From: Tubiluchus corallicola
Taxonomy: Eukaryota; Animalia; Priapulida
NCBI GenBank assembly: GCA_030141605.1
Contig: JAQGDQ010000212.1
Coordinates: 186,001 to 250,000, forward strand
Length of the DNA stretch: 64,000 nucleotides
Direction: 5' to 3'
Shown here: positions 1 through 64,000 of the stretch, one piece after another
How the letters are laid out: each line of letters opens with the position of its first letter
Position numbering within the stretch: the first letter of the stretch is position 1
Position numbers and translations under genes: made by a program
The notes under the pieces: model-generated
What the model saw: only the letters and a program-made list of their open reading frames with translations
Told to the model about the DNA's origin: nothing
Database searches by the model: none

Positions 1-220
1 CATATTGTCTCACTTTCTTGTCTTCTATTTAAAGTTCAAATGCAGCATCATATTGTCACACTTCTTTGTATTTTATTTAAAGTTGAAACATGGCATCATA
101 TTGTCTCACTTCTTTGTATTTTATTTAAAGTTCAAATATGGCATCATATTGTCTCACTTCTTTGTAATTTATTTAAAGCTCAAGTATGGCATCATATTGT
201 TTCACTTCTTTATCGTTGTC
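1..220. repeat. 48-bp tandem repeat (about 4.5 copies, truncated by window edge) ending just before an exon acceptor
   Basis: Unit CATATTGTCTCACTTCTTTGTATTTTATTTAAAGTTCAAATATGGCAT recurs every 48 nt; it explains ORFs 5..223 and the start of 40..498. Confidence 0.9.
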
Positions 221-258
221 TAGCACATTTTCAGCAATTTTTCAAATTTAAATTTCAG

Positions 259-393
259 CAATATTTATTGCTAATACTGGAATCCAGTCTAAAGATGCGC
301 CAAGAGGAAAAGGTTGAAGCTTTGCTAAGAAAGCTGTGGGAGTTATATTCAAAGGCAAACGCACTCCAATTTGACATCAATTGCTTGCTTCAG
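259..393 (+). CDS. Internal exon of an unidentified plus-strand gene (QYLLLILESSLKMRQEEKVEALLRKLWELYSKANALQFDINCLLQ)
   Basis: tttcAG acceptor at 257-258, GTacga donor at 394, 135 nt phase 0/0, open frame that joins the next three exons. Confidence 0.7.
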
Positions 394-895
394 GTACGAA
401 TTTTAACAAATTTAATTTTTGTGTTTGGCAGTTTAATTTGCTGGCCATTATGTGGGATTCTAAGAATCTCTTTACTGCAAGGAGAGAAAATAGCCTAACC
501 TTAACACTGTACCCAGTCTTTGTGTGCAGAAATGCTTGTTACCAGTATAAAATAAATGCTAAGGTCTACAAACTTACAATATTAGCCATTTTATTTGAGA
601 ATTGCAGATATCTAATGAGCACAGATACAGTTGACAAACAAATCATGTTGTCATTTAGCCCACAATGTTTAGTATTTCGAATGATATCATGATGTTTTGT
701 TTAAAGGGACGAAAAGTGCTCTTTAAGGTATGTCCCCTATGACCTATAAAGGTAGGGGTCATGGCAGGTTTGGTACTACGGAAGGGGGTCACCTACTGGA
801 AAAGTTTGGGAAATACTGATTTAGAGCAATTATTCAAAGTTTACAGAAATAATTTTTATAACTACGCTTGAAGAATATTTGTTTTTCCATTTTAG

Positions 896-942
896 ACAAT
901 GGACACATTTTGCCACAATCAGCAAATTCAGCTAATAGCAAG
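896..942 (+). CDS. Internal exon of the unidentified plus-strand gene (TMDTFCHNQQIQLIA-S)
   Basis: ttttAG acceptor, GTacta donor, 47 nt phase 0/2, phase-compatible with both neighbours. Confidence 0.65.
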
Positions 943-1099
943 GTACTAACCATAATTATGATCTATTAAATTATTTTGTATAGTGCATGTCTACCTTGGT
1001 GATGAGTAAATGAGTTTGTACGTAATCAGAACATCACATTAGTTTATTTCTCCGTTAAATTTCAAGGAACTATCCTGTTCTCCCACCATGTTAAGGAAC

Positions 1100-1830
1100 G
1101 ACAGTGTGGTTTCTTCCCAAACCGTAAACAATCTTGGAGTAGCTTTAACCGTTGACACTTTTTTTTCTTATAGCAAACCATTTAGCAAACTTGGTAGGTT
1201 GACATTATTGGGAATGTGGAAAATTGGAAAAATCAGTCAGTAAATAGTTTATTGAGGAACAACACAAAACAATATACAATACAATGTAGATAAAAAATCA
1301 CACATCACACAAAGCATGCCAACACTTTAGTATGATCGTCACAAGTATTGAAATAGCAAAAGAAACAGTAGAGGTTAAATAGTAAATAGTATTCACACAT
1401 TTACAAAAGCAATATAATTATAATAATGTGCTTTTGCTATCAATTGATTATGATTTTCTTCTTTTAAAACATTCTGTAATATAATTTGAAATTTTCAAAT
1501 TCACTTTCATTTCTATTCATCAGAAATATAAATTTTGCTTTTACCGTAAGATTTATAAAGTTTGGGAAAGTCTCTTTGACACGAGATAGCAGGCTTTGTC
1601 TGAAATCATAATAATAGTTACATTCAAGAATTGAATGATATTCGTCATCTTGATATATTTAGACATATTCTCAACCTCCGAACAACTGAAAAAATCGTAA
1701 ATGCTTTCGTAACATCCAAACTTGATTACTGCAATAGTTGCCTTTTTAGACTTGAAAACGAAAATCGTAAAAACCAACTAGTTCAGAATTCTGCTACTCG
1801 TCTCATTACCGAGACTAGCAAATATAATAA
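1100..1830 (+). mobile_element. Degenerate L2/CR1-clade LINE fragment (C-terminal part of RT ORF), interrupted
   Basis: ORF 1631..1924 contains IVNAFVTSKLDYCNS...QLVQNSATRLI, resembling the L2-type LVHAFVTSRLDYCNS...LQRVQNAAARL motif; a VNNLGV-like piece lies near 1120-1140. Confidence 0.65.
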
Positions 1831-1981
1831 TTTCTTCACCCCGTCCTTCTTGGCCCACCCATCTCTCACGGCCTTGCCAGTAACTAAGAGAAGCCATGTT
1901 TTATTTGTACTTAATTTACACTGATAACATATAATTAATTATGGACAACTGATGACAATAATTAGTACGTCATTGTTTCAG

Positions 1982-2065
1982 TGAGATACTGAAGTTATTT
2001 GTGAGACAACAGTTTGGTCTGCGTGAAGAGGATGGTTTAACTGACATCACCTTAGCAACCAAAAC
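1982..2065 (+). CDS. Internal exon of the unidentified plus-strand gene (EILKLFVRQQFGLREEDGLTDITLATK-T)
   Basis: tttcAG acceptor, GTaaga donor, 84 nt phase 2/2, open frame. Confidence 0.7.
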
Positions 2066-2385
2066 GTAAGAACTGTTTCATACATGTTTCTTTTCAGTAC
2101 AGTGTAAACAGGCCTCTCAGAAGTTTTCAGGAGTTCAAAAGTTTATTTATATTCAAACTGCATCATTACAATAACAAGATAGTAGCCTAGAAAGAAAGCT
2201 AGTTGCCATTACACACAATGACTTTTGATGCATACAGGTTGATCTAAAAAGCATAGCTTGTCAGGCCAACCTGTACGTGAAATAAAAAAAGAAAAAAAGA
2301 AATAATAAATGAAATATTGTTAGGTTCCAGTGTATTGTAGGTTTTTCTTGATAGTATAGTGCAAAGTTAACAGAAAAGTCCATAA

Positions 2386-2988
2386 AGCAAAACTGGACCT
2401 ACTGTTAAACTGTAGGTTAAAACAATCTACTCTTTAAAATATTGAAAGGAAACACTATTTTTTCAAAATTGACTTCTTACGTGAAAGAATTATCATCACA
2501 CAAACACAATTTCGCGTTCGTGCCACTAGTTTTTTGCTGTTACGTGCCTTTCGCCATTTGCTGGTTAGACGGGCACTAGCGTCTACATTTCGGAAATGTA
2601 TTGCACAAAGAAACAGGTGCTGTACCTCTCAGTATAGATGTGTTAGTTTGTGACGAACTACACATATTTGACAGCTGATGCGTGAGAATAGCGGTAAATT
2701 TGAAATTTGAATTTTTATCTTAAAACTTGCCTGGTTTGAGTACTACACACTGAATATCTTACAGTAGCACTGTACTTCAATTTACGCAATATGCAACACG
2801 CTCGTTGAATATTACTGCTGTTGAAAATTATGTTCATTGCGATGTCATCAACAGCTGGGTTCGCTCGCCTTTAATTAATCTATTATTTAATTATCAGATG
2901 CGCCTTTACAGCATTAATTGTGTTAAAATGTACGCTGTTTGTTGGACTTGAAAATGGGGTAGTAAGTGAAAAATTATCCTGTCCTCTT
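2386..2988 (+). mobile_element. Non-autonomous DNA transposon, family A (Kolobok-like ends)
   Basis: Homologous to 7230-7370, about 28540-29088, 58945-59383 and 61579-62022; ends resemble AG(G/C)AAAAC(T/A)GGA...TCCTGTTTTCCT in TTAA-like context. Confidence 0.7.
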
Positions 2989-3861
2989 TTAAATCTGTAA
3001 TAAGGCTCTTTTTTTCAATAAAAGTTATTTAATACGCAAAAACTATTGCTCAAAATGAAATTTCATTATAATAGTAATTTTAGAGCGCCATCTGTTTGGT
3101 CAGAAAGTAACAAAATCCATTATAACAGTTGTTAAAACTGTAATTACGGCATTGTTTGCACGGCAGCACAATCAAGTTGCGTAATTTTAGTATTTTCACT
3201 GGAACTTTGGGAATATTTCTCTTTTTAAGCTTTTTTTAAGAAAACGGAATATTTGCCTTAAATTGTTGAATTTGGTCAAGAGGCAAGTACTTTATTGACC
3301 ATTAAATGTGTGCTAACATGAATTAATTTATTTTTATCTTGTTTTTTCTTTACTTATTCTACAAGCAAATGTATTATTAGTGAATCCTGCTTGCTGTACT
3401 TTTAGCCGGATTTTTTTTCTACTTTAATAAACCTTTTTTTAGTTCCGTCTATGATTGTGAAAGGGTCAAAGGTTAAGTATACCAGCCAATGCATTTGTGT
3501 TCACCTGACAATGCCTTGCAGCCCATGCTGCTGTAAAAGTAATTAAGAAAATTAAGAAAAAGGATGAATGCTAGCAATAGAAATTACCTAGTTCATTTTT
3601 TTGTTCCCAAGCAAGATCCTGCTAGTAAATCACTTTACACACAGAATAATGCATAATAAAGTCCATGTAAAACAACTAAAATTACTGAGCTGAGTAGTCA
3701 GACAGCTTTGTTTTACCCATGCATCACGTGACAGTTGTAGTTAAGACGCATTGCTGTGGTAAACTTAGCCTTTGATGTACAGCAACTGCGCAAGTGCATA
3801 ACAAAACTGTGAATACGCTTATTTACTGTAATGACACCAAATGATTTTTTTATGATTTAAG

Positions 3862-3931
3862 GATGGTAGCCACTGCATTGAAGGAGATAGCTCAACAGTT
3901 TGACACGAATTGTCTTCAAGGGTCGTGTTAG
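3862..3931 (+). CDS. Terminal coding exon of the unidentified plus-strand gene (MVATALKEIAQQFDTNCLQGSC*)
   Basis: tttaAG acceptor at 3860-3861, phase 2 matches the previous exon, TAG at 3929-3931. Confidence 0.6.
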
Positions 3932-4129
3932 AAAGACAATAGCATCCCACACACAATTACTTACTCCACTGGCATAGTAACATGGATGGAGGTACTTTAA
4001 TCAAGTGAAATGAAAAAGTTGATTCTGTAGTTGATTCTATTGGAATAGTAGAATTATATTATAAAACTTATGTGTATACAGTGTGAGTACAGCAGGCAAA
4101 TATCTTTATATAAATTGTGTTTTGACAAT

Positions 4130-6356
4130 TTGTTGTAGGGGTATTGACCTAACAGTGTTACTTGTCCAGAATTTGTGCATCTATAATTGTTGTAGGAGTA
4201 TTGACCTAATGCTGTAACTTGTCTGTGAAAATTTGAACATCTGTAATTGTTGTAGGAGTATAGACCTAATGCTGTAACTTGTCTGTGAAAATTTGAACAT
4301 CTGTAATTGTTGTAGGAGTATAGACCTAATGCTGTAACTTGTCTGTGAAAATTTGAACATCTGTAATTGTTGTAGGAGTATAGACCTAATGCTGTAACTT
4401 GTCTGTGAAAATTTGAACATCAGTAATTGTTGTAGGAGTATAGACCTAATGCTGTAACTTGTCTGTGAAAATTTGTGCATCTGTAATTGTTGTAGGCTTA
4501 GTGACCAAAGGGTGTAACTTGTCGGTGAAAATTTGTGCATCTATAATTGTTGTAGGAGTATTGACCTAATGCTATAACTTGTCTGTGAAAATTTGAACAT
4601 CTGTAATTGTTGTAGGAGTATAGACCTAATGCTGTAACTTGTCTGTGAAAATTTGAACATCTGTAATTGTTGTAGGAGTATAGACCTAATGCTGTAACTT
4701 GTCTGTGAAAATTTGAACATCTGTAATTGTTGTAGGAGTATAGACCTAATGCTGTAACTTGTCTGTGAAAATTTGAACATCTGTAATTGTTGTAGTCTTA
4801 GTGACCAAAGGGTGTAACTTGTCTGTCAGAATTTGTGCATCTATAATTGTTGTAGGAGTATAGACCTAACGCTGTAACTTGTCTGTGAAAATTTGAACAT
4901 CTGTAATTGTTGTAGGCTTAGTAACCAAAGGGTGTAACTTGTTTGTCGGAATATGTGCATCTATGATTGTTTTAGGGGTATTGACCTAACGCTGTAACTT
5001 GTCTGTCGGAATTTGTGCATCTATAATTGTTGTAGGAGTATAGACCTAACGGTCTAACTTGTCTGTGAAAATTTGAACATCTGTAATTGTTGTAGGAGTA
5101 TAGACCTAATGCTGTAACTTGTCTGTGAAAATTTGAACATCTGTAATTGTTGTAGGAGTATAGACCTAATGCTGTAACTTGTCTGTGAAAATTTGAACAT
5201 CTGTAATTGTTGTAGGAGTATAGACCTAATGCTGTAACTTGTCTGTGAAAATTTGAACATCAGTAATTGTTGTAGGAGTATAGACCTAATGCTGTAACTT
5301 GTCTGTGAAAATTTGTGCATCTGTAATTGTTGTAGGAGTATAGACCTAATGCTGTAACTTGTCTGTGAAAATTTGAACATCAGTAATTGTTGTAGGAGTA
5401 TAGACCTAATGCTGTAACTTGTCTGTGAAAATTTGAACATCTGTAATTGTTGTAGGAGTATAGACCTAATGCTGTAACTTGTCTGTGAAAATTTGAACAT
5501 CTGTAATTGTTGTAGGAGTATAGACCTAATGCTGTAACTTGTCTGTGAAAATTTGAACATCTGTAATTGTTGTAGGCTTAGTGACCAAAGGGTGTAACTT
5601 GTCTGTGAAAATTTGTGCATCTATAATTGTTGTAGGAGTATAGACCTAATGCTGTAACTTGTCTGTGAAAATTTGAACATCTGTAATTGTTGTAGGAGTA
5701 TAGACCTAATGCTGTAACTTGTCTGTGAAAATTTGAACATCTGTAATTGTTGTAGGAGTATAGACCTAATGCTGTAACTTGTCTGTGAAAATTTGAACAT
5801 CTGTAATTGTTGTAGGAGTATAGACCTAACGGTCTAACTTGTCTGTGAAAATTTGAACATCAGTAATTGTTGTAGGAGTATAGACCTAATGCTGTAACTT
5901 GTCTGTGAAAATTTGTGCATCTGTAATTGTTGTAGGAGTATAGACCTAATGCTGTAACTTGTCTGTGAAAATTTGAACATCAGTAATTGTTGTAGGAGTA
6001 TAGACCTAATGCTGTAACTTGTCTGTGAAAATTTGTGCATCTGTAATTGTTGTAGGAGTATAGACCTAATGCTGTAACTTGTCTGTGAAAATTTGAACAT
6101 CAGTAATTGTTGTAGGAGTATAGACCTAATGCTGTAACTTGTCTGTGAAAATTTGTGCATCTGTAATTGTTGTAGGAGTATAGACCTAATGCTGTAACTT
6201 GTCTGTGAAAATTTGTGCATCTGTAATTGTTGTAGGCTTAGTGACCAAAGGGTGTAACTTGTCGGTGAAAATTTGTGCATCTATAATTGTTGTAGGAGTA
6301 TTGACCTAATGCTATAACTTGTCGGTCAGAATTTGTGTATCTATAATTGTTGTAGG
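4130..6356. repeat. 60-bp minisatellite array (about 37 copies)
   Basis: Unit TAGACCTAATGCTGTAACTTGTCTGTGAAAATTTGAACATCTGTAATTGTTGTAGGAGTA repeats line after line; variant unit GCTTAGTGACCAAAGGGTG recurs. Confidence 0.97.
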
Positions 6357-6980
6357 CATCATCACCGTCATCGTATGCATCTTACATCTACATTGGGTAA
6401 GCAGAATTCTAAAATGAAAGATATGCCAGTGGCTTGTCAGCACCACTTCCAATGCAAATAGCGACGTCACATTTATCAGTCATAATTTGCACGTCTGTTG
6501 TTGTAGGCTTTATGAAACGTTTACATTTTCGTTGTTTTGGAAATCATTCAAGTTTGCAAACTAGCTGTTCGAAGTCAGCATGTTTTTCTGAACATTAATT
6601 CATCAAATATAAGAAATGTGCGAAACATTTCAATTAAGTGTATCAATGAATAATTTAAAAAATGTGCCAACCATTTAATGTAAAATGTAAATTTTAAATC
6701 TATGTAGTTTTATTATAATTATAATGTAACTTCTGATTTTAGATGTAAATGTGATTTTAGAAGTAAATAAAATATAGTTTAATATAAAACCATATTTTGT
6801 GTTATGTGTATTATATGTATATGTATGTGTATATATGTATCATAACATGAATTATATATAATTATAAAGTAATTATTGATTTTTAGATATAAAATTAATT
6901 TTGGAAGTAAAATCCAATTTAATATGTATTATATTTTAGTGCAAGATGTGTGATGTAATGTAATGTATTTATATATTATT

Positions 6981-7018
<38 letters not shown>

Positions 7019-7080
7019 CATGCGTGCGTGCGTGTGTGTATGCATTTATAATTGGAGAAAAAAATACATATACATATATA

Positions 7081-7086
7081 ATTACT

Positions 7087-7120
<34 letters not shown>

Positions 7121-7126
7121 AGTAAT
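7081..7126. repeat. Perfect palindrome ATTACTCCC(TA)nGGGAGTAAT
   Basis: Arms are exact reverse complements around a (TA)n core. Confidence 0.85.
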
Positions 7127-7229
7127 CAACTGACACTAGAAACATGCTTCTTGTAGGTTTTTGAACAAAATGCCACACAGTTACATATGGTAATTAAGAT
7201 CAATTAAGAATAAGTTTAAGATACAGCTG

Positions 7230-7370
7230 TTGAACGTGTGCAGTTCGTCGCAAACTAACACATCTGAACTGAGAGGTACAGCACCTGTTTTTGTGCAGTC
7301 CATTTCCAAAACGCACGCGCTAGTGCGCGTCTGACTAGCGAAAGGCAAAATGCATGTAACAGCATACTTT
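7230..7370 (-). mobile_element. Fragment of family A DNA transposon
   Basis: Reverse complement of about 2540-2680 (GTTCGTCGCAAACTAACACATCTG...GAGAGGTACAGCACCTGTTT). Confidence 0.65.
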
Positions 7371-10155
7371 ACCCTGTTCACTATTTTGCGATATTATATG
7401 TCGTAGAAAAGCAGTATAGCTGAGCGGATGAGAACTATAACAGAGGCTGAGAAATTATTCGAGGCTGGACCTGGTTAATAAGTGGATGGGTGATGGCTGG
7501 TAAATCTGTTTCATCTACCATACCTCAGTTGTCGTTTGTTGCATGCCTATTTGCCTCTTTAAAGACATAAAAGGATAAAAAAACATATTCTTGCATATAG
7601 CTAAAGAAAAGCCTTGAAATTTCATTTTCTTACTGTATACAGAGCTTGTGTAAGCAGTATTGCCGTGTAAAACATGTAAGTTTAAGCTCCCACGCTAACA
7701 GTTAGGCGCAGCTATTTTAATGGTAAGTTGTCGAGGAAGAAATTGGAACAGTTCTTATAACCTTGTATAATTGTGTGTTTAGTGAACCAGTGACGTTTTT
7801 GGTGCACACTGGCATAGTCAAAACAATCACGTATTACAAGTTGGCACAAATATGTTAAATTACTACGAATTTTGTTCCAGTTATAAGCCTTTCCAACAGG
7901 TAAACTCAAATTGCAATGTAATATAACTTTATATACGTACTTGCACAGCGAGAACGTCCTGAATTCGGCATATAAGCTTTTTTTAGTTATTCAAATGTCT
8001 GGAATCTCTATTTCATGAAAGGGCCATTTTGATACCAAGTTCATCGCTCTGTGTAATTTCTAAGCTGAGATAATCCACATTGAAGTTGAGGTGCAGGCTA
8101 CACACTGAAAAACGTAACCTTGAGAAAATCGCTGTTAAAGTTAGCCATTGTTTTTTGTCACATTTCTACAAAACGTTTAGTAACTGCACAAATGTTGGTT
8201 GCTATGGATTTCACAAGAACACATTGAAGTTACGTTTACGTCCTATAGGCGGCTCTGCGCTTGGCAACAGGAAAAAACCGCAAGCAAAATGGCAGTTTCC
8301 ACGAGCTACTATCGACGTTTGAAAATACGAGTTTTCGACAAACGCCTTACTAATTTTTAGGCAGAGAAGTGGGTAAGAAGTTATTACATTAAATGTGTGG
8401 TATTTTTTAAACAATATCCTGAGGTTCTGTTGCTAGAACGTAAAAGTCCAACACCTTTAGCACTCGTTCTCGTAAAAAAATTTATATTCAACCCAATTTT
8501 TCATGCATTCTACTTTGAAGCATCACGACGCAGTTTTAACTGTGTCGATTTGTGGACGGTTTTGCTTTGGAAGTACACATATGTCAATTTTTTCTTTGAG
8601 ACGTATTTTCCTTTTCCTCTCAATTAACGTAAAATCTCTTGAAATGATTTAGTACAAAATTCGAATTAATTTGCAATCTCCATGTATTTTTACAGTAAGT
8701 ATAGTTTAATATAAAACAATTCCAAACACATTTTACACATTTGTAAGTATTTTAAATAACTGCTGACTACAGCCATAGTACAGAAAAGTATATTCGCCAT
8801 GTCTAATCACTATAAAGGGTGTCAGGAAATGAGTAACTACCCTGCACAGAAGAAATGAAGAAGAATAGATAAAAACTGACAACAGCATCAGAAAATTCAT
8901 TTTGTTTTGACCAGTGAACCTTTTCTTAATCATGGTTGGATCATGACGTCCTGGGCCCCTAAGCTAATGAAATTATGGGACGGAGCCACCTTCTAACTGG
9001 TCTTGAACATTTACAAAGCTTGAACTCAACTTACTGCAATTTCTTCAATTAAACTAGAACATCTTTTCTTTGTCAATAAAAATATACTATAAGAAATACC
9101 ACTATTTTACTATTTATTGCAAACCAAATTAGCACATATTTCAAAAATAACCGTAGTGAAAAAACAGATTTTTTTGCCAAATGTTACCAAAGCTTGAACT
9201 GCCCCCCCCCCCCCCAGCTTGGGGGGCCTTAGGCCGCAGCCAAGTACCTAGTACTTAATAACTAGTACTGCTGCTATTGGCAGCTGTAAGTTCCATAAAT
9301 GAACGGGGCACAATTCATGTTGCTTTCTCAACGATAATGGTGTCATAATTCATTCTCTCAAAAGCTTCGTGGTTTTTATTTCTGACAAAAAAGTGGAAAG
9401 AATGTTAAAAACAGATTAAATAAGATACCTAATGATGATTAAAATATTAGAAATACGTTTATATCTACTTGTGGCAACTTTCAGGTACAGAGGGGTTATT
9501 ATTTCCTGTCACCCCGTAGAAATCAAAATTTTAATGCTTACTTGGGCGTATTCTTAACCTTTAATGCCGTATTAAATTTCCCTGTCGTTTCGGAAATCAG
9601 TTGTGTTATGTCCTATAATTACGCCCTACGTGTTTATTTACAATGGGGACGCTACTGTAACAATACTGATTATGTAACAATGAACTTAAAACAATAGAAA
9701 CAAGATGTCCTGAAAAAAATTATTTGCGTGTCCTGAATTCATGAAATGTACTCGCTTTGTTACAAGATTTTGTTCAAGCAAAATTAATTTATAGCGAGCT
9801 GACACACGAGCAATTCTTGTCGTCCAACTTTCGAGAGAGTCCTCATCTTCACGTTTGCCGACCAGTTGTTCATCTGACAAAGTCGTGCATGTGTGTTGTT
9901 ATCCATTATGGCAAAAGCTGACGTTGTTTTGTTTCCTGATGACGTCAGCAGAAGTAAACTCACGAATACTATTGCTGACACCCAGCCAACACTGATCCTC
10001 AAGTAACTGTTCATGAGAAAAAATCGTACGTGTGTGGTGTCGTCTACTGTGGCAGAACTCTTATTTTTCTGATGATGTCAACAAAAGTAAACAATATTTT
10101 GACCACCGTTTCTAGTCTTTAGTTTGTACAAAAAAGAAACAGCAAACGAATTGAA

Positions 10156-10611
10156 CTACAAAATTAAACCGGGAGCAGAAAATATGATAGAGCATATTGC
10201 CACCACGGTATAGACTGAAAAAACAAGAAGACATATCCTGTCCACGACCATGGCTGCAAACTTCCAATCATTATTCAGCTCTCTCTCGTCCTCCTCCTCT
10301 TTCAGATGGGAGGTTATCACTTTTAGCTCGTGTAAAATGTCCGCAAGTTCACTTCTGTTTCCACCGAGAACAGAACGATTTTCACCAAGTGGAAGTTTAC
10401 TATAACCACCGGGAGGTGGCGTGTTATTGGACGACCGGAAGTCGTCGTCTGCGTCAAGAACATTGGCTAGTAGGCTGCGAGAACAACGCTCTTTCAGTTC
10501 TATTTCTTTCAACTTTGAGTTAACAGCGAATTGTTTTAACCTGTCTTCGTTGCTCACTTGACGTTTCATGCAAAGTATTCTGGGAAGCCAACGGAGAAAC
10601 ACCGTTCGCAT
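10156..10611 (-). CDS. CHRNA7: nAChR alpha7-like subunit, exon 10 (M3-M4 loop, TM4, stop)
   Basis: ttcAG acceptor at 10613-10612; encodes KERCSRSLLANVLDADDDFR (motif of the invertebrate alpha7 group, Dalpha5-7) and DWKFAAMVVDRICLLVF; TAG at 10158-10156. Confidence 0.95.
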   Translation of the reverse strand: MRTVFLRWLPRILCMKRQVSNEDRLKQFAVNSKLKEIELKERCSRSLLANVLDADDDFRSSNNTPPPGGYSKLPLGENRSVLGGNRSELADILHELKVITSHLKEEEDERELNNDWKFAAMVVDRICLLVFSVYTVVAICSIIFSAPGLIL

Positions 10612-11197
10612 CTGAAAAATCAATAATTTCGGTATTTGCAAATTTCTCTTATAATATTGATATTTCTCTTATAAACGAACAATATTCAATTGAATAAAAT
10701 TCAAGTAAACGCAGTCATACAAAAATTCGATCTTCAACGCTTGAAAAGAAGCTAATAATTAAGACTTTTAAGTTAACGGTAAATTACAATTAATCTTAAA
10801 AATAAAAGTTAACATGTAACGAGAAGAAATACAAGCATTTCTTTTCACAGAGAAAAAAAACGAAAATTAATCACCGACGAGAACTGAACTCGTGACTTTC
10901 AGTAGTGCAGTGTGTTATAGAAGCCAAAAAGCGAGCATTTTTAGCTTTATATTCAAATTGGATTGTAACACGCTTTAAGCAATGCAATTCGCATTCTTAT
11001 CATTTGTTGCCAAGAAGCTGGTAAATCAATAGATAATAACCGCCTGAGTGCTGATACTGATGAACTCTTTTATTGCATAATTGCCTAGAAGCAAAGTGTT
11101 GAGAAAAATAGCACATACAGTCGATAAGTAATCAATGAGTCAGCTCATGCTAGTTGATTAGTTACTTATGCTCTTGCTAATGCAATTGCCACTGCCA

Positions 11198-11231
11198 GTT
11201 GTTGTTGTTGTTGCTGCTGCTGCTGTTGCAG

Positions 11232-11284
<53 letters not shown>

Positions 11285-11309
11285 GCTGCTGCTGCTGCTG
11301 CTGTTGCAG

Positions 11310-11364
<55 letters not shown>

Positions 11365-11414
11365 GGTTGTCGTCAAGGTTGTCGTTGTGGTTGTTGTTGC
11401 TCCTGCTACTGCTG

Positions 11415-11446
<32 letters not shown>

Positions 11447-11623
11447 TTACTGCTGTGTTCCTGTTGCTGTTGTTGTTGTTGCTGCTGCTGTTACTGCTGT
11501 GTTCCTGTTGCTGTTGTTGTTGTTGTTGTTGTCGCTGTTGTTGCTCCTGCTGCTGCTGTGTTGCTGTTGCTACTGCTGTTGTTGTTGTTGTCGTTGCTGT
11601 TGCTCCTGCTGCTGCTGTGTTGC

Positions 11624-11656
<33 letters not shown>

Positions 11657-11712
11657 GTTGTTGTTGTTGTTGTTGTTGTTGCTGCTGCTGCTTATACTGC
11701 TGCTGCTGCTTA
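11198..11712. repeat. (GTT)n/(GCT)n compound microsatellite in nAChR intron 9
   Basis: Direct inspection. Confidence 0.95.
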
Positions 11713-11736
11713 TGCTTACACATAATCTATACTTAC

Positions 11737-11846
11737 CCAGTTTGGCATTCGGTATAAATCTGTAGTCCTATGATGCATGTTTAAGACGCAAACAGTCAAG
11801 GTCACAGAAAGAGCACACATTATCATAATACATGCAAAGTACTTCC
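11737..11846 (-). CDS. CHRNA7: nAChR alpha7-like exon 9 (TM3: GKYFACIMIMCALSVTLTVCVLNMHHRTTDLYRMPNW)
   Basis: 110 nt, ttcAG/GTaagt boundaries, phase 1/0; absent from the ORF track and translated by hand. Confidence 0.93.
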
Positions 11847-12717
11847 CTGAAAAAACACGCTAACTATTATTGTTGTTAACATTATTTTCCGTTCATTTAG
11901 TTAGAAAATGGGAAATATTTTATCGGATGGGATTTTGGACATTTTTGGTGTAGAAGACGTAAATTACATACGTAAACGATAATATATATTCATACGAAAA
12001 TTTTATTTACCCACGTCCATTTTAAATTCTATGTATATATTTGTATATAGTCTATTATAATTTGCCTGTAACATTGTAGTGTATATTTTGTTTTAAATTT
12101 TTGGCACAGTAGTTTTTAGTTTGCACTGGACGCATTTGCCTTTGTGTAAATTTTATTCTAATGATGCGATGTTCTTTTATGCTTTTATAGTTATGAATAT
12201 CGATTTTTATGGCAAGTAAAGATTTTATATATATATAATCTTTCATAACTATAACTAACGATATTCATAACTATATATATATATATATATATAAGAGCGA
12301 GACATTAGCCACCTGGCGCCAGTTAACTGAGATTAATTTTGCTAAACAGTCTATGCTGAACAGCTCTTAAATTCAGTTAATGCTGGGCTGGTATAATAAA
12401 TTCTGCCATGCGGTTGCACTTAGTTTTCATACTAGTTATGAAAGGGAACACATTTTAAATTTGTCTGTCGAATTACAAAACATCTTTGAAAAACACCCCA
12501 CGTGATCAGAATTTAAAGGAGAAGTAAACCTTTATTTACAAAAAACCAAAAAATTCTTTTTGAAATTTTATATCACTAACTTATATACCGCCTTGAGACG
12601 TTAAAATAGCAGTTAGACCTATGAGTGGCACAGCGTCAGAGACTAAACAAGAAACAATAATTATACCTATGAGTGGCACAGCGTCAAAAGTAGAAAAAGA
12701 AACAGTAGCATGCATAC

Positions 12718-12804
12718 CTATGAGTGGCACAGCGTCAGAGGTAGCTGGCATTGTTTCTGCTACCAGTAAAAGGAAGACCATGAGAGATAAGAGAATCGTT
12801 ACAC
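12718..12804 (-). CDS. CHRNA7: nAChR alpha7-like exon 8 (TM2: CVTILLSLMVFLLLVAETMPATSDAVPLI)
   Basis: 87 nt, cAG/GTatgc boundaries, phase 1/1, the same size as alpha7 exon 8. Confidence 0.95.
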
Positions 12805-13133
12805 CTGTTGTTGAAAAAAATAAACAAAATTAGGTGTCAGAAAGAACAAAAAGAGGTGATTTAATTAGTATTTAACGCTCTTATCTCCCTCTCTTACCTC
12901 TGTTCTCAGCGAAGCTCTACATTTCGGTGCTCATATTTTCTTTATGTTTGAGAGTCATTCTCGTTCTCCCTCACTCTCTCCTTTTCATCCTCCCTCTGTT
13001 TCTTTTTCTCTCTCTTTCTCCCGTTCACACTCTCAGTTTCCTTCTACTTTCACTCCCTTCTCTTTGCGCATCTTCTCTTCAGAGTTTTTCTTACTCTGCG
13101 CATCTCTCGTACACAAGCCTCACTTTCTCTCTT

Positions 13134-13186
<53 letters not shown>

Positions 13187-13231
13187 ATCTTTCTCTTTTT
13201 TTTCTCTCTCTCTCCTTATGTTCTCTTTCTT

Positions 13232-13267
<36 letters not shown>

Positions 13268-13330
13268 TCCACTGCATGTCTTTTGATCTCATATTTGTCT
13301 CTCTCTCCTCTGCTCTCAAGATAAACTTAC

Positions 13331-13525
13331 ATAACGTGAGTTTTTCTCCTGAATCTGGCGGTAGTAGGAACACGAGTAGTGTCATGGTTGAAATAAGAAA
13401 GCACGGTATCAATAAATTAAACAAGTAGTACAAAACTCTTCGTCGTATCACAACAGTAAATGTGACGTCGAAATAGGGCTCGGGGCAGCAGGTATACAAA
13501 AATTTATTCCTTTTGCCTGGAACAC
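13331..13525 (-). CDS. CHRNA7: nAChR alpha7-like exon 7 (loop C YTCC, TM1, GEK)
   Basis: 195 nt; [65 protein letters not shown]; vicinal cysteines define an alpha subunit. Confidence 0.97.
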
Positions 13526-14309
13526 CTGAAAAAGTCAAGATAGCGATGTCAGTAATATTCAAGAAAATGTAACTCACTCGTGTGGTAACTCGAGTTCATA
13601 CTGCATAATAATATCCAAACTATTCATCGAAGTAAAGAACTCATAATATTATATAACTATATATCGGGTGGCGTAGAAAAAACTTGCCGAAGTTTAGATC
13701 ACAATAATATTAGAAGCAAGCATCTTACAAAGTTGAAGTTTAATAGGGTAATTTTTAGAATCCTCTAACTTTTGGCTGTGAAAGTTACACGGTTGTAGTT
13801 TTTGTAGTTATTAAGGTACAACCAAAAAACTTTCATAAGTTAAAAATTAAATACCGGCACAATGTTAGTTAATTATAACAGCCACGTTAACATACCAATC
13901 ACTCAGAACATGGCAGCAAAAGAACAAAGGAATCAATAGATTACGTCATAGTATTCACCACAGAAAATAAAGCTCTGATAAAGGTTTGTTGCCAAGAAAA
14001 AAATGGTATTTAATCTTCTGGATTACGGTTTCTAGGCTTCTCTTAAAGAGAAAATGTACAATGGCCGCACAGAAACATTTGATGCAAAGGAAATAAAGGC
14101 AAAAATTGTTGAGTGCTGACGTGAGAAACTGAATCAGCTGTTGGAAGAAAGGTCTTTGCATAATTTGCACTAAAAATGGTAGAATCCTAGAGCGTAAAAC
14201 TTTGAAAGCGACCAAGGGAATGACCTAAAATTGTTAGCTTTCATATATAAAGGTGTGTTACATGAATGCTGTAATTTAAAGCTATTCCTATATCATGATC
14301 AAAACTTTG

Positions 14310-15090
14310 GGTGATGTGGTGTGGTGTAGCATGCTATGAGTGATGTGGCGTGATGTAGTATGCTATGGATGATATGGTGTGGTAGCTGTGGTGTGATACA
14401 GTATGCTATGGGCTATGTACTGTGGTAGCTGTGGTATGGTATAGTATGTTATGGGTGGTATGGTGTGGTGTAGAATGCCATGAGTGATGTGGCGTGATGT
14501 AGTATGCTATGGATGATGTGATGCGGTAGCTGTGGTGTAATATAGTATGCTATGGGCTATGTGGTGCGGTGGCTGTGGTATGGTATAGTATGTTATGGGT
14601 GGTATGGTGTGGTGACTACGCTGTGGTGTATATGCTATGAGTGATGTGCTGTGGTGGCCGTGGTAGGTGTAGTATGGCTATGAGTGATGTGGTGTGGTGG
14701 CTATGGTGTGGTGTAGTATGCCATGAGTGATGTGGCAGGGTGGCTGTGGTGTGGTGTAGTATGGCTATGTATGATGTGGTGTGGGGGAGTGGTGTGGTGT
14801 AGTATGCTATGAGTGATGTGGTGTGGTGGCTGTGGTGTGATGTAGTATGGCTACGCGTGATATGGTGTTGGGGAGTGGTGTGGTGTGGTATGCCATGAGT
14901 GATGCGGTGTGGTGTAGTATGCTATGGGTGATGTGATATGGTGGGTGTGGTGTGGTGTGGTGTAGTATGTTATGGATGATGTGATATAGTGGGTGTGGTG
15001 TGGTGGGAGTGGTGTGCTATGCAGTGTCGCCTTCTACCAGGTGGCACAATCAGTTTTCTTTGTATTATTTTCCGTTTGAATTACACATTT
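14310..15090. repeat. Degenerate GT-rich (GTGGT) minisatellite with a conserved right boundary, nAChR intron 6
   Basis: GTGGTGTGGTGTAGTATGCTATGAGTGAT units; right flank shared with 17910-17985. Confidence 0.85.
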
Positions 15091-15441
15091 TTGTGTCACC
15101 TGGTATAAACGTTCATCAAAGTAGACTACACTTACTATAATTATATGAACGTGTTCTGTATAAGTATTCAACAAAGTATAGAAGTTAGTTACTGTACATA
15201 AATATTCTTTAAAGTACAGAACTCATACTACAATGTAGAAAGCTGGTAAAATGGTGTACTTCAAAGCAGACATACAATGTAAAAATGTTTAGTGATTTAT
15301 AGTGACAGAAATCTTTTCGCGTCCATCAGCCAGACAGCAATAATATATATATAAGCTACTGTCTGAAATTGCTACAGAAATGCACAAATTTGTACTTGTT
15401 CGAATGTTATATGTTGGCTAAGTAAAATCATGAAATCGTAC

Positions 15442-15560
15442 CAATCAAATCCCATTCTCCGTTTTCAATATAATCGCTGATGTCGCCACCATCTGGCATG
15501 GATAACCGAAGATCAAGTCCTGTACCATCGTACGTCCAGGAGCCAAACTTCATCAAGCAC
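15442..15560 (-). CDS. CHRNA7: nAChR alpha7-like exon 6 ([39 protein letters not shown])
   Basis: 119 nt, tttAG/GTacga boundaries, loop B WTYDG, second Cys-loop cysteine. Confidence 0.95.
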
Positions 15561-15672
15561 CTAAAATCAGTTCACACTTTACATAGTCAGACTCTCTCTC
15601 TCTTTCTCCCTCTCTCTCTTTCTCGCTCGCTCAATTTTTTTCTCTTTGTCCCTCCTCCTCTCTCTCCCTCCT

Positions 15673-15756
<84 letters not shown>

Positions 15757-15894
15757 CCCTTTCTCTCTCTATATATCTCTCTCTTTTTTCTCCCTTCTCT
15801 CTCTCTCTCAGCGACATAACTGTTTCTCAGTCCTCACGAATTTACTTACCATAAAAGTTATCACTAAACTCTAAGACACGATAAAGATGTTTAC

Positions 15895-16032
15895 CGTTGT
15901 TCATCGAATGGATACCAGGCGATGTTTATCTTACAAGTACTCCTGAAGATACCAGGAGGAATGTAACTACAAGCACCATCGTGGGAAAGCACAACATTGG
16001 AGTGGTAAGTGCCATCAAACCGTTCGTCTGCA
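15895..16032 (-). CDS. CHRNA7: nAChR alpha7-like exon 5 (ADERFDGTYHSNVVLSHDGACSYIPPGIFRSTCKINIAWYPFDEQR)
   Basis: 138 nt, tttAG/GTaaac boundaries, loop E and Cys-loop C-x13-C continued into exon 6. Confidence 0.95.
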
Positions 16033-16499
16033 CTAAAAATAATGAACAACATGGTTAAATCTAACTTAAATTAATTCTGCTGGTATGTGTCTGGCTTTGT
16101 TTATTTATTAATAAGATAGGAGGCAGACCTCCAACAATTGCATTGCACCAATGTAGGCGATATATATATATCAAATCAGGGGTCTCTCTTTAGATTGGTC
16201 TCCCATTGATGATTTATTTTTCTATTTCGGGTCAACGGAACGAACGTGTCTCTGTTTCTTGCCGGTTTTTCGCAAAACTTATTCTTCCTATTTTGAGAAA
16301 ATGAAAAGTGCTTGTGGACGTAGTAGCTGTTTAGTAGAGCTATTTAGATTTTGCAGCCGGGTTTCCTCACAACCAAATGCATCCATTCAACCAAGTACAT
16401 TGCGCTGTTTCTGTATGCCGTTGTGTTATTGATGTTGATGTTCTAATGTCGTCGTCATCGTCTTAATCATTATTACAACCATAATCACCGTGCGACCAC

Positions 16500-17985
16500 T
16501 GGTGGGGTGGTGTGGTGTGGTGTAGTATGTTATGAGGGATATGGTATAGTGGGGTGGGATGGTGTTGTGTGGCGTGGTGTGGTGTGGTGCAACATGCTAT
16601 GAGGGATATTGTGAGGTTTGTTGTAATATGCTATGAGGGACATGGTATGATGGGTATGGTGCGGTGTAGTAACTATGAGGGATATGATGAGGTGTAGTAT
16701 GCTATGAATGATGTGGTGTGGTGAGTGTGGTGTTGTGTGGTGTAGTATGCTATGAGTGATATGGTGTGGTGTGGTTTTGTATGCTATGAGTGGTGTGGTG
16801 TGGTTTAGTATGCTATGAGGGGTATGGTTTGTTGGTTATGGTGTGGTTTAGTATGCTATGAGTGATATGGTGTGGTGAAAGTGGTGTGGTTTGCTGTGCG
16901 TGATGTGGTGTTGGGAGTGGTGTGGTTTGCTGTGCGTGATGTGGTGAGTTGGGAGTGGTGTGGTTTGGTGCGCGTGATGTAGTGAGTTGGGAGTGGTGTG
17001 GTTTGGTGCGCATGATGTGGTGAGTTGGGAGTGGTGTGGTTTGGTGCGCGTGATATGGTGAGTTGGGAATGGTGTGGTTTGGTGTGCATGATGTGGTGAG
17101 TTGGGAATGGTGTGGTTTGGTGTGCATGATGTGGTGAGTTGGGAGTGGTGTGGTTTGGTGCGCGTGATGTGGTGAGTTGGGAGTGGTGTGGTTTGCTGTG
17201 CGTGATGTGGTGAGTTGGGAGTAGTGTGGTTTGGTGTGCATGATGTGGTGAGTTGGGAGTGGTGTGGTTTGGTGTGCGTGATGTGGTGAGTTGGGAGTGG
17301 TGTGGTTTGGTGTGCGTGATGTGGTGAGTTGGGAGTGGTGTGGTTTGCTGTGCGTGATGTGGTGAGTTGGGAGTGGTGTGGTTTGCTGTGCGTGATGTGG
17401 TGAGTTGGGAGTGGTGTGGTTTGCTGTGCGTGATGTGGTGAGTTGGGAGTGGTGTGGTTTGATGTGCGTGATGTGGTGAGTTGGGAGTGGTGTGGTTTGG
17501 TGCGCGTGATGTGGTGAGTTGGGAGTGGTGTGGTTTGGTGCGCGTGATGTGGTGAGTTGGGAGTGGTGTGGTTTGCTGTGCGTGATGTGGTGAGTTGGGA
17601 GTGGTGTGGTTTGCTGTGCGTGATGTGGTGAGTTGGGAGTGGTGTGGTTTGGTGCGCGTGATGTGGTGAGTTGGGAGTGGTGTGGTTTGGTGCGCGTGAT
17701 GTGGTGAGTTGGGAGTGGTGTGGTTTGGTGCGCATGATGTGGTGAGTTGGGAGTGGTGTGGTTTGGTGCGCGTGATGTGGTGAGTTGGGAGTAGTGTGGT
17801 TTGCTGTGCGTGATGTGGTGAGTTGGGAGTGGTGTGGTTTGGTGCGCGTGATGTGGTGAGTTGGGAGTAGTGTGGTTTGCTGTGCGTGATGTGGTGAGTT
17901 GGGAGTGGTATGCTATACAGTGTCGTCTCACCAGGTGGCGCAAGTGTTTTGTAGTATTATTAAAACTTTTCCTTTTGAGTTACAC
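16500..17985. repeat. 38-bp GT-rich minisatellite, nAChR intron 4
   Basis: Unit GATGTGGTGAGTTGGGAGTGGTGTGGTTTGGTGCGCGT, homogeneous 16900-17910 and degenerate to the left. Confidence 0.95.
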
Positions 17986-18135
17986 AAGTCTTTCAAATAG
18001 ATAAAAATATAAAGCTAAGTAATATAAAAATTTGTATAGAAAATTCTTTGGGATGCAGTTTAAACTTGCTTTTTCCTCCCTTCAAAATCCAGATTGTCAC
18101 ACAGCAAGAAACGACGTATTTAATTAAAGTTTTAC

Positions 18136-18245
18136 CTGTTATACATGAGTACGTCTGGCCTCCATATTTTATCAGGCGGAATACGTATTGTAGTGATGTT
18201 ACCGTATTCTGATGGTTCCCAGTGTAAATTCTGATCCGTCCACGC
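18136..18245 (-). CDS. CHRNA7: nAChR alpha7-like exon 4 ([37 protein letters not shown])
   Basis: 110 nt, gtAG/GTaaaa boundaries, loop [10 protein letters not shown]. Confidence 0.95.
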
Positions 18246-19319
18246 CTACAGTTCAAGCAAGAAGAGAAGAATCAGCCATGTATTTGGAGTAATCACTTGA
18301 GAGCTTGATTCAGTATTCAAGAAAGAGTTAACAAATACATTCGAATTGACTGCTTCAAAATGACACAGGTATATCCTTAATGAGGCGAATAGTGAGAATG
18401 AATAAAAAGAATTCACAAAAGTAAAAGAAAACAAGAAAAAGAAAGAATTGGCACATCGTTTTGAACTACTCCTCTAGTTCTAATAATTGTGAGATTTTTC
18501 ATTCTTTAATAAAATCACACTCTAATTTAGAAATTTCCACAATTTATCACGTAAATTGACGTCTACAAGTAATTAACAAACTATGTGATAATGATGGTGG
18601 GAAAAATGCATTATGTGTTACGCATCGGTCAGTGGCGTAACTAAGTGTAGCTAATATCTAAATTGTCAGTGGAGTGGGGGGCTGAAAAGAAGCGCCGCCC
18701 CCGCGCCATGAAGTCTTGGCTACGCCACCGACACCAGCTTTTAAGTATGTTACATTAAAAAAATAATAAGCATACTATTAAGTATGTTACTTTAGATATA
18801 CTTATAGCGTTAAAGTTGACAAGCCTATAAACTCTTTGACATGCAAGCATGCAGTCTGACTCATGCAACTCATTCCTGGGAAAGAAAAGCCAGGATCCGG
18901 AAACGCTGACAACCTGGGATTTTGTGTGTGTATATTTATATATTACACATGATCGTAACATCACACAAATAGACAAACCAGAAAAACAATAACGAACAAT
19001 TTCATAATTTTCCACTATTCGATTTGCTCACGAAAATTCACTAAATCCACCAGTTACGTCATGATTTCCAATTAAATGGCGGCTACCACTGCGCTTGAAA
19101 ATTTCCGTACAGCGGTAATATAAATTACCAACTTTTCTCCTTTTTATAAACATTTTTTTGCAAATTTCTAAGTTACATGTCTGTCAAATTAAGTGATAAC
19201 AGTAAAATAAATACAATGTGCTAGGTGACTTGTCTCTTCCTATAAGCTGAGAATTTAGCTCTGCACAATCTGCAACAAACAACTGTATCCAACATCACAA
19301 GTTTGGTATCATCATTTGT

Positions 19320-20145
19320 CATTAGCAGCCAATAACTTGTCATTATTTTTACGGACATGACAGTGCGACAAACAAGCCTACAGTCAATAGCGTGTCATTT
19401 TACAAATATGACAGTGCGACGAACAAGCCTACAGCTAATTGCGTGTAATTTTACAAACATGACAGTGCGACGAACAAGCCTACAGCTAATTGCGTGTAAT
19501 TTTACAAATATGACAGTGCGACGAACAAGCCTACAGCCAATTGCGTGTCATTTTAGAAACATGACAGTGCGACAAACAAGCCTACAGCCAATTGCGTGTA
19601 ATTTTACAAACATGACAGTGCGACAAACAAGCCTACAGCCAATTGCGTGTAATTTTACAAATATGACAGTGCGACGAACAAGCCTACAGCCAATTGCGTG
19701 TGATTTTACAAATATGACAGTGCGACAAACAAGCTTACAGCCAATAGTGTGTCATTTTACAAATATGACAGTGCGACAAACAAGCCTACAGCCAATTGCA
19801 TGTGATTTTATAAACATGACAGTATGACGTACTAATCTATAGCCACCAGGGTATTCTTTGACAAGCGCAGTGCCTCAAGCATAAACAAGCTTTTATCCAA
19901 TGAGGTTTTATTTAACAAATACAGCACATACAACATACAATTGCAGCCAATCAGGTCTCACTTCACAAACAAAAATTTTCCAAAAACAAACTGCAGCCAG
20001 TAGGGATTCACTTTACAAAAACAGCAATCCAACACAAATCAGGAGCCAATAAGGGTTCTGTTTACCAGCCCCTTGCGTGTAAAACATACAAGACACCAGC
20101 CAATAAGGTTTCGTTTTACAAACATCACAAGCGTTGTATACTTAC
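19320..20145. repeat. 51-bp minisatellite (about 10 conserved copies to 19830, then degenerate up to exon 3b)
   Basis: Unit ATGACAGTGCGACAAACAAGCCTACAGCCAATTGCGTGTAATTTTACAAAC; AGCCAA recurs about every 50-55 nt up to 20157. Confidence 0.88.
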
Positions 20146-20190
20146 GACATCTAGCCAAACATTTGTCGATATTATCTGGTTCTTCTCATC
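20146..20190 (-). CDS. CHRNA7: nAChR alpha7-like alternative exon 3b (DEKNQIISTNVWLDV)
   Basis: 45 nt, aactAG/GTaagt boundaries, phase 0/0, paralogous to exon 3a, loop D tryptophan retained. Confidence 0.9.
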
Positions 20191-21063
20191 CTAGTTAAAA
20201 CACAAGTGAAGAGTTAGAGGAAAATATAAGTGAGTATTGGTTAGTTGTGACAGCGGAAAACAAGAAAGAGAGAGAGAGAGAGAGAACGAAATAAGAAAGC
20301 GAAAGAAAAAGAGAATGAGAGTTTTAATTCGTGCACTTTTCAACGTGGACAGGCTGGAACAAGCTTTTTGAGTAGAGCATGATAACAAAAGCGAAATCGC
20401 AAACATTTTGCTGAGCTGTTCATTTGCAACAGAATCAGTGTTATGAGGAAGATTTCTGCTCTTAGTTTCGTGAATAAAACCTCTTCGCTATGATTGATTT
20501 CGTATTTCAATCAAAATCCTTTCAGCGTTGTACAATTGCATGATTTCTTGCGAATATCAAAGTAATTAACTGGAATTTTTGCTTTCGAACTTGCACAAAA
20601 CCACAAAAACAGAATATTTGTGCAAATTCTTTCTGATGTTATTGAATACGCATAAAAATAATCTTTTCTAAAGTTACTATGTTGTAATACTGAATCAGTG
20701 TTCACACTAGCAAGTCCGTATCTCTAGAAAGCAGAAACAACAAAACAGTTCTTTGCAGGACTGTTTTTAAGGATACGGCAAAACAACAGTGTGAACGAGC
20801 TTTAGGGGATATGTAAAAAGACATTTCATTCCCAAGACAAAGACCGTCGCCCTTGTAAATGAATGTTTACGGTCAAGGAAAAATATATAATTTCAACACA
20901 AAATGCCAGTTTGGGTAACGGCAACTTAAAGCATTTTCTTTTGTAAATGAAAACCCAATGTTAATACGTGGACGGTTACGAAAAAAAACACTTGATTTCG
21001 CTTTTGTTTTCAAGCTCAGCATCACGTGATCTCTTCATTGTGACGTCATATTTGGCTACTCAC

Positions 21064-21108
21064 CAAATTTAACCAAATATTTGTCGCCATATTTTGATTC
21101 TTTTCGTC
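21064..21108 (-). CDS. CHRNA7: nAChR alpha7-like alternative exon 3a (DEKNQNMATNIWLNL)
   Basis: 45 nt, caacAG/GTgagt boundaries, phase 0/0, loop D. Confidence 0.92.
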
Positions 21109-21566
21109 CTGTTGAAGAGAATAATTGAGTAAAAGAAAAAACAGTAATTTTTTGTAAGAAAGAATCTTTTGTAAGTGCATATGTACATAAATTTCTCGTT
21201 TAACGATGCTCCGCTTAGTGACATTTCGTTTTAACGACACTAATTCTTGACACATTTTTTCACTTAATGTCATATGTTTCACTTAAAAGAATTTATAGTT
21301 TTTCTCTTGCAGCATAATTGAACATTTTTACGCCAACAATTATTGATTTTTGCTCCCTGAATGCAACTGAATGCTCTTACAATATTTCTTATCGAAGAAT
21401 TGTTTTGTTTAGCGACCCCGTTTCACTTTACGATGAGTTTTGCTGGAATATATACGATACTGAGTGAGGATTTATTGCATGCAATTTTAATGATGTTTTT
21501 GAATTAACTACACTTTATTTACTGTGCCAAGAAAAACACAGTAACGATACAATGCTTTATACAAAT

Positions 21567-21832
21567 GGGGATACAGCTCAGTGGTAACGTGCTCGCTTCC
21601 CATCGGGAAGTCGCAGGTTCAATTCCAACCAAGTCATGCCGAAGACATAAAAAATGGTACTGCTGGTTCTTCGACGAAGCACGCGAGTTTATTGAAGTAA
21701 CATGCAGGTAATAATAATCAGGACCACCTTGGAAGTAAGTATAGAGTTACGAAATTTGTTATCCCTGTACTATGTCCTAAACTAAATTATTATTATTATT
21801 ATTATCATCATCATCATCATCATCATCATTAT

Positions 21833-21931
<99 letters not shown>

Positions 21932-21935
21932 TAAA
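21567..21935 (+). mobile_element. tRNA-derived SINE (MetaSINE-like core) with microsatellite tail
   Basis: A-box ACAGCTCAGTGG, B-box GGTTCAATTCC, then AGACATAAAAAATGGTACTGCTG core and a (TTA)/(TCA)/(TAA)n tail. Confidence 0.65.
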
Positions 21936-22172
21936 CAAGAAATCCCGCAATGAAGAAATGAAAAGTGCACTAACCCTAGTGAATCACTATCATCAACATT
22001 GAATGTTAAAATGAAAGAAAAAATTAAATACACATTTTTGGATTTTATAATTATAATACAGTTAGGTCCCCCTAATTAGGCTCCGATTTCATCACTTCTT
22101 TAGAGTATCGAAACGAGGTATTGTTATGCTGTATGGAAGTGGCGAATAAATAGGTATTATTTAAGATCTCCN

Positions 22173-22199
22173 NNNNNNNNNNNNNNNNNNNNNNNNNNN
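22173..22199. other. Assembly gap (run of N)
   Basis: 27 n characters. Confidence 1.
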
Positions 22200-22201
22200 T
22201 T

Positions 22202-22634
<433 letters not shown>

Positions 22635-24269
22635 TCGTATGCCTTAGATGATACCCTTTTAGTCTCACGTACCGTTTTGTACTGTACGGCAAATTAACAG
22701 TTGGCTCAAGGCTAGTTGGAAGGCCAAAGTTAAGTTTTATGGACAGTGTTCAACGTGATGTAAATAATTATTAGATTCGATGGAAGTGCAAATCAGGGAT
22801 TGGCTCTAGACAAGAAAAATTAGTTGTCAATTGGAAATCTACAAAGGAGGGCTTGCATCTGAACAGAAACAGAAAAGGTAAGGAATAAAAATTCACCAAC
22901 AAACCACAAGAAACCCACCGAAAATCGTTGTATTTATGTATATGTGATGTCTGCAAAAATGTCTGCACATCATGAATTTGACTTCTTTTCCATCAAATGA
23001 TTCACAGATTTCAATAGCTACACGAGGATGTCACGAGGATGTTGCAAGACTAATTAACTAAAATGATAATTAAGGGCAGAATCCACAGCACAAAGAAGGC
23101 AGGAGAAACAGGGAAAGCACAAAATATCGCTGAACAGAATCACTAATTAAGCAGCAGAACACACAGCACGAAAAATCACTTGTAAAACAGCAAAAAAGCA
23201 CAAAATCTCAGCAATAAGGCAATAGAAATAACGTACACGCGACACAGTTACCTGGAAAGCACAGTTTTTTAGTTGTCTCTCGTGTTTTTTGTGCTCTGCA
23301 TTTTGTGCTTAGAGGCCAATATAACCCCAAGAGACATTGAAGATTTTTGACCCATTATTATGATTATACAAAGAAATCATTGCTATTATTAAACAAGAGA
23401 AACTTACAAATTAAATAACTTATATTTTCTAGCGAATTTCGAAAAAGGCGGTTCTTCAAATTTAATACCATTAACAACGAATTGAAAGAAATCAAAAGAA
23501 ACAGGTGTTATAGTAAGTTTATAATAAAATAAATTCAATATTCATAATGAGAGAAGGACCAACAATGTGTTCTAGTGAGGGTTTAGTTTGTCTTTAACTG
23601 GTAGTGCTTGACAAACCCCAAAACATTTACAGCTTTACAAACATTTACAACCTACAAAACATTAAGTGATCCCTTAAGCATTTTTCATTTTTTTTTGTTT
23701 CATCTGAACATAGGTCAAGGTGGTGGGCTGAGGTGTGACTTTTTCATTCATTTCTTCATTGTGACATTTCTTCTGTAAGCAAAGCCTTCTGTCGCATCAG
23801 TTCAGTAACTTCAGTTGTTTTACGTGGACTTTACTTAGCTATGCATTAATCTGTGCGTAGAGTGATTTACTTGCAGAATCTTGCTTGTGAACAAGAAAAA
23901 ATGAACTAGGTAAGGTTCTAGCTAGCTGTTAAACGGTTACTATTACAACAGCATGGGCCGCTAGGCATTGTCATGTGTACGCAAATGCGTTATTTTGTAC
24001 TCTTAACCTTTGACCTATTCACGATCATCATCGATCGCTGCAACTGTGGAAAGGCTTATTGGTTTCATCAGATTATTCATATTAAAGAAATAATTAAAAA
24101 GCATTTAAACACAAATGCACATGACAACAAATTATGTATGCCAATATCAACAAAAAATTACTCCAATAATTTTCGATTACCATTTCTAGCATTATTATAA
24201 ATATATTTTAAATATGTTTAATTAATGCGGAGAAAGAATTGCGCAAAACAAGGCCAGCTTTATTCTTAA

Positions 24270-24554
24270 GGGCGCGTTCAAACTAGCGATTTCTCTCGCC
24301 AAGAAATCAGCAAGCAATTCGCAAGTGTGCTCAGACTTGAAACCAAAATTCGCTGTGAGATACTCACACTCACTTCACTATTCAGTGTGAGAAGTGTCGC
24401 GAGTAACTCACCGAGGCGTTCACACTAGGTGGTAAATCACCTCGCAGCAGCATTGAGAGAGTTTGCAATAACTTGCAAACAGAAACTCGCAAAACCGTAG
24501 TTCACACTTGCGAGTTTGCTGTCAGAGAGAAAGCTCACTAGCTCGTACGCGCCG
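24270..24554 (+). mobile_element. PIF/Harbinger-like MITE
   Basis: Imperfect TIR GGGCGCGTTCAAACTAG / CTAGCTCGTACGCGCCG with TAA on both sides; inverted relative at about 58550-58760. Confidence 0.65.
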
Positions 24555-25333
24555 TAAGAGCTCTTATATGTTTTTAAATTCAGTCTAAAATTTCTGTTAT
24601 TTGAATGATTCGATGAAATGCTATTTTTTGCATAATAAACAGTCATCAAGCTGAATGCGTTTCTTGCTATATTGTTAAAAAAGGTCAGATCAAATTAACC
24701 ACATTCCAATTGTTTTTTTCTATGATTTAATTTTCCTTATCTACTGTATTATGAAGAGCTCTGATCCACCACGTTATTTTTATCACTGTTAAATTGACTC
24801 TTATCGCCTGATGCATTTAAATCCGGCAATCTTCCTCAAACCAGTCATGTAAATAGATCTATTTGAAATGAATTCGGCATAAATAACGGCATCGACGAAG
24901 GCTAAAAGGACGAGGAGAATGACAGAGCCACATTTTTAACATTTGCTTCTCGAGTTTTCCACGCATGCGCTGAAATTTATTGAATCAGTTTCCTATAGGC
25001 AAAACTCAATTTAAAAATACTGCTTCTTAGTTGGGCAATATAGAGTAGGAATGAGTACAGATTCTTCTTTACTGTTCTTGTGCAAATTCTGGCAATTTAT
25101 AATTTCATCAAACTGAAATAACCTTTTTGGAACTGATTGCGGCATAATTTATCATAAAATTACTAATAACTCATAAGTTACTAATCATACTGGTGGGTAA
25201 TCATTACTGCCACGTAGTGAGGGCGCACCAAAACTTCACAGGATTTTTTGCATGATGACTATTAGCGCGGCATCTAGTGGGAGAGAATAAACAACATAGA
25301 TGTTAATTATAAAAGTGAGGAAAAGCTTCATAC

Positions 25334-25473
25334 CACGTCTATAATCTGCTGTAGAGTTATTCCAAAGTTGACTACCACAGGATCGCTCTCGTTTAGAACT
25401 GGTCGCTCTAGAACTTCATAGTCTTTCATTATCCTTCTGATCAGACGTCTGGCATCACGACTTTGATATGTAA
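25334..25473 (-). CDS. CHRNA7: nAChR alpha7-like exon 2 (TYQSRDARRLIRRIMKDYEVLERPVLNESDPVVVNFGITLQQIIDV)
   Basis: 140 nt, ttcAG/GTatga boundaries, phase 1/0, N-terminal helix and LERPV motif. Confidence 0.95.
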
Positions 25474-25639
25474 CTGAAATTAAAAAAAACAAAATCAGTA
25501 TGCAGGAAGTAAGTCAGTGAGTGAGTGAGCAAGTCAGGTCGACGTTAGTCCAGCCAGCGGGCGCAGTATTCAAAATACACGTAACTACTTAATGAGGATG
25601 ATTGTGAAGGAAAGGCTTCTGAGAAGAGACAAGGTAGAA

Positions 25640-26580
<941 letters not shown>

Positions 26581-27099
26581 AATTAAGCAGGGAAGCAAAC
26601 AAGCAACTAAGTAAGCAAACAAGGTTACACCAAGTAAATAAAATCTACATAGGGTCGGTGTTTATAATACGGAAAATAATACCTTTGGCACTACCTAATA
26701 CCCAAAATCACATATTATAATTACATATGACACATGTTTATAAATTTAGGTGTTACATTATACATCTGATGGACAATGCAAAAAACAAAGTAAAGACACG
26801 TAAGAGTCAGAAATTTACTTTTTGTGAAAATTAGAACAAAATTGTCAAACATGTGAATAAAAACGAAAATTTGCTCCTCATGCTGTAAAGTATTCGTAAT
26901 ATTGGCTTTTACAGTCGATTTTGGGAAAATTAATTCCGCTAAAATTATTTTATGCTGGTACAATCTAAGAATTAGAACGAGTCCAAGAAATACTAGTTTT
27001 TAAGTAGAGTTCTTAATAAGTAGTAGTAGTAGATCAAAGATGAAGGTCTGACTCATCTAAAATGATACTTCAACAAATCTGTTTCCCGTTAAGAGACAA

Positions 27100-27950
27100 C
27101 GTCCCAAGCAAAGTGACAAATCCTTGATAGCAAGTTCTAGGTCAAGACCCTTACTGTGCAACTCAAGCACTTAATTCTTGAGAGTAAGAGAGTTTTCAAA
27201 TACTATTACCTGGACAGTAAGTCACAAATCCATGACCATAGGTTCTGTGTCAAGAACTAAATATCTAATGTAAGATCTGCACACAGTTAATTCCCAAATC
27301 CTTAACTATAAGCTTAAACATCAAGAACCCACAATTCTTGACGACTGGTCCCATGTCAAGTACTAAATCCTTGATGTAAATCCCAGCTCACAGTCGAATC
27401 CAAAATCCTTAACTGTAAGTTTAAATGTCAAGTTTCAAATCCTTGGCTATAGGTCCATGTCAAGTCTCAAATCCTTGACTATAGGTCCATGTCAAGTCTC
27501 AAATCCTTGACTATAGGTCCATGTCAAGTCTCAAATCCTTGACTATAGGTCCATGTCAAGTCTCAAATCCTCGACTATAGGTCCATGTCTAGTCTCAAAT
27601 CCTTAACTATAGGTTCATATCAAGTCTCAAATCCTTGACTATAGGTCCATGTCAAGTCTCAAATCCTTGACTATAGGTCCATGTCAAGTCTCAAATCCTT
27701 GACTATAGGACCATGTCAAGTCTCAAATCCTTGACTATAGGTCCATGTCAAGTCTCAAATCCTTGAGTATAGGTCCATGTCAAGTCTCAAATCCTCGACT
27801 ATAGGTCCATGTCAAGTCTCAAATCCTCGACTATAGGACCATGTCAAGTAATAAATCACTAATGTAAGTCTCACTCCACAGTTAATTCACAAAGCCTTTA
27901 CAGTAAATTTCAATGTCAAGTCCTAAATCTTTGACAGTTACTGTAAATTC
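27100..27950. repeat. 32-bp minisatellite (about 13 conserved copies 27430-27850, degenerate flanks)
   Basis: Unit CTATAGGTCCATGTCAAGTCTCAAATCCTTGA. Confidence 0.92.
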
Positions 27951-28539
27951 CTCCAAGTCGAATTTTAACTCACTCAGCCTCCAGACCTGCTTCATAAACA
28001 AATGTAAATTTCATAATTTTATAAGCAATGGCTGCAGGATGACACGGAAATGAATTTGTTTCTGAATTCAGAAAATAATTTTAATGCACGCGAATCGCCT
28101 GGTCGTCAAATGCATTAAAAATTTATTTTGTCGTTAAAAATTGCGTTTATTGACAAACGAGAAACAGGAAAAAATCAGACATGAATTAATAATATTCAGT
28201 AACGCTGAATTGCGCGTGTGCGTGGGCTCATGGGCAAGTACTTGTGAAAGTTAATAAGAAAATTTATACGTCTAGCAGCTGTTAATCCAAAGAAAATACT
28301 TAATACCCTGGGTTATATTGCATATTGTTACTGGAAATCATCGAGAAAATGGGAAAATAGATTTTCCTATTATAACGTTATCACTTATGAGTTCTAGTAT
28401 ACGAGCTAAGACAATTTAGTCTTTGACACGCTAACAACTTTGGTCGTTCATTTAAGGCGTTGTCCATATAATTGTAATATTTAAACGAAAATTAACTGAT
28501 TTCTTATTCCATTGTGAAATACGAAAAAGTATACATGGT

Positions 28540-29088
28540 AACTCGTTTAGTAATGCCAAAGCGTTTCTGATAATTAACATAAGAGGTGAAAAACTTACTT
28601 AATGGTCTGTGAACCCAGTCAGTAAATGACGTCACAAGTGAACATAATTTTTAACAGCACCAGTATTCTACGAGCGTGTTGCACGTGTTTGCGAAAGTGG
28701 AAGTGGAAGCATAATGTTAGCATACGACATTCAGTGTGATATACAAAGATTGGCAAATTTTAAGTGCAAAATTTAAATTCGACGTTTACTGCTGTGCTCT
28801 CGAACGTGCGCACTACGTCACAACCGAATAACTGTGAACTAACAAGTACAGTACCGGTTTTTGGGCAACGCGTTTTGCGCGATGCAGGTGCTAGTGCCCA
28901 TCTATCTAACGAATGGCGAAATGCATGTAGTAGCGACGAACTAGTGGCTTGAACGTGAAATTGTGTTTGTGTGGTGGTAATAATTCTTTCATGTAAGTCA
29001 TTCTTAAAAAAACATTATGTTCTGTTTCAGTAATTTACAGGGCAGATGGGTTTTGAGCTACAGTATAAGACAGAGTTCGGTTTTCCGT
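28540..29088 (-). mobile_element. Family A DNA transposon copy
   Basis: Reverse-complement similarity to 2386-2988 (GAAATTGTGTTTGTGTGG...TAATTCTTTCA); boundaries approximate. Confidence 0.6.
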
Positions 29089-29208
29089 AACTATGAGAAA
29101 CAACCCTAGGGATTAATATCAATAATTACAATATTGATATTATATCAATACAATATCAATACAATAATTTCACATAACTACAACCTCTGTAGTCAGTAAT
29201 TCTAATAA

Positions 29209-29428
29209 AGTGGCGTTTATGTTTATATGCGCATGCGCATGCATTTGGGGGGTTAGGCATACGATAAAATCGGTTTATATTGGTTTTAATGCACCTGTTT
29301 ATGCAGCCTGTGGGTGATTCTTTTTCTGTAGTTATTTCCTAATGATTTTTCCGCTTGCTGTTCAACAGTTGGAAAACGCGTCCGCATCCGCATCCGCATT
29401 TCCAAACGCATGCTACATAAACACCACT
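29209..29428. mobile_element. Short MITE (Harbinger-like) upstream of the stomatin gene
   Basis: TIR AGTGGCGTTTATGT / ACATAAACACCACT flanked by TAA and TTA. Confidence 0.6.
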
Positions 29429-29519
29429 TTACAGTTATAGCAAAACAACCAAGTAACAACAGAGATAATACAAGAAAGAGAAACGTCTGTGTAGTAGAAC
29501 TAATACGCCGTGATCACCT

Positions 29520-29960
29520 TGTGGCTGGCGCAGTACAGGAAGTATCATGTTGCCCACAGGAAGTCTCCTCTGCTTACTAACTATTGGCTAATAAGTTGTA
29601 TTAATGTTCAGTGTTACCGTTATTATGTGGGTGGCCAATCAATCGATATTTGAAGCAGTTACCAGGAAACAGTTATTTAGCGTGGTCAAGGTGCAGGTTT
29701 TAGGCTGACAACCACATCTGTCACGAGGACACTGATCATCATTACACTATTGCAAAGAAGCTCATTATTGCATGTGTGAACATAGAATATTGTATTTAAA
29801 TTAAAACAGTAACGTCATCTATAAACGTATTGGGTATTTGTTAATCAAACAGCATGCACTGACGTCGTTTGTTTATGTCAGCACTCGTGGTTTACTTGTA
29901 TTAGCCAATACGATCTTTGCACCCAAGCCAAGGTAATCTACAGCGGACTGTATAAGTAAT
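29520..29960 (+). promoter_or_regulatory. Candidate proximal promoter of the stomatin gene
   Basis: Two CAGGAAGT (ETS-like) motifs near 29537 and 29557, CCAAT motifs near 29584 and 29636, CTATAAA near 29819, TGACGT near 29860; motif inspection only. Confidence 0.3.
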
Positions 29961-30090
29961 AGGTGAGACGCATACACGCATATATTGAGTTACGGTGATA
30001 CGGAAAGACAACGTCACACAAGTACAGTAGTTATTACTGCTATACACAGTTATATATACAGTTATAAGTGCAAGGCAGCAAAGGGACAAT

Positions 30091-31014
30091 ATGGCGAATG
30101 CGAAACACGAGGAGACAATTGAAATGTACGGGGCAGGACCTCAGAGTGACGCAGAAGAAGGTATTGGTTGCTGTGGGTTGATCATAACTGGATTGTCCTA
30201 CTTGTTCATCCTTATCACGTTTCCAATTTCCATCTGGTTCTGTTTCAAGATGGTACAGGAGTACGAAAGAGCCGTCATTTTCCGATTGGGGCGCCTGCTT
30301 CCGGGAGGCGCCAAGGGTCCGGGATTGTTCTTCATAGTACCGTGCACTGATGAGTTTGTCAGGGTGGACTTGAGGACAGTCTCTTTCGACGTGCCACCGC
30401 AGGAGATATTGTCCAAAGATTCCGTAACCATTGCAGTTGATGCTGTTGTCTACTACCGGATCAAGAATCCAACTATATCCATTGTGAATGTCAATGATGC
30501 TGACCGGTCCACACGTCTTTTGGCACAGACGACATTGAGGAACGTCCTGGGAACGAAGAATATGTCAGAGTTATTGTCAGATAGAGAGCACATCAGTTCG
30601 ACAATGCAAAGTATCTTGGACGAGGCAACCGATCCCTGGGGTATCTTGGTCGAAAGAGTCGAAATCAAAGACGTGAAGTTGCCCATGCAGCTACAGCGTG
30701 CCATGGCTGCAGAGGCAGAAGCAGCAAGAGAAGCCAGAGCCAAGGTCATTGCGGCTGAAGGTGAACAACGGGCTTCGAGAGCTCTGAAAGAAGCTGCTGA
30801 CGTCATCGCCTCGTCACCGGCAGCCCTACAGCTGCGCTACCTGCAGACGCTTAACACGATCTCTGCTGAGAAGAATTCCACTATTGTATTTCCCATACCT
30901 ATTGAAATGATGAGGATGTACAACAATCCGTCCGGTGGTGGAGAAACGAGGCGGGAGAAAATTCCATGGAAGGAGCAAGAAGCAGCAACAGCTCCAATTG
31001 GATCAGATTTGTAG
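30091..31014 (+). CDS. STOM: Stomatin / band 7 (MEC-2-like) SPFH-domain protein, 307 aa, intronless
   Basis: Hydrophobic hairpin with conserved proline (ITFPISIW), VQEYERAVIFRLGRL, VDLRTVSFDVPPQEILSKDSVT, QRAMAAEAEAAREARAKVIAAEGE, ALQLRYLQTL; a single uninterrupted ORF with ATG and TAG. Confidence 0.97.
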   Translation: MANAKHEETIEMYGAGPQSDAEEGIGCCGLIITGLSYLFILITFPISIWFCFKMVQEYERAVIFRLGRLLPGGAKGPGLFFIVPCTDEFVRVDLRTVSFDVPPQEILSKDSVTIAVDAVVYYRIKNPTISIVNVNDADRSTRLLAQTTLRNVLGTKNMSELLSDREHISSTMQSILDEATDPWGILVERVEIKDVKLPMQLQRAMAAEAEAAREARAKVIAAEGEQRASRALKEAADVIASSPAALQLRYLQTLNTISAEKNSTIVFPIPIEMMRMYNNPSGGGETRREKIPWKEQEAATAPIGSDL

Positions 31015-31027
31015 AAGGTCCCTGCTA

Positions 31028-31831
31028 CGCCCATTTCACACTGAAAACGCAAGAGAAGTGACGCGCGGAATTGCTGTTAGAAAAACAGCAAATTTTAAAA
31101 AATCCGCTTTTTTTCGCAAAAACTGGTGCAGCAAGAAATTTCATTTCACACAGAAACCGCGTTGCTTTTTACGCACGACCAGCTAGCTCCTAGTTACTCG
31201 GGTCGCAAGCTTGTGGCTGTTAATCGCCATCATGGACATGGGAAGTGGTCCTGACAAACCACTGGCATAGCAGTGTTTAGTTTTTTTGCTGGGCTACTGC
31301 TGCGTTTAACCTGTCTTGAGGGCAAATTTCTACCTGCCCGATGTCTACAATAAACGTAGTGAGCATATGATGATGATGATAATGATGATGATGACAGCTA
31401 GAATGACGCAACGTTTTTACTGAGCGCTTATTATTAATTATTACGCCTTTATTAATTACCGTCGTTATTTGGCGCACCAAATTAACGAGTCAAAACAGCA
31501 CCTCGTAACGTTGTATGGCTAGTTAAGAGACTCAAAACTTATAATTTTATGCTGAATTAAGTTAATTGCTGCTTGGCGAACAAGAAAGAGGTAACTGAAC
31601 AGTTAAACCTTAACGTAAAATCCGCGAGGAATTCTCGCTAAAATAGAACATGCGGTATTTAGCGGGCGCTTTGTCTCACGAGGAGGACGCATAGCTGGCG
31701 GTGGAGGGCCTCACCAGGGATTCTAGAGGAAAAATCTTCTTGAGGCGTCTGTATGAAGTACGCCCTAGATTGCAACTTGAGAAAATACCGCCAGGATGTT
31801 TTTGCCGCGCGTCCTCAGTGTGAAATGGGCC
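31028..31831. mobile_element. Harbinger-like MITE of about 800 bp inserted 13 nt after the stomatin stop codon
   Basis: TIR CGCCCATTTCACACTGAAAACGC / GCGTCCTCAGTGTGAAATGGGCC; flanks CTA and TAA. Confidence 0.75.
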
Positions 31832-31967
31832 TAATGGTGCCTTTAGTGATACCGCCTGTGAACTTTTAGATACTTTGTCCAATTTTTCAAAAGATATTGA
31901 AAGAAAACTGTTAACTGACGGAGTATTTTAATCTTTTTAATCTACGTAATATTTTTCCTCTTTACCT

Positions 31968-32155
<188 letters not shown>

Positions 32156-33186
32156 TTTTTTTCAATTACGTCTTTTATCTTTTAATAGCTCATTAATTAT
32201 GTTGATAATTCTTATTATTAATGATACAGGTATGTAGCGTCTTTATTATATTATAACTAAAAACAAAAAACATAACAAATTTTATTTGTATTTAGCGAGG
32301 CTCAAATTTTTATAAAGTAAGGAAATTTTGGGTACTTATTTCAAGATAAGTCGTGTTCATGATATTTTAGTATATGCAGTGTTAAATGAAATTTATACTG
32401 TCAAGTTCAGCATGTGGAAAAAACGTGTTTGTGTGTCATTTGTGTTGGTGGTACGTGGTCATCAAGCATTAATGTTCTTGAATATGAACGATTATCTTAT
32501 ATAAATTATATAAATTATAATTATATAAATTTGTAATTATATTGTAATTATATAAATTATACGTAGTAATATATAAGTAGAGACATGGTAGAAATACGAG
32601 AGTGAGTGAGTGAGGGAGGGAGGGAGGGAGGGTATAGTATTAGCTTATACTGTACTAGCAAAATTATCATCTCATGATTTATTAGTCGAAAAAGTTAGGT
32701 GGGTTCGTATCCCAAGGGATAGGAGAGTATCCCTGTGATAAGGTTGGGCTCGTATCCCTAGGGATAGCAGAATATGCCCAAGTGATAAAGTAAATTTTCA
32801 AAACGAAGATCATTGCCATTATTTTTTTGTCATTGTCCATTTGCAGTGTGTTAGAAGGAAATATAGGACTGATCATACTTTTAGTTTTTCATCTATAAGG
32901 CATTTGTTTGAAGTTGACATTAATACGTGGTGCCTGTTCATTAAACATTCTTTTTGTGTAATTAATGGAAAACGAAGAGTACGTGGTGTGGACAATTATT
33001 ATATATTATTAATGTGTAGGCGTCATCCACATTTTTATTATTGTTTTTTATTTTGTCTTATAATTTTAATAATTGTAAATAAATTTAAATAATAATATTA
33101 CGCAACGTTTTGCTTTTTTGCTATTGGTGTTACAAGTCTTTATGAACAATTTATTATATCATAGTATTGCCCAAACAATAGTGAAT

Positions 33187-33540
33187 CAAGCATGCCCTCA
33201 TGAAAAAGGGTGGAGTCTCATACGTCTCACACAGCCTGTAATCTTGGGAGGGGTAGGATTTGAACAGTGGACTCCAAGCATGCCCTCATAAAAAAAGGGT
33301 GAAGTCTCATACGTCTCACACAGCCTGTAATATTGAGGGGCACGATTTGAACAGTGGACTCCAAGCATGCCCTCATAAAAAAGGGTGGAGTCTCATACGT
33401 CTCACACAGCCTGTAATATTGAGGGGTATGATTTGAACAGTGGACTCCAAGCATGCCCTCATAAAAAAGGGTGGAGTCTCCTACGTCTCACACAGCCTGT
33501 AATCTTGGGAGGGGTAGGATTTGAACAGTGGACTCCAAGA
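33187..33540. repeat. About 87-bp tandem repeat, 4 copies
   Basis: GCATGCCCTCA starts at 33190, 33278, 33365 and 33451. Confidence 0.9.
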
Positions 33541-33907
33541 AGTGGAGACACTCCAACACGTCTTGCAGATGTCTCACAAGCTTCTCTGTTGAATACTGAT
33601 CAATGACATGTTTTTGGATCATCTGAGCGACCACTTTGTCTTTCGGCATAGCACCAATGTGTTTGACGTGGTTGAGATCCTGTGAATTTCCAGATTCGAA
33701 CGAAAAAAAATAAAAATCCCAGCGTTATCAGGTCGCTGCTCCGATAATACACTTCAAAACTCTGCTAGACACTTGAGGCTTCCATATCAAACATTGAGGG
33801 CACGATGGATTCTCTTTTGTTTCAGCTAAACTTTGACGTGACAATTTTTTCTCTACTGTTACTCGTCATTTCTGTATCCCCTAGCAGAGGTTATGTACCA
33901 TTCTTTA

Positions 33908-33958
<51 letters not shown>

Positions 33959-33961
33959 TAC

Positions 33962-34012
<51 letters not shown>

Positions 34013-34129
34013 GTTTGTAATTATATGCAGAGTACTCAGCAATTGCAGGATTGCAAATTTTAATTACTTTTCCAACTGATTCTTTTATAAATGACAATTT
34101 CAGATCGTGTTTTATCGATATACTCCAGT

Positions 34130-34490
34130 GTTTCAAGGAAAAGTCATGTTTTCTAAAGTATGACTTTAATGTTTCCAATAACAATCATCTTTTCTAATGT
34201 ATGACCTTGATGTTTACAGCAACAATCATGTTTTCTGATGCATGACCTTGATGTTTCCAGTAACAGCCATGTTTTCTGATGCATGACCTTGATGTTTCCA
34301 GTAACAGCCATGTTTTCTGATGCATGACCTTGATGTTTCCCGTAACAGCCATGTTTTATAATGTATAACCTTGATGTTTCCAGTAACAATCATTTTACTA
34401 ATGTAAGTCTTTGATGTTTCCAATAACTATCATGTTTTCTAATGTATGACTTCAATGATTCCAATGATAGTCGTGTTTTCTAATGTAAGG
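34130..34490 (-). repeat. 41-bp minisatellite, inverted relative to 35700-37020
   Basis: Unit GTTTTCTGATGCATGACCTTGATGTTTCCAGTAACAGCCAT. Confidence 0.85.
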
Positions 34491-34968
34491 CTTGTCTTAC
34501 AGATTTTGTTGGTACACTGTTTAAAGTAGAATAAAAGTGATAAATTTTATATTATGGCATTTTCTGTTGGTAATAGCAGCCACAAAAAGTGTGCAACAAA
34601 AACCTGAGATAAAAATAAAGACAAAAATCGCACACAATCAGTAAAATGTACTCCATTTTGAGACATGGAGACAGATTAAGTTTAGTTGTACTTGGTATTT
34701 AGGGATAGTGATACACCTGGTATTCATATTAACTATAAAGACCATTGACCAGCCAGGCAAAGTACGGGCACAACAAACAAAGTAAATATAGCTGTACAGT
34801 AAACAACAAGTATTGGTCATTGTTTGCGTTTGGACACAACACTCCCATAGGCTTGGTTAGCAACGATGATTACTCATGTTTATTGGTATATCATAACTGA
34901 GATCGTTTATTAAAGAGTTGACCTTGTTTCATATCATGTGAAATTGTGAATGGCTGGAAACACACACA

Positions 34969-35000
<32 letters not shown>

Positions 35001-35001
35001 C

Positions 35002-35103
<102 letters not shown>

Positions 35104-35699
35104 GCAGGGGAATGGTAGGACAGAATCTACTGAAATAACATATTTCATAATGCAAAAATGTAAATTGTGCTTGAATGACATAATTTGGCTATTGTGAGAG
35201 AAAAAGCTAAATAAGTGAGTTGTCCAATACTTCGTACCCCTGACTAGATTATCTTACATTATAATCACTATTGTGAGCCACTGTTTTATTATATTTTAGA
35301 CACACCTATAATAATTTGTCATCCTTGACATAGAAAATTGAAAAAAGTTTCGTATCGCAAGCCAACTCTTGTGCATCAGTTTCCACTAATTAATATAACA
35401 CCATGTTACCAACCTATCACTGACTGTCACTAATGCTGCCCTGAATATCATTAATGCACGCATTCTTCACGTAGTGGTAACCTATAACGCGAAATAATCG
35501 TGCTGCTGTACAAACTTGAACTTTGAAAGAATTTATTTATTTCGTCTTTTTGAAGTTTCCGCTGTGCAAATGTCAAGTCTTTGGTTGACTGTTTGCCTTG
35601 ATCTGTTTTATAATAGTGGCCCGCGAATCATTGTCAGGTGACACAGGTACGTCATAAATCCATACTGAATACCATTATTACTAAAATTAGTAAGAAAGA

Positions 35700-37020
35700 T
35701 ACCATTAATGCAAACATCAAGGACATATAAAAAATTATTAGAAAGCTCAACTGTTATTAGAAACATCAAAGCAATATATTAGAAATCACGATTATGTGTT
35801 ACTACGAACATCGAGATCATTCGTTAAAAAACATGATTGTTAGCGGAAACATCAAGGTCATACATTAGGTCACATGATTGTTCCTAGAAACATCTATGCC
35901 ATATATTAACAAACATCCGTTATGGAAACATAGAGATCATACATTAGAAATATAAGTTTACAGAAAAACATCGAGGCTATACATTAAGAAACATGACTGT
36001 TGAATTTTAACATCGAAGCCAGTTTTAACATGTTGCCTGACACTTTTTAAAATTTACCGCTCTAAATCTATGGAATAAAATATTACAGCACATCGAAAAT
36101 TATATGGATTTAAGAGATATATAAAAACTCTTCTGCTCAAATCTTACTTATAATACATTTTTGGGTTTGGGTGAAGTGCGTTAGTTACAGTACATCCAGC
36201 TACTGGTTACTTTACAGTTTATATTTTCATGCTTTTGCATCACGTCTCTGCTGAACTCCTTTCTATCTTATTTCTCTTCTCTTTTCCTCTATCTTTGTTT
36301 ATTATTTATCTTAACTATTCTCTGTTTTTCTATAATTTTTTCTCTTGTTGATTAATCAGTTTTTTTCTCCACTTTTCATGGTGGTCTTACAATCTTTGCT
36401 TCTTGACCACCATGCAGCATATTTTTCCTGTTAATAAATTATTATGTAGTTAGTTACTATATTAATATAGTTCTTTAATAATTATTGTAACTACATTGAT
36501 TTGAAATGTAATACATGCAATTGATTTGATGTACAGCAGCAATGTGATAATGTAATTATGCTGAAGTGGACAATAAATTACAAGTTACAAATAGAAACAT
36601 CGAAGTGATACATTAGGAATCATGACTGCTAGCAAAAACATCGAGGCTATACATTAGAAAACATGAGCGTTCTGGAAACATCGAAGTCATACATTAAAAA
36701 GCATGACTGTTGACTGGAAACATCGAGGCCATACATTATAAATCATGACAGTTAGCAAAAACATCGAGGCCATACATTTGAAAACATGAGCGTTACTGGA
36801 AACATCGAAGTGATACATTAAAAAGCACAACTGTTTGCAGGAACTTCGAGGCGCATACTTTAGAAAACGTGGATGTAACATAGTTAGAAAAAACATCAAA
36901 ACATTACGTGATTTATGAAATATGATAGTTACTGGAAACATCGAGGCCATGTGTAATGAAACATAAATGTTGCCGAAAATTTCCATGTCATATTATTATG
37001 TAACATGACTATCGGTGATA
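35700..37020 (+). repeat. Degenerate 41-bp minisatellite interrupted by an insertion (about 36020-36590)
   Basis: GGAAACATCGAGGCCATACATTAGAAAACATGACTG units, the reverse complement of the 34130-34490 unit. Confidence 0.75.
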
Positions 37021-37949
37021 TCTAATAGTAAACATGACATTTGCTAGAGAAGGCTATATCGAGCGATATATCAATAAAATAAGCCTATGTACACACATGC
37101 ACTTTATCTTATGTGTTAAGCATACGTCTGAGAAGCTATGAAGGCCATATAGCTACTGTTTGCCATATTTCTTTTAGATAAACAGACGTCACGGGCTAAA
37201 AATAAGGTAGAGTGATATCCTTATAATCAGAACCCATTTGACTAAAATGATAAGTGTTGTATAGAGAAGGTGAAGTGCAGAATGTGAGATACTAAACCAA
37301 TAGATGAATGAATCTTTGGTTACAGCCAAATGCTTTTTCCTAACAGTTTATAATGAACTGTTGTTGTGCACGCAACAACCTAACATAAGATAAAAAAGTT
37401 TAGAAATTTGGACGACGAATTAAACTTAAATATCTTTTTTATTTATTAATTATATTAAACAACATTGTTAGGTCTTTAATCTTTATCAGCAGTCTGTCAC
37501 TTGTATTCCCTTCACAAAAAGAGCAACGAGTCCACGTAATAAAGTCACAGAAGGGAAAAAGTACGAGGAAAAAACACACAAATCACACAGGAAAAAAGTG
37601 AGAGAAAGAAATTCGCAGGAAGTCGCGGGAAAAAAGTCACAAGTGAAAAAGTCACAAGAAAAAAGTAACAGAAAAAAGTCGCAGGAAAAAGGTCAAAATT
37701 AAAAATCTCACAAGAAAAAGTAACAGAAAAAAAGTCGCAGTAAAAAAAGTCACAATTCTAACCATATAGCCATCTGGGCGAAGCATAAGACTTTTATAAA
37801 ATGTAAGTTCTCTTAATTAGATTAAATAGTTCAGTGGCATTGTATTACAGAAGTACTGAAGCAATCTAATGCTTTCATTTCTTCTTTTGTAATTGGATGT
37901 TCTGAAACAGTGTTTCATGCAACTTTGACAGTTTCAAAGTCTCTACTTT

Positions 37950-38142
37950 TCACTGACCACACTTCTGCAGCATAATTTTACTGACCAGACTTCTGAAGCA
38001 TAATTTCACTGACCAGACTTCTGAAGCATAATTTCACCGATCACACTTCTGAAGCATAATTTCACTGACCACACTTCTGAAGCATAATTTCACTGACCAT
38101 ACTTCTGAAGCATAATTTCACTGACCATACTTCTGAAGCATA
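37950..38142. repeat. 28-bp minisatellite, about 7 copies
   Basis: Unit CACTGACCACACTTCTGAAGCATAATTT. Confidence 0.9.
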
Positions 38143-38244
38143 AGTTGTAGTTGGCAGACAGTAAGTGTTCATTAAGAAAGACGTTGTCATTGATAATATT
38201 GCGTCTAACAGTTTTAGCGATAAAGATAACGAAATAATAATAAA

Positions 38245-38985
38245 CCATCGTCTATACTGTCCATCGACTGCCCTTATCCACCGTCTATACTGTCCATCGT
38301 CTGCCCTTATCCACCGTCTATACTGTCCATCGTCTGCCCTTATCCACCGTCTATACTGCCCATTGTCTGCCCTTATCTACCGTCTATACTATCCATCGTC
38401 TGCCCTTATCCACCGTCTATACTGTCCATCGTCTGCCCTTATCCACCGTCTATACTGCCCATCGTTTGCCCTTATCTACCGTCTATACTGTCCATCGTCT
38501 GCCCTTATCCACCGTCTATACTGTCCATCGTCTGCCCTTATCCACCGTCTATACTGTCCATCGTCTGCCCTTATCCACCGTCTATACTGTCCATCGTCTG
38601 CCCTTATCTACCGTCTATACTGTTCATCGTCTGCCCTTATCCACCGTCTATACCGTCCATTGCCTGCCCTTATCCATCGTCTATACCGTCCATTGCCTGC
38701 CCTTATCCATCGTCTATACTGTCAATCGTCTGCCCTTATCCACCGTCTATACTGTCCATCGTCTGCCCTTATCCACCGTCTATACTGTCCATCGTCTGCC
38801 CTTATCCACCGTCTATACTGTTCATCGTCTGCCCTTATCCACCGTCTATACCGTCCATTGCCTGCCCTTATCCATCGTCTATACTGTCTATCATCTGCCC
38901 TTATCCATCGTCTACACTGTCCATCGTCTGCCCTTATCTATCGTCTGCCCTTATCCATCGTCTGCCCTTATCCACCGTCTATACT
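38245..38985. repeat. 33-bp minisatellite, about 22 copies
   Basis: Unit CCATCGTCTGCCCTTATCCACCGTCTATACTGT. Confidence 0.95.
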
Positions 38986-39559
38986 CTCGCGCTGACAAGC
39001 CCATAGTCTCAATCTGTTTGCTTTAGTAAAACAACAGCGATAAGAAATTTGCGCCAGTGGGAACTCGGGTCAATAATTTGTCAGACTTGCCCATATGCTC
39101 ACGAATTTCTGGCTTCATTAGAGATTAGATTCACCAGACGAACAAAATGTCAAGTTTGATTACATACTTTAGCATTAATCTAGCCACATTTTGCCAAAGA
39201 TTGCACTTTTTGCACTTTCCCGGACGCCCTGCGATTGCCGCCCCAAGGTTGTTAGCCTTGCTAGCTTCTTGCATTAATGGGAAAAAATAACAGTTGCTTA
39301 AATGGACGCGCGTACCAGTCTAGAGTAGAAAACGATCGAGCACTGCGCGGAATGGATTTGATTATTTACTTGATTACCCGCGAAATAAGATTGCACAATT
39401 TGCACTACAATGAGGCTAGTGTCACGTGACTGTAAGACAGGACTGGTGCGTTTCAGCAGACAGGAAAAAATGTCGAAACCGAAATGTTGGAAAAGTGATT
39501 GTTCGTGTAGGTTTGCTGTTTTTTTATATGTTTTCGACACAGTTTTGTTGCTATATTTC

Positions 39560-40630
39560 GTACTTATTGGTACCAAAAATACATGCAATACTAGAAAAAA
39601 ACAAGACGGTATATACAATTTCAATTTTGAAATATAGTGACACTACAGGCAAACAGACAATTACTGCTAAAACAAATATTATTTAATCTTCCTGTTAGTT
39701 ATTTTACTTATTTAAATGAAGAGTTTAAAGACTAGTACTTAAAATAACTTGTCATTCATTAGGCCTCATTTTCAATGATATTGGACTGAATTCGACCCAG
39801 AGGGTCGAACTCCAAGATGGCATGGCGGTCTTGATATTGTGCATCATGAAGATCCATTTTACTATCGTTGTGTAACTGATTACTTAATTACAAATGTTAA
39901 TTATAAATAACTAAATTAATGTCTGTAAACTAGTACCTTATACCTGTTATAGCATGTCATCTAACTCTCATAAAACAAAATACACAAAAACTACACTGTA
40001 CGGAGTTTATTAACAGCACTAATAAAAATAAGGAACCAAAATACACGTGCACAAAAAAAATAACTAACTAACTCAGTAACAGCACTACACCCGAGGAGCA
40101 CCTGTGTCAGAAATCAAGGCTGTAGTGACCTCTACACGCTTTTATACTGGCATTCCAGGTCAGCTGGCTTCTCACACCACGTGTAGGCCCAAACAAGACG
40201 TCTGGACCTACAAGAAAGGGGCGAGTCGCTGCTGACGTGGAAGCAGGGCGTGTAGAGGGCCCTGACCCGACACAGGTGCCTCCGTAACAATATGATCATT
40301 ACGTAGTATATTGTTCATCATGTCTTAAAAACGCTTTTTCATCATGATCAATAAACGCCTTAATTACTTCTAAATTATTACTTCCGATCAAGAAAAAAAT
40401 GTATCATCATCTTTCATAAGGAAAAATTCTGGTATAATTAGGTGGATGTGATTATATAATTTTCCTCTAAAATTATTGTAATATGGGCATTTTATAACAA
40501 AGTGTAATTCGTCTTCGATTTCGTTTCCTAGACAATATGTACATATACGATTCTCAACCCGGATTTTTGTAGGTTTAACGTACCCCCCTCTTTCAATACA
40601 CGGAGTATGAGAGCTGACATGCTTTGTATA
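39560..40630 (-). mobile_element. 3' fragment of a non-LTR retrotransposon (C-terminal CCHC zinc knuckle), interrupted by an insertion
   Basis: Homologous to 63400-63950, whose minus frame reads YCTFCLRNEIEDESHFVIKCPYYNDLR. Confidence 0.65.
39945..40289 (-). mobile_element. Probable solo LTR (345 bp)
   Basis: TGTTA...TAACA termini, minus-strand TATAAAA (about 40146) followed by AATAAA (about 40011), absent from the homologous LINE copy at 63.6 kb; no clean TSD seen. Confidence 0.5.
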
Positions 40631-41061
40631 GTTTGCATAGATATATTTTATTCATTGCAGTTCACTGCTGTTCGTTCACTCCTTAAATTGTTCATTCACT
40701 CGTTCAGTCGTACATCGATCTAGCCCCTGTAGCCTCCAATCCCTGACTGTCAAACGTTGCTTTGCAATTACTAGAGGTATGACCCATAGGTGCTTGTCAA
40801 TAGTGTAACAACCGTCATTAAAAGAAGAAGAACTAGACGTAACTTCAGAGGAATAAATGACTAAAGTTCTCTAACTTTAACCAATTGAATAACAACTTTA
40901 TTATATTCATTCTGTTTGCCTTGAAACTTAATACCACTTACATCCGTACAGAATATTGCCTTTTTGCAGTATAAAGCTTGTAAATTTAAGTTAGACGCTG
41001 ACCGCTAGTCGCAGCCATTTTAACGGTAGGTCGTTTGAAACAAGTTTAGATAACGTGTTGA

Positions 41062-42540
41062 ACACAAGCACAAGAAAACACACAGTTTAAAGCACAAAAA
41101 CACACAGTTTAAAGCACAAAAACACACAGTTTAAAACACAAGAAAACACATAGTTTAAAGCACAAAAACACACAGTTTAAAACACAAGAAAGCACACAGA
41201 TTAAAGCAAAAGAAAACACACAGTTCAAAGCACAAAAACACACAGTTTAAAGCACAAAAATACACAGTTTAAAACACAAGAAAACACACAGTTTAAAGCA
41301 CAAGAAAACACACCGTTTAAAGCACAAGAAAACACACACTTTAAAGCACAAGAAAACACACAGTTTAAAACACAAGAAAACACACAGTTTAAAGCACAAG
41401 AAAACACACCGTTTAAAGCACAAGAAAACACACAGTTTAAAACACAAGAAAACACAGTTTAAAGCACAAGAAAACACACACTTTAAAGCACAAGAAAACA
41501 CACAGTTTAAAGCACAAGAAAACACACAGTTTAAAACACAAGAAAACACACAGTTTAAAGCACAAGAAAACACACAGTTCAAAACACAAGAAAACACACA
41601 GTTTAAGGCACAAGAAAACACACAGTTTAAAACACAAGAAAACACACAGTTTAAAGCACAAGAAAACACACAGTTTGAAGCACAAAAACACACACAGTTT
41701 AAAGCACAAGAAAACACACAGTTTAAAACACAAGAAAACACACAGTTTAAAGCACAAGAAAACACACAGTTTGAAGCACAAAAACACACAGTTTAAAGCA
41801 CAAAAACACACAGTTTAAAGCACAAGAAAACACACAGTTTAAAACACAAAAAAACACACAGTTTAAAACACAAGAAAACACACAGTTTAAAGCACAAAAA
41901 CACACAGTTTAAAGCACAAAAACACACACTTTAAAGCGCAAGAAAACACACACTTTAAAGCGCAAGAAAATACACAGTTTAAAACACAAGAAAACACACA
42001 GTTTAAAACACAAGAAAACACACAGTTTAAAGCACAAAAACACACAGTTTAAAGCACAAAAACACACACTTTAAAGCGCAAGAAAACACACACTTTAAAG
42101 CGCAAGAAAACACACAGTTTAAAGCACGAGAAAACACACACTTTAAAGCGCAAGAAAACACACAGTTTAAAACACAAGAAAACACACAGTTTAAAGCACA
42201 AGAAAACACACAGTTTAAAGCACAAGAAAACACACAGTTTAAAATACAAGAAAACACACAGTTTAAAACACAAGAAAACACACAGTTTGAAGCACAAAAA
42301 CACACAGTTTAAAGCACAAAAACACACACTTTAAAGCGCAAGAAAACACACACTTTAAAGCGCAAGAAAACACACAGTTTAAAGCACAAGAAAACACACA
42401 CTTTAAAGCGCAAGAAAACACACAGTTTAAAACACAAGAAAACACACAGTTTAAAGCACAAGAAAACACACAGTTTAAAGCACAAGAAAACACACAGTTT
42501 AAAGAACAAGAAAACACACAGTTTAAAGCACAAGAAAACA
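41062..42540. repeat. 24/22-bp minisatellite, about 60 copies
   Basis: Unit CACAGTTTAAAGCACAAGAAAACA. Confidence 0.96.
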
Positions 42541-43562
42541 CTCTACATAAATAACGTTGCAGTTCGGAGAAAAACTTCACTATTCCGTCGCCTCAATGTC
42601 TTCGGGGACGCCCTTTATCAAATTTCAACCAATTTGAAAATTTTCTGCCCTAACCATGACTTATTGATGGTAGGCTGATGAATAAAATGAAACAGTGTTG
42701 ACTATTAACAATAAATTTCATCTTGTCTAGTTGAATGCGTGTTATTAGTTGATGGGTGGCTACATCTAGGGAGATGAAATGCAGTTCGCAATTGATGGGT
42801 GGCCCTATCTTTGGGAGCTAAATTCTTTGATGAATTCTGGCCTCTACCAATGAAGATCTGCTGGTGGTTGACTATTGAAGGGTGGTGGCCTCCAGGGAAC
42901 TACAGCCTCGTAAACGTTTATGAGTGGCGGCCTCTAGGGAACTACAGCCTCGTAAACGTTTATGAGTGGCGGCCTCTAGGGAGCTGTGGGCTTACGAACT
43001 GAGTGCACAAGTACTTGATATTTCGTGGAACTCCGCGTGGCTATGTTCTGCATTGCGCTGCTCGATCGAAAGAAAATTTCATTGAATAAAAGTGGCGACG
43101 GTAAATTGTTAACAAACTGGTAGACCCGTTCCTGTTGATTTGCTTCGTCAAAAGAGATACTGCCCCCCCCCCCCAAACAGCTGTGTCAATACTGGATGAC
43201 TTTTGATTTGGGATAAAAATTTGTGTGTATCGGCTGGCGGCGAAAAAACCAACTTACTCTAAAAAGTTTATTAAAACTTATTTCACTTTGCACTATAATA
43301 AAGTTGAATAAAACGCTTTGCCATGAAAGCAGATGCGTGTGTTATGAAAAATCTCAAGTTTTAAATAAAAAAAATGCAAAATTTGGAAAATTTAAAGTGG
43401 TTCAAGTAAAAAAATGTTTCTAAAGAATTTCTAAAGAAACAAAAAAACTTTTTAGCCTTTCAGTTTTGTTTTCGTTTAAATTAAAAAAAAAGCTCTTCAA
43501 TTTTGTTTCTGGCAGTATTACTTTTCTCATTCGAGGTTTGAATTGATCAATACCTTTATTAA

Positions 43563-44094
43563 AAGAAAACCGGACGATTGTTTAGACTCAATCTCATTTT
43601 ATTTACTCTCCAAACTATACATTTTCTTGCCTGTAAAAGTCAACAACAGTTTCTTATATTTGAATAATTAGCTTAGAAATTTATTTAACGGTAACCGAAC
43701 ACAGCTATTGCTTACGTCAGCAATTAACCACAGTTTGTGCAATGGTAGGGATCTTCAAGCACGTTTGCGTAAGTGTTAGTGTTTAAACGCGTGATGTTCA
43801 CGAAAATGGGCTCTACGTCATATGACGTCATTAAGGAACACTGCAGTTTATGATCATGGTTATCACGGTATCGCCTTCTATTTGTCGGCCACCCGAATGG
43901 GACCAAAAGGCGCCATTACCCATCTTAGTAGATTCACTGAGCCGCGCGTAGCTTTGAAAGTTCAACAAAATTTGAGTATCCGAGGTAATTATTATTTAAT
44001 CTAAGCTTTGATTTAAAAAAAGCTATTGTAGTTTTCAATATTTTAGAGCATTCTTTATTCTGAACTGATGCTTACACAATCATCCGGTTTTCCT
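43563..44094 (-). mobile_element. Kolobok-like non-autonomous DNA transposon, family B
   Basis: TIR A(A/G)GAAAACCGGA / TCCGGTTTTCCT, TTAA on both sides; inverted copy at 50622-51175. Confidence 0.8.
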
Positions 44095-44189
44095 TTAACA
44101 ATACAGACACACTAGTATCCAATACAATATATACAATGTCAATACAATAAAAACAGCTTCCATCTGAGTTGTGCCAATCCACCTATAAT

Positions 44190-44718
<529 letters not shown>

Positions 44719-46049
44719 AATTTAGCGACAGTCCATTCAAATCAGTTACAAATAGTTTCAAGAATTGCAAGTTAGGTTAGTTATAACAAAAATAAGATCA
44801 TTTGAAAGTATATAAACACTCATGAACAAAATGCATCAGATTATGTTGGTCCAAGCTATTATATGATGACTGTATATTAGTAAAGTCCAAATTGCTATAA
44901 AGTTCTCTAAAATATACACATACTAATAATTTCATTGCACTGGAATCAAACCCAAAATTATTGTAACAAATTTGCTGTTATTACGTTATACATTTCGTCA
45001 AATTTTTTGGCGTCGCTTGCAAGTTATGTACAAATAATTGATTTTGTGAAAAGGACAGAAGGGTACTGATAACGTTAATTAGGCCATTTCGTGTGTTCCA
45101 AGGTCACTAATCTTACCACCGAATGAAAGCCCACGTATAAGTTATAGAACCTTATAGTACCCAAGGGTCTATCTGTGAACGTTTTGGAGTTATAAGCCTC
45201 CAAAGTGCAGAGCGACTTCTTGACCTTTTAGTGACCCAGGAAAGCGGGCCAAAATGCGAAATTTTATAAAAAGTCCAAAACGCTGTTAGAATGACCTAAA
45301 GAATCTTTCCTGAAAGTTTGACAGCCTTATTCAGTCAGTCCCCCCTTTTCGACTAACAGGACGGGCTATAGCGAGTTAGTGCTAAAACATTTCTAGTTTT
45401 CCCCGATGAATTTACACATAAATTGGACAGAAATTGTCGGATCAATGACATTTTAAAAATGGCTTGTTTTTTTCTGTCCACCCTGTATATAATTGTAAGT
45501 TTCAGCGTGATTTATTTAGAATAAAAACCTCGACCTTTAAATGATCGCGTGAAGCATAATACACGTTTTCTCAAGTCAATTCAATTGAATTCAATTCAGT
45601 TCAATTCTTCTTTATTCCTGATAAAGAAGAATTGATAAAATGATACAAAAACCAAAGAAATCGGAGGCAGAAAATTCGCACACTGTTTCATCAAGAAGAA
45701 CTTGTCCACAACGATACTTTTGAATGGTTTTCCGAGTTTCTCTTTCCACGGTTTTCAACAGATTGTCAACAAGTGAAGCCATTCGCTAGCGGCGATTTTT
45801 CAAGGTCGTCAACTTGAGGGATTCAAGGTCATCTGCTTGTTTAGACGAAATCGTCGCCTCGATTTTGAATCTTTTATCTTGTTTGTAAGGTTCTTGCGAA
45901 GCTTTGAGCATAAAAACATTTGTTTGTGAAATGAAAATAAAACTGAATACTTTGCAAAAGACTTTATATAAAATTATTGACTTGCTATTTGCTATTCATC
46001 TAAGCTGTGGAAATTCAATAGAGAGAGTGTGAAAACCACGTTCTATCTG

Positions 46050-46117
46050 TGTGCGTCTCTTTCTGTTGTCCTTCCCTATCTTCTGTTCTTTCTCTTTCTC
46101 TCTCTCCCTCTCTCCTC

Positions 46118-46175
<58 letters not shown>

Positions 46176-46241
46176 CTCTGTCTCTCTCTCTGTCTCACTC
46201 TCCCTCTCTCTCTCTTTTCTCTCTCTCTTTCTTTCTCCCTC

Positions 46242-46309
<68 letters not shown>

Positions 46310-46920
46310 TCTGTCTCTCTCTCTCTCTCTCTCACCTAACTTCAACATCTCTCTCTCTGTCATTCTCCCTAGTTTCTTTCTCCTTCTCCTTCTCCTCTCA
46401 TTTTTTTCATTTCTCTCCTCTATCGCCCTTTCTTCTTCTTCTTTTAGCTTTTGTTTTTCTACATTACCTCAAACACACTCGCGTTCCTCAGCTTTTTGTT
46501 TCTTTTCTTTCCAACTTTCTGCTTTCTCACCCCACCTTTCCATATTTTACCAATGTCTCTCCCGATCTTTCCGTATGTACTCAAGCGTCTCTCATTAGCC
46601 ATTACCTATTATCTCTTTTTCTTTTCCATTTCCCCATCGGCTATCTCTCGCTATTTCTCTTCCTTTCCTACTTTTCTCTTTCCTTTCCTTTTTCATCGCC
46701 TTCCCTTTCTTTTCTTCAAATTTCTCGCCCTCTTTTCCCTTCTGCTCACATCTTTTCAATCTCCCCGTCCACCTCATGTCGTTTTTCTTCGTTTTTTCTT
46801 CACCTTCCCTAAGTTTTTCTGTTCGTCGCCATTTCGTGCCCTTTTTTCTCTTCTGCTTCATATTTTCAAATATTCTCCTCTTTTCGCTTTGCAGTTTCAT
46901 GTTTATCTTCCGTCTCTTCT
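46050..46920. repeat. (CT)n / pyrimidine-rich tract
   Basis: Direct inspection. Confidence 0.9.
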
Positions 46921-47006
46921 ATAGCTACAGCCCAGAATAGAACCACGCACCTTACACTGTGGTAGGTCCTTTTTTTCTAATAGACGAAATTTCTTGACTT
47001 TTTCAC

Positions 47007-47082
47007 CACCAAAGCAACCAGATGCTAAAACTGATAATAAAATTAAAGAAATTCTTAAGAAATGATAAGAATAAACATTCAT
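47007..47082 (-). CDS. CHRNA7: Probable nAChR exon 1, signal peptide MNVYSYHFLRISLILLSVLASGCFG (upstream in-frame ATG at 47106)
   Basis: Signal-peptide-like segment ending at phase-1 donor G|GTgaaa, matching the phase-1 acceptor of exon 2 (G+TT = Val); best candidate seen upstream, but the donor is only moderate. Confidence 0.55.
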
Positions 47083-48029
47083 CTTCGCTTTTTTTTGATC
47101 TGACATCCACCTCCCCTTCTCCGCAGCTTCTGTACCAATCTCATATCAAATGTTCTATTTATACAAGTGAACCCAGTGAAAATGAAGTTATGAAACGACT
47201 CGACTGGAAGAAAAACATAAAACGGCAAAAACGTCGAATCGTCATCTCGAGTGACCCGGCATTATCGGAATTGTTTAGAATAGAACCTCTTCTTCGACGC
47301 TCCGAATCGATTTAAATCCGGATTGAAACTTATCAGCTGCAAAATCACAACGTTATAATCTCGTCAGCGTCAGTCGGATTCAGCAGCGACGAATAGTTGC
47401 TTTTAATAATAACAGGCGGCGATACAATCGCTTTAAGTGAGCACATAACTCACAGTTAGCAACGCAAACTGTCCATAATGGTTGACAACTACGATTACAG
47501 ATCTTCCATTATCATATATATTTTGCACAAGGTTTAGCAATATTGTGTCTGGGAAGAAATAGAAATGTTCAATACGGCGAGAAACGTCACCAGTTTAGTT
47601 GTGTTATCTTACGGAATAACTGCTTTTGAATTCGGTTTTTCCCTGGGCTTCTTTTCTGTGGAATTCTTTACCAGAAATGCTTTTCCGGCAAGTTACAGCT
47701 TCAACCGATTAAAGAAGAACATCAACAGATTACCTCAAGTCCACAGCAAATTAATTATAGCAATTATTTTCTAGACATTCATTTTCATTCTTAACCTTTC
47801 TTCTGTAGTCTTTACTCTATAATGCCATTTGGCTTGTTTGGGGGTCTACAAAAATGATTTATGTATTCAATGTAATGCTAAATGCAGAATGGAGATCTTT
47901 TAGTAAGCAAACTGCACAGCTGTTGACAGATGAATTTAAAGGCACCAGAATGTAAGTAAACCTTGACAGTCTAGTTGAATACGTTGCATGAATACCAGCC
48001 AGCAATAATCCATAAAATTACCACGTGAC

Positions 48030-48530
48030 CTAATGTTATCAAACTGCCATGTGAACTAGGTTAAAACTGCCACGTGAACAGCCTTGACAACATAATAGAA
48101 AATTGCCATGTGCACAAGCTGGTGCCATTATGATAGAAAGCTGCCATGTGAACAAGCTTGTCACCATGATAGAAAATTGCTATGTGAACAAGGTTGACAC
48201 CGTAATGGAAAATTGCCATGTGAACAGGCTTGACACTATGATAGAAAATTGCCATGTGAACACGCTTGGCACTATAATAGAAAACTGAAGTGTTAACCGA
48301 CTTGACCTGATGAAAGAAAAATTCTGCGAACAAGCCTGCTCTGATATTGTAAAACTGACTTGATTTCAGGCTGTAATACCGTCATGTGAACAGACTTGCT
48401 CTGATTTTATAAAATGGACACGTGAAGAAGCCTCATCTGATGTTATAAACTGCCAGTTTGATGAAGTGAGAACAGTGCAGTGTGAACAGACTTCATCTGA
48501 CTTTATGAAACTGCTAAGCGAGCAGATTTC
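48030..48530. repeat. Degenerate minisatellite of about 36 bp
   Basis: AAAATTGCCATGTGAACAGGCTTGACACTATGATAG units. Confidence 0.75.
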
Positions 48531-49419
48531 ATCTGGCAGCCTACATAGGCGAGGACATTATAAAGCGTATTCTTGGTTTTGTACCGGTCTCACTGTCATT
48601 CATGAATGCTGGATTTCTCATCTCCACTGTCCCAAGCAGTGAGTAAAGGCTGGTTCATACGCGTAGCAGTAGAAGCTGAGGCTGCATCAAAAACTGACAG
48701 ACCAATCAAGAACTCTGTTCGTTAGCCAAATCCAAAGGTCCACATTCATTATAATATAGGAATAATAATGCAAGAAAACGCGGTTTTTAGAACAGCGGCT
48801 GATCGTCTTCCGGTTCTAAAGAATGTGCAGCAGCAGCAACGCGGTCAGCCAGTTTTCATTTCCCCGCTGGAAAGGCAAATAAACATCTCCAGCGAAGCCA
48901 AGTAAAGATGCCATCGTTGGGGAGGAGGCGCACCTGTTCAGACAAAAACCACTTCTGACGCACTCGGAAAGTCGACATGCTGATGATCAGGAAAGTTACT
49001 TTAGGTATCTGAGGGAACTATTGAGTCACGTGAAATGCTTTGCTGATTTGCAAACATCATGACCGGGGAGAGGTGTTTACTTTCGTAGAGAAATTTTCCA
49101 ATGTGAGATTTTGAAACGAATGTGAACGTGACATTTGAAAGGCACGTATAAAGTTAAGCGTCAAAGCTTGTTGCAGTGAAAATAATGAGTTTATTTGTAT
49201 TCGCTATTTCAGAATTATATCAGTTATCAAGCAGTATAGCCAAAGACTGAAAATGTGTACAATCTCCAAGTTTAAGTGATAGCAGTAAAATAAATCCAAC
49301 ATGCTAAGTGACCTGTTCTTATCTTAAAATTCTCGTGTTGAGGACATTTTCAGACCAATTCATGGAAACTTTTTTCCATGTTCCTAGATACATTTCGAAA
49401 AAAATCAACTTAAACTTGA

Positions 49420-50448
49420 TAAAGGAAACCTGCACTGGCAGTCTTAATAAAGGAAATCTACACTGGCAGTCTTAATAAAGGAAATCTACACTGGCAGTCT
49501 TAATAAAGGAAACCTACACTGGCAGTTTTAACAAAGGAAACCTACACTGGCAGTCTTAATAAAGGAAATCTACACTGGCAGTCTTAATAAAGGAAACCTA
49601 AACTGGCAGTCATATTAATAAAGGAAACTTACACTGGCAGTCTTAATAAAGGAATCCTTACACTGGCAGTCTTAATAAAGAAAACCTACACTGGCAGTCT
49701 TAATAAAGGAAACCTACACTGGCAGTCTTATTAAAGGAAACCTACACTGGCAGTCTTAATAAAGGAAACCTACACTGGCAGTCTTAATAAAGGAAACCTA
49801 CACTGGCAGTCTTAATAAAGGAAACCTACACTGGCAGTCTTATTAAAGGAAACCTACACTGGCAGTCTTAATAAAGGAAACCTACACTGGCAGTCTTATT
49901 AAAGGAAACCTACACTGGCAGTCTTAATAAAGGAAACCTACACTGGCAGTCTTAATAACGGAAACCTACACTGGCAGTCTTAATAACGGAAACCTACACT
50001 GGCAGTCTTAAAAACGGAAACCTACACTGGCAGTTTTAATAAAGGAAACCTACACTGGCAGTCTTAATAAAGGAAACCTACACTGGCAGTCTTAATAACG
50101 GAAACCTACACTGGCAGTTTTAATAAAGGAAACCTACACTGGCAGTCTTAATAAAGGAAACCTACACTGGCAGTCTTAATAAAGGAAACCTACACTGGCA
50201 GTCTTAATAACGGAAACCTACACTGGCAGTTTTAATAAAGGAAACCTACACTGGCAGTCTTAATAACGGAAACCTACACTGGCAGTCTTAATAAAGGAAA
50301 CCTACACTGGCAGTCTTAATAACGGAAACCTACACTGGCAGTCTTAAAAACGGAAACCTACACTGGCAGTTTTAATAAAGGAAACCTACACTGGCAGTCT
50401 TAATAAAGGAAACCTACACTGGCAGTTTTAATAAATAAAACCTACACT
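49420..50448. repeat. 28-bp minisatellite, about 37 copies
   Basis: Unit AAAGGAAACCTACACTGGCAGTCTTAAT. Confidence 0.97.
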
Positions 50449-50621
50449 AAACTACCCACGAAGGTTATAGAATTTTAAGCCGATTTTTTCGAAATGTGTT
50501 TGAAACTGTGAAAAAAAGGTTTCCAATTGAATTTGTGTGAAAATTTCCAGAGCATGATCAGTTTAAGATAAGGACTGGTCACTGAGAATGTTGGACTTAG
50601 TTCACCCCTGCTATCTCTTAA

Positions 50622-51175
50622 AGGAAAACCGGAGGATTGTGTAAACATTAGTTCAGAATAAAGAATGCTATAAATTGTCGAAAAGTACAATTGTTTCTTT
50701 AATCAAAGCTTAGATTAAATGATAATTACCTCGGATACTCAAATTTTGTTAAACTTTCAAAGCTACGCGCGGCTCAGTGAATCTGCTAAGATTGGCAATG
50801 GCGCCTTTTTGTCATATTCGTGTGGCCTACAAATAGAAGGCGGTACTGTGATAACCATGATCATGAACTGCAGTGTTAGTTTCTGATGTCATATGACGTA
50901 GAGCCCATCTTCGTGACGTCACGCGTTTAAGCAGTAACACTTACGCAAACGTGCTTGACGCGTAAGGGAAGATGCCTGCCATTGCACAACGCGTAAGGAA
51001 AGATGCCTGCCATTGCACAAACTGTGGTTAGTTTCTGACGTATGCAATAACCGTGTTCGGTTGCCGTTAATTAACTTTCTAAGCTAATTATTCTAATATA
51101 AGAAACAATTGTTAACTTATATTTTGGACAGTAAATTAAAATGAGATTGAGTTTAAACAGGCGTCCGGTATTCCT
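50622..51175 (+). mobile_element. Kolobok-like non-autonomous DNA transposon, family B
   Basis: TTAA|AGGAAAACCGGA ... TCCGGTATTCCT|TTAA; reverse complement of 43563-44094. Confidence 0.8.
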
Positions 51176-53132
51176 TTAAAAAGAAACGAATTTATATTCA
51201 ATTTTTTTTGCAATGTTTAAAGAAACTGTGGAGAATTGTTCTGCAGTGCAGAGAATTTTTTTCCCAAAAAATTACCAATCATCTAAAGAAAGTCTGTCTT
51301 CCATGATCAGGTTCTGCATTAGCAAGCGCATCGCTGCCACATTGACTTGGCTAATCGATACCGTTTAAGATTGTTTATGTTGAAGAAAACAGCAAACAGC
51401 TTAGGATATTGGAACCAAATGTTCAACAACACGCGATAAAAGACGAAGGCGAATTTTATTTACGTTTGAATCGGATGCCAGGTTTTATTCGCGTTCGAAT
51501 CAGATGCTGGTTATTATTCAGGTTACGCCGGCGTTGAAAGGCGAACGCTAATATTGTTTATATTCGAATCGGATGCCAGGTTTTATTTGCATTAGAATCA
51601 AATGTCAGATTTTACTGAGGAATGTATTTTAAGTGGTTTAAATGAAAAATAAACTACGCAACTGTTACTCAACACACTGCAGCATGCATGAAAGGAAACA
51701 GGTGGCCATTTTGTTTTCTTTTGCGCGCTAGACTGTTTTTAAGACACTTTACACATCTTTAGGGCCTAACAGCAGATTTTTAGATTCAACAGGACGAAAT
51801 AATTTGCTTTTTGTAATAAATTTTCAGGTGAAACAGGTAATATAACTGAATTATCGTCATTATTTTGAAAATTCCAGCCATTTTAAAAACAGAAATTTTA
51901 GAAATCGATTTCTTTAGGTCCAGATATTATGGAATAGATGTTATGAACGCCTCTTAATATTAATTTTATTCTAATTTCTTTTGATTTATGTAGTTTGTGC
52001 AAAAACTTGGCAGCCATTTTGTTTTTTTGCATTTTTGTCCCTTTTGCGCCAATATTTCCAGGTGGCAACAGCTTTGTTCGGATTGAGTATTGTCAAATTG
52101 ATAATGCCACTTTTAGGAATAAGCGCCTTCAGGGTTCAAGTTTTTTCTGAAGCTGGAACAGGGTTGGATTTTTTGTCAAATTCTCCTTTTTTGCGTACAA
52201 CTCTGTATAGACTCGATAATTGCGTAAAACTACTTGGATTTAACAAGAATTTAAGAGATTTATAACTAAATGACAATAAAACATTGACAAACAGTAAAGC
52301 GAAATCTCATTTAATAAACAATTAATGCAGGTCGTAAGGAACGCAGCCGCAATTCATGTCAGCGGGGATTTATTTATTATCTATGATTGTCAACCAAAGA
52401 TACGAAATGTTTTCCTAATTACAAGCATATAGATGAAACAGTTGAATGTTACAATGCATTGCACAAAAACTTAAAAATAAAAATAACTAGCGTGCAAGCT
52501 GAAAGGGTTGTAAAACAATATACTTGCTGAGAATATATAAATAAAGAAAGAAATAGGTAAACAAACAAATAAAAAATAAAGAATAAAACAAACAAAATAA
52601 CAATCAAATAAAAAATGAATAAATGATGGATAGATAAGTGAATGGATGGATGAATAGATGGATAGTTTGTATCAAAAAGATTTTGCTATAGCAAATATAT
52701 ACAATAAAATCTAATCATTATAATATTATACATTTTAAATCGCTGTAATTAAGAACTGTAAATTCTGAATTATTTTAAATTAATTAAAGGATGCCGCCAG
52801 TTTAATAGCAACATGCCGTCGATTAGTCACGTATCAGTCCCACCAGTTGCTAAACATCATGCAGTTTCTAGATCACATCTATTACTACGATGTTTACAAG
52901 ACTCTTTTCTGGGACAAGAGAGATGGATTCTTTGACCGCAGGGCATTGCAGGATCGCGTTTCGCGCATGCGCAATTGCGACTTATTGTCTTCAGTTTGTA
53001 GACGCCAAAAAATCTAACTGAAGAAATTTAATCGATCCCTGGACCGTGGCTGAGGGCAGAGTCTGAACTTCCCTCTCACGGTTATGAGAGGGACACTGGT
53101 ACTTAGTTAAGAATGACAAAATAACATTCTTG

Positions 53133-53728
<596 letters not shown>

Positions 53729-54439
53729 GGCCCTTTATGGCAATGAGCAGACAGAATTCTGTGATAAAGAAATGGCAAAGATCACTCAAGAACGATAAAC
53801 ACACAGAAGTAATTCAGCAAAAAACAAGACATTGCTATGTCAGTAGTTTGTCAGCACCACTTACGAAGAATACTAAACCTACATCACTGTTGTCGCAGCC
53901 ACTGATTAGCCTCTGCGGAAAAAATGTAACGATATTTCGACAAAATATAGACTAAATAATGAATAAATAAACAAACTAAAAAAAATAAACAGCAAAAGTT
54001 AAACAAATCAACAAATAACGAAAGAAAGAAGTAAGAGTAACTAAACAAGAAAAAGATAAGAAGAAAAAGTAAGTAAGAAAAAAGAATACTTTAATAATAA
54101 GTAAACTGGGGTTAAATGGTAGATGTGCAGTTAGTAATTATATATACAAAACAAATGGATGTAATATGTCTCTATGTGTTTCCGGTCACAGGAAGCTCTG
54201 TTGTACACGTGGGATCACTGTTGACAACATAATAATAATAATTACTGCAACTTATTACTATTATAATAACAATTACTGCTTGCGTTTCATTTGCGCGTGT
54301 GAGTAATAATCTAACGTCGTGAGTCTCGAATATTGGAAAACGCTTGATGAGGAAACCCCTGAAGGTAGAAGGTACTTGTTTAACATCTCGTGGGCAACTA
54401 CTGTATACTGTGTAGTCATCACTTTTAGCTAGAAAAAGC

Positions 54440-54970
54440 TGATCTGAATTAAAGAAAGAGAAATGGGAATTTTAACGTATGTTCCATAGAATTTTCCATA
54501 CAAAGTTATGTTATTTACCATTATCTTTAGCTGTTTGAAAGAGTTATGTAACTGGAAAAAGAAATATAAAATAATAATATAAAATAATAGTAACAATATT
54601 ATAATATAGCCTAATAATATAAAATGTTGGTACCAACTGACTCACCTTTCCTGTGTGCAACATTATCTCACCAAAGAAGACATTATTGATCTTATATACA
54701 ATATGAAGTAATTTAAACGTTTGTTCAGTTAATAAAGTGTGTGCCGCGAATGTTCTGATTATTTTTTCAAACTTTACGCAATGTTATCCAAGCTTGTTTC
54801 AAATGACTTTGTTAAAATGGCGGTCATCGCGGGAATTTAAATTACACGTTTTATGCACTTTTACTGTTTACGCAAGCCATGTATGAAATAAGACAACATG
54901 TAAGTGATGTAAATTTTCGATACGAATTTCTGATGACGAGTACGGGTGGTGTTTTCTTGTCCTTTAAATC
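54440..54970. mobile_element. Partial copy of foldback element family C
   Basis: Shares ATACAAAGTTAT...CTGATTATTTTTTCAA...TTGTTTCAAA...AAAATGGC blocks with 56640-57560. Confidence 0.6.
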
Positions 54971-55382
54971 ATCCAGGAAACGTTTTTCCTGCAACATACG
55001 CAATGTTGTTGCAAAGTAGAAAATAAAAAGAAAACATTCCGCTCCATCACCAATGGATTATCTTAAGATATTTGAGCATAGAATACAAAGCACAGAGAAG
55101 ATTGCACAAGAACAAAGCAACACAAATACCTGTCCTCAGACGTAAACTTATGCTTAATCCAGTCGTTCTTAATTTAAATTCTGGGTTTTTCTAATGTCTT
55201 GAAGTTTCCCTCATATCAAACTGAGACAGTCCAATAATTGAATGAGGTTTTAATCTTATTTGTCCAACTTTAAAAGTTGGATAAGTAATCAGATTTAACG
55301 AAACAACTGCAGCAAACACATTTTACTCTTCAGCTAAGCAAACGTACCAACTCTGGCTCTAAATGCTTTTCGATTTAAACAG

Positions 55383-55420
55383 ATAAGGTCCCAGCATAGA
55401 ACCCTGTGGCACACCGAAAA
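55383..55420 (-). mobile_element. Relic of a non-LTR reverse transcriptase (GVPQGSMLGP motif)
   Basis: Minus strand GGTGTGCCACAGGGTTCTATGCTGGGACCT encodes GVPQGSMLGP. Confidence 0.5.
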
Positions 55421-56254
55421 CACTTCCCCCTTGACAAACATAAGTGGCCTCGTTTGTGCAATTGGCGAGCACACGCTATGGCTTCAGGTCAGTTAAGCTT
55501 GAAAGTAAAGGAAGCCATTTTACTGATAATGGACTTGAGGAATGTTAGCAGACACGGTTGGGCCGTCCAAGGGCAAAGCACTTTATTAAGCCAGGATAGA
55601 TTATATCGTCAGAAAAGCGTTAGGAGTTAGTCAAAGGCAAGAAGAACTTGCTTCTGTTCATCAGGAATTCATGACTGACGCCCGTCAACTGAACTTGCTT
55701 CTGTTCGACAGGAATTCATGATTGACTTCCGTCAACTTTGTCCGCAAGCTGCCCGAATCCGTTTATTGCTGGATTGATTGAATTGTAAGTTTGACATAAT
55801 CGAAATCTGTAAAATGAGTTACAAGCGCAAAGCGACTAATGAATTCCATTTCTCAGAAAATAAAGTAAATCAAGTTAGTTAATTCAAGCAGAAACCACTT
55901 TTCCTGGTTTTTCGTTTGTCTTTTCTCTATAATAGAATTTTGTCCTTTTGTTTAACCTTGGAAACACTGACATTCAAACAAAGTTTCGCTTTATAATTTG
56001 AGAATTGCCAATATGAAATCAAATGACATTTCCAAAAGAGTTTAACTGCAGTGAGGTTCGAACTTCATCTCAATTATAATGCACGCAAGACTGATTTCTT
56101 CAATCAATAAATTTGCCTTGTGGGCTCCCAGACTTCCCTAAAAAGGAAAACAATTTCGAAGAACGTAGGATAATTTATAATAGCAGGAAATTGAAAAATG
56201 CTTCTGCTGGAATTATTTACAATGGGTCTGACTTTCAGCAGCGCCATGATGAGC

Positions 56255-56612
56255 TTAGGGAAGTTTTATCCGCTGAATGGTCACAGTGCTTCCAAGGGTT
56301 CTAGGTTCGAATCGCATTTATCTCGCCACTTTTGTTTCACTCGAACAGGACTTTCTGGTTGCTTTTCCGTGCCCCCTTAGCGTTAACTGAGTGTTAAGCA
56401 ATGATGTACTGAGGAAGGAAAGAGGGCCAACTGATGGGGTAACCCTTAGTGAGGTTAAAGATGGTGGGCTGAGGCTTCAATTGGATGTCGTAACCATCTA
56501 TCAACATACTCCATCTGAGGCATGGGACATTATACATCTTCTTCTTCCTCCTCTTCTTCTTCTTTTTAATCTTTTTTCTTCTTCTCCCTCTTCTGCCTTT
56601 CTTCTTCTTCTG
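56255..56612 (+). mobile_element. Degenerate tRNA-derived SINE with (CTT)n tail
   Basis: A-box-like CGCTGAATGG, B-box GGTTCGAATC, simple-repeat tail. Confidence 0.4.
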
Positions 56613-56639
56613 TGAGCATATCATGGCTAGAGAAATTTC

Positions 56640-57560
56640 GATTAAAGAGGGAGAAAAGACAATTTTAATGTATATTCCAAAGAACTTTCTATACAAAGTT
56701 ATATTACTGTGCGCGCCCCTTGGTAAAACGTCACTGTATCACCATCCCAGTGTTCACCATTGTTCACCAAAAAGCGTATTATCGATTTTACTGGCAATAT
56801 AAATTAACTTATCTTTTTGCTTAGGTAGTGAAGAGTGTGCTACGAATGATCTGGTTATTTTTTCAAGCTTTACACACTGTTACCTAAACTTGTTTCAAAC
56901 GACCTACCATTAAAATGGCTGCGCCTAACGGTCATACGGAGAGTTTAAATTTAGAACTTTTAAACGGCGTTACTGCCGATACAAGTTCTCTATGCAATAA
57001 CACAGCAAGTGATATGAAATTCCAAGACGTATTTTAATAGCACAAGAAAACCACCTATTTACACAAAGCTTAAAAAATTCGTCTTGAAATTTCATACCAC
57101 TTTCGTACTACCTTTTTACATTCAGGACTTCAATCGGCAGTAACGCTGATAACATGTCAGCATGTAATAAAACATTTAATTTAAACTCCCGCGATGACCG
57201 TTAGACGCAGTCATTTTGACCACAGGTCATTTGATAGGAGTTTAGATAACATTGCGTAAACTTTGAAAAAATAATCAGAGCATTCTAGCGCACATGTCAC
57301 TGTCACTAACTGTGGAAAATTTTAAATTACTGTATCTTATCGGTAAGATTAAAAGTACGTTTTTTTAGTAAGTCGTGCACTCTAGATGGTGAGTCAACGA
57401 GATTTTACCAATTGGTGAAAACATTTTAAATAACTAATAATTTTTTTTCTAGTTACAGAAGTCTTTCAAGCAGGTAAGTGAAATGTTAAGTAATATAACT
57501 TTGCACGGAAAGTATTTTAGGACATATTACAACATTTCCTTTTCTTCCTCTGATTTACGT
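56640..57560. mobile_element. Foldback (long imperfect TIR) DNA element, family C
   Basis: CAAAGTTATATTAC (about 56695) vs GTAATATAACTTTG (about 57490); TGGTTATTTTTTCAAGCTTTAC vs GTAAACTTTGAAAAAATAATCAG. Confidence 0.7.
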
Positions 57561-58039
57561 TGTGCGTAGGTGATGGCGCCGTCGGAACAGTATTGCGAGA
57601 GATTTAAAATGAAGACAAACAAAAAATCCTTTCAACGTGAGTACGATATACGCATAAAATTGCTACAAAGTAATTCAATTTTTTTGAAACCTACTTCAGG
57701 TACATCTTTTCTCGTCCTTTAAGCTTTATTTATGAAGAGTGTTTTCTTGCGCTTTAAACGACTTTTTATATTAAAACCTGCAGAACGTTTCGATCGACCA
57801 GTTCTTAATATTTAAACATGCGCGCGCATAAACGAATGCTCAAAATCTGGTTAAGCAACTCGGTTTTTGGGCGTCTTTATGCGCATAATTGTCTCAGCGT
57901 GGGCTGAAAGAAGCTCGTTGAGAATTAGGGAGGTTAATCTCCGGGAGCTGAAAAGAGAAGCCCAGATAAATTGAGGAATTTCTCGTGTTTGGCGGAATCA
58001 CCTTGCAAAAGTCGTGATTATGGTGGTTTGTTAGCCTAG

Positions 58040-58290
58040 AAGACTGTTTGTCTGCCTGCTCGATAGTTAATTGTGTATACTTGAGTGAGTGAATTTAGTT
58101 GCTTGATAGCATGTCAAGTTTTGTAGCTTGAATGACTGTTTGTCTGCCTGCGCGATAGCTAGTTGTGTATACTTGAGTGAGTGAATTTGTTTGCTTGATA
58201 GCATGTCAAGTTTGGTAGCTTGAATGCCTGTTTTTCTCCTTGCTCGATAGCTAGTTGTGTATGGCTGAGTTAGTGAACTTTGTTACTGGC
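58040..58290. repeat. 91-bp tandem repeat, about 2.5 copies
   Basis: GACTGTTTGTCTGCCTGC...GTATACTTGAGTGAGTGAATTT repeated. Confidence 0.8.
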
Positions 58291-58549
58291 TTGCATGAGA
58301 AGTTTGTTTATTTATTTATTTGGTTTGAATATTAATTCTGTTCGCTTACTAACTATAATTTTTCATTGCTAACTAACTTTTTTCGGACATTTTGCACATT
58401 TTTCGCTATCTGTATGCCTGCTGATTGCAACATTTAACGATAACAAAATACATAGTTGAATAGTTATAGGTGGCGCTGCTGGATTTTAACAATAACAAAA
58501 TTCATAGTTGAATAGTTACAGGTGGCGCTGCTGGATTGTGTACTATGAC

Positions 58550-58760
58550 GGCGCGTTCAGAATGGCAGGTTTTCTGTCTCGAGTTTTCTCTCTGACAGCA
58601 AACTCACAAGTGTGAGCTGATTCGCGAGTTACTGTCTAGTGTGAACGCCTCTCCGAGTTACTCTTGACTCCTATCTACAGTGAATAGAGAAGGGAGTGTC
58701 AGTTCGCATCAAGTTTTTGCTCTCCCCTCTGAGTTGCTTTCTAACTGTCTTGAACCGAAA
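58550..58760 (-). mobile_element. Relative of the 24270-24554 MITE
   Basis: TCTCTCTGACAGCAAACTC...CTAGTGTGAACGCCTC is the reverse complement of 24400-24535. Confidence 0.65.
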
Positions 58761-58944
58761 AATATCTCAGTCATTCATAGTATACATCCATCCAGCCATA
58801 AATAAAACCTCTAGAGCTGTGTTGCTCACCCATTCAAATGCTGACCATCCTTGGTGTCGCTTGACTTCAGGAACTAAATTAAGCATACCATAACGCTGGT
58901 TATCAGGCAATTGTTGTTTTTTTCTAATTTCGTTAGAAAATTGA

Positions 58945-59383
58945 AGGAAAACAGGATGATTTTTCATATACAACCCCATTTTGGAGTACAAAAAAGAACA
59001 CGTTTTGATACAATTAATACTGCAAAAGCTTTCTGATGCCAAACAAAGCTTTATGATGACATCACAAACTAGCATAACTCTCAACAGCAAAAATATTCCA
59101 TCGGTGCTTGCAAAAGCGAAAATTGTGTGTAGTTCGTTACAAACTAACACATCTGACTTGAGAGGTAGAGCACCCGTTATTTGTGCAACGCGTTTGCGAA
59201 ATGTAGACGCTAATGCCCATCTAACTAGCAAATGGCGAAAAGCATGTAACAGCGAATGTGAAATTGTGTTCGTGTGGTAATAATTCTTTCACGTAATACA
59301 TTTTTGAGAAATGGTATGTTTCCTTTCAATATTTTAGGGTAGATTTGCTGGAGTTATAGTTTAAGATTGGGTCCAGTTTTTCA
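58945..59383 (-). mobile_element. Family A DNA transposon copy
   Basis: Near-identical reverse complement of 61579-62022. Confidence 0.8.
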
Positions 59384-59904
59384 TTTACTTAATTTAGTAC
59401 GAGGCATGAGTGTGGTACCCCGTGAGAGAGGCTGATGATGATAATTACTGTCTGCTAAACTAGGATAATCAAAGGCTTACAGTAGCTGCGCCTGGGTGTT
59501 TAAATATTTATAAAAATCGTACTGCTTCGCTCCTAAATTAGATTACTATACTCAAAGCAAATGTAATTAAGCCTTTTCACAGTTTTGCTGTGCTCACGCG
59601 CAGTTACTGTAGGTCAAAGGTTAAGTGTACATAAGGTTAGCTGGTTGGTCAGTTTCAATTAGATAGTTGATTGATTAGTTGTTTGGTTTGTTGGTGTGTC
59701 GGTCAGTTTATCAGTCGGTTGGTTGAGGTTGGTTCTTTGCTAGCTGAATAGCTGATTGGTTCTTTGGTTGAGCGGTTGATTGGTTAGATAGTTAACTGGT
59801 TAGATACCTGTTATCAGTTGTTTGGATGGTGTTGATGGACTGGCGGTTGACTTGTTAGTTCGTTGGTAATTTGCTGGCTAAAATACTGGTTTGTTTTTGG
59901 TTTG

Positions 59905-60555
<651 letters not shown>

Positions 60556-61578
60556 ACATGCAGACGAAATTGCTCAAAACAGTTTTCTATTTTCTGTTAT
60601 TAGTGTGAAACTCAAAACTCAATATTATTTTCCTTCCTTGGATTTCAATGAATGTAAACCAGCAACACGCCGTGCCACCATGTCACTTGCAGGAAACTTG
60701 TTAACTGTTAAATTAATAAATCATTTCAGTCCAATAATTCCATCGTCAAAGCCGATTCGCTGCGTTATCTGTAACGAAAGATGCGGCAGCTGCTGCTGCT
60801 CTCGCACTGTTGCTGATGAGAGGAGTGGGATGAGGATGAAATGATACTAAAAATCGACACAGTAGGTGCGATGATGACTGATGAGATACCCGAAGCTTTA
60901 TCACTGTCAAAACAAGAAGCTTGGTAGAATTTTTACATTATTGTAAAGATTAGAAGTTTATAATTACTAACGTAGTTATCCTACTTACGTATATATAAAT
61001 ATATATATAACGTATATACATACATATAAACAATTACTATAATTGTGCAGTTGCTGTAGGTCAAAGGTTATGTGTACCATAGCAACGCATCTTAACTACA
61101 ACCGCCACGTGACGTGTGTGTAAGGCAAAGCCGTCTACCGCAACAGTTCAGGAACTTTTCGTGGAGTTTACGTAATTATGCATTAGTTTATCTCTCTTTC
61201 TCTCACTCTCTCTCTCTCTCTCTCTCTCTCTCGCTTTCGCTCTCGTTTCTTCCTTTTTCTTGTTCTCCCGTTTACTTCTTTTTTCTCCTTTTTCCTTTCT
61301 TTTCTTTCTTCTACTCTAACTGTCTCTCTCTCCCTCTCTCTTGTTGTCTTTCTTTCTCCAATTCTCCCCTTGTTTCTCTCTTCTTCTCTCACCCTGTTTT
61401 ATTTTTTCCCCTTTTGTTTCTTCTACTTTCTCTCTCCCTCTCCCTCCATCTCTCTCTCGTTCTCTCACTCTCCCTGCATTAACATGGCAGCTCAATATCC
61501 ATTAATTAATCACTATGATAGGTCAGCTTACATCTACAAACTAGACTTACCTTAATAGTGAAGCATCTAAGAATTTAA

Positions 61579-62022
61579 AGCAAAAACGGGAGCCAATCTT
61601 AAATGTAGATCAAAACAATCTACACTTTAAAATACTGAAAGGAAACACTACTTTTTCAAAATTGACTTACGTGAAAGAATTATTACCACACAAACACAAT
61701 TTCACATTCGCGCCACTAGTTCTTCGCTGTTACATGCTTTTCGCCATTCGCTAGTTAGATGGGCATTAGCGTCTGCATTTCGCAAACGCGTTGCACAAAT
61801 AACGGGTGCTCTACCTATCAAGTCAGATGTGTTAGTTTGTGACAAACTACACACAATTTTCGCTTTTGCAAACACCGATGGAATATTTTTGCTGTTGAGA
61901 GTTATGCTAGTTTGTGATGTCATCAATTGTTTGGCATCAGAAAGCTTTTGCAGTATTAATTGTATCAAAACTTGTTTGTACTCCAAAATGGGGTTGTATA
62001 TGAAAAATCATCCTGTTTTCCT
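61579..62022 (+). mobile_element. Family A DNA transposon copy
   Basis: TTAA|AGCAAAAACGGGA ... TCCTGTTTTCCT; homologous to 2386-2988. Confidence 0.8.
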
Positions 62023-62097
62023 TCAATTTTCTAACGAAATTAAAAAACAACAACAATGGTGTGATAACCAGCGTTGTGGTATGTTTATGTTAGCTAA

Positions 62098-62150
62098 CTA
62101 AGTTAAGCAACACCAGGGACGGTCAGCATTTGAATGGGTGAGCAACACAG
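62098..62150 (+). pseudogene. 5S rRNA-derived fragment (internal control region); related copies at 58817-58870 (-) and about 7450-7505 (+)
   Basis: AAGTTAAGCAACACCAGGGACGGTCAGCATTTGAATGGGTGA aligns by eye with 5S box A-IE-box C (AAGYTAAGCA...GGTTAGTACTTGGATGGGWGA). Confidence 0.5.
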
Positions 62151-63399
62151 ATTTTTATAATACACTCTTTTACTTTTTTAATATACTTACAGCTATTTTA
62201 TACGCAAGCAAGTTTAAATATCTTTCCATGTAAAAGTCATTTTAAGATATAACACGAGTTTCACTGCATCTTGCCCTAACAAGCTTGAACAAACGGTTCA
62301 CCTTAATGATTAATACGCTATCAAGCCGAGAATCTCTGAAGTTTTTTTTTCTAATTTCCTCTCCTTCAACCAAGAAGTTCCAAAGTGACAAAAAACGGAG
62401 ACAAATTTAACAAGTAACTCCTCTGTCTTCTATTATTCATGAAAACTGCTTTTTGTGAGGCGAGTTTACTCTCTTCCCCGGGCTGTAATCAATGTTTGTC
62501 TTGGCAATGTTTGACCACGTTTGCCAATAGGTGACGCCACATAAAACTGGTCTGGTTATAGTTGTACTCATTAACTAACAACATTATTATTTTATAGGTG
62601 CTAGGCATCAGTGCCTGTTGTTAAGATAAAAAAAATAAGAAATAGGCCCCAATGGCTTTTTGAACAGATAAGTTTCAAGCTTCAATGCCAAATAGACTTC
62701 TATTATTTGATGACAGACATTAAACCAAGAAGGCAAGTTATTTTACTTTAAAGGAAAAGCCAAGCCTTCTTGTTTGGCTTATTTCAATGTTCGCGAAAAG
62801 CTTTCAAGGGATTTAGTAATAAAAGTGTGATAAGCGCGTGCTGTAACTAGTAAAACAATTTTAAAGTCGCGAGCATTTCACGCTTGGGTGCTCCCATTTT
62901 GAACGCCCATTCTTCCACCAATAGCGTCATTCGCCGGTATATAAGTGGTGCCTTTGTCTTTGTCTTTTCTCTTTTCTTTTAGCCTAATAAACAAATCTTT
63001 TGTCCTGCTAACTTTATCCGCCCACATCTTACATAAAACACGAATTTACTCCAACTACTTTTACTCCAATAACATAAAAACCAATAAGGCCACAACCTAG
63101 TAACTCTCACAGCCAAACAGTAATGATATGGTAACATCACTCTTTCAAATTTCATATTCAACTCGCATTTCAACTCGCGCATAATTATTGTAGTCTAAAC
63201 TTCCGCATATTTTTTCTGTGCCACCCCGTATTTTTTCGGGGAAGATCAATAAGAACTGGTTTATGGCAATTAAAAATGACACAATTGTAATTCAGCAAGA
63301 TTTGTAATCTGTTAAGTGCGTTTGTTAACACAATAACTTACGGAGATGTGATATTTATTTGTATTTCATATTTTATATTTGTATTTTATTTACTAGTGT

Positions 63400-63950
63400 C
63401 AAATTACATACAATACAAAAAAACAAGACCGTATAATACAATTTTAATTTTGAAATGTAGTGACAATACAAACAAGCAAACAATTACTGATAAAATAAAT
63501 ATTATTAAATCTTTTTGTTAGTTATTTTAGTTATTTGATTGAAGAGTTTGGTGATTAGCATTTAAAATAGATTGCCACTCATATGGTCTCATTTTCAGCG
63601 ACACGATTGTATATTCTTCATCATGTTTTAAAAACGTTTATTCAATATGACCAATAAACACCTTAATTACTTCTAAATCATTACTTCCCATCAAGAATAA
63701 AAATGCATCGCCATCGTTCATAGGGAAAAACTCTGGTATAATTATTCTGGTACAATAATTATAATAATTATATTGATGTGATTATATAATTTTCCTCTTA
63801 GGTCATTGTAATATGGGCATTTTATAACAAAGTGTGATTCGTCTTCGATTTCATTTCTTAAACAAAATGTACAATACACGATTCTCAGCTGGGATTTTTG
63901 TAGGTTTAACGTACCTCCCTCTTTCAATACACAAAGTATGAGAGCTGATT
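63400..63950 (-). mobile_element. 3' fragment of a non-LTR retrotransposon (CCHC zinc knuckle)
   Basis: ORF 63742..63927 CTFC...EDESHFVIKC; second copy at 39560-40630. Confidence 0.7.
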
Positions 63951-64000
63951 CTCAGTTTTGTAAATTTTGTTATAGCATATTTGGAATAACCAGAAAGTAA

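What the first reader, a model, noticed from the sequence alone, without database searches (positions are those of the whole stretch)
20146..21108. Duplicated 45-nt loop-D exons (3a/3b): candidate mutually exclusive splicing in an alpha7-type receptor
Seen: two paralogous phase-0 exons with consensus splice sites, DEKNQNMATNIWLNL and DEKNQIISTNVWLDV. They differ at many synonymous positions but keep DEKNQ/TN/WL, which points to purifying selection on both. They differ two residues after the loop-D Trp (Asn vs Asp), a position known in alpha7 (Gln57) to affect agonist and toxin selectivity. Established: Drosophila Dalpha6 has mutually exclusive exons 3a/3b, whereas vertebrate CHRNA7 has one exon 3. 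Inference: the intron positions and repeat landscape look non-insect, so this is either deep conservation or convergent duplication that tunes ligand pharmacology.
Basis: partly seen in the sequence, partly recalled or inferred. Interest (0 to 1): 0.85.

Follow-up and report, generated by a model that had tools for sequence, protein, structure and literature searches.

The report
Twin ligand-site exons, worm nicotinic receptor
A nicotinic acetylcholine receptor gene, likely from a priapulid-type marine worm, carries two intact copies of the short exon that builds part of the ligand-binding site, and they are likely used one at a time, as is already known for insects and, in part, ticks.

Summary
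Two intact 45-nt, phase-0 copies of exon 3 lie on the minus strand (3a 21064-21108, 3b 20146-20190) of an alpha7-type nAChR gene. They are the only such boxes among 420 AG-45-GT candidates. Synonymous sites are saturated (pS 0.77, pN 0.19). A transcript-like protein of a close relative (P0001, 446/465 identical) carries 3b alone, 15/15, so 3b is spliced without 3a. No transcript of 3a was found. P0001 is sister to Priapulus caudatus (100/100), so the host is likely a priapulid-type worm.

The exon pair is not insect-specific. It is published for a tick and annotated in horseshoe crabs and a barnacle. In that tick the forms found are 3b and a non-functional 3a+3b, so strict exclusivity cannot be assumed. 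Ancient inheritance versus convergence cannot be decided on 15 residues. I lean to convergence, because window 3b shares none of the three residues that mark arthropod 3b. A 24-bp stem predicted inside the 3a-3b intron is a candidate splicing element.

This scan has noted duplicated alpha7-type exons on other DNA (an annelid, a springtail; unchecked). Verdict: new member of a known kind, moderate interest.

The parts
25334..25473 (-). exon 2 (140 nt), ends in phase 0
   Evidence: 46/46 aa identical to P0001
21064..21108 (-). exon 3a (45 nt), loop D copy with Asn at alpha7 position 57
   Evidence: no transcript found
20994..21017 (-). 5' arm of a 24-nt inverted repeat, 46 nt after the 3a donor
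20375..20398 (-). 3' arm of the inverted repeat (22 of 24 pairs; duplex -31.8 kcal/mol), 184 nt before the 3b acceptor
20191..20335 (-). 143-nt AG-free stretch before 3b with a long pyrimidine tract; candidate branch As at 20316, 20241, 20214
   Evidence: motif scan only
20146..20190 (-). exon 3b (45 nt), loop D copy with Asp at alpha7 position 57
   Evidence: 15/15 aa in P0001, joined to exon 2 and exon 4
18136..18245 (-). exon 4 (110 nt)
   Evidence: 31/36 aa to P0001
15895..16032 (-). exon 5 (138 nt), ends inside the Cys-loop
   Evidence: 45/45
15442..15560 (-). exon 6 (119 nt), loop B
   Evidence: 39/39
13331..13525 (-). exon 7 (195 nt), loop C with vicinal cysteines and TM1
   Evidence: 60/64
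12718..12804 (-). exon 8 (87 nt), TM2; no second complete copy seen
   Evidence: 28/28
11737..11846 (-). exon 9 (110 nt), TM3
   Evidence: 35/36
10156..10611 (-). exon 10 coding part (456 nt with stop), cytoplasmic loop and TM4
   Evidence: 142/151

Best explanation
The gene holds two intact, old copies of exon 3, and the pre-mRNA likely takes one or the other into most mature transcripts, which would give two alpha7-type subunits that differ at 6 of 15 residues of the loop D strand. Shown: the gene structure, open frames, saturated synonymous sites with kept residues, and a 2-3b-4 join in a close relative. Inferred: that 2-3a-4 is also made, and that 3a+3b and exon-3 skipping are minor, non-functional by-products as in arthropods. 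Also inferred: that Asn versus Asp at position 57, on the complementary face beside Trp55, changes sensitivity to charged or bulky ligands more than to acetylcholine, while the 3a changes at 49-51 (Asn-Met-Ala versus Ile-Ile-Ser) affect assembly or interface packing. The 873-nt intron is too long for simple steric exclusion. Exclusivity would therefore need splicing factors or RNA structure, and the predicted 24-bp intronic stem is the best candidate element. On origin I lean about 60:40 to an independent duplication in this worm lineage.
For: Unique, canonical AG/GT boxes. pS 0.77 versus pN 0.19, p = 0.004, with unalignable flanks: a long-dead copy would not keep both splice sites and nine invariant residues. 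P0001, an uninterrupted 487-aa frame on a 1663-nt Logan contig, has 3b alone. The same architecture is used one-at-a-time in Drosophila and Tribolium (PMC1919356 passages) and Tuta absoluta (50% 3a, 33% 3b, 17% neither of about 20 clones; PMC5111602 passages). Single-copy 3a and 3b isoforms are annotated in Tachypleus and Pollicipes. Both residues at 57 are normal in the family (N 24, D 20 of 146 distinct exon-3 peptides). The odd Asn of 3a at position 6 also stands in a dust-mite alpha7-like subunit. Chicken alpha7 Q79E nearly abolished the imidacloprid response (as reported in PMC10906874 passages). Stem: score 18 versus at most 16 in 300 shuffles and at most 13 in 16 control stretches; pair probabilities 0.89-1.0.
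Against: No transcript or relative's DNA shows 3a. P0001's cluster has one member, and a search of short proteins gave no close fragment among 33 hits. 3a carries three neighbouring changes, two of them rare (N at position 6 in 1 of 146, A at position 8 in 3 of 146), which could mean recent relaxation. In Ixodes ricinus only 3b and 3a+3b were found, and 3a+3b gave no current (PMC13578988 passages). Q57G did not change the ACh EC50 and deltaD57Q changed nothing (PMC2755872 passages). The stem leaves about 105 nt between the 3a donor and the farthest candidate branch point, too far for steric exclusion, and it could favour 3a-3b joining. It was picked after a wider scan whose best perfect stem was matched by 7 of 100 shuffles, and no conservation could be tested.
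Confidence: 0.62

Rival explanations
1. Tick-like cassette: 3b is the constitutive working exon, and 3a is sometimes added in front of it, giving a 15-residue insertion and a non-functional subunit that would lower receptor output.
For: The only transcript-like sequence has 3b alone. Ixodes ricinus shows 3b and 3a+3b, and only 3b works (PMC13578988 passages). 3a+3b rises during silkworm development (PMC1919356 passages). The predicted stem loops out 595 nt and brings the 3a donor near 3b. 19 of 358 stored proteins carry both copies in tandem.
Against: A mere spoiler insert need not keep DEKNQ, TN and WL through synonymous saturation. Arthropod annotations include 3a-only forms (P0122, P0392).
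Confidence: 0.2
2. 3a was functional for a long time but is now dead or decaying, and 3b is the only exon used.
For: Three neighbouring changes in 3a, two rare in the family. No yTrAy branch motif within 300 nt of the 3a acceptor. A possible decayed further copy at 18267-18311 suggests copies can be lost here.
Against: Both splice sites are canonical and the donor is strong (gtgagt); there is no stop. Looser branch candidates exist. The same Asn occurs in a mite subunit.
Confidence: 0.13
3. On origin rather than use: one duplication in the ecdysozoan ancestor gave both this pair and arthropod 3a/3b, with later losses.
For: Same order: the upstream copy keeps Asn at 57 and the downstream copy does not, as in all five arthropod pairs compared. 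The gene falls in the same alpha7 clade as arthropod alpha6. The best-scoring fixed trees were of this type, by 0.2-1.1 log units.
Against: Asn is also the state of the single copies in Priapulus and the millipede, so it is not a shared derived trait. Arthropod 3b has L/Q at 6, I/V at 8 and S/T at 14; window 3b has I, S, D, and is closer to arthropod 3a (BLOSUM 59-68) than to 3b (48-60). The Priapulus model, three tardigrade isoforms and three nematode proteins seen show one copy each (these are proteins, not genomes). The AU test rejected none of eight topologies.
Confidence: 0.4

Closest known systems
Insect nAChR alpha6 alternative exons 3a/3b (Jin et al. 2007, PMC1919356; Berger et al. 2016, PMC5111602; passages read)
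   Same: Tandem 45-nt loop D exons in an alpha7-clade gene; upstream copy ends WLNL; a similar 3a-3b intron (873 nt here, 899 bp in Tuta absoluta).
   Different: Host outside arthropods; 3b lacks the arthropod 3b residues and has Asp at 57; no second complete exon 8 was seen; exclusivity not shown here.
Ixodes ricinus alpha6 variants A (3a+3b) and B (3b) (PMC13578988; abstract and passages read)
   Same: Non-insect exon 3 pair; a 3b-only transcript is the one recovered.
   Different: Chelicerate; 3a-only not reported there; whether 3a+3b is made here is unknown.
Priapulus caudatus alpha7-like XP_014667766.1 (P0002)
   Same: Closest named relative: sister to P0001 at 100/100, 72% identity over 401 columns.
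   Different: One annotated protein with one exon 3, 10/15 identical to each window copy; its genome could not be inspected.
Human CHRNA7 / alpha7 (PDB chains)
   Same: Best solved relative (E 9.8e-145); W55 and position 57 align; exon sizes 140/45/110 and 195/87/110 match CHRNA7 as recalled (not from a call).
   Different: Single exon 3 (recalled; constitutive in PMC1919356 Fig. 1 legend); the intron between exons 5 and 6 lies elsewhere here (138+119 nt versus a recalled 80+168).

Membership tests
alpha7-type nAChR alpha subunit | Ligand-binding and membrane domains of Cys-loop receptors, vicinal loop C cysteines | tested here: met
   PF02931 and PF02932 on P0001; YTCCPEPY in window exon 7
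alpha7-type nAChR alpha subunit | Groups with vertebrate alpha7, nematode ACR-16 and arthropod alpha5-7 | tested here: met
   19-row clade at 100/100 against three unnamed outgroup rows; top PDB hits are alpha7. Internal order unresolved; no mollusc, annelid or onychophoran row.
Mutually exclusive exon pair | Tandem homologous exons of equal length and phase with canonical splice sites | tested here: met
Mutually exclusive exon pair | Each copy is found alone in transcripts | tested here: inconclusive
   3b alone in P0001; nothing for 3a
Mutually exclusive exon pair | The two copies are rarely or never joined | not testable with these tools
   No RNA holder listed
Mutually exclusive exon pair | Steric exclusion by a very short intron (under about 50 nt) or frame-based decay of the double form | tested here: not met
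   Intron 873 nt, about 105 nt to the farthest branch candidate even with the stem formed; double form stays in frame
Arthropod alpha6 exon 3a/3b (one-to-one orthology of the copies) | 3a groups with arthropod 3a and 3b with arthropod 3b | tested here: inconclusive
   AU test rejects none of 8 trees; parsimony 48-50 steps
Arthropod alpha6 exon 3a/3b (one-to-one orthology of the copies) | 3b carries the arthropod 3b residues (L6, I8, S/T14) | tested here: not met
   Window 3b has I6, S8, D14
Docking-site/selector splicing (Dscam type) | One conserved docking site pairing in turn with selectors beside each exon | tested here: inconclusive
   Short candidate pairings at 20331-20352 with intron 2 and with the exon 4 start are no stronger than shuffles; no sister genome for conservation

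The most novel reading that the evidence does not exclude
The loop D exon choice of alpha7-type receptors predates the split of priapulids and arthropods. It would then be one of the oldest known alternative-exon pairs in a neurotransmitter receptor, here with an Asn/Asp charge switch at the ligand site and an intronic RNA stem that steers the choice.
Probability: 0.2. Interest if true: 0.65.

Novelty: new member of a known kind. Interest (0 to 1): 0.4.

Why it matters
Exon 3a/3b splicing is known mainly from insecticide-target work in insects. A matching pair in a likely priapulid either pushes the pair back to the ecdysozoan ancestor or shows that the same 45-nt exon was duplicated twice. 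Either result bears on why this ligand-site strand is repeatedly made switchable. The two forms differ by a charge at a position known to affect drug response, so they offer a natural two-isoform test in oocytes. The kind of system is known, so the gain is evolutionary reach, not a new mechanism.

Tried and rejected
No whole genome is held for this window, so paralogues and sister loci could not be read.

RNA evidence: no RNA holder was listed. Run X1 behaves as DNA, with contigs across intron and 3b at 0-1 differences. It has no cover over 3a; a hole proves nothing. Its loose end at 20152 reads as the exon 3 donor of a different nAChR paralogue. Run X2 has nothing on either exon and only a 92%-like stomatin piece (29 differences in 353), so it says nothing on this gene.

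Protein searches: short proteins, 33 of 33 candidates, none close to this gene (best identities 47-73%). A tandem-exon query gave 24 hits of 134 candidates: 16 with both copies, all insects or Limulus, none outside arthropods. That query was arthropod-derived and biased that way.

Exon trees on 15 residues had no power. The perfect-stem scan of exon 2 to exon 4 found a best of -24.0 kcal/mol, reached by 7 of 100 shuffles, and 15 stems at or below -15 versus a null mean of 7.7 and maximum of 16. Exon 1 was not found among 92 ATG-to-donor candidates upstream. A first isoform check used wrong exon 5 ends and was redone. Chance origin and recent assembly duplication were rejected: the copies differ at 13 of 45 nt and their flanks do not align. 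PMC11802352 passages held nothing relevant.

Full report
Observation. A six-frame motif scan found the gene on the minus strand, with both exon-3 peptides at the stated places. 3a spans 21064-21108 and 3b 20146-20190; each is 45 nt, phase 0, with AG and GT ends. Among 420 AG|45|GT boxes in the window they score 64 and 60 against the Priapulus exon-3 peptide; the third scores 12. Exons 2 and 4-10 were mapped with canonical sites. Frames are open with 3a, 3b, both or neither. Exon 1 was not found.

Age and selection. The copies share 32/45 nt. Synonymous sites are saturated (Sd 6 of 7.8) while non-synonymous sites are mostly kept (Nd 7 of 37.2), Fisher p = 0.004. A local alignment of about 800 nt around each copy covers only the exon and its splice signals. 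The duplication is therefore old, and both copies were under selection for most of that time. This does not exclude recent decay of 3a. Its residues 6-8 (N, M, A) occur in 1, 31 and 3 of 146 distinct exon-3 peptides among the 358 proteins then stored. The one other Asn at position 6 is in a dust-mite alpha7-like subunit, seen in 8 of 15 cluster members; the other 7 are fragments without this exon.

Host. The last exon's best hits were P0001 (94%, Logan, unnamed), then Priapulus caudatus (52%), then arthropods (the best 120 of 582 listed). In a 22-row tree P0001 and Priapulus are sisters at 100/100, 72% identical, inside an alpha7 clade with arthropod, tardigrade, nematode, crinoid and fish rows. 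The tree had no mollusc, annelid or onychophoran row, so 'priapulid-type worm' is an inference.

Use in transcripts. P0001 is an uninterrupted 487-aa frame on a 1663-nt contig. It matches the predicted 3b isoform at 446/465 residues and exon 3b at 15/15, with exon 2 joined to 3b and 3b to exon 4. That shows 3b used alone in a close relative. A contig keeps one path, so it says nothing on 3a. No RNA holder was listed for this gene, and the two runs laid gave no junction. 3a inclusion is unshown.

What is known. Insect alpha6 3a/3b are alternatively used. Thirty cDNAs from Drosophila and Tribolium showed no double form, silkworm makes a double form that rises in development, and the honeybee has one copy (PMC1919356, 12 of 23 passages seen). 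Tuta absoluta gave 50% 3a, 33% 3b and 17% neither, and human alpha7 without exon 3 gave no current (PMC5111602 passages). The tick Ixodes ricinus makes 3b, which works as a homomer, and 3a+3b, which gave no current (PMC13578988 abstract and passages). Stored annotations show two exon-3 forms in Tachypleus, Limulus, Ixodes scapularis and Pollicipes. All 19 stored proteins with tandem copies are arthropod. Searches for a priapulid or other non-arthropod case found none: 0 papers, 0 papers, 12 listed with none on this topic by title and abstract start, and none of 10 listed holding 'Priapulus'. The library lacks most subscription papers, and I read no supplements.

Origin. Five arthropod pairs, the window pair and six single copies were tested on eight fixed trees. 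The AU test rejected none under three models, and parsimony gave 48-50 steps. The order matches arthropods (the Asn-57 copy comes first), but Asn is also in the Priapulus and millipede single copies. Window 3b has none of the arthropod 3b residues at positions 6, 8 and 14 and resembles arthropod 3a more. The Priapulus exon is 10/15 to each window copy. Tardigrade (3 isoforms) and nematode (3 proteins) rows show one copy each. I put convergence at about 0.6.

Likely function. The N/D site aligns with human alpha7 Q57. Chicken alpha7 Q79E nearly abolished, and Q79R raised, the imidacloprid response (as cited in PMC10906874). Q57G halved morantel efficacy but left the ACh EC50 unchanged, and deltaD57Q had no effect (PMC2755872 passages). 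An Asn/Asp swap would plausibly change sensitivity to some ligands; an effect on acetylcholine signalling is not supported by these papers. Asp at this place is also in the nematode ACR-16-type rows.

Splicing mechanism. The 3a-3b intron is 873 nt and the double form is in frame, so neither steric blocking nor frame-based decay enforces the choice. It beat 300 of 300 dinucleotide shuffles of the intron and 16 of 16 control stretches. That test was made after a wider scan, so the true significance is lower. A second 16-nt pair nests inside it, which also fits a decayed foldback element. With the stem formed, about 46 + 59 nt still separate the 3a donor from the farthest branch candidate (20316). 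That is above the roughly 50-nt limit (used for Dscam introns in PMC8042237 passages; otherwise recalled). Both donors are predicted to lie in hairpins. The stem is a lead, not a mechanism. A search joining nAChR with RNA structure terms listed 9 papers, of which only PMC1919356 mentions nAChR.

Earlier scan notes (AI-written, unchecked) describe duplicated exons in alpha7-type genes of an annelid and a springtail. I could not test them; they lower the surprise of this finding.

Verdict. A real, old exon duplication, likely alternatively spliced, extending a known arthropod arrangement to a likely priapulid. New member of a known kind; interest 0.4.

Noticed in passing
window 30091-31014 (+): Intronless stomatin/band-7 ORF of 307 aa (PF01145, E 4e-38) on the opposite strand, upstream of exon 2. 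Since exon 1 was not found nearby it likely sits inside intron 1 of the receptor gene. Run X1 covers parts of it at 99% and X2 holds a 92%-like piece.
   Followed up: partly
window 18267-18311 (-): Exon-3-like stretch (ESSSQVITPNTWLIL) ending 21 nt before the exon 4 acceptor, without AG/GT ends, overlapping a branch motif; 24/45 nt to 3a. Score 37, reached by 1 of 1000 shuffles of the intron region. Possibly a decayed third copy.
   Followed up: partly
window 12613-12740 (-): The last 19+ nt of exon 8 (TM2-TM3 loop) with its donor are repeated twice more in the intron at 51- and 48-nt steps; the steps are multiples of 3, so these could act as alternative donors.
   Followed up: partly
window 18628-18641 and 18719-18732: GC-rich 14-bp inverted repeat in the intron before exon 4, the strongest perfect stem of the region (-24.0 kcal/mol); may be a small mobile element end.
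   Followed up: no
window 13331 / 12804 (exon 7-8 junction): The start of TM2 reads GEKLTLCVT, with Cys where arthropod and human rows have Gly; shared with P0001 and Priapulus.
   Followed up: no
window 16862-17909, 19357-19823, 14308-15016: Large intronic minisatellites (38-nt x 27.6, 51-nt x 9.2, 43-nt family) and long microsatellites throughout the gene.
   Followed up: no
window 21628-21750, 31241-31308: Short dispersed repeats with very high summed depth in run X1; the first has a tRNA-like look, possibly a SINE.
   Followed up: no
window 58770-59288 (-), 61631-62098 (+), about 28600-29010 (-): Three related open stretches with similar translations, probably copies of one repeat element.
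   Followed up: no

What the first reader, a model, noticed from the sequence alone, without database searches (positions are those of the whole stretch)
20375..21017. Long-range 24-nt complementary pair inside the 3a-3b intron: candidate RNA-structure splicing switch
Seen: the pre-mRNA element GAGCUUGAAAACAAAAGCGAAAUC (21017-20994, 46 nt after the 3a donor) pairs at 22/24 positions, with a perfect 15-bp core, with GAUUUCGCUUUUGUUAUCAUGCUC (20398-20375). This would loop out about 600 of the 873 intron nt. An overlapping alternative 9-bp pairing exists (21021-21013 with 20409-20417). Neither arm looks like a transposon end. Established: intronic base-pairing controls mutually exclusive exons in Dscam, 14-3-3 and Mhc. 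Inference: the stem brings the 3a donor close to the 3b branch region and enforces or biases exon choice.
Basis: partly seen in the sequence, partly recalled or inferred. Interest (0 to 1): 0.8.

Follow-up and report, generated by a model that had tools for sequence, protein, structure and literature searches.

The report
RNA bridge between duplicated receptor exons
An invertebrate nicotinic acetylcholine receptor gene has two copies of a small ligand-binding exon, and the intron between them holds a real 24-letter self-complementary pair that is predicted to fold into a bridge and may bias how often the first copy is used, though it cannot force an either-or choice and could be a harmless by-product of a repeat-rich genome.

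Summary
Observation confirmed: arms at 21017-20994 and 20398-20375 pair at 22/24 with a 15-bp core, inside the 873-nt intron between duplicated 45-nt exons 3a/3b of a minus-strand alpha7/alpha6-type nAChR gene. Shuffles rarely match it (0/1000 reach 22/24). The arms look single-copy, but this genome holds three other equally long inverted repeats within 46 kb, about 6% per intron of this size. The proposed switch is not supported. The 9-bp alternative has probability 0.00. No flanking intron offers a comparably stable partner, so it is not Dscam-type. The stem loops out no exon, and donor-to-branch distance stays about 180 nt, too long for steric exclusion. Best reading (0.45): an FGFR2-like RNA bridge that raises 3a inclusion, alone or joined to 3b as in ticks. 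Rival (0.40): neutral inverted repeat. Polymorphism is inconclusive: no variant in the core (P=0.29), one breaks the outer helix. Two arthropod 3a-3b introns carry similarly placed stems (p 0.013-0.037, post hoc). No orthologous intron or RNA reads were available. The scan had not noted this feature on other DNA.

The parts
25334..25474 (-). exon 2 of an alpha7/alpha6-type nAChR subunit gene (5' edge approximate by 1-2 nt)
   Evidence: matches relative's protein P0001
21064..21108 (-). exon 3a, 45 nt, DEKNQNMATNIWLNL; AG/GT intact; use in mRNA not shown
   Evidence: only variant seen in the exon is synonymous (21106)
21048..21080 (-). predicted 11-bp hairpin whose loop holds the 3a donor (P 0.3-0.5); not specific, other donors of the gene fold similarly
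20994..21017 (-). arm A (5' arm), starts at +47 from the 3a donor
20587..20629 (-). 13-bp hairpin inside the loop with a compensatory C-G to G-C change (20620/20596) and a G-C to G-U change (20587) in the second haplotype
20409..20417 (-). 9-nt alternative partner of arm A's 5' end; predicted not to form
   Evidence: P 0.00
20375..20398 (-). arm B (3' arm), ends 184 nt upstream of the 3b acceptor
20240..20245 (-). ACUAAC, candidate branch point of 3b (inferred from consensus)
20146..20190 (-). exon 3b, 45 nt, DEKNQIISTNVWLDV; the same peptide is joined to exons 2 and 4 in a relative's protein
   Evidence: P0001, from a 1663-nt Logan contig
18136..18245 (-). exon 4, 110 nt

Best explanation
The two arms lie wholly inside the intron between duplicated exons 3a and 3b and are predicted to form a stable stem that likely acts as an RNA bridge raising inclusion of exon 3a, not as an either-or switch. 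Shown: arms, exons, distances, lack of a comparable competing partner. Predicted: the stem forms with P near 1 and cuts the intron from 873 to about 230 nt of effective length. Inferred: this places sequence just upstream of the 3b branch point next to the 3a donor, so 3a is recognised more often, either alone (as the FGFR2 IAS2/ISAR stem does for exon IIIb) or spliced to 3b (the double-inclusion form seen in tick and silkworm alpha6). Exclusivity, if it exists, would need protein factors. The outcome would tune loop D (Asn in 3a, Asp in 3b at the alpha7 Q79 position) or the share of non-functional 3a+3b subunits.
For: Stem far above shuffle level and dominant in the fold. Arms at single-copy depth (X2 135-194 against up to 65,924 in neighbouring repeats), with no other window match and no target-site duplication, whereas the 3 comparable inverted repeats are palindromic or dispersed elements. 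0 of 30 variants fall in the 30 core nt; one variant in sample X3 (20399) would add a pair next to the core (sequence). Both independent arthropod-like tandem pairs with a long enough intron carry a stem whose 5' arm lies at +45..+86 from the first donor (L046, L025; p 0.03-0.04 each), against 6 of 63 other exon-3 rows (Fisher p 0.013). The L046 core pairs have P 0.97-1.0, and its arms are unchanged in L081. Precedent: PMC2471395 and bioRxiv 2025.08.16.670673 (passages). Double inclusion is real in Ixodes (PMC13578988) and Bombyx (PMC1919356) (passages).
Against: No orthologous intron, so no covariation on the stem. The core's lack of variants is not significant (expected 1.2, P=0.29), and a second haplotype breaks a P=0.99 pair in the outer helix (20378). 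Genomic background is about 6% per intron of this size. The two strongest stems in the 67-row survey lie after exons with no duplicate seen (L023, L076). The search window (+10..+120) was chosen after seeing the stems. Counting the partial pair L090 as a miss gives p 0.037; of five further 3a-like exons with short flanks only L108 passed 0.05. The L046 stem has a loop under 80 nt, so its geometry differs. No Fox-type GCAUG near the arms. In Drosophila Rdl exon 3, deleting the element predicted to form the RNA structures changed nothing (PMC13762713 section 2.1).
Confidence: 0.45

Rival explanations
1. The pair is a neutral inverted repeat (decayed small mobile element or template-switch product). 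It may fold but does not affect splicing; 3a/3b choice is set by splice-site strength and RNA-binding proteins.
For: Three other inverted repeats of equal size within 1 kb in 46 kb. An outer-helix pair is broken in one haplotype; 8 of 24 SNVs break predicted pairs in this intron. The target-site test is weak: it also found nothing for two of the repeat-type elements. Rdl exon 3 is governed by short protein-binding elements (PMC13762713).
Against: Single-copy depth and no other window match; position 46 nt from the donor of a duplicated exon; similar stems in two other tandem pairs.
Confidence: 0.4
2. One reading: the stem is a switch (competing with the 9-bp pairing or a distant selector) that enforces mutual exclusion by bringing the 3a donor too close to the 3b branch point.
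For: The 9-bp alternative exists; a few weak helices could shorten the distance further.
Against: Alternative P=0.00; no comparable partner in flanking introns; about 180 nt remain against a 60-nt threshold.
Confidence: 0.07
3. The stem delivers the 7-nt anti-donor CUACUCA (20375-20369, directly behind arm B) onto the 3a donor and so represses 3a.
For: Perfect complement of donor +2..+8 adjoining arm B; the haplotype change at 20373 would keep a G-U pair (read off the sequence); L046 has an 11-nt anti-donor behind its stem.
Against: P=0.00 in the ensemble and 6.4 kcal/mol less stable than the local hairpin state; donor complementarity is not significant in the window (p 0.46) or L046 (p 0.10); in L046 the donor prefers pairing with the exon.
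Confidence: 0.08

Closest known systems
FGFR2 IAS2/ISAR stem (exons IIIb/IIIc)
   Same: One stem between intronic elements that activates the upstream duplicated exon and represses the downstream one (PMC2471395 passage); conserved from sea urchin to human (bioRxiv 2025.08.16.670673 passage). That both arms lie between the two exons is recalled, not read.
   Different: No GCAUG/Fox site near the arms here; conservation and function untested; double inclusion here stays in frame (45 nt).
RNA bridges of SCN9A exon 5a/5b, ENAH 11a, SF1, ATE1
   Same: Intronic pairing that changes isoform ratio without itself causing exclusivity (bioRxiv 2025.08.16.670673, PMC10790352; passages).
   Different: Those have a known protein partner or compensatory-mutant proof.
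Docking-selector pairing of Dscam, 14-3-3zeta, Mhc
   Same: Long-range intronic pairing near tandem duplicated exons.
   Different: Needs one docking site with two or more competing selectors and loops out exons (PMC6071210 passages); neither holds here.
Arthropod nAChR alpha6/alpha7 exons 3a/3b
   Same: Same 45-nt loop-D exon duplicated in tandem (PMC1919356, PMC5111602, PMC13578988; passages). Tandem copies also appear in gene models of ticks and Priapulus caudatus (P0135, P0136, P0134). Tuta's 3a-3b intron is 899 bp.
   Different: The gene lies outside the arthropod rows of my tree, nearest Priapulus (68% identity; no non-ecdysozoan rows, so placement is open). No intronic stem is described for these exons in what I read. 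Whether the duplication is shared or independent is unresolved.

Membership tests
Docking-selector competing pairing (Dscam/14-3-3zeta/Mhc) | One site complementary to two or more competing selectors | tested here: not met
   no comparable second partner for either arm between exons 2 and 4; 9-bp alternative P=0.00
Docking-selector competing pairing (Dscam/14-3-3zeta/Mhc) | Pairing loops out an alternative exon | tested here: not met
   both arms lie inside the 3a-3b intron
Steric exclusion of tandem exons | Donor-to-branch distance under about 60 nt | tested here: not met
   about 180 nt with the stem formed; threshold from PMC13762713; branch point is a prediction
FGFR2-type RNA bridge | Single stable stem in the intron between duplicated exons, 5' arm near the upstream donor | tested here: met
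   (predicted fold only)
FGFR2-type RNA bridge | Conservation with compensatory changes | tested here: inconclusive
   only within-species variants: core 0 variants (P=0.29), outer helix one break; no orthologous intron found
FGFR2-type RNA bridge | Fox-type GCAUG element beside the 3' arm | tested here: not met
   no GCAUG in 20050-21200; other factors not excluded
FGFR2-type RNA bridge | Disruption changes exon ratio and compensation rescues it | not testable with these tools
   needs a minigene
MITE or other element with terminal inverted repeats | Multiple copies | tested here: not met
   single-copy depth; no other window match; whole genome not held
MITE or other element with terminal inverted repeats | Target-site duplication | tested here: inconclusive
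   none found, but none either for two repeat-type controls
Duplicated nAChR exon 3a/3b | Two tandem 45-nt exon-3 copies with intact splice sites and the loop D Trp | tested here: met
Duplicated nAChR exon 3a/3b | Both copies used, one at a time | tested here: inconclusive
   3b-only product in a relative (P0001); no 3a product found; no RNA run laid

The most novel reading that the evidence does not exclude
Across ecdysozoans, the intron between nAChR alpha6/alpha7 exons 3a and 3b carries an RNA bridge conserved in position but not in sequence. It sets the balance between single inclusion and the in-frame, non-functional 3a+3b form, and so acts as a structural dial on receptor amount and loop D pharmacology in the spinosad target gene family.
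Probability: 0.15. Interest if true: 0.7.

Novelty: new member of a known kind. Interest (0 to 1): 0.33.

Why it matters
How nAChR exon 3 choice is controlled is open. Skipping it causes spinosad resistance in Tuta absoluta with no cis mutation found (PMC5111602), and the 3a+3b form is non-functional in Ixodes (PMC13578988). The exon carries loop D, where Q79 of alpha7 sets neonicotinoid sensitivity (PMC10906874 passage); here 3a has Asn and 3b Asp at that position (alignment). A verified stem would give a first structural cis-element for this exon pair, and it is cheap to test. The mechanism class itself is known, and the evidence for function is thin.

Tried and rejected
Whole genome: none held. 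Sequencing runs: no RNA holder listed; X6 laid 0 contigs and X5 none on the intron, which is no evidence either way. Orthologous intron: the exon-3 pattern gave 120 metagenome loci, none carrying the window's exons (the scan covered 11 of 64 parts), 0 in genome contigs, 0 in viral contigs. Full contigs for L080 and L089 were not held. A protein carrying 3a: I saw none in the three homolog searches; I printed exon-3 peptides for the 120 hits and 25 selected proteins, not for the 12 hits, whose best identity was 65%. Rfam: only a chance snR76 hit below threshold. 9-bp switch, anti-donor pairing, steric exclusion and docking-selector: rejected. Donor hairpins as a 3a/3b-specific feature: rejected, exons 5 and 9 show them too. 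Covariation in the two arthropod-like pairs: L046/L081 arms identical, L012/L025 identical throughout, so uninformative. One search's Fisher tests used 7/63 by a miscount; one search has the correct 6/63. Placing the animal: the tree had only arthropods and one priapulid. Literature: searches listed no paper whose title or abstract reports an intronic stem between nAChR exons 3a and 3b. Raker 2009 has no nAChR mention in main text or 4 supplement files, one file not searched. Subscription papers are not covered.

Full report
Gene context. The window is repeat-rich animal DNA (17,940 of 64,000 nt masked by TRF). [quoted passage not shown] An unnamed Logan protein, P0001, is 91-100% identical over most exons. 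Its best solved relatives are alpha7 chains. The best named hit is Priapulus caudatus (68% overall; arthropods 56-63%). In my 18-row tree it falls outside the arthropod rows, but no other phyla were included, so the animal is not placed. Exon 3 is present twice, 3a (21108-21064) and 3b (20190-20146), 45 nt each, 32/45 nt identical. P0001 carries 3b alone between exons 2 and 4. Use of 3a is not shown. Its unusual Asn at position 6 also occurs in an annotated mite protein (P0168), and the only variant seen in the exon is synonymous.

The observation. The arms pair at 22 of 24 positions with a 15-bp core, and the core has P 0.89-1.00 in the intron fold. One of 1000 dinucleotide shuffles reached a 15-bp core and none reached 22/24. 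The genome is a harsher control: 4 inverted repeats with a core of at least 15 bp and a loop up to 1 kb lie in 46,060 unmasked nt, so about 5.7% of 873-nt stretches would hold one. The other three are palindromic or dispersed elements; the candidate matches only itself in the window and has no target-site duplication, though that test was also blank for two of the controls. Contig depth over the arms is single-copy.

What it is not. The 9-bp alternative has P=0.00 (-16.0 against -31.8 kcal/mol). In 690 windows from exon 2 to exon 4 neither arm has a comparable partner. Docking-selector systems are defined by competing selectors and looped-out exons (PMC6071210, passages), so this is not one. 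With the stem formed, 46 nt separate donor and arm A, and 134 nt separate arm B and the ACUAAC branch candidate. That is about three times the 60-nt steric threshold used in PMC13762713 (section 2.1). I also tested a 7-nt anti-donor directly behind arm B; it is not populated.

Polymorphism. Three runs of one heterozygous sample and one run of a second sample show 24 SNVs and 6 indels in 737 nt of the intron (for X1). None is in the 30 core nt (1.2 expected, P=0.29). One (20378, seen in X2) breaks a pair of the outer 4-bp helix; one (20399, X3) would extend the core by a pair. Of the 24 SNVs, 11 are at weakly paired sites, 8 break predicted pairs, 3 keep them, and 2 form one compensatory pair in an inner 13-bp hairpin (chance about 0.057 x 1/3). 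Template switching could also produce that pair (own knowledge). Logan contigs drop some variants. The result is inconclusive.

Other animals. A metagenome scan with an exon-3 pattern gave 120 loci. Tandem copies were seen in L046, in L081+L080 (one contig; peptides match termite alpha7 proteins), in L025, and in L090+L089 (one contig). I scored the best duplex between +10..+120 and +120..+1000 for 67 rows with at least 620 nt downstream; 10 had p of 0.05 or less. The window's 3a (z=6), L046's first exon and L025's first exon (L012 is a duplicate of it) all passed, against 6 of 63 other rows. Leaving out the window, Fisher p is 0.013, or 0.037 if the partial L090 counts as a miss. The window was chosen after seeing these stems, the L046 loop is under 80 nt, the two strongest stems follow exons with no duplicate seen, and further 3a-like exons with short flanks were mixed. 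This is a lead, not a result. The window's 3a is closer to the arthropod first exons (34-35/45) than to second exons (30-32/45), which hints at shared ancestry, but residue 11 (Ile then Val) follows the order of the Priapulus model P0134 instead; homology is unresolved.

Mechanism. A stem wholly inside an intron can bring splice sites or regulatory elements together (PMC10790352, passages). The closest case is FGFR2, where the IAS2/ISAR stem activates the upstream duplicated exon and represses the downstream one with Fox proteins (PMC2471395, passage). In SCN9A a similar bridge shifts the ratio without loss of exclusivity (bioRxiv 2025.08.16.670673, passages). No GCAUG lies near the arms here. 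Exon 3 is a multiple of three, so double inclusion stays in frame. It is documented in silkworm (PMC1919356, passages) and in Ixodes, where only 3b and 3a+3b forms were found and the latter is non-functional (PMC13578988, passages). I commit to a bridge that raises 3a inclusion, alone or joined to 3b (0.45), over a neutral repeat (0.40), anti-donor repression (0.08) and the enforced switch (0.07). A caution from the same superfamily: in Drosophila Rdl exon 3 a predicted structure element proved dispensable.

Novelty. The exon pair and the mechanism class are known. I found no report of a stem between nAChR exons 3a and 3b (listings; Raker 2009 main text and 4 supplement files). Papers seen: passages of PMC1919356, PMC5111602, PMC10790352, PMC2724269, PMC2471395, PMC6071210, PMC7404189, PMC13578988, PMC10906874 and bioRxiv 2025.08.16.670673; abstract and section 2.1 of PMC13762713; abstract of PMC13512814. 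The primary FGFR2 papers were seen only as reference entries. Earlier scan notes held nothing on this locus or sequence and two notes on other duplicated nAChR exons. Verdict: real sequence feature, function unproven, interest 0.33.

Noticed in passing
window 20629-20617 / 20599-20587 (-): 13-bp hairpin inside the loop shows a compensatory C-G to G-C change plus a G-C to G-U change between the two haplotypes; selection on structure or template switching.
   Followed up: partly
window 22605-22509, 22275-22221 and 20285-20268 (-): A (GA)n tract in intron 2 can pair with a (UC)n tract upstream of 3a (part of a 355-nt palindrome, -282 kcal/mol) or with one upstream of the 3b branch point (-44 kcal/mol). 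This is docking-selector geometry, but the local palindrome should dominate and such repeats are common here.
   Followed up: partly
window 12736-12619 (-): The last 19 nt of exon 8 plus a GT occur three times in tandem (ends 12718, 12667, 12619); the later copies read in frame and could be alternative donors lengthening the M2-M3 loop. P0001 uses the first.
   Followed up: no
window 30031-31014 (+): Single-ORF, intronless stomatin/Band 7 gene (PF01145) on the opposite strand about 4.5 kb upstream of exon 2; possibly a retrocopy nested in intron 1, since exon 1 was not found in the window.
   Followed up: partly
window 31029-31044 / 31815-31830: 16-bp inverted repeat 770 nt apart just behind the stomatin stop; interior matches elsewhere in the window; ends resemble Harbinger-type termini (recalled).
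   Followed up: no
P0134 (Priapulus caudatus model); P0135, P0136, P0177 (ticks): Gene models with two tandem exon-3 copies, so the duplication occurs in a priapulid as well as arthropods.
   Followed up: partly
L046:1546-2288, L081/L080, L025:4405-6472, L090/L089: Tandem exon-3 pairs; those of L046 match termite alpha7 rather than alpha6 proteins, so the duplication is not limited to alpha6.
   Followed up: partly
window 58925-59328 / 61636-62042: Long, highly identical inverted duplication about 2.3-3 kb apart, probably a mobile element.
   Followed up: no

What the first reader, a model, noticed from the sequence alone, without database searches (positions are those of the whole stretch)
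30091..31014. Intronless stomatin gene nested antisense in the first intron of a nicotinic receptor gene
Seen: a complete 307-aa stomatin ORF with no introns, on the opposite strand between nAChR exon 2 (25473) and the probable exon 1 (47007). Established: metazoan stomatin/mec-2 genes are normally multi-exon, and stomatin-family proteins modulate ion channels (MEC-2 with MEC-4/MEC-10, STOM/STOML3 with ASICs and Piezo, podocin with TRPC6). Inference: an old, intact retrogene (no poly-A or TSD visible) embedded in a channel gene. It may be a co-regulated channel plus SPFH auxiliary-subunit pair for a Cys-loop receptor, or the two may be expressed exclusively through transcriptional interference. 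Nesting depends on the exon 1 call; otherwise the genes are a divergent pair.
Basis: partly seen in the sequence, partly recalled or inferred. Interest (0 to 1): 0.8.

Follow-up and report, generated by a model that had tools for sequence, protein, structure and literature searches.

The report
Intronless stomatin beside worm acetylcholine receptor
In what is likely a priapulid worm, an intact, intron-free gene for the membrane scaffold protein stomatin lies backwards just upstream of exon 2 of an acetylcholine-receptor gene, likely inside its long first intron and likely as a kept mRNA copy, which is a common arrangement, and I found no sign that the two proteins work together.

Summary
The 307-aa stomatin ORF (30091-31014, +) is real, intronless and under purifying selection. 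It groups with Priapulus caudatus stomatin. On the - strand, exons 2-10 of an alpha7/alpha6-like nicotinic receptor are intact.

The proposed exon 1 (donor 47007) is not supported. A relative's full-length protein (P0121, 441/460 identical) and a likely spliced contig (X2) both end exon 1 with LIVVLLP(Q). Its last 30 letters match nowhere in the window above chance, and 47007 scores 8/30.

No good exon 1 lies between exon 2 and the stomatin either. Nesting therefore still holds at about 80%, with exon 1 probably beyond 64000.

The closest P. caudatus relatives of the two genes lie on different scaffolds. Four paper searches found no stomatin-nicotinic receptor link. Antisense nesting in long first introns is common, and this scan already noted another intronless nested gene in this genome.

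Verdict: an ordinary nested, probably retroposed stomatin. A functional pairing is unlikely (about 6%). In passing, the receptor has a duplicated exon 3, as arthropod alpha6 does.

The parts
30091..31014 (+). Stomatin gene, single coding exon, 307 aa: N-tail, Cys28, hydrophobic hairpin with Pro45, SPFH domain 54-225, coiled coil, oligomerisation motif near 262-270, extended C-tail
29820..29825 (+). TATAAA, 270 nt before the stomatin ATG; possible core promoter (consensus match only)
31349..31354 (+). AATAAA, 335 nt after the stop; possible poly-A signal (consensus match only)
25334..25473 (-). nAChR exon 2 (140 nt, phase-1 start); 46 of 46 codons identical in protein to P0121; contig of run X2 leaves the genome at its 5' end
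21064..21108 (-). nAChR exon 3a (45 nt), duplicate of exon 3, AG/GT intact; not seen in any transcript here
20146..20190 (-). nAChR exon 3b (45 nt); the form present in P0121 (15 of 15 aa)
18136..18245 (-). nAChR exon 4 (110 nt)
15895..16032 (-). nAChR exon 5 (138 nt; first Cys of the Cys-loop)
15442..15560 (-). nAChR exon 6 (119 nt; second Cys-loop Cys, loop B)
13331..13525 (-). nAChR exon 7 (195 nt; vicinal Cys-Cys of loop C, TM1, GEK ring)
12718..12804 (-). nAChR exon 8 (87 nt; TM2)
11737..11846 (-). nAChR exon 9 (110 nt; TM3)
10156..10611 (-). nAChR exon 10 (456 nt; cytoplasmic loop, TM4, stop)
46951..47082 (-). Donors at 47019, 47010, 47007, 46956 (phase 1) and 46951 (phase 0). Not the orthologue of the relatives' exon 1; possibly an alternative first exon, another gene's first exon, or chance
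47201..47600 (.). Most CpG-rich 400-nt window of 210 scored (27 CpG, median 11), directly upstream of the 47082 ATG and not part of a repeat found within the window
29518..29548 (-). Best rival exon-1 end between exon 2 and the stomatin: 10 codons ending PQ before a good phase-1 donor; no hydrophobic core, similarity within chance

Best explanation
The window holds an intact, intron-free stomatin gene on the strand opposite a nicotinic receptor gene; it is likely a reverse-transcribed mRNA copy that likely landed in the receptor's long first intron and is likely kept as an ordinary stomatin, with no special tie to the receptor. Shown: the unbroken ORF, the conserved stomatin residues, purifying selection on the protein, receptor exons 2-10, and the absence of a recognisable copy of the relatives' exon 1 anywhere in the window. 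Inferred: the true exon 1 lies beyond 64000, making intron 1 longer than 38.5 kb; the antisense insert is tolerated because its splice and poly-A signals are invisible to the host transcript; and it uses its own promoter just upstream of 30091. Inferred from human stomatin: the protein would anchor by a palmitoylated hairpin on the cytoplasmic leaflet, oligomerise, and organise cholesterol-rich patches that tune channels and transporters in general.
For: ORF and family. All six residues that human stomatin needs for plasma-membrane targeting (Pro47, Cys87, Asp89, Arg97, Lys198, Pro270) are kept, as is Cys30 (PMC5456319 section 16). Of 175 columns at least 90% conserved in 105 homologues, the protein departs at 13, and 12 of those are conservative, against 31% expected from random substitution (p about 7e-6). 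It is sister to P. caudatus P0016 with support 97 and branch lengths 0.15 vs 0.17. Exon 1: P0121 and run X2 share an exon-1 end; the best 30-letter match upstream of exon 2 is 17/30, and the opposite-orientation control reaches 19/30; the gapped best score of 24 is at the bottom of 30 shuffled motifs (24-29.5). None of 40 ATG-to-donor candidates starting in 25474-31100 passes the donor plus hydrophobicity filter. No other gene reaches a Pfam cut-off among 149 ORFs upstream of exon 2. P0016 and P0122 lie on scaffolds of 179,879 and 1,029,334 bp. About 17% of human and 12% of mouse genes host nested genes, often in the first and largest intron, with a slight antisense bias (bioRxiv 2023.05.02.539096, headings and section 6).
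Against: No parent gene was seen, and no poly-A or TSD remains, so retroposition is unproven. Exon 1 beyond 64000 is inferred from absence; an orthologous exon only 70-75% identical would be missed 20-7% of the time. An intron over 38.5 kb is nine times the next longest (4.2 kb). The 47082 ORF has the most hydrophobic signal-like stretch of the candidates that pass the filter and the window's top CpG peak, which this reading leaves unexplained. P0121 and X2 could come from a recent paralogue with its own exon 1. Only 120 of 7986 stomatin hits were listed, so another P. caudatus stomatin inside P0122's intron is not excluded.
Confidence: 0.6

Rival explanations
1. The 47082 exon is a real first exon of the receptor, either an alternative to the relatives' exon 1 or a replacement for it. 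The stomatin is then nested in a 21.5-kb intron, though the donor would more likely be 46956 or 47019 than 47007.
For: One of 4 distinct donors passing the filter among 264 minus-strand candidates, and the most hydrophobic of them (2.86). Top CpG window directly upstream. The 47019 form has the same 21-codon length as P0121's exon 1, and the 46956 form ends in LPQ in the same register.
Against: Two donors pass the same filter on the control strand. Matches to the relatives' exon end are 8-13 of 30 nt and score -12 to 3 in protein, where 129 arthropod pairs of at least 93% mature identity have a median of 25 and 4.7% score 3 or less (pairs not independent). The 47019 donor is weak (-3.0). The 46956 form would add about 20 charged residues before the mature start. 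No relative among 1.84 billion representatives, and Atlas hits under 0.9.
Confidence: 0.2
2. The genes are a head-to-head pair: exon 1 lies between exon 2 and the stomatin, and the two share an upstream region.
For: The site at 29518 ends in PQ before a good phase-1 donor and is the best end-anchored protein match among 79 minus-strand donors scoring 0.5 or more (score 12, 16 of 32 nt). It lies 570 nt from the stomatin ATG, and a 4-kb intron 1 would fit the gene's other introns.
Against: Its frame gives only 10 codons after the ATG with no hydrophobic core, an in-frame stop lies 13 codons upstream, and there is no T-rich acceptor ahead of it (read). Control-strand sites score up to 13 with any GT and up to 8 with a good donor. 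No candidate in the interval passes the signal-peptide filter.
Confidence: 0.12
3. The stomatin is kept here because it is a co-regulated auxiliary or scaffolding partner of this receptor, binding its cytoplasmic face and tuning its currents.
For: Stomatin represses ASIC3 through its dimer and a hydrophobic pocket (PMC3433786, abstract). [quoted passage not shown] The protein keeps the membrane-targeting residues.
Against: The closest P. caudatus relatives are on different scaffolds although P0122's model includes both exon 1 and exon 2. No paper linking stomatin to a nicotinic receptor appeared. The known nested auxiliary genes (TipE cluster, eat-18) sit in genes other than their channel's. 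The tick alpha6 relative forms working homomers without the three ancillary proteins tested (PMC13578988, passages).
Confidence: 0.06
4. Opposing transcription makes the two genes mutually exclusive, so the stomatin's transcription regulates the receptor.
For: The geometry allows it if nested. In human, 657 antisense retrocopies correlate in expression with host transcripts, and premature host termination is described (PMC7290577, passages).
Against: No expression data on either gene in this species. Different tissue expression would also follow from independent promoters with no interference.
Confidence: 0.12
5. The gene is not a retrocopy: it lost its introns in place, or an already intronless stomatin moved here as DNA.
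For: No poly-A or TSD. The exon structure of P0016 and of any parent could not be read. The window holds dispersed repeats, one family in at least five copies.
Against: Complete loss of all coding introns is most simply one cDNA event (inference). The neighbouring receptor gene keeps all of its introns.
Confidence: 0.2

Closest known systems
Priapulus caudatus mechanosensory protein 2-like, XP_014672878.1 (P0016)
   Same: 79.5% identical over 258 core columns; sister in both trees (97 FastTree; 91 SH-aLRT with a long-branch warning); shares 9 of 35 rare residues
   Different: Lies on another scaffold than the P. caudatus receptor orthologue P0122; shorter C-tail; exon structure not readable here
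Human stomatin (PDB 9wkz, 9oh9; PMC5456319)
   Same: Gapless alignment over residues 21-275, E 3e-127; Cys30, Pro47, Cys87, Asp89, Arg97, Trp185, Lys198, Pro200, Pro245, Pro270 kept
   Different: Ile57 is Val; the tails are unrelated; the human gene has several exons (recalled, not checked)
Antisense retrocopies and nested genes in long first introns (bioRxiv 2023.05.02.539096; PMC7290577)
   Same: Single-exon gene, opposite strand, probably in the first and longest intron of a host
   Different: Here neither the parent gene nor expression is known, and the junction is not shown
Insect TipE/TEH cluster nested in CG18675 (PMC3240667) and C. elegans eat-18 in lev-10 (PMC7173930)
   Same: Genes for channel-modulating membrane proteins placed inside an intron of another gene
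   Different: In both, the host is not the channel they modulate; TipE expression correlates poorly with its host; both have shown auxiliary function, this gene has none shown
Arthropod nAChR alpha5/6/7 group and P. caudatus alpha7-like XP_014667766.1 (P0122)
   Same: Host gene's relative P0121 is 68% identical to P0122 and 56-61% to arthropod subunits; vicinal cysteines, GEK ring, 45-nt exon 3 in two copies
   Different: No duplicated exon 8 was found; the two exon-3 copies cannot be assigned to insect 3a or 3b (9-12 of 15 aa to either)

Membership tests
Stomatin (SPFH/Band 7) | SPFH/Band_7 domain above the curated cut-off | tested here: met
   131.5 bits vs 23.6
Stomatin (SPFH/Band 7) | Hairpin membrane anchor with Pro47 and palmitoylation Cys30/Cys87 | tested here: met
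   Pro45, Cys28, Cys85 at the aligned positions (residues from PMC5456319 section 16)
Stomatin (SPFH/Band 7) | Coiled coil and C-terminal oligomerisation/raft motif | tested here: met
   Both conserved in alignment A1 and against solved stomatin; by sequence only
Stomatin (SPFH/Band 7) | Oligomerises and binds cholesterol-rich membrane | not testable with these tools
   Bench property; inferred from conserved residues
Retrogene | No introns in the coding region | tested here: met
Retrogene | Intron-bearing parent at another locus | not testable with these tools
   No genome held; exon structure of P0016 not readable
Retrogene | Poly-A remnant and target-site duplication (expected only in young copies) | tested here: not met
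   uninformative for an old copy, so the gene is filed as a likely, not an established, retrogene
Retrogene | Intact frame under purifying selection | tested here: met
   12 of 13 departures conservative, p about 7e-6; branch no longer than P0016's
Retrogene | Transcribed | tested here: inconclusive
   No RNA holder listed; no evidence either way
Nested (intronic) gene | Host exons on both sides, joined in a transcript | tested here: inconclusive
   Exons 2-10 lie on one side; exon 1 not located; no credible candidate between exon 2 and the stomatin
Auxiliary subunit of a Cys-loop receptor | Direct stable binding, change of channel properties, need in vivo (criteria as in PMC7173930) | not testable with these tools
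   No data; no complex prediction was sent
Auxiliary subunit of a Cys-loop receptor | Conserved linkage as indirect support | tested here: not met
   P0016 and P0122 on different scaffolds; one outgroup, best hits only
nAChR alpha subunit, alpha7-like group (host) | Cys-loop, vicinal Cys-Cys in loop C, four TM, GEK cation ring | tested here: met
   Exon translations; Pfam LBD and membrane hits; tree

The most novel reading that the evidence does not exclude
A priapulid lineage placed a stomatin retrocopy inside its alpha7-like receptor gene, under the receptor's neuronal enhancers, and now uses it as an SPFH scaffold that binds and tunes a Cys-loop receptor. That would be a stomatin-nicotinic receptor partnership that my four paper searches did not find, encoded as a host-and-guest locus.
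Probability: 0.06. Interest if true: 0.7.

Novelty: new member of a known kind. Interest (0 to 1): 0.22.

Why it matters
As it most likely stands, this is one more conserved single-exon gene inside a long intron. It is useful for annotating a poorly known phylum and for counting retroposition there, and it warns that the receptor's exon 1 should not be annotated at 47007. If the unlikely pairing were true, it would extend stomatin's channel clients from DEG/ENaC-ASIC channels to Cys-loop receptors and give a simple oocyte test. The duplicated exon 3 may matter more: it would carry the arthropod alpha6 exon 3a/3b design outside arthropods, or show that it arose twice.

Tried and rejected
Whole-genome checks (parent gene, paralogues, sequence beyond 64000): no genome is held.

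Expression: no RNA holder was listed for the stomatin stretch. Run X2 shares next to none of its words, which is no evidence either way. The stomatin stretch itself was never laid against reads. X1 covers intron DNA at about 99% and may be the window's source, so it is not independent.

Exon 1 at 47007, 47010 or 47019 as the orthologue of the relatives' exon 1: rejected. One search ranked 47082-47019 first of 900, but that script missed stops in the first ten codons and capped length at 40 codons; one search replaces it. in turn required 12 or more codons, so the 10-codon 29518 site was seen only. A 17/30 match overlapping the stomatin start codon (30071) has no donor and is at chance level.

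Other N-terminal forms of the receptor: a search of shorter proteins gave 3 hits among 20 candidates, none close. Relatives of the 47082 ORF: 0 hits; Atlas scores under 0.9.

Synteny in metagenomes: 80 loci, best-segment identity 78% or less, none with a receptor gene nearby. 21 of 80 show split matches, but their taxa are unknown and many are transcripts, so they do not test the claim that animal stomatins are multi-exon.

Other genes in the window: besides the stomatin and receptor exons, none of 149 + 85 ORFs of 50 aa or more reaches a Pfam cut-off.

The careful stomatin tree did not finish; a core-only FastTree of the window protein and 105 of the 120 hits was used (P0001-P0015, fused or duplicated forms, left out).

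No complex prediction was sent: being neighbours is the only reason to suspect binding. A recalled stomatin-receptor genetic link (sto-6 with acr-2) found 0 papers and was dropped. Searches for stomatin gene structure gave nothing usable in their listings.

Full report
Observation. The + strand carries ATG 30091 to TAG 31014 in one unbroken frame of 307 aa. It hits Pfam Band_7 at 131.5 bits against a cut-off of 23.6 and aligns without gaps to solved human stomatin over residues 21-275 at E 3e-127. No A-tract of 8 or more lies within 29000-33700, and no flanking repeat fits a target-site duplication; a TATAAA at 29820 and an AATAAA at 31349 are consensus matches only. No whole genome is held.

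The stomatin is conserved, not decaying. Against 105 homologues, 175 columns are at least 90% conserved. The window protein departs at 13 of them (median homologue 2, P0016 10, 4 of 105 as many or more; the set is biased to top-scoring molluscs). Twelve of the 13 are conservative, where random substitution gives 31% (p about 7e-6). Numbering from the gapless alignment (human = window + 2), all six residues that human stomatin needs to reach the plasma membrane and the palmitoylated Cys30 are kept (PMC5456319, abstract and section 16). The protein is sister to Priapulus caudatus P0016: support 97, branches 0.15 vs 0.17 in a core tree, and 91 with a long-branch warning in a full-length quick tree. 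This places the genome near priapulids and argues against contamination. GC3 is 0.54 against 200 of 460 codons (0.43) in the receptor exons, a weak hint of a different origin.

The host. Nine exon positions on the - strand, 25473 down to 10156, encode an alpha7/alpha6-like subunit with AG acceptors and GT donors throughout. An unnamed 487-aa protein from a 1663-nt contig (P0121), evidently a spliced transcript of a close relative, is identical at 441 of 460 exon residues. It is 68% identical to P. caudatus P0122 and groups with it. The exons sum to 1400 nt, leaving 21 codons plus one base for exon 1.

Exon 1. P0121's first 21 residues end in LIVVLLPQ. One contig of run X2 (RNA by guess; 244 nt) follows exon 2 with 7 differences in 96 letters and leaves the genome at the acceptor, and its loose end reads SLLIVVLLP. 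X2 differs from both the window and P0121 at one exon-2 residue, so two distinct relatives share this exon end. With gaps the best score is 24, within 30 shuffled motifs (24-29.5); a true orthologue at 80, 75 or 70% identity would score that low in 3, 7 or 20% of 300 simulations. Among 129 non-independent arthropod pairs of at least 93% mature identity, the last ten signal residues score a median of 25; the 47007 form scores -10. The 47007 donor (0.3) is weaker than all nine real donors (0.6-5.0), by a recalled frequency table. So the orthologous exon 1 is most likely not in the window.

Against that reading. The 47082 ORF is the most hydrophobic of the 4 donors that pass a donor and hydrophobicity filter among 264 minus-strand candidates (2 of 243 pass on the control strand). 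It sits under the most CpG-rich of 210 windows, outside any repeat found in the window, and it has a better phase-1 donor at 46956 after LPQ. It has no relatives. It could be an alternative first exon, another gene's start, or chance. A site at 29518, inside the refuting interval, ends in PQ before a good donor and scores 12, the best of 79 good minus-strand donors, but control sites reach 8-13 and it has no hydrophobic core. None of the 40 longer candidates starting in 25474-31100 passes the filter. Under either of the two likelier placements (beyond 64000, or 47082) the stomatin is nested; I put nesting at about 0.8. No further gene was found among 149 ORFs upstream and 85 downstream of exon 2.

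Is the pair functional? P0122's model holds both exon 1 and exon 2 and lies on a 1,029,334-bp scaffold, while P0016 lies on one of 179,879 bp. The closest relatives are therefore not nested in P. caudatus, though another stomatin below the 120 listed of 7986 hits could be. Searches for a stomatin-nicotinic receptor link returned 9, 0, 6 and 2 papers. None of the listed titles or abstract openings reports one, and the passages of one review that I read (PMC10708093) do not either; most subscription journals are not covered. Nesting is common: 17% of human and 12% of mouse genes are hosts, often in the first and largest intron, with a slight antisense bias (bioRxiv 2023.05.02.539096; abstract, headings, section 6). 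Host and guest expression is usually inverse or uncorrelated, and the sodium-channel auxiliary TipE genes nest in an unrelated host (PMC3240667, passages). EAT-18, a true nicotinic auxiliary protein, starts in intron 1 of lev-10, not of its receptor gene (PMC7173930, passages). In favour, stomatin does repress ASIC3 (PMC3433786, abstract), and antisense retrocopies can correlate with or truncate hosts (PMC7290577, passages). No expression data exist for this locus.

Mechanism committed to (0.6). A stomatin mRNA was likely reverse-transcribed and inserted antisense into the receptor's long first intron, where its signals are invisible to the host transcript. It likely gained a local promoter and is kept as a general raft scaffold. 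Shown: frame, conservation, receptor exons, absence of the relatives' exon 1. Inferred: retroposition (the multi-exon state of animal stomatins is recalled), the site of exon 1, expression and function. Earlier scan notes call this genome priapulid-like and report an intronless CEP290 nested in PLPBP on another piece (unchecked); none concerns this stomatin.

Aside. Exon 3 is present twice (21108-21064 and 20190-20146; 45 nt each, 32 of 45 nt alike, both with good splice sites). P0121 uses the second. Insect alpha6 has mutually exclusive exons 3a/3b dated to before the insect radiation (PMC1919356, passages), and tick alpha6 has both (PMC13578988, passages). Fifteen residues cannot tell shared origin from convergence. 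No supplements were read.

Verdict. New member of a known kind; interest 0.22.

Noticed in passing
window 21064-21108 and 20146-20190 (-): Two intact 45-nt copies of receptor exon 3, 873 nt apart, likely mutually exclusive; the same exon is duplicated in insect and tick alpha6. The relative's transcript P0121 uses only the downstream copy. Shared origin or convergence is undecided.
   Followed up: partly
window 46951-47600 (-): A CpG peak followed by a short ORF with a signal-like stretch, two Lys-Lys pairs and good phase-0 and phase-1 donors. No homologue found. Could be an alternative receptor exon 1 or the start of a small secreted-peptide gene.
   Followed up: partly
window 25380-25475, run X2: X2 was listed under the same species label, yet differs at 7 of 96 letters in exon 2, including one Ile-to-Val change. 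This suggests a sibling species or a recent paralogue of the receptor gene.
   Followed up: partly
window 2383-2940, 7224-7364, 28524-29084, 58817-59387, 61576-62150: A dispersed repeat family in at least five copies (69-87% alike), one ending about 1 kb upstream of the stomatin ATG; no Pfam hit.
   Followed up: no
window 1604-1921 (+): A frame that looks like the C-terminal end of a LINE reverse transcriptase (recalled motif); no Pfam hit.
   Followed up: partly
window 22172-22199: The only assembly gap (28 N) lies in receptor intron 2 between two microsatellites; there is no gap between exon 2 and 64000.
   Followed up: no
window 30925-31011 (+): The stomatin has a C-terminal tail of about 30 residues beyond the conserved end, longer than in P. 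caudatus P0016; no function assigned.
   Followed up: no
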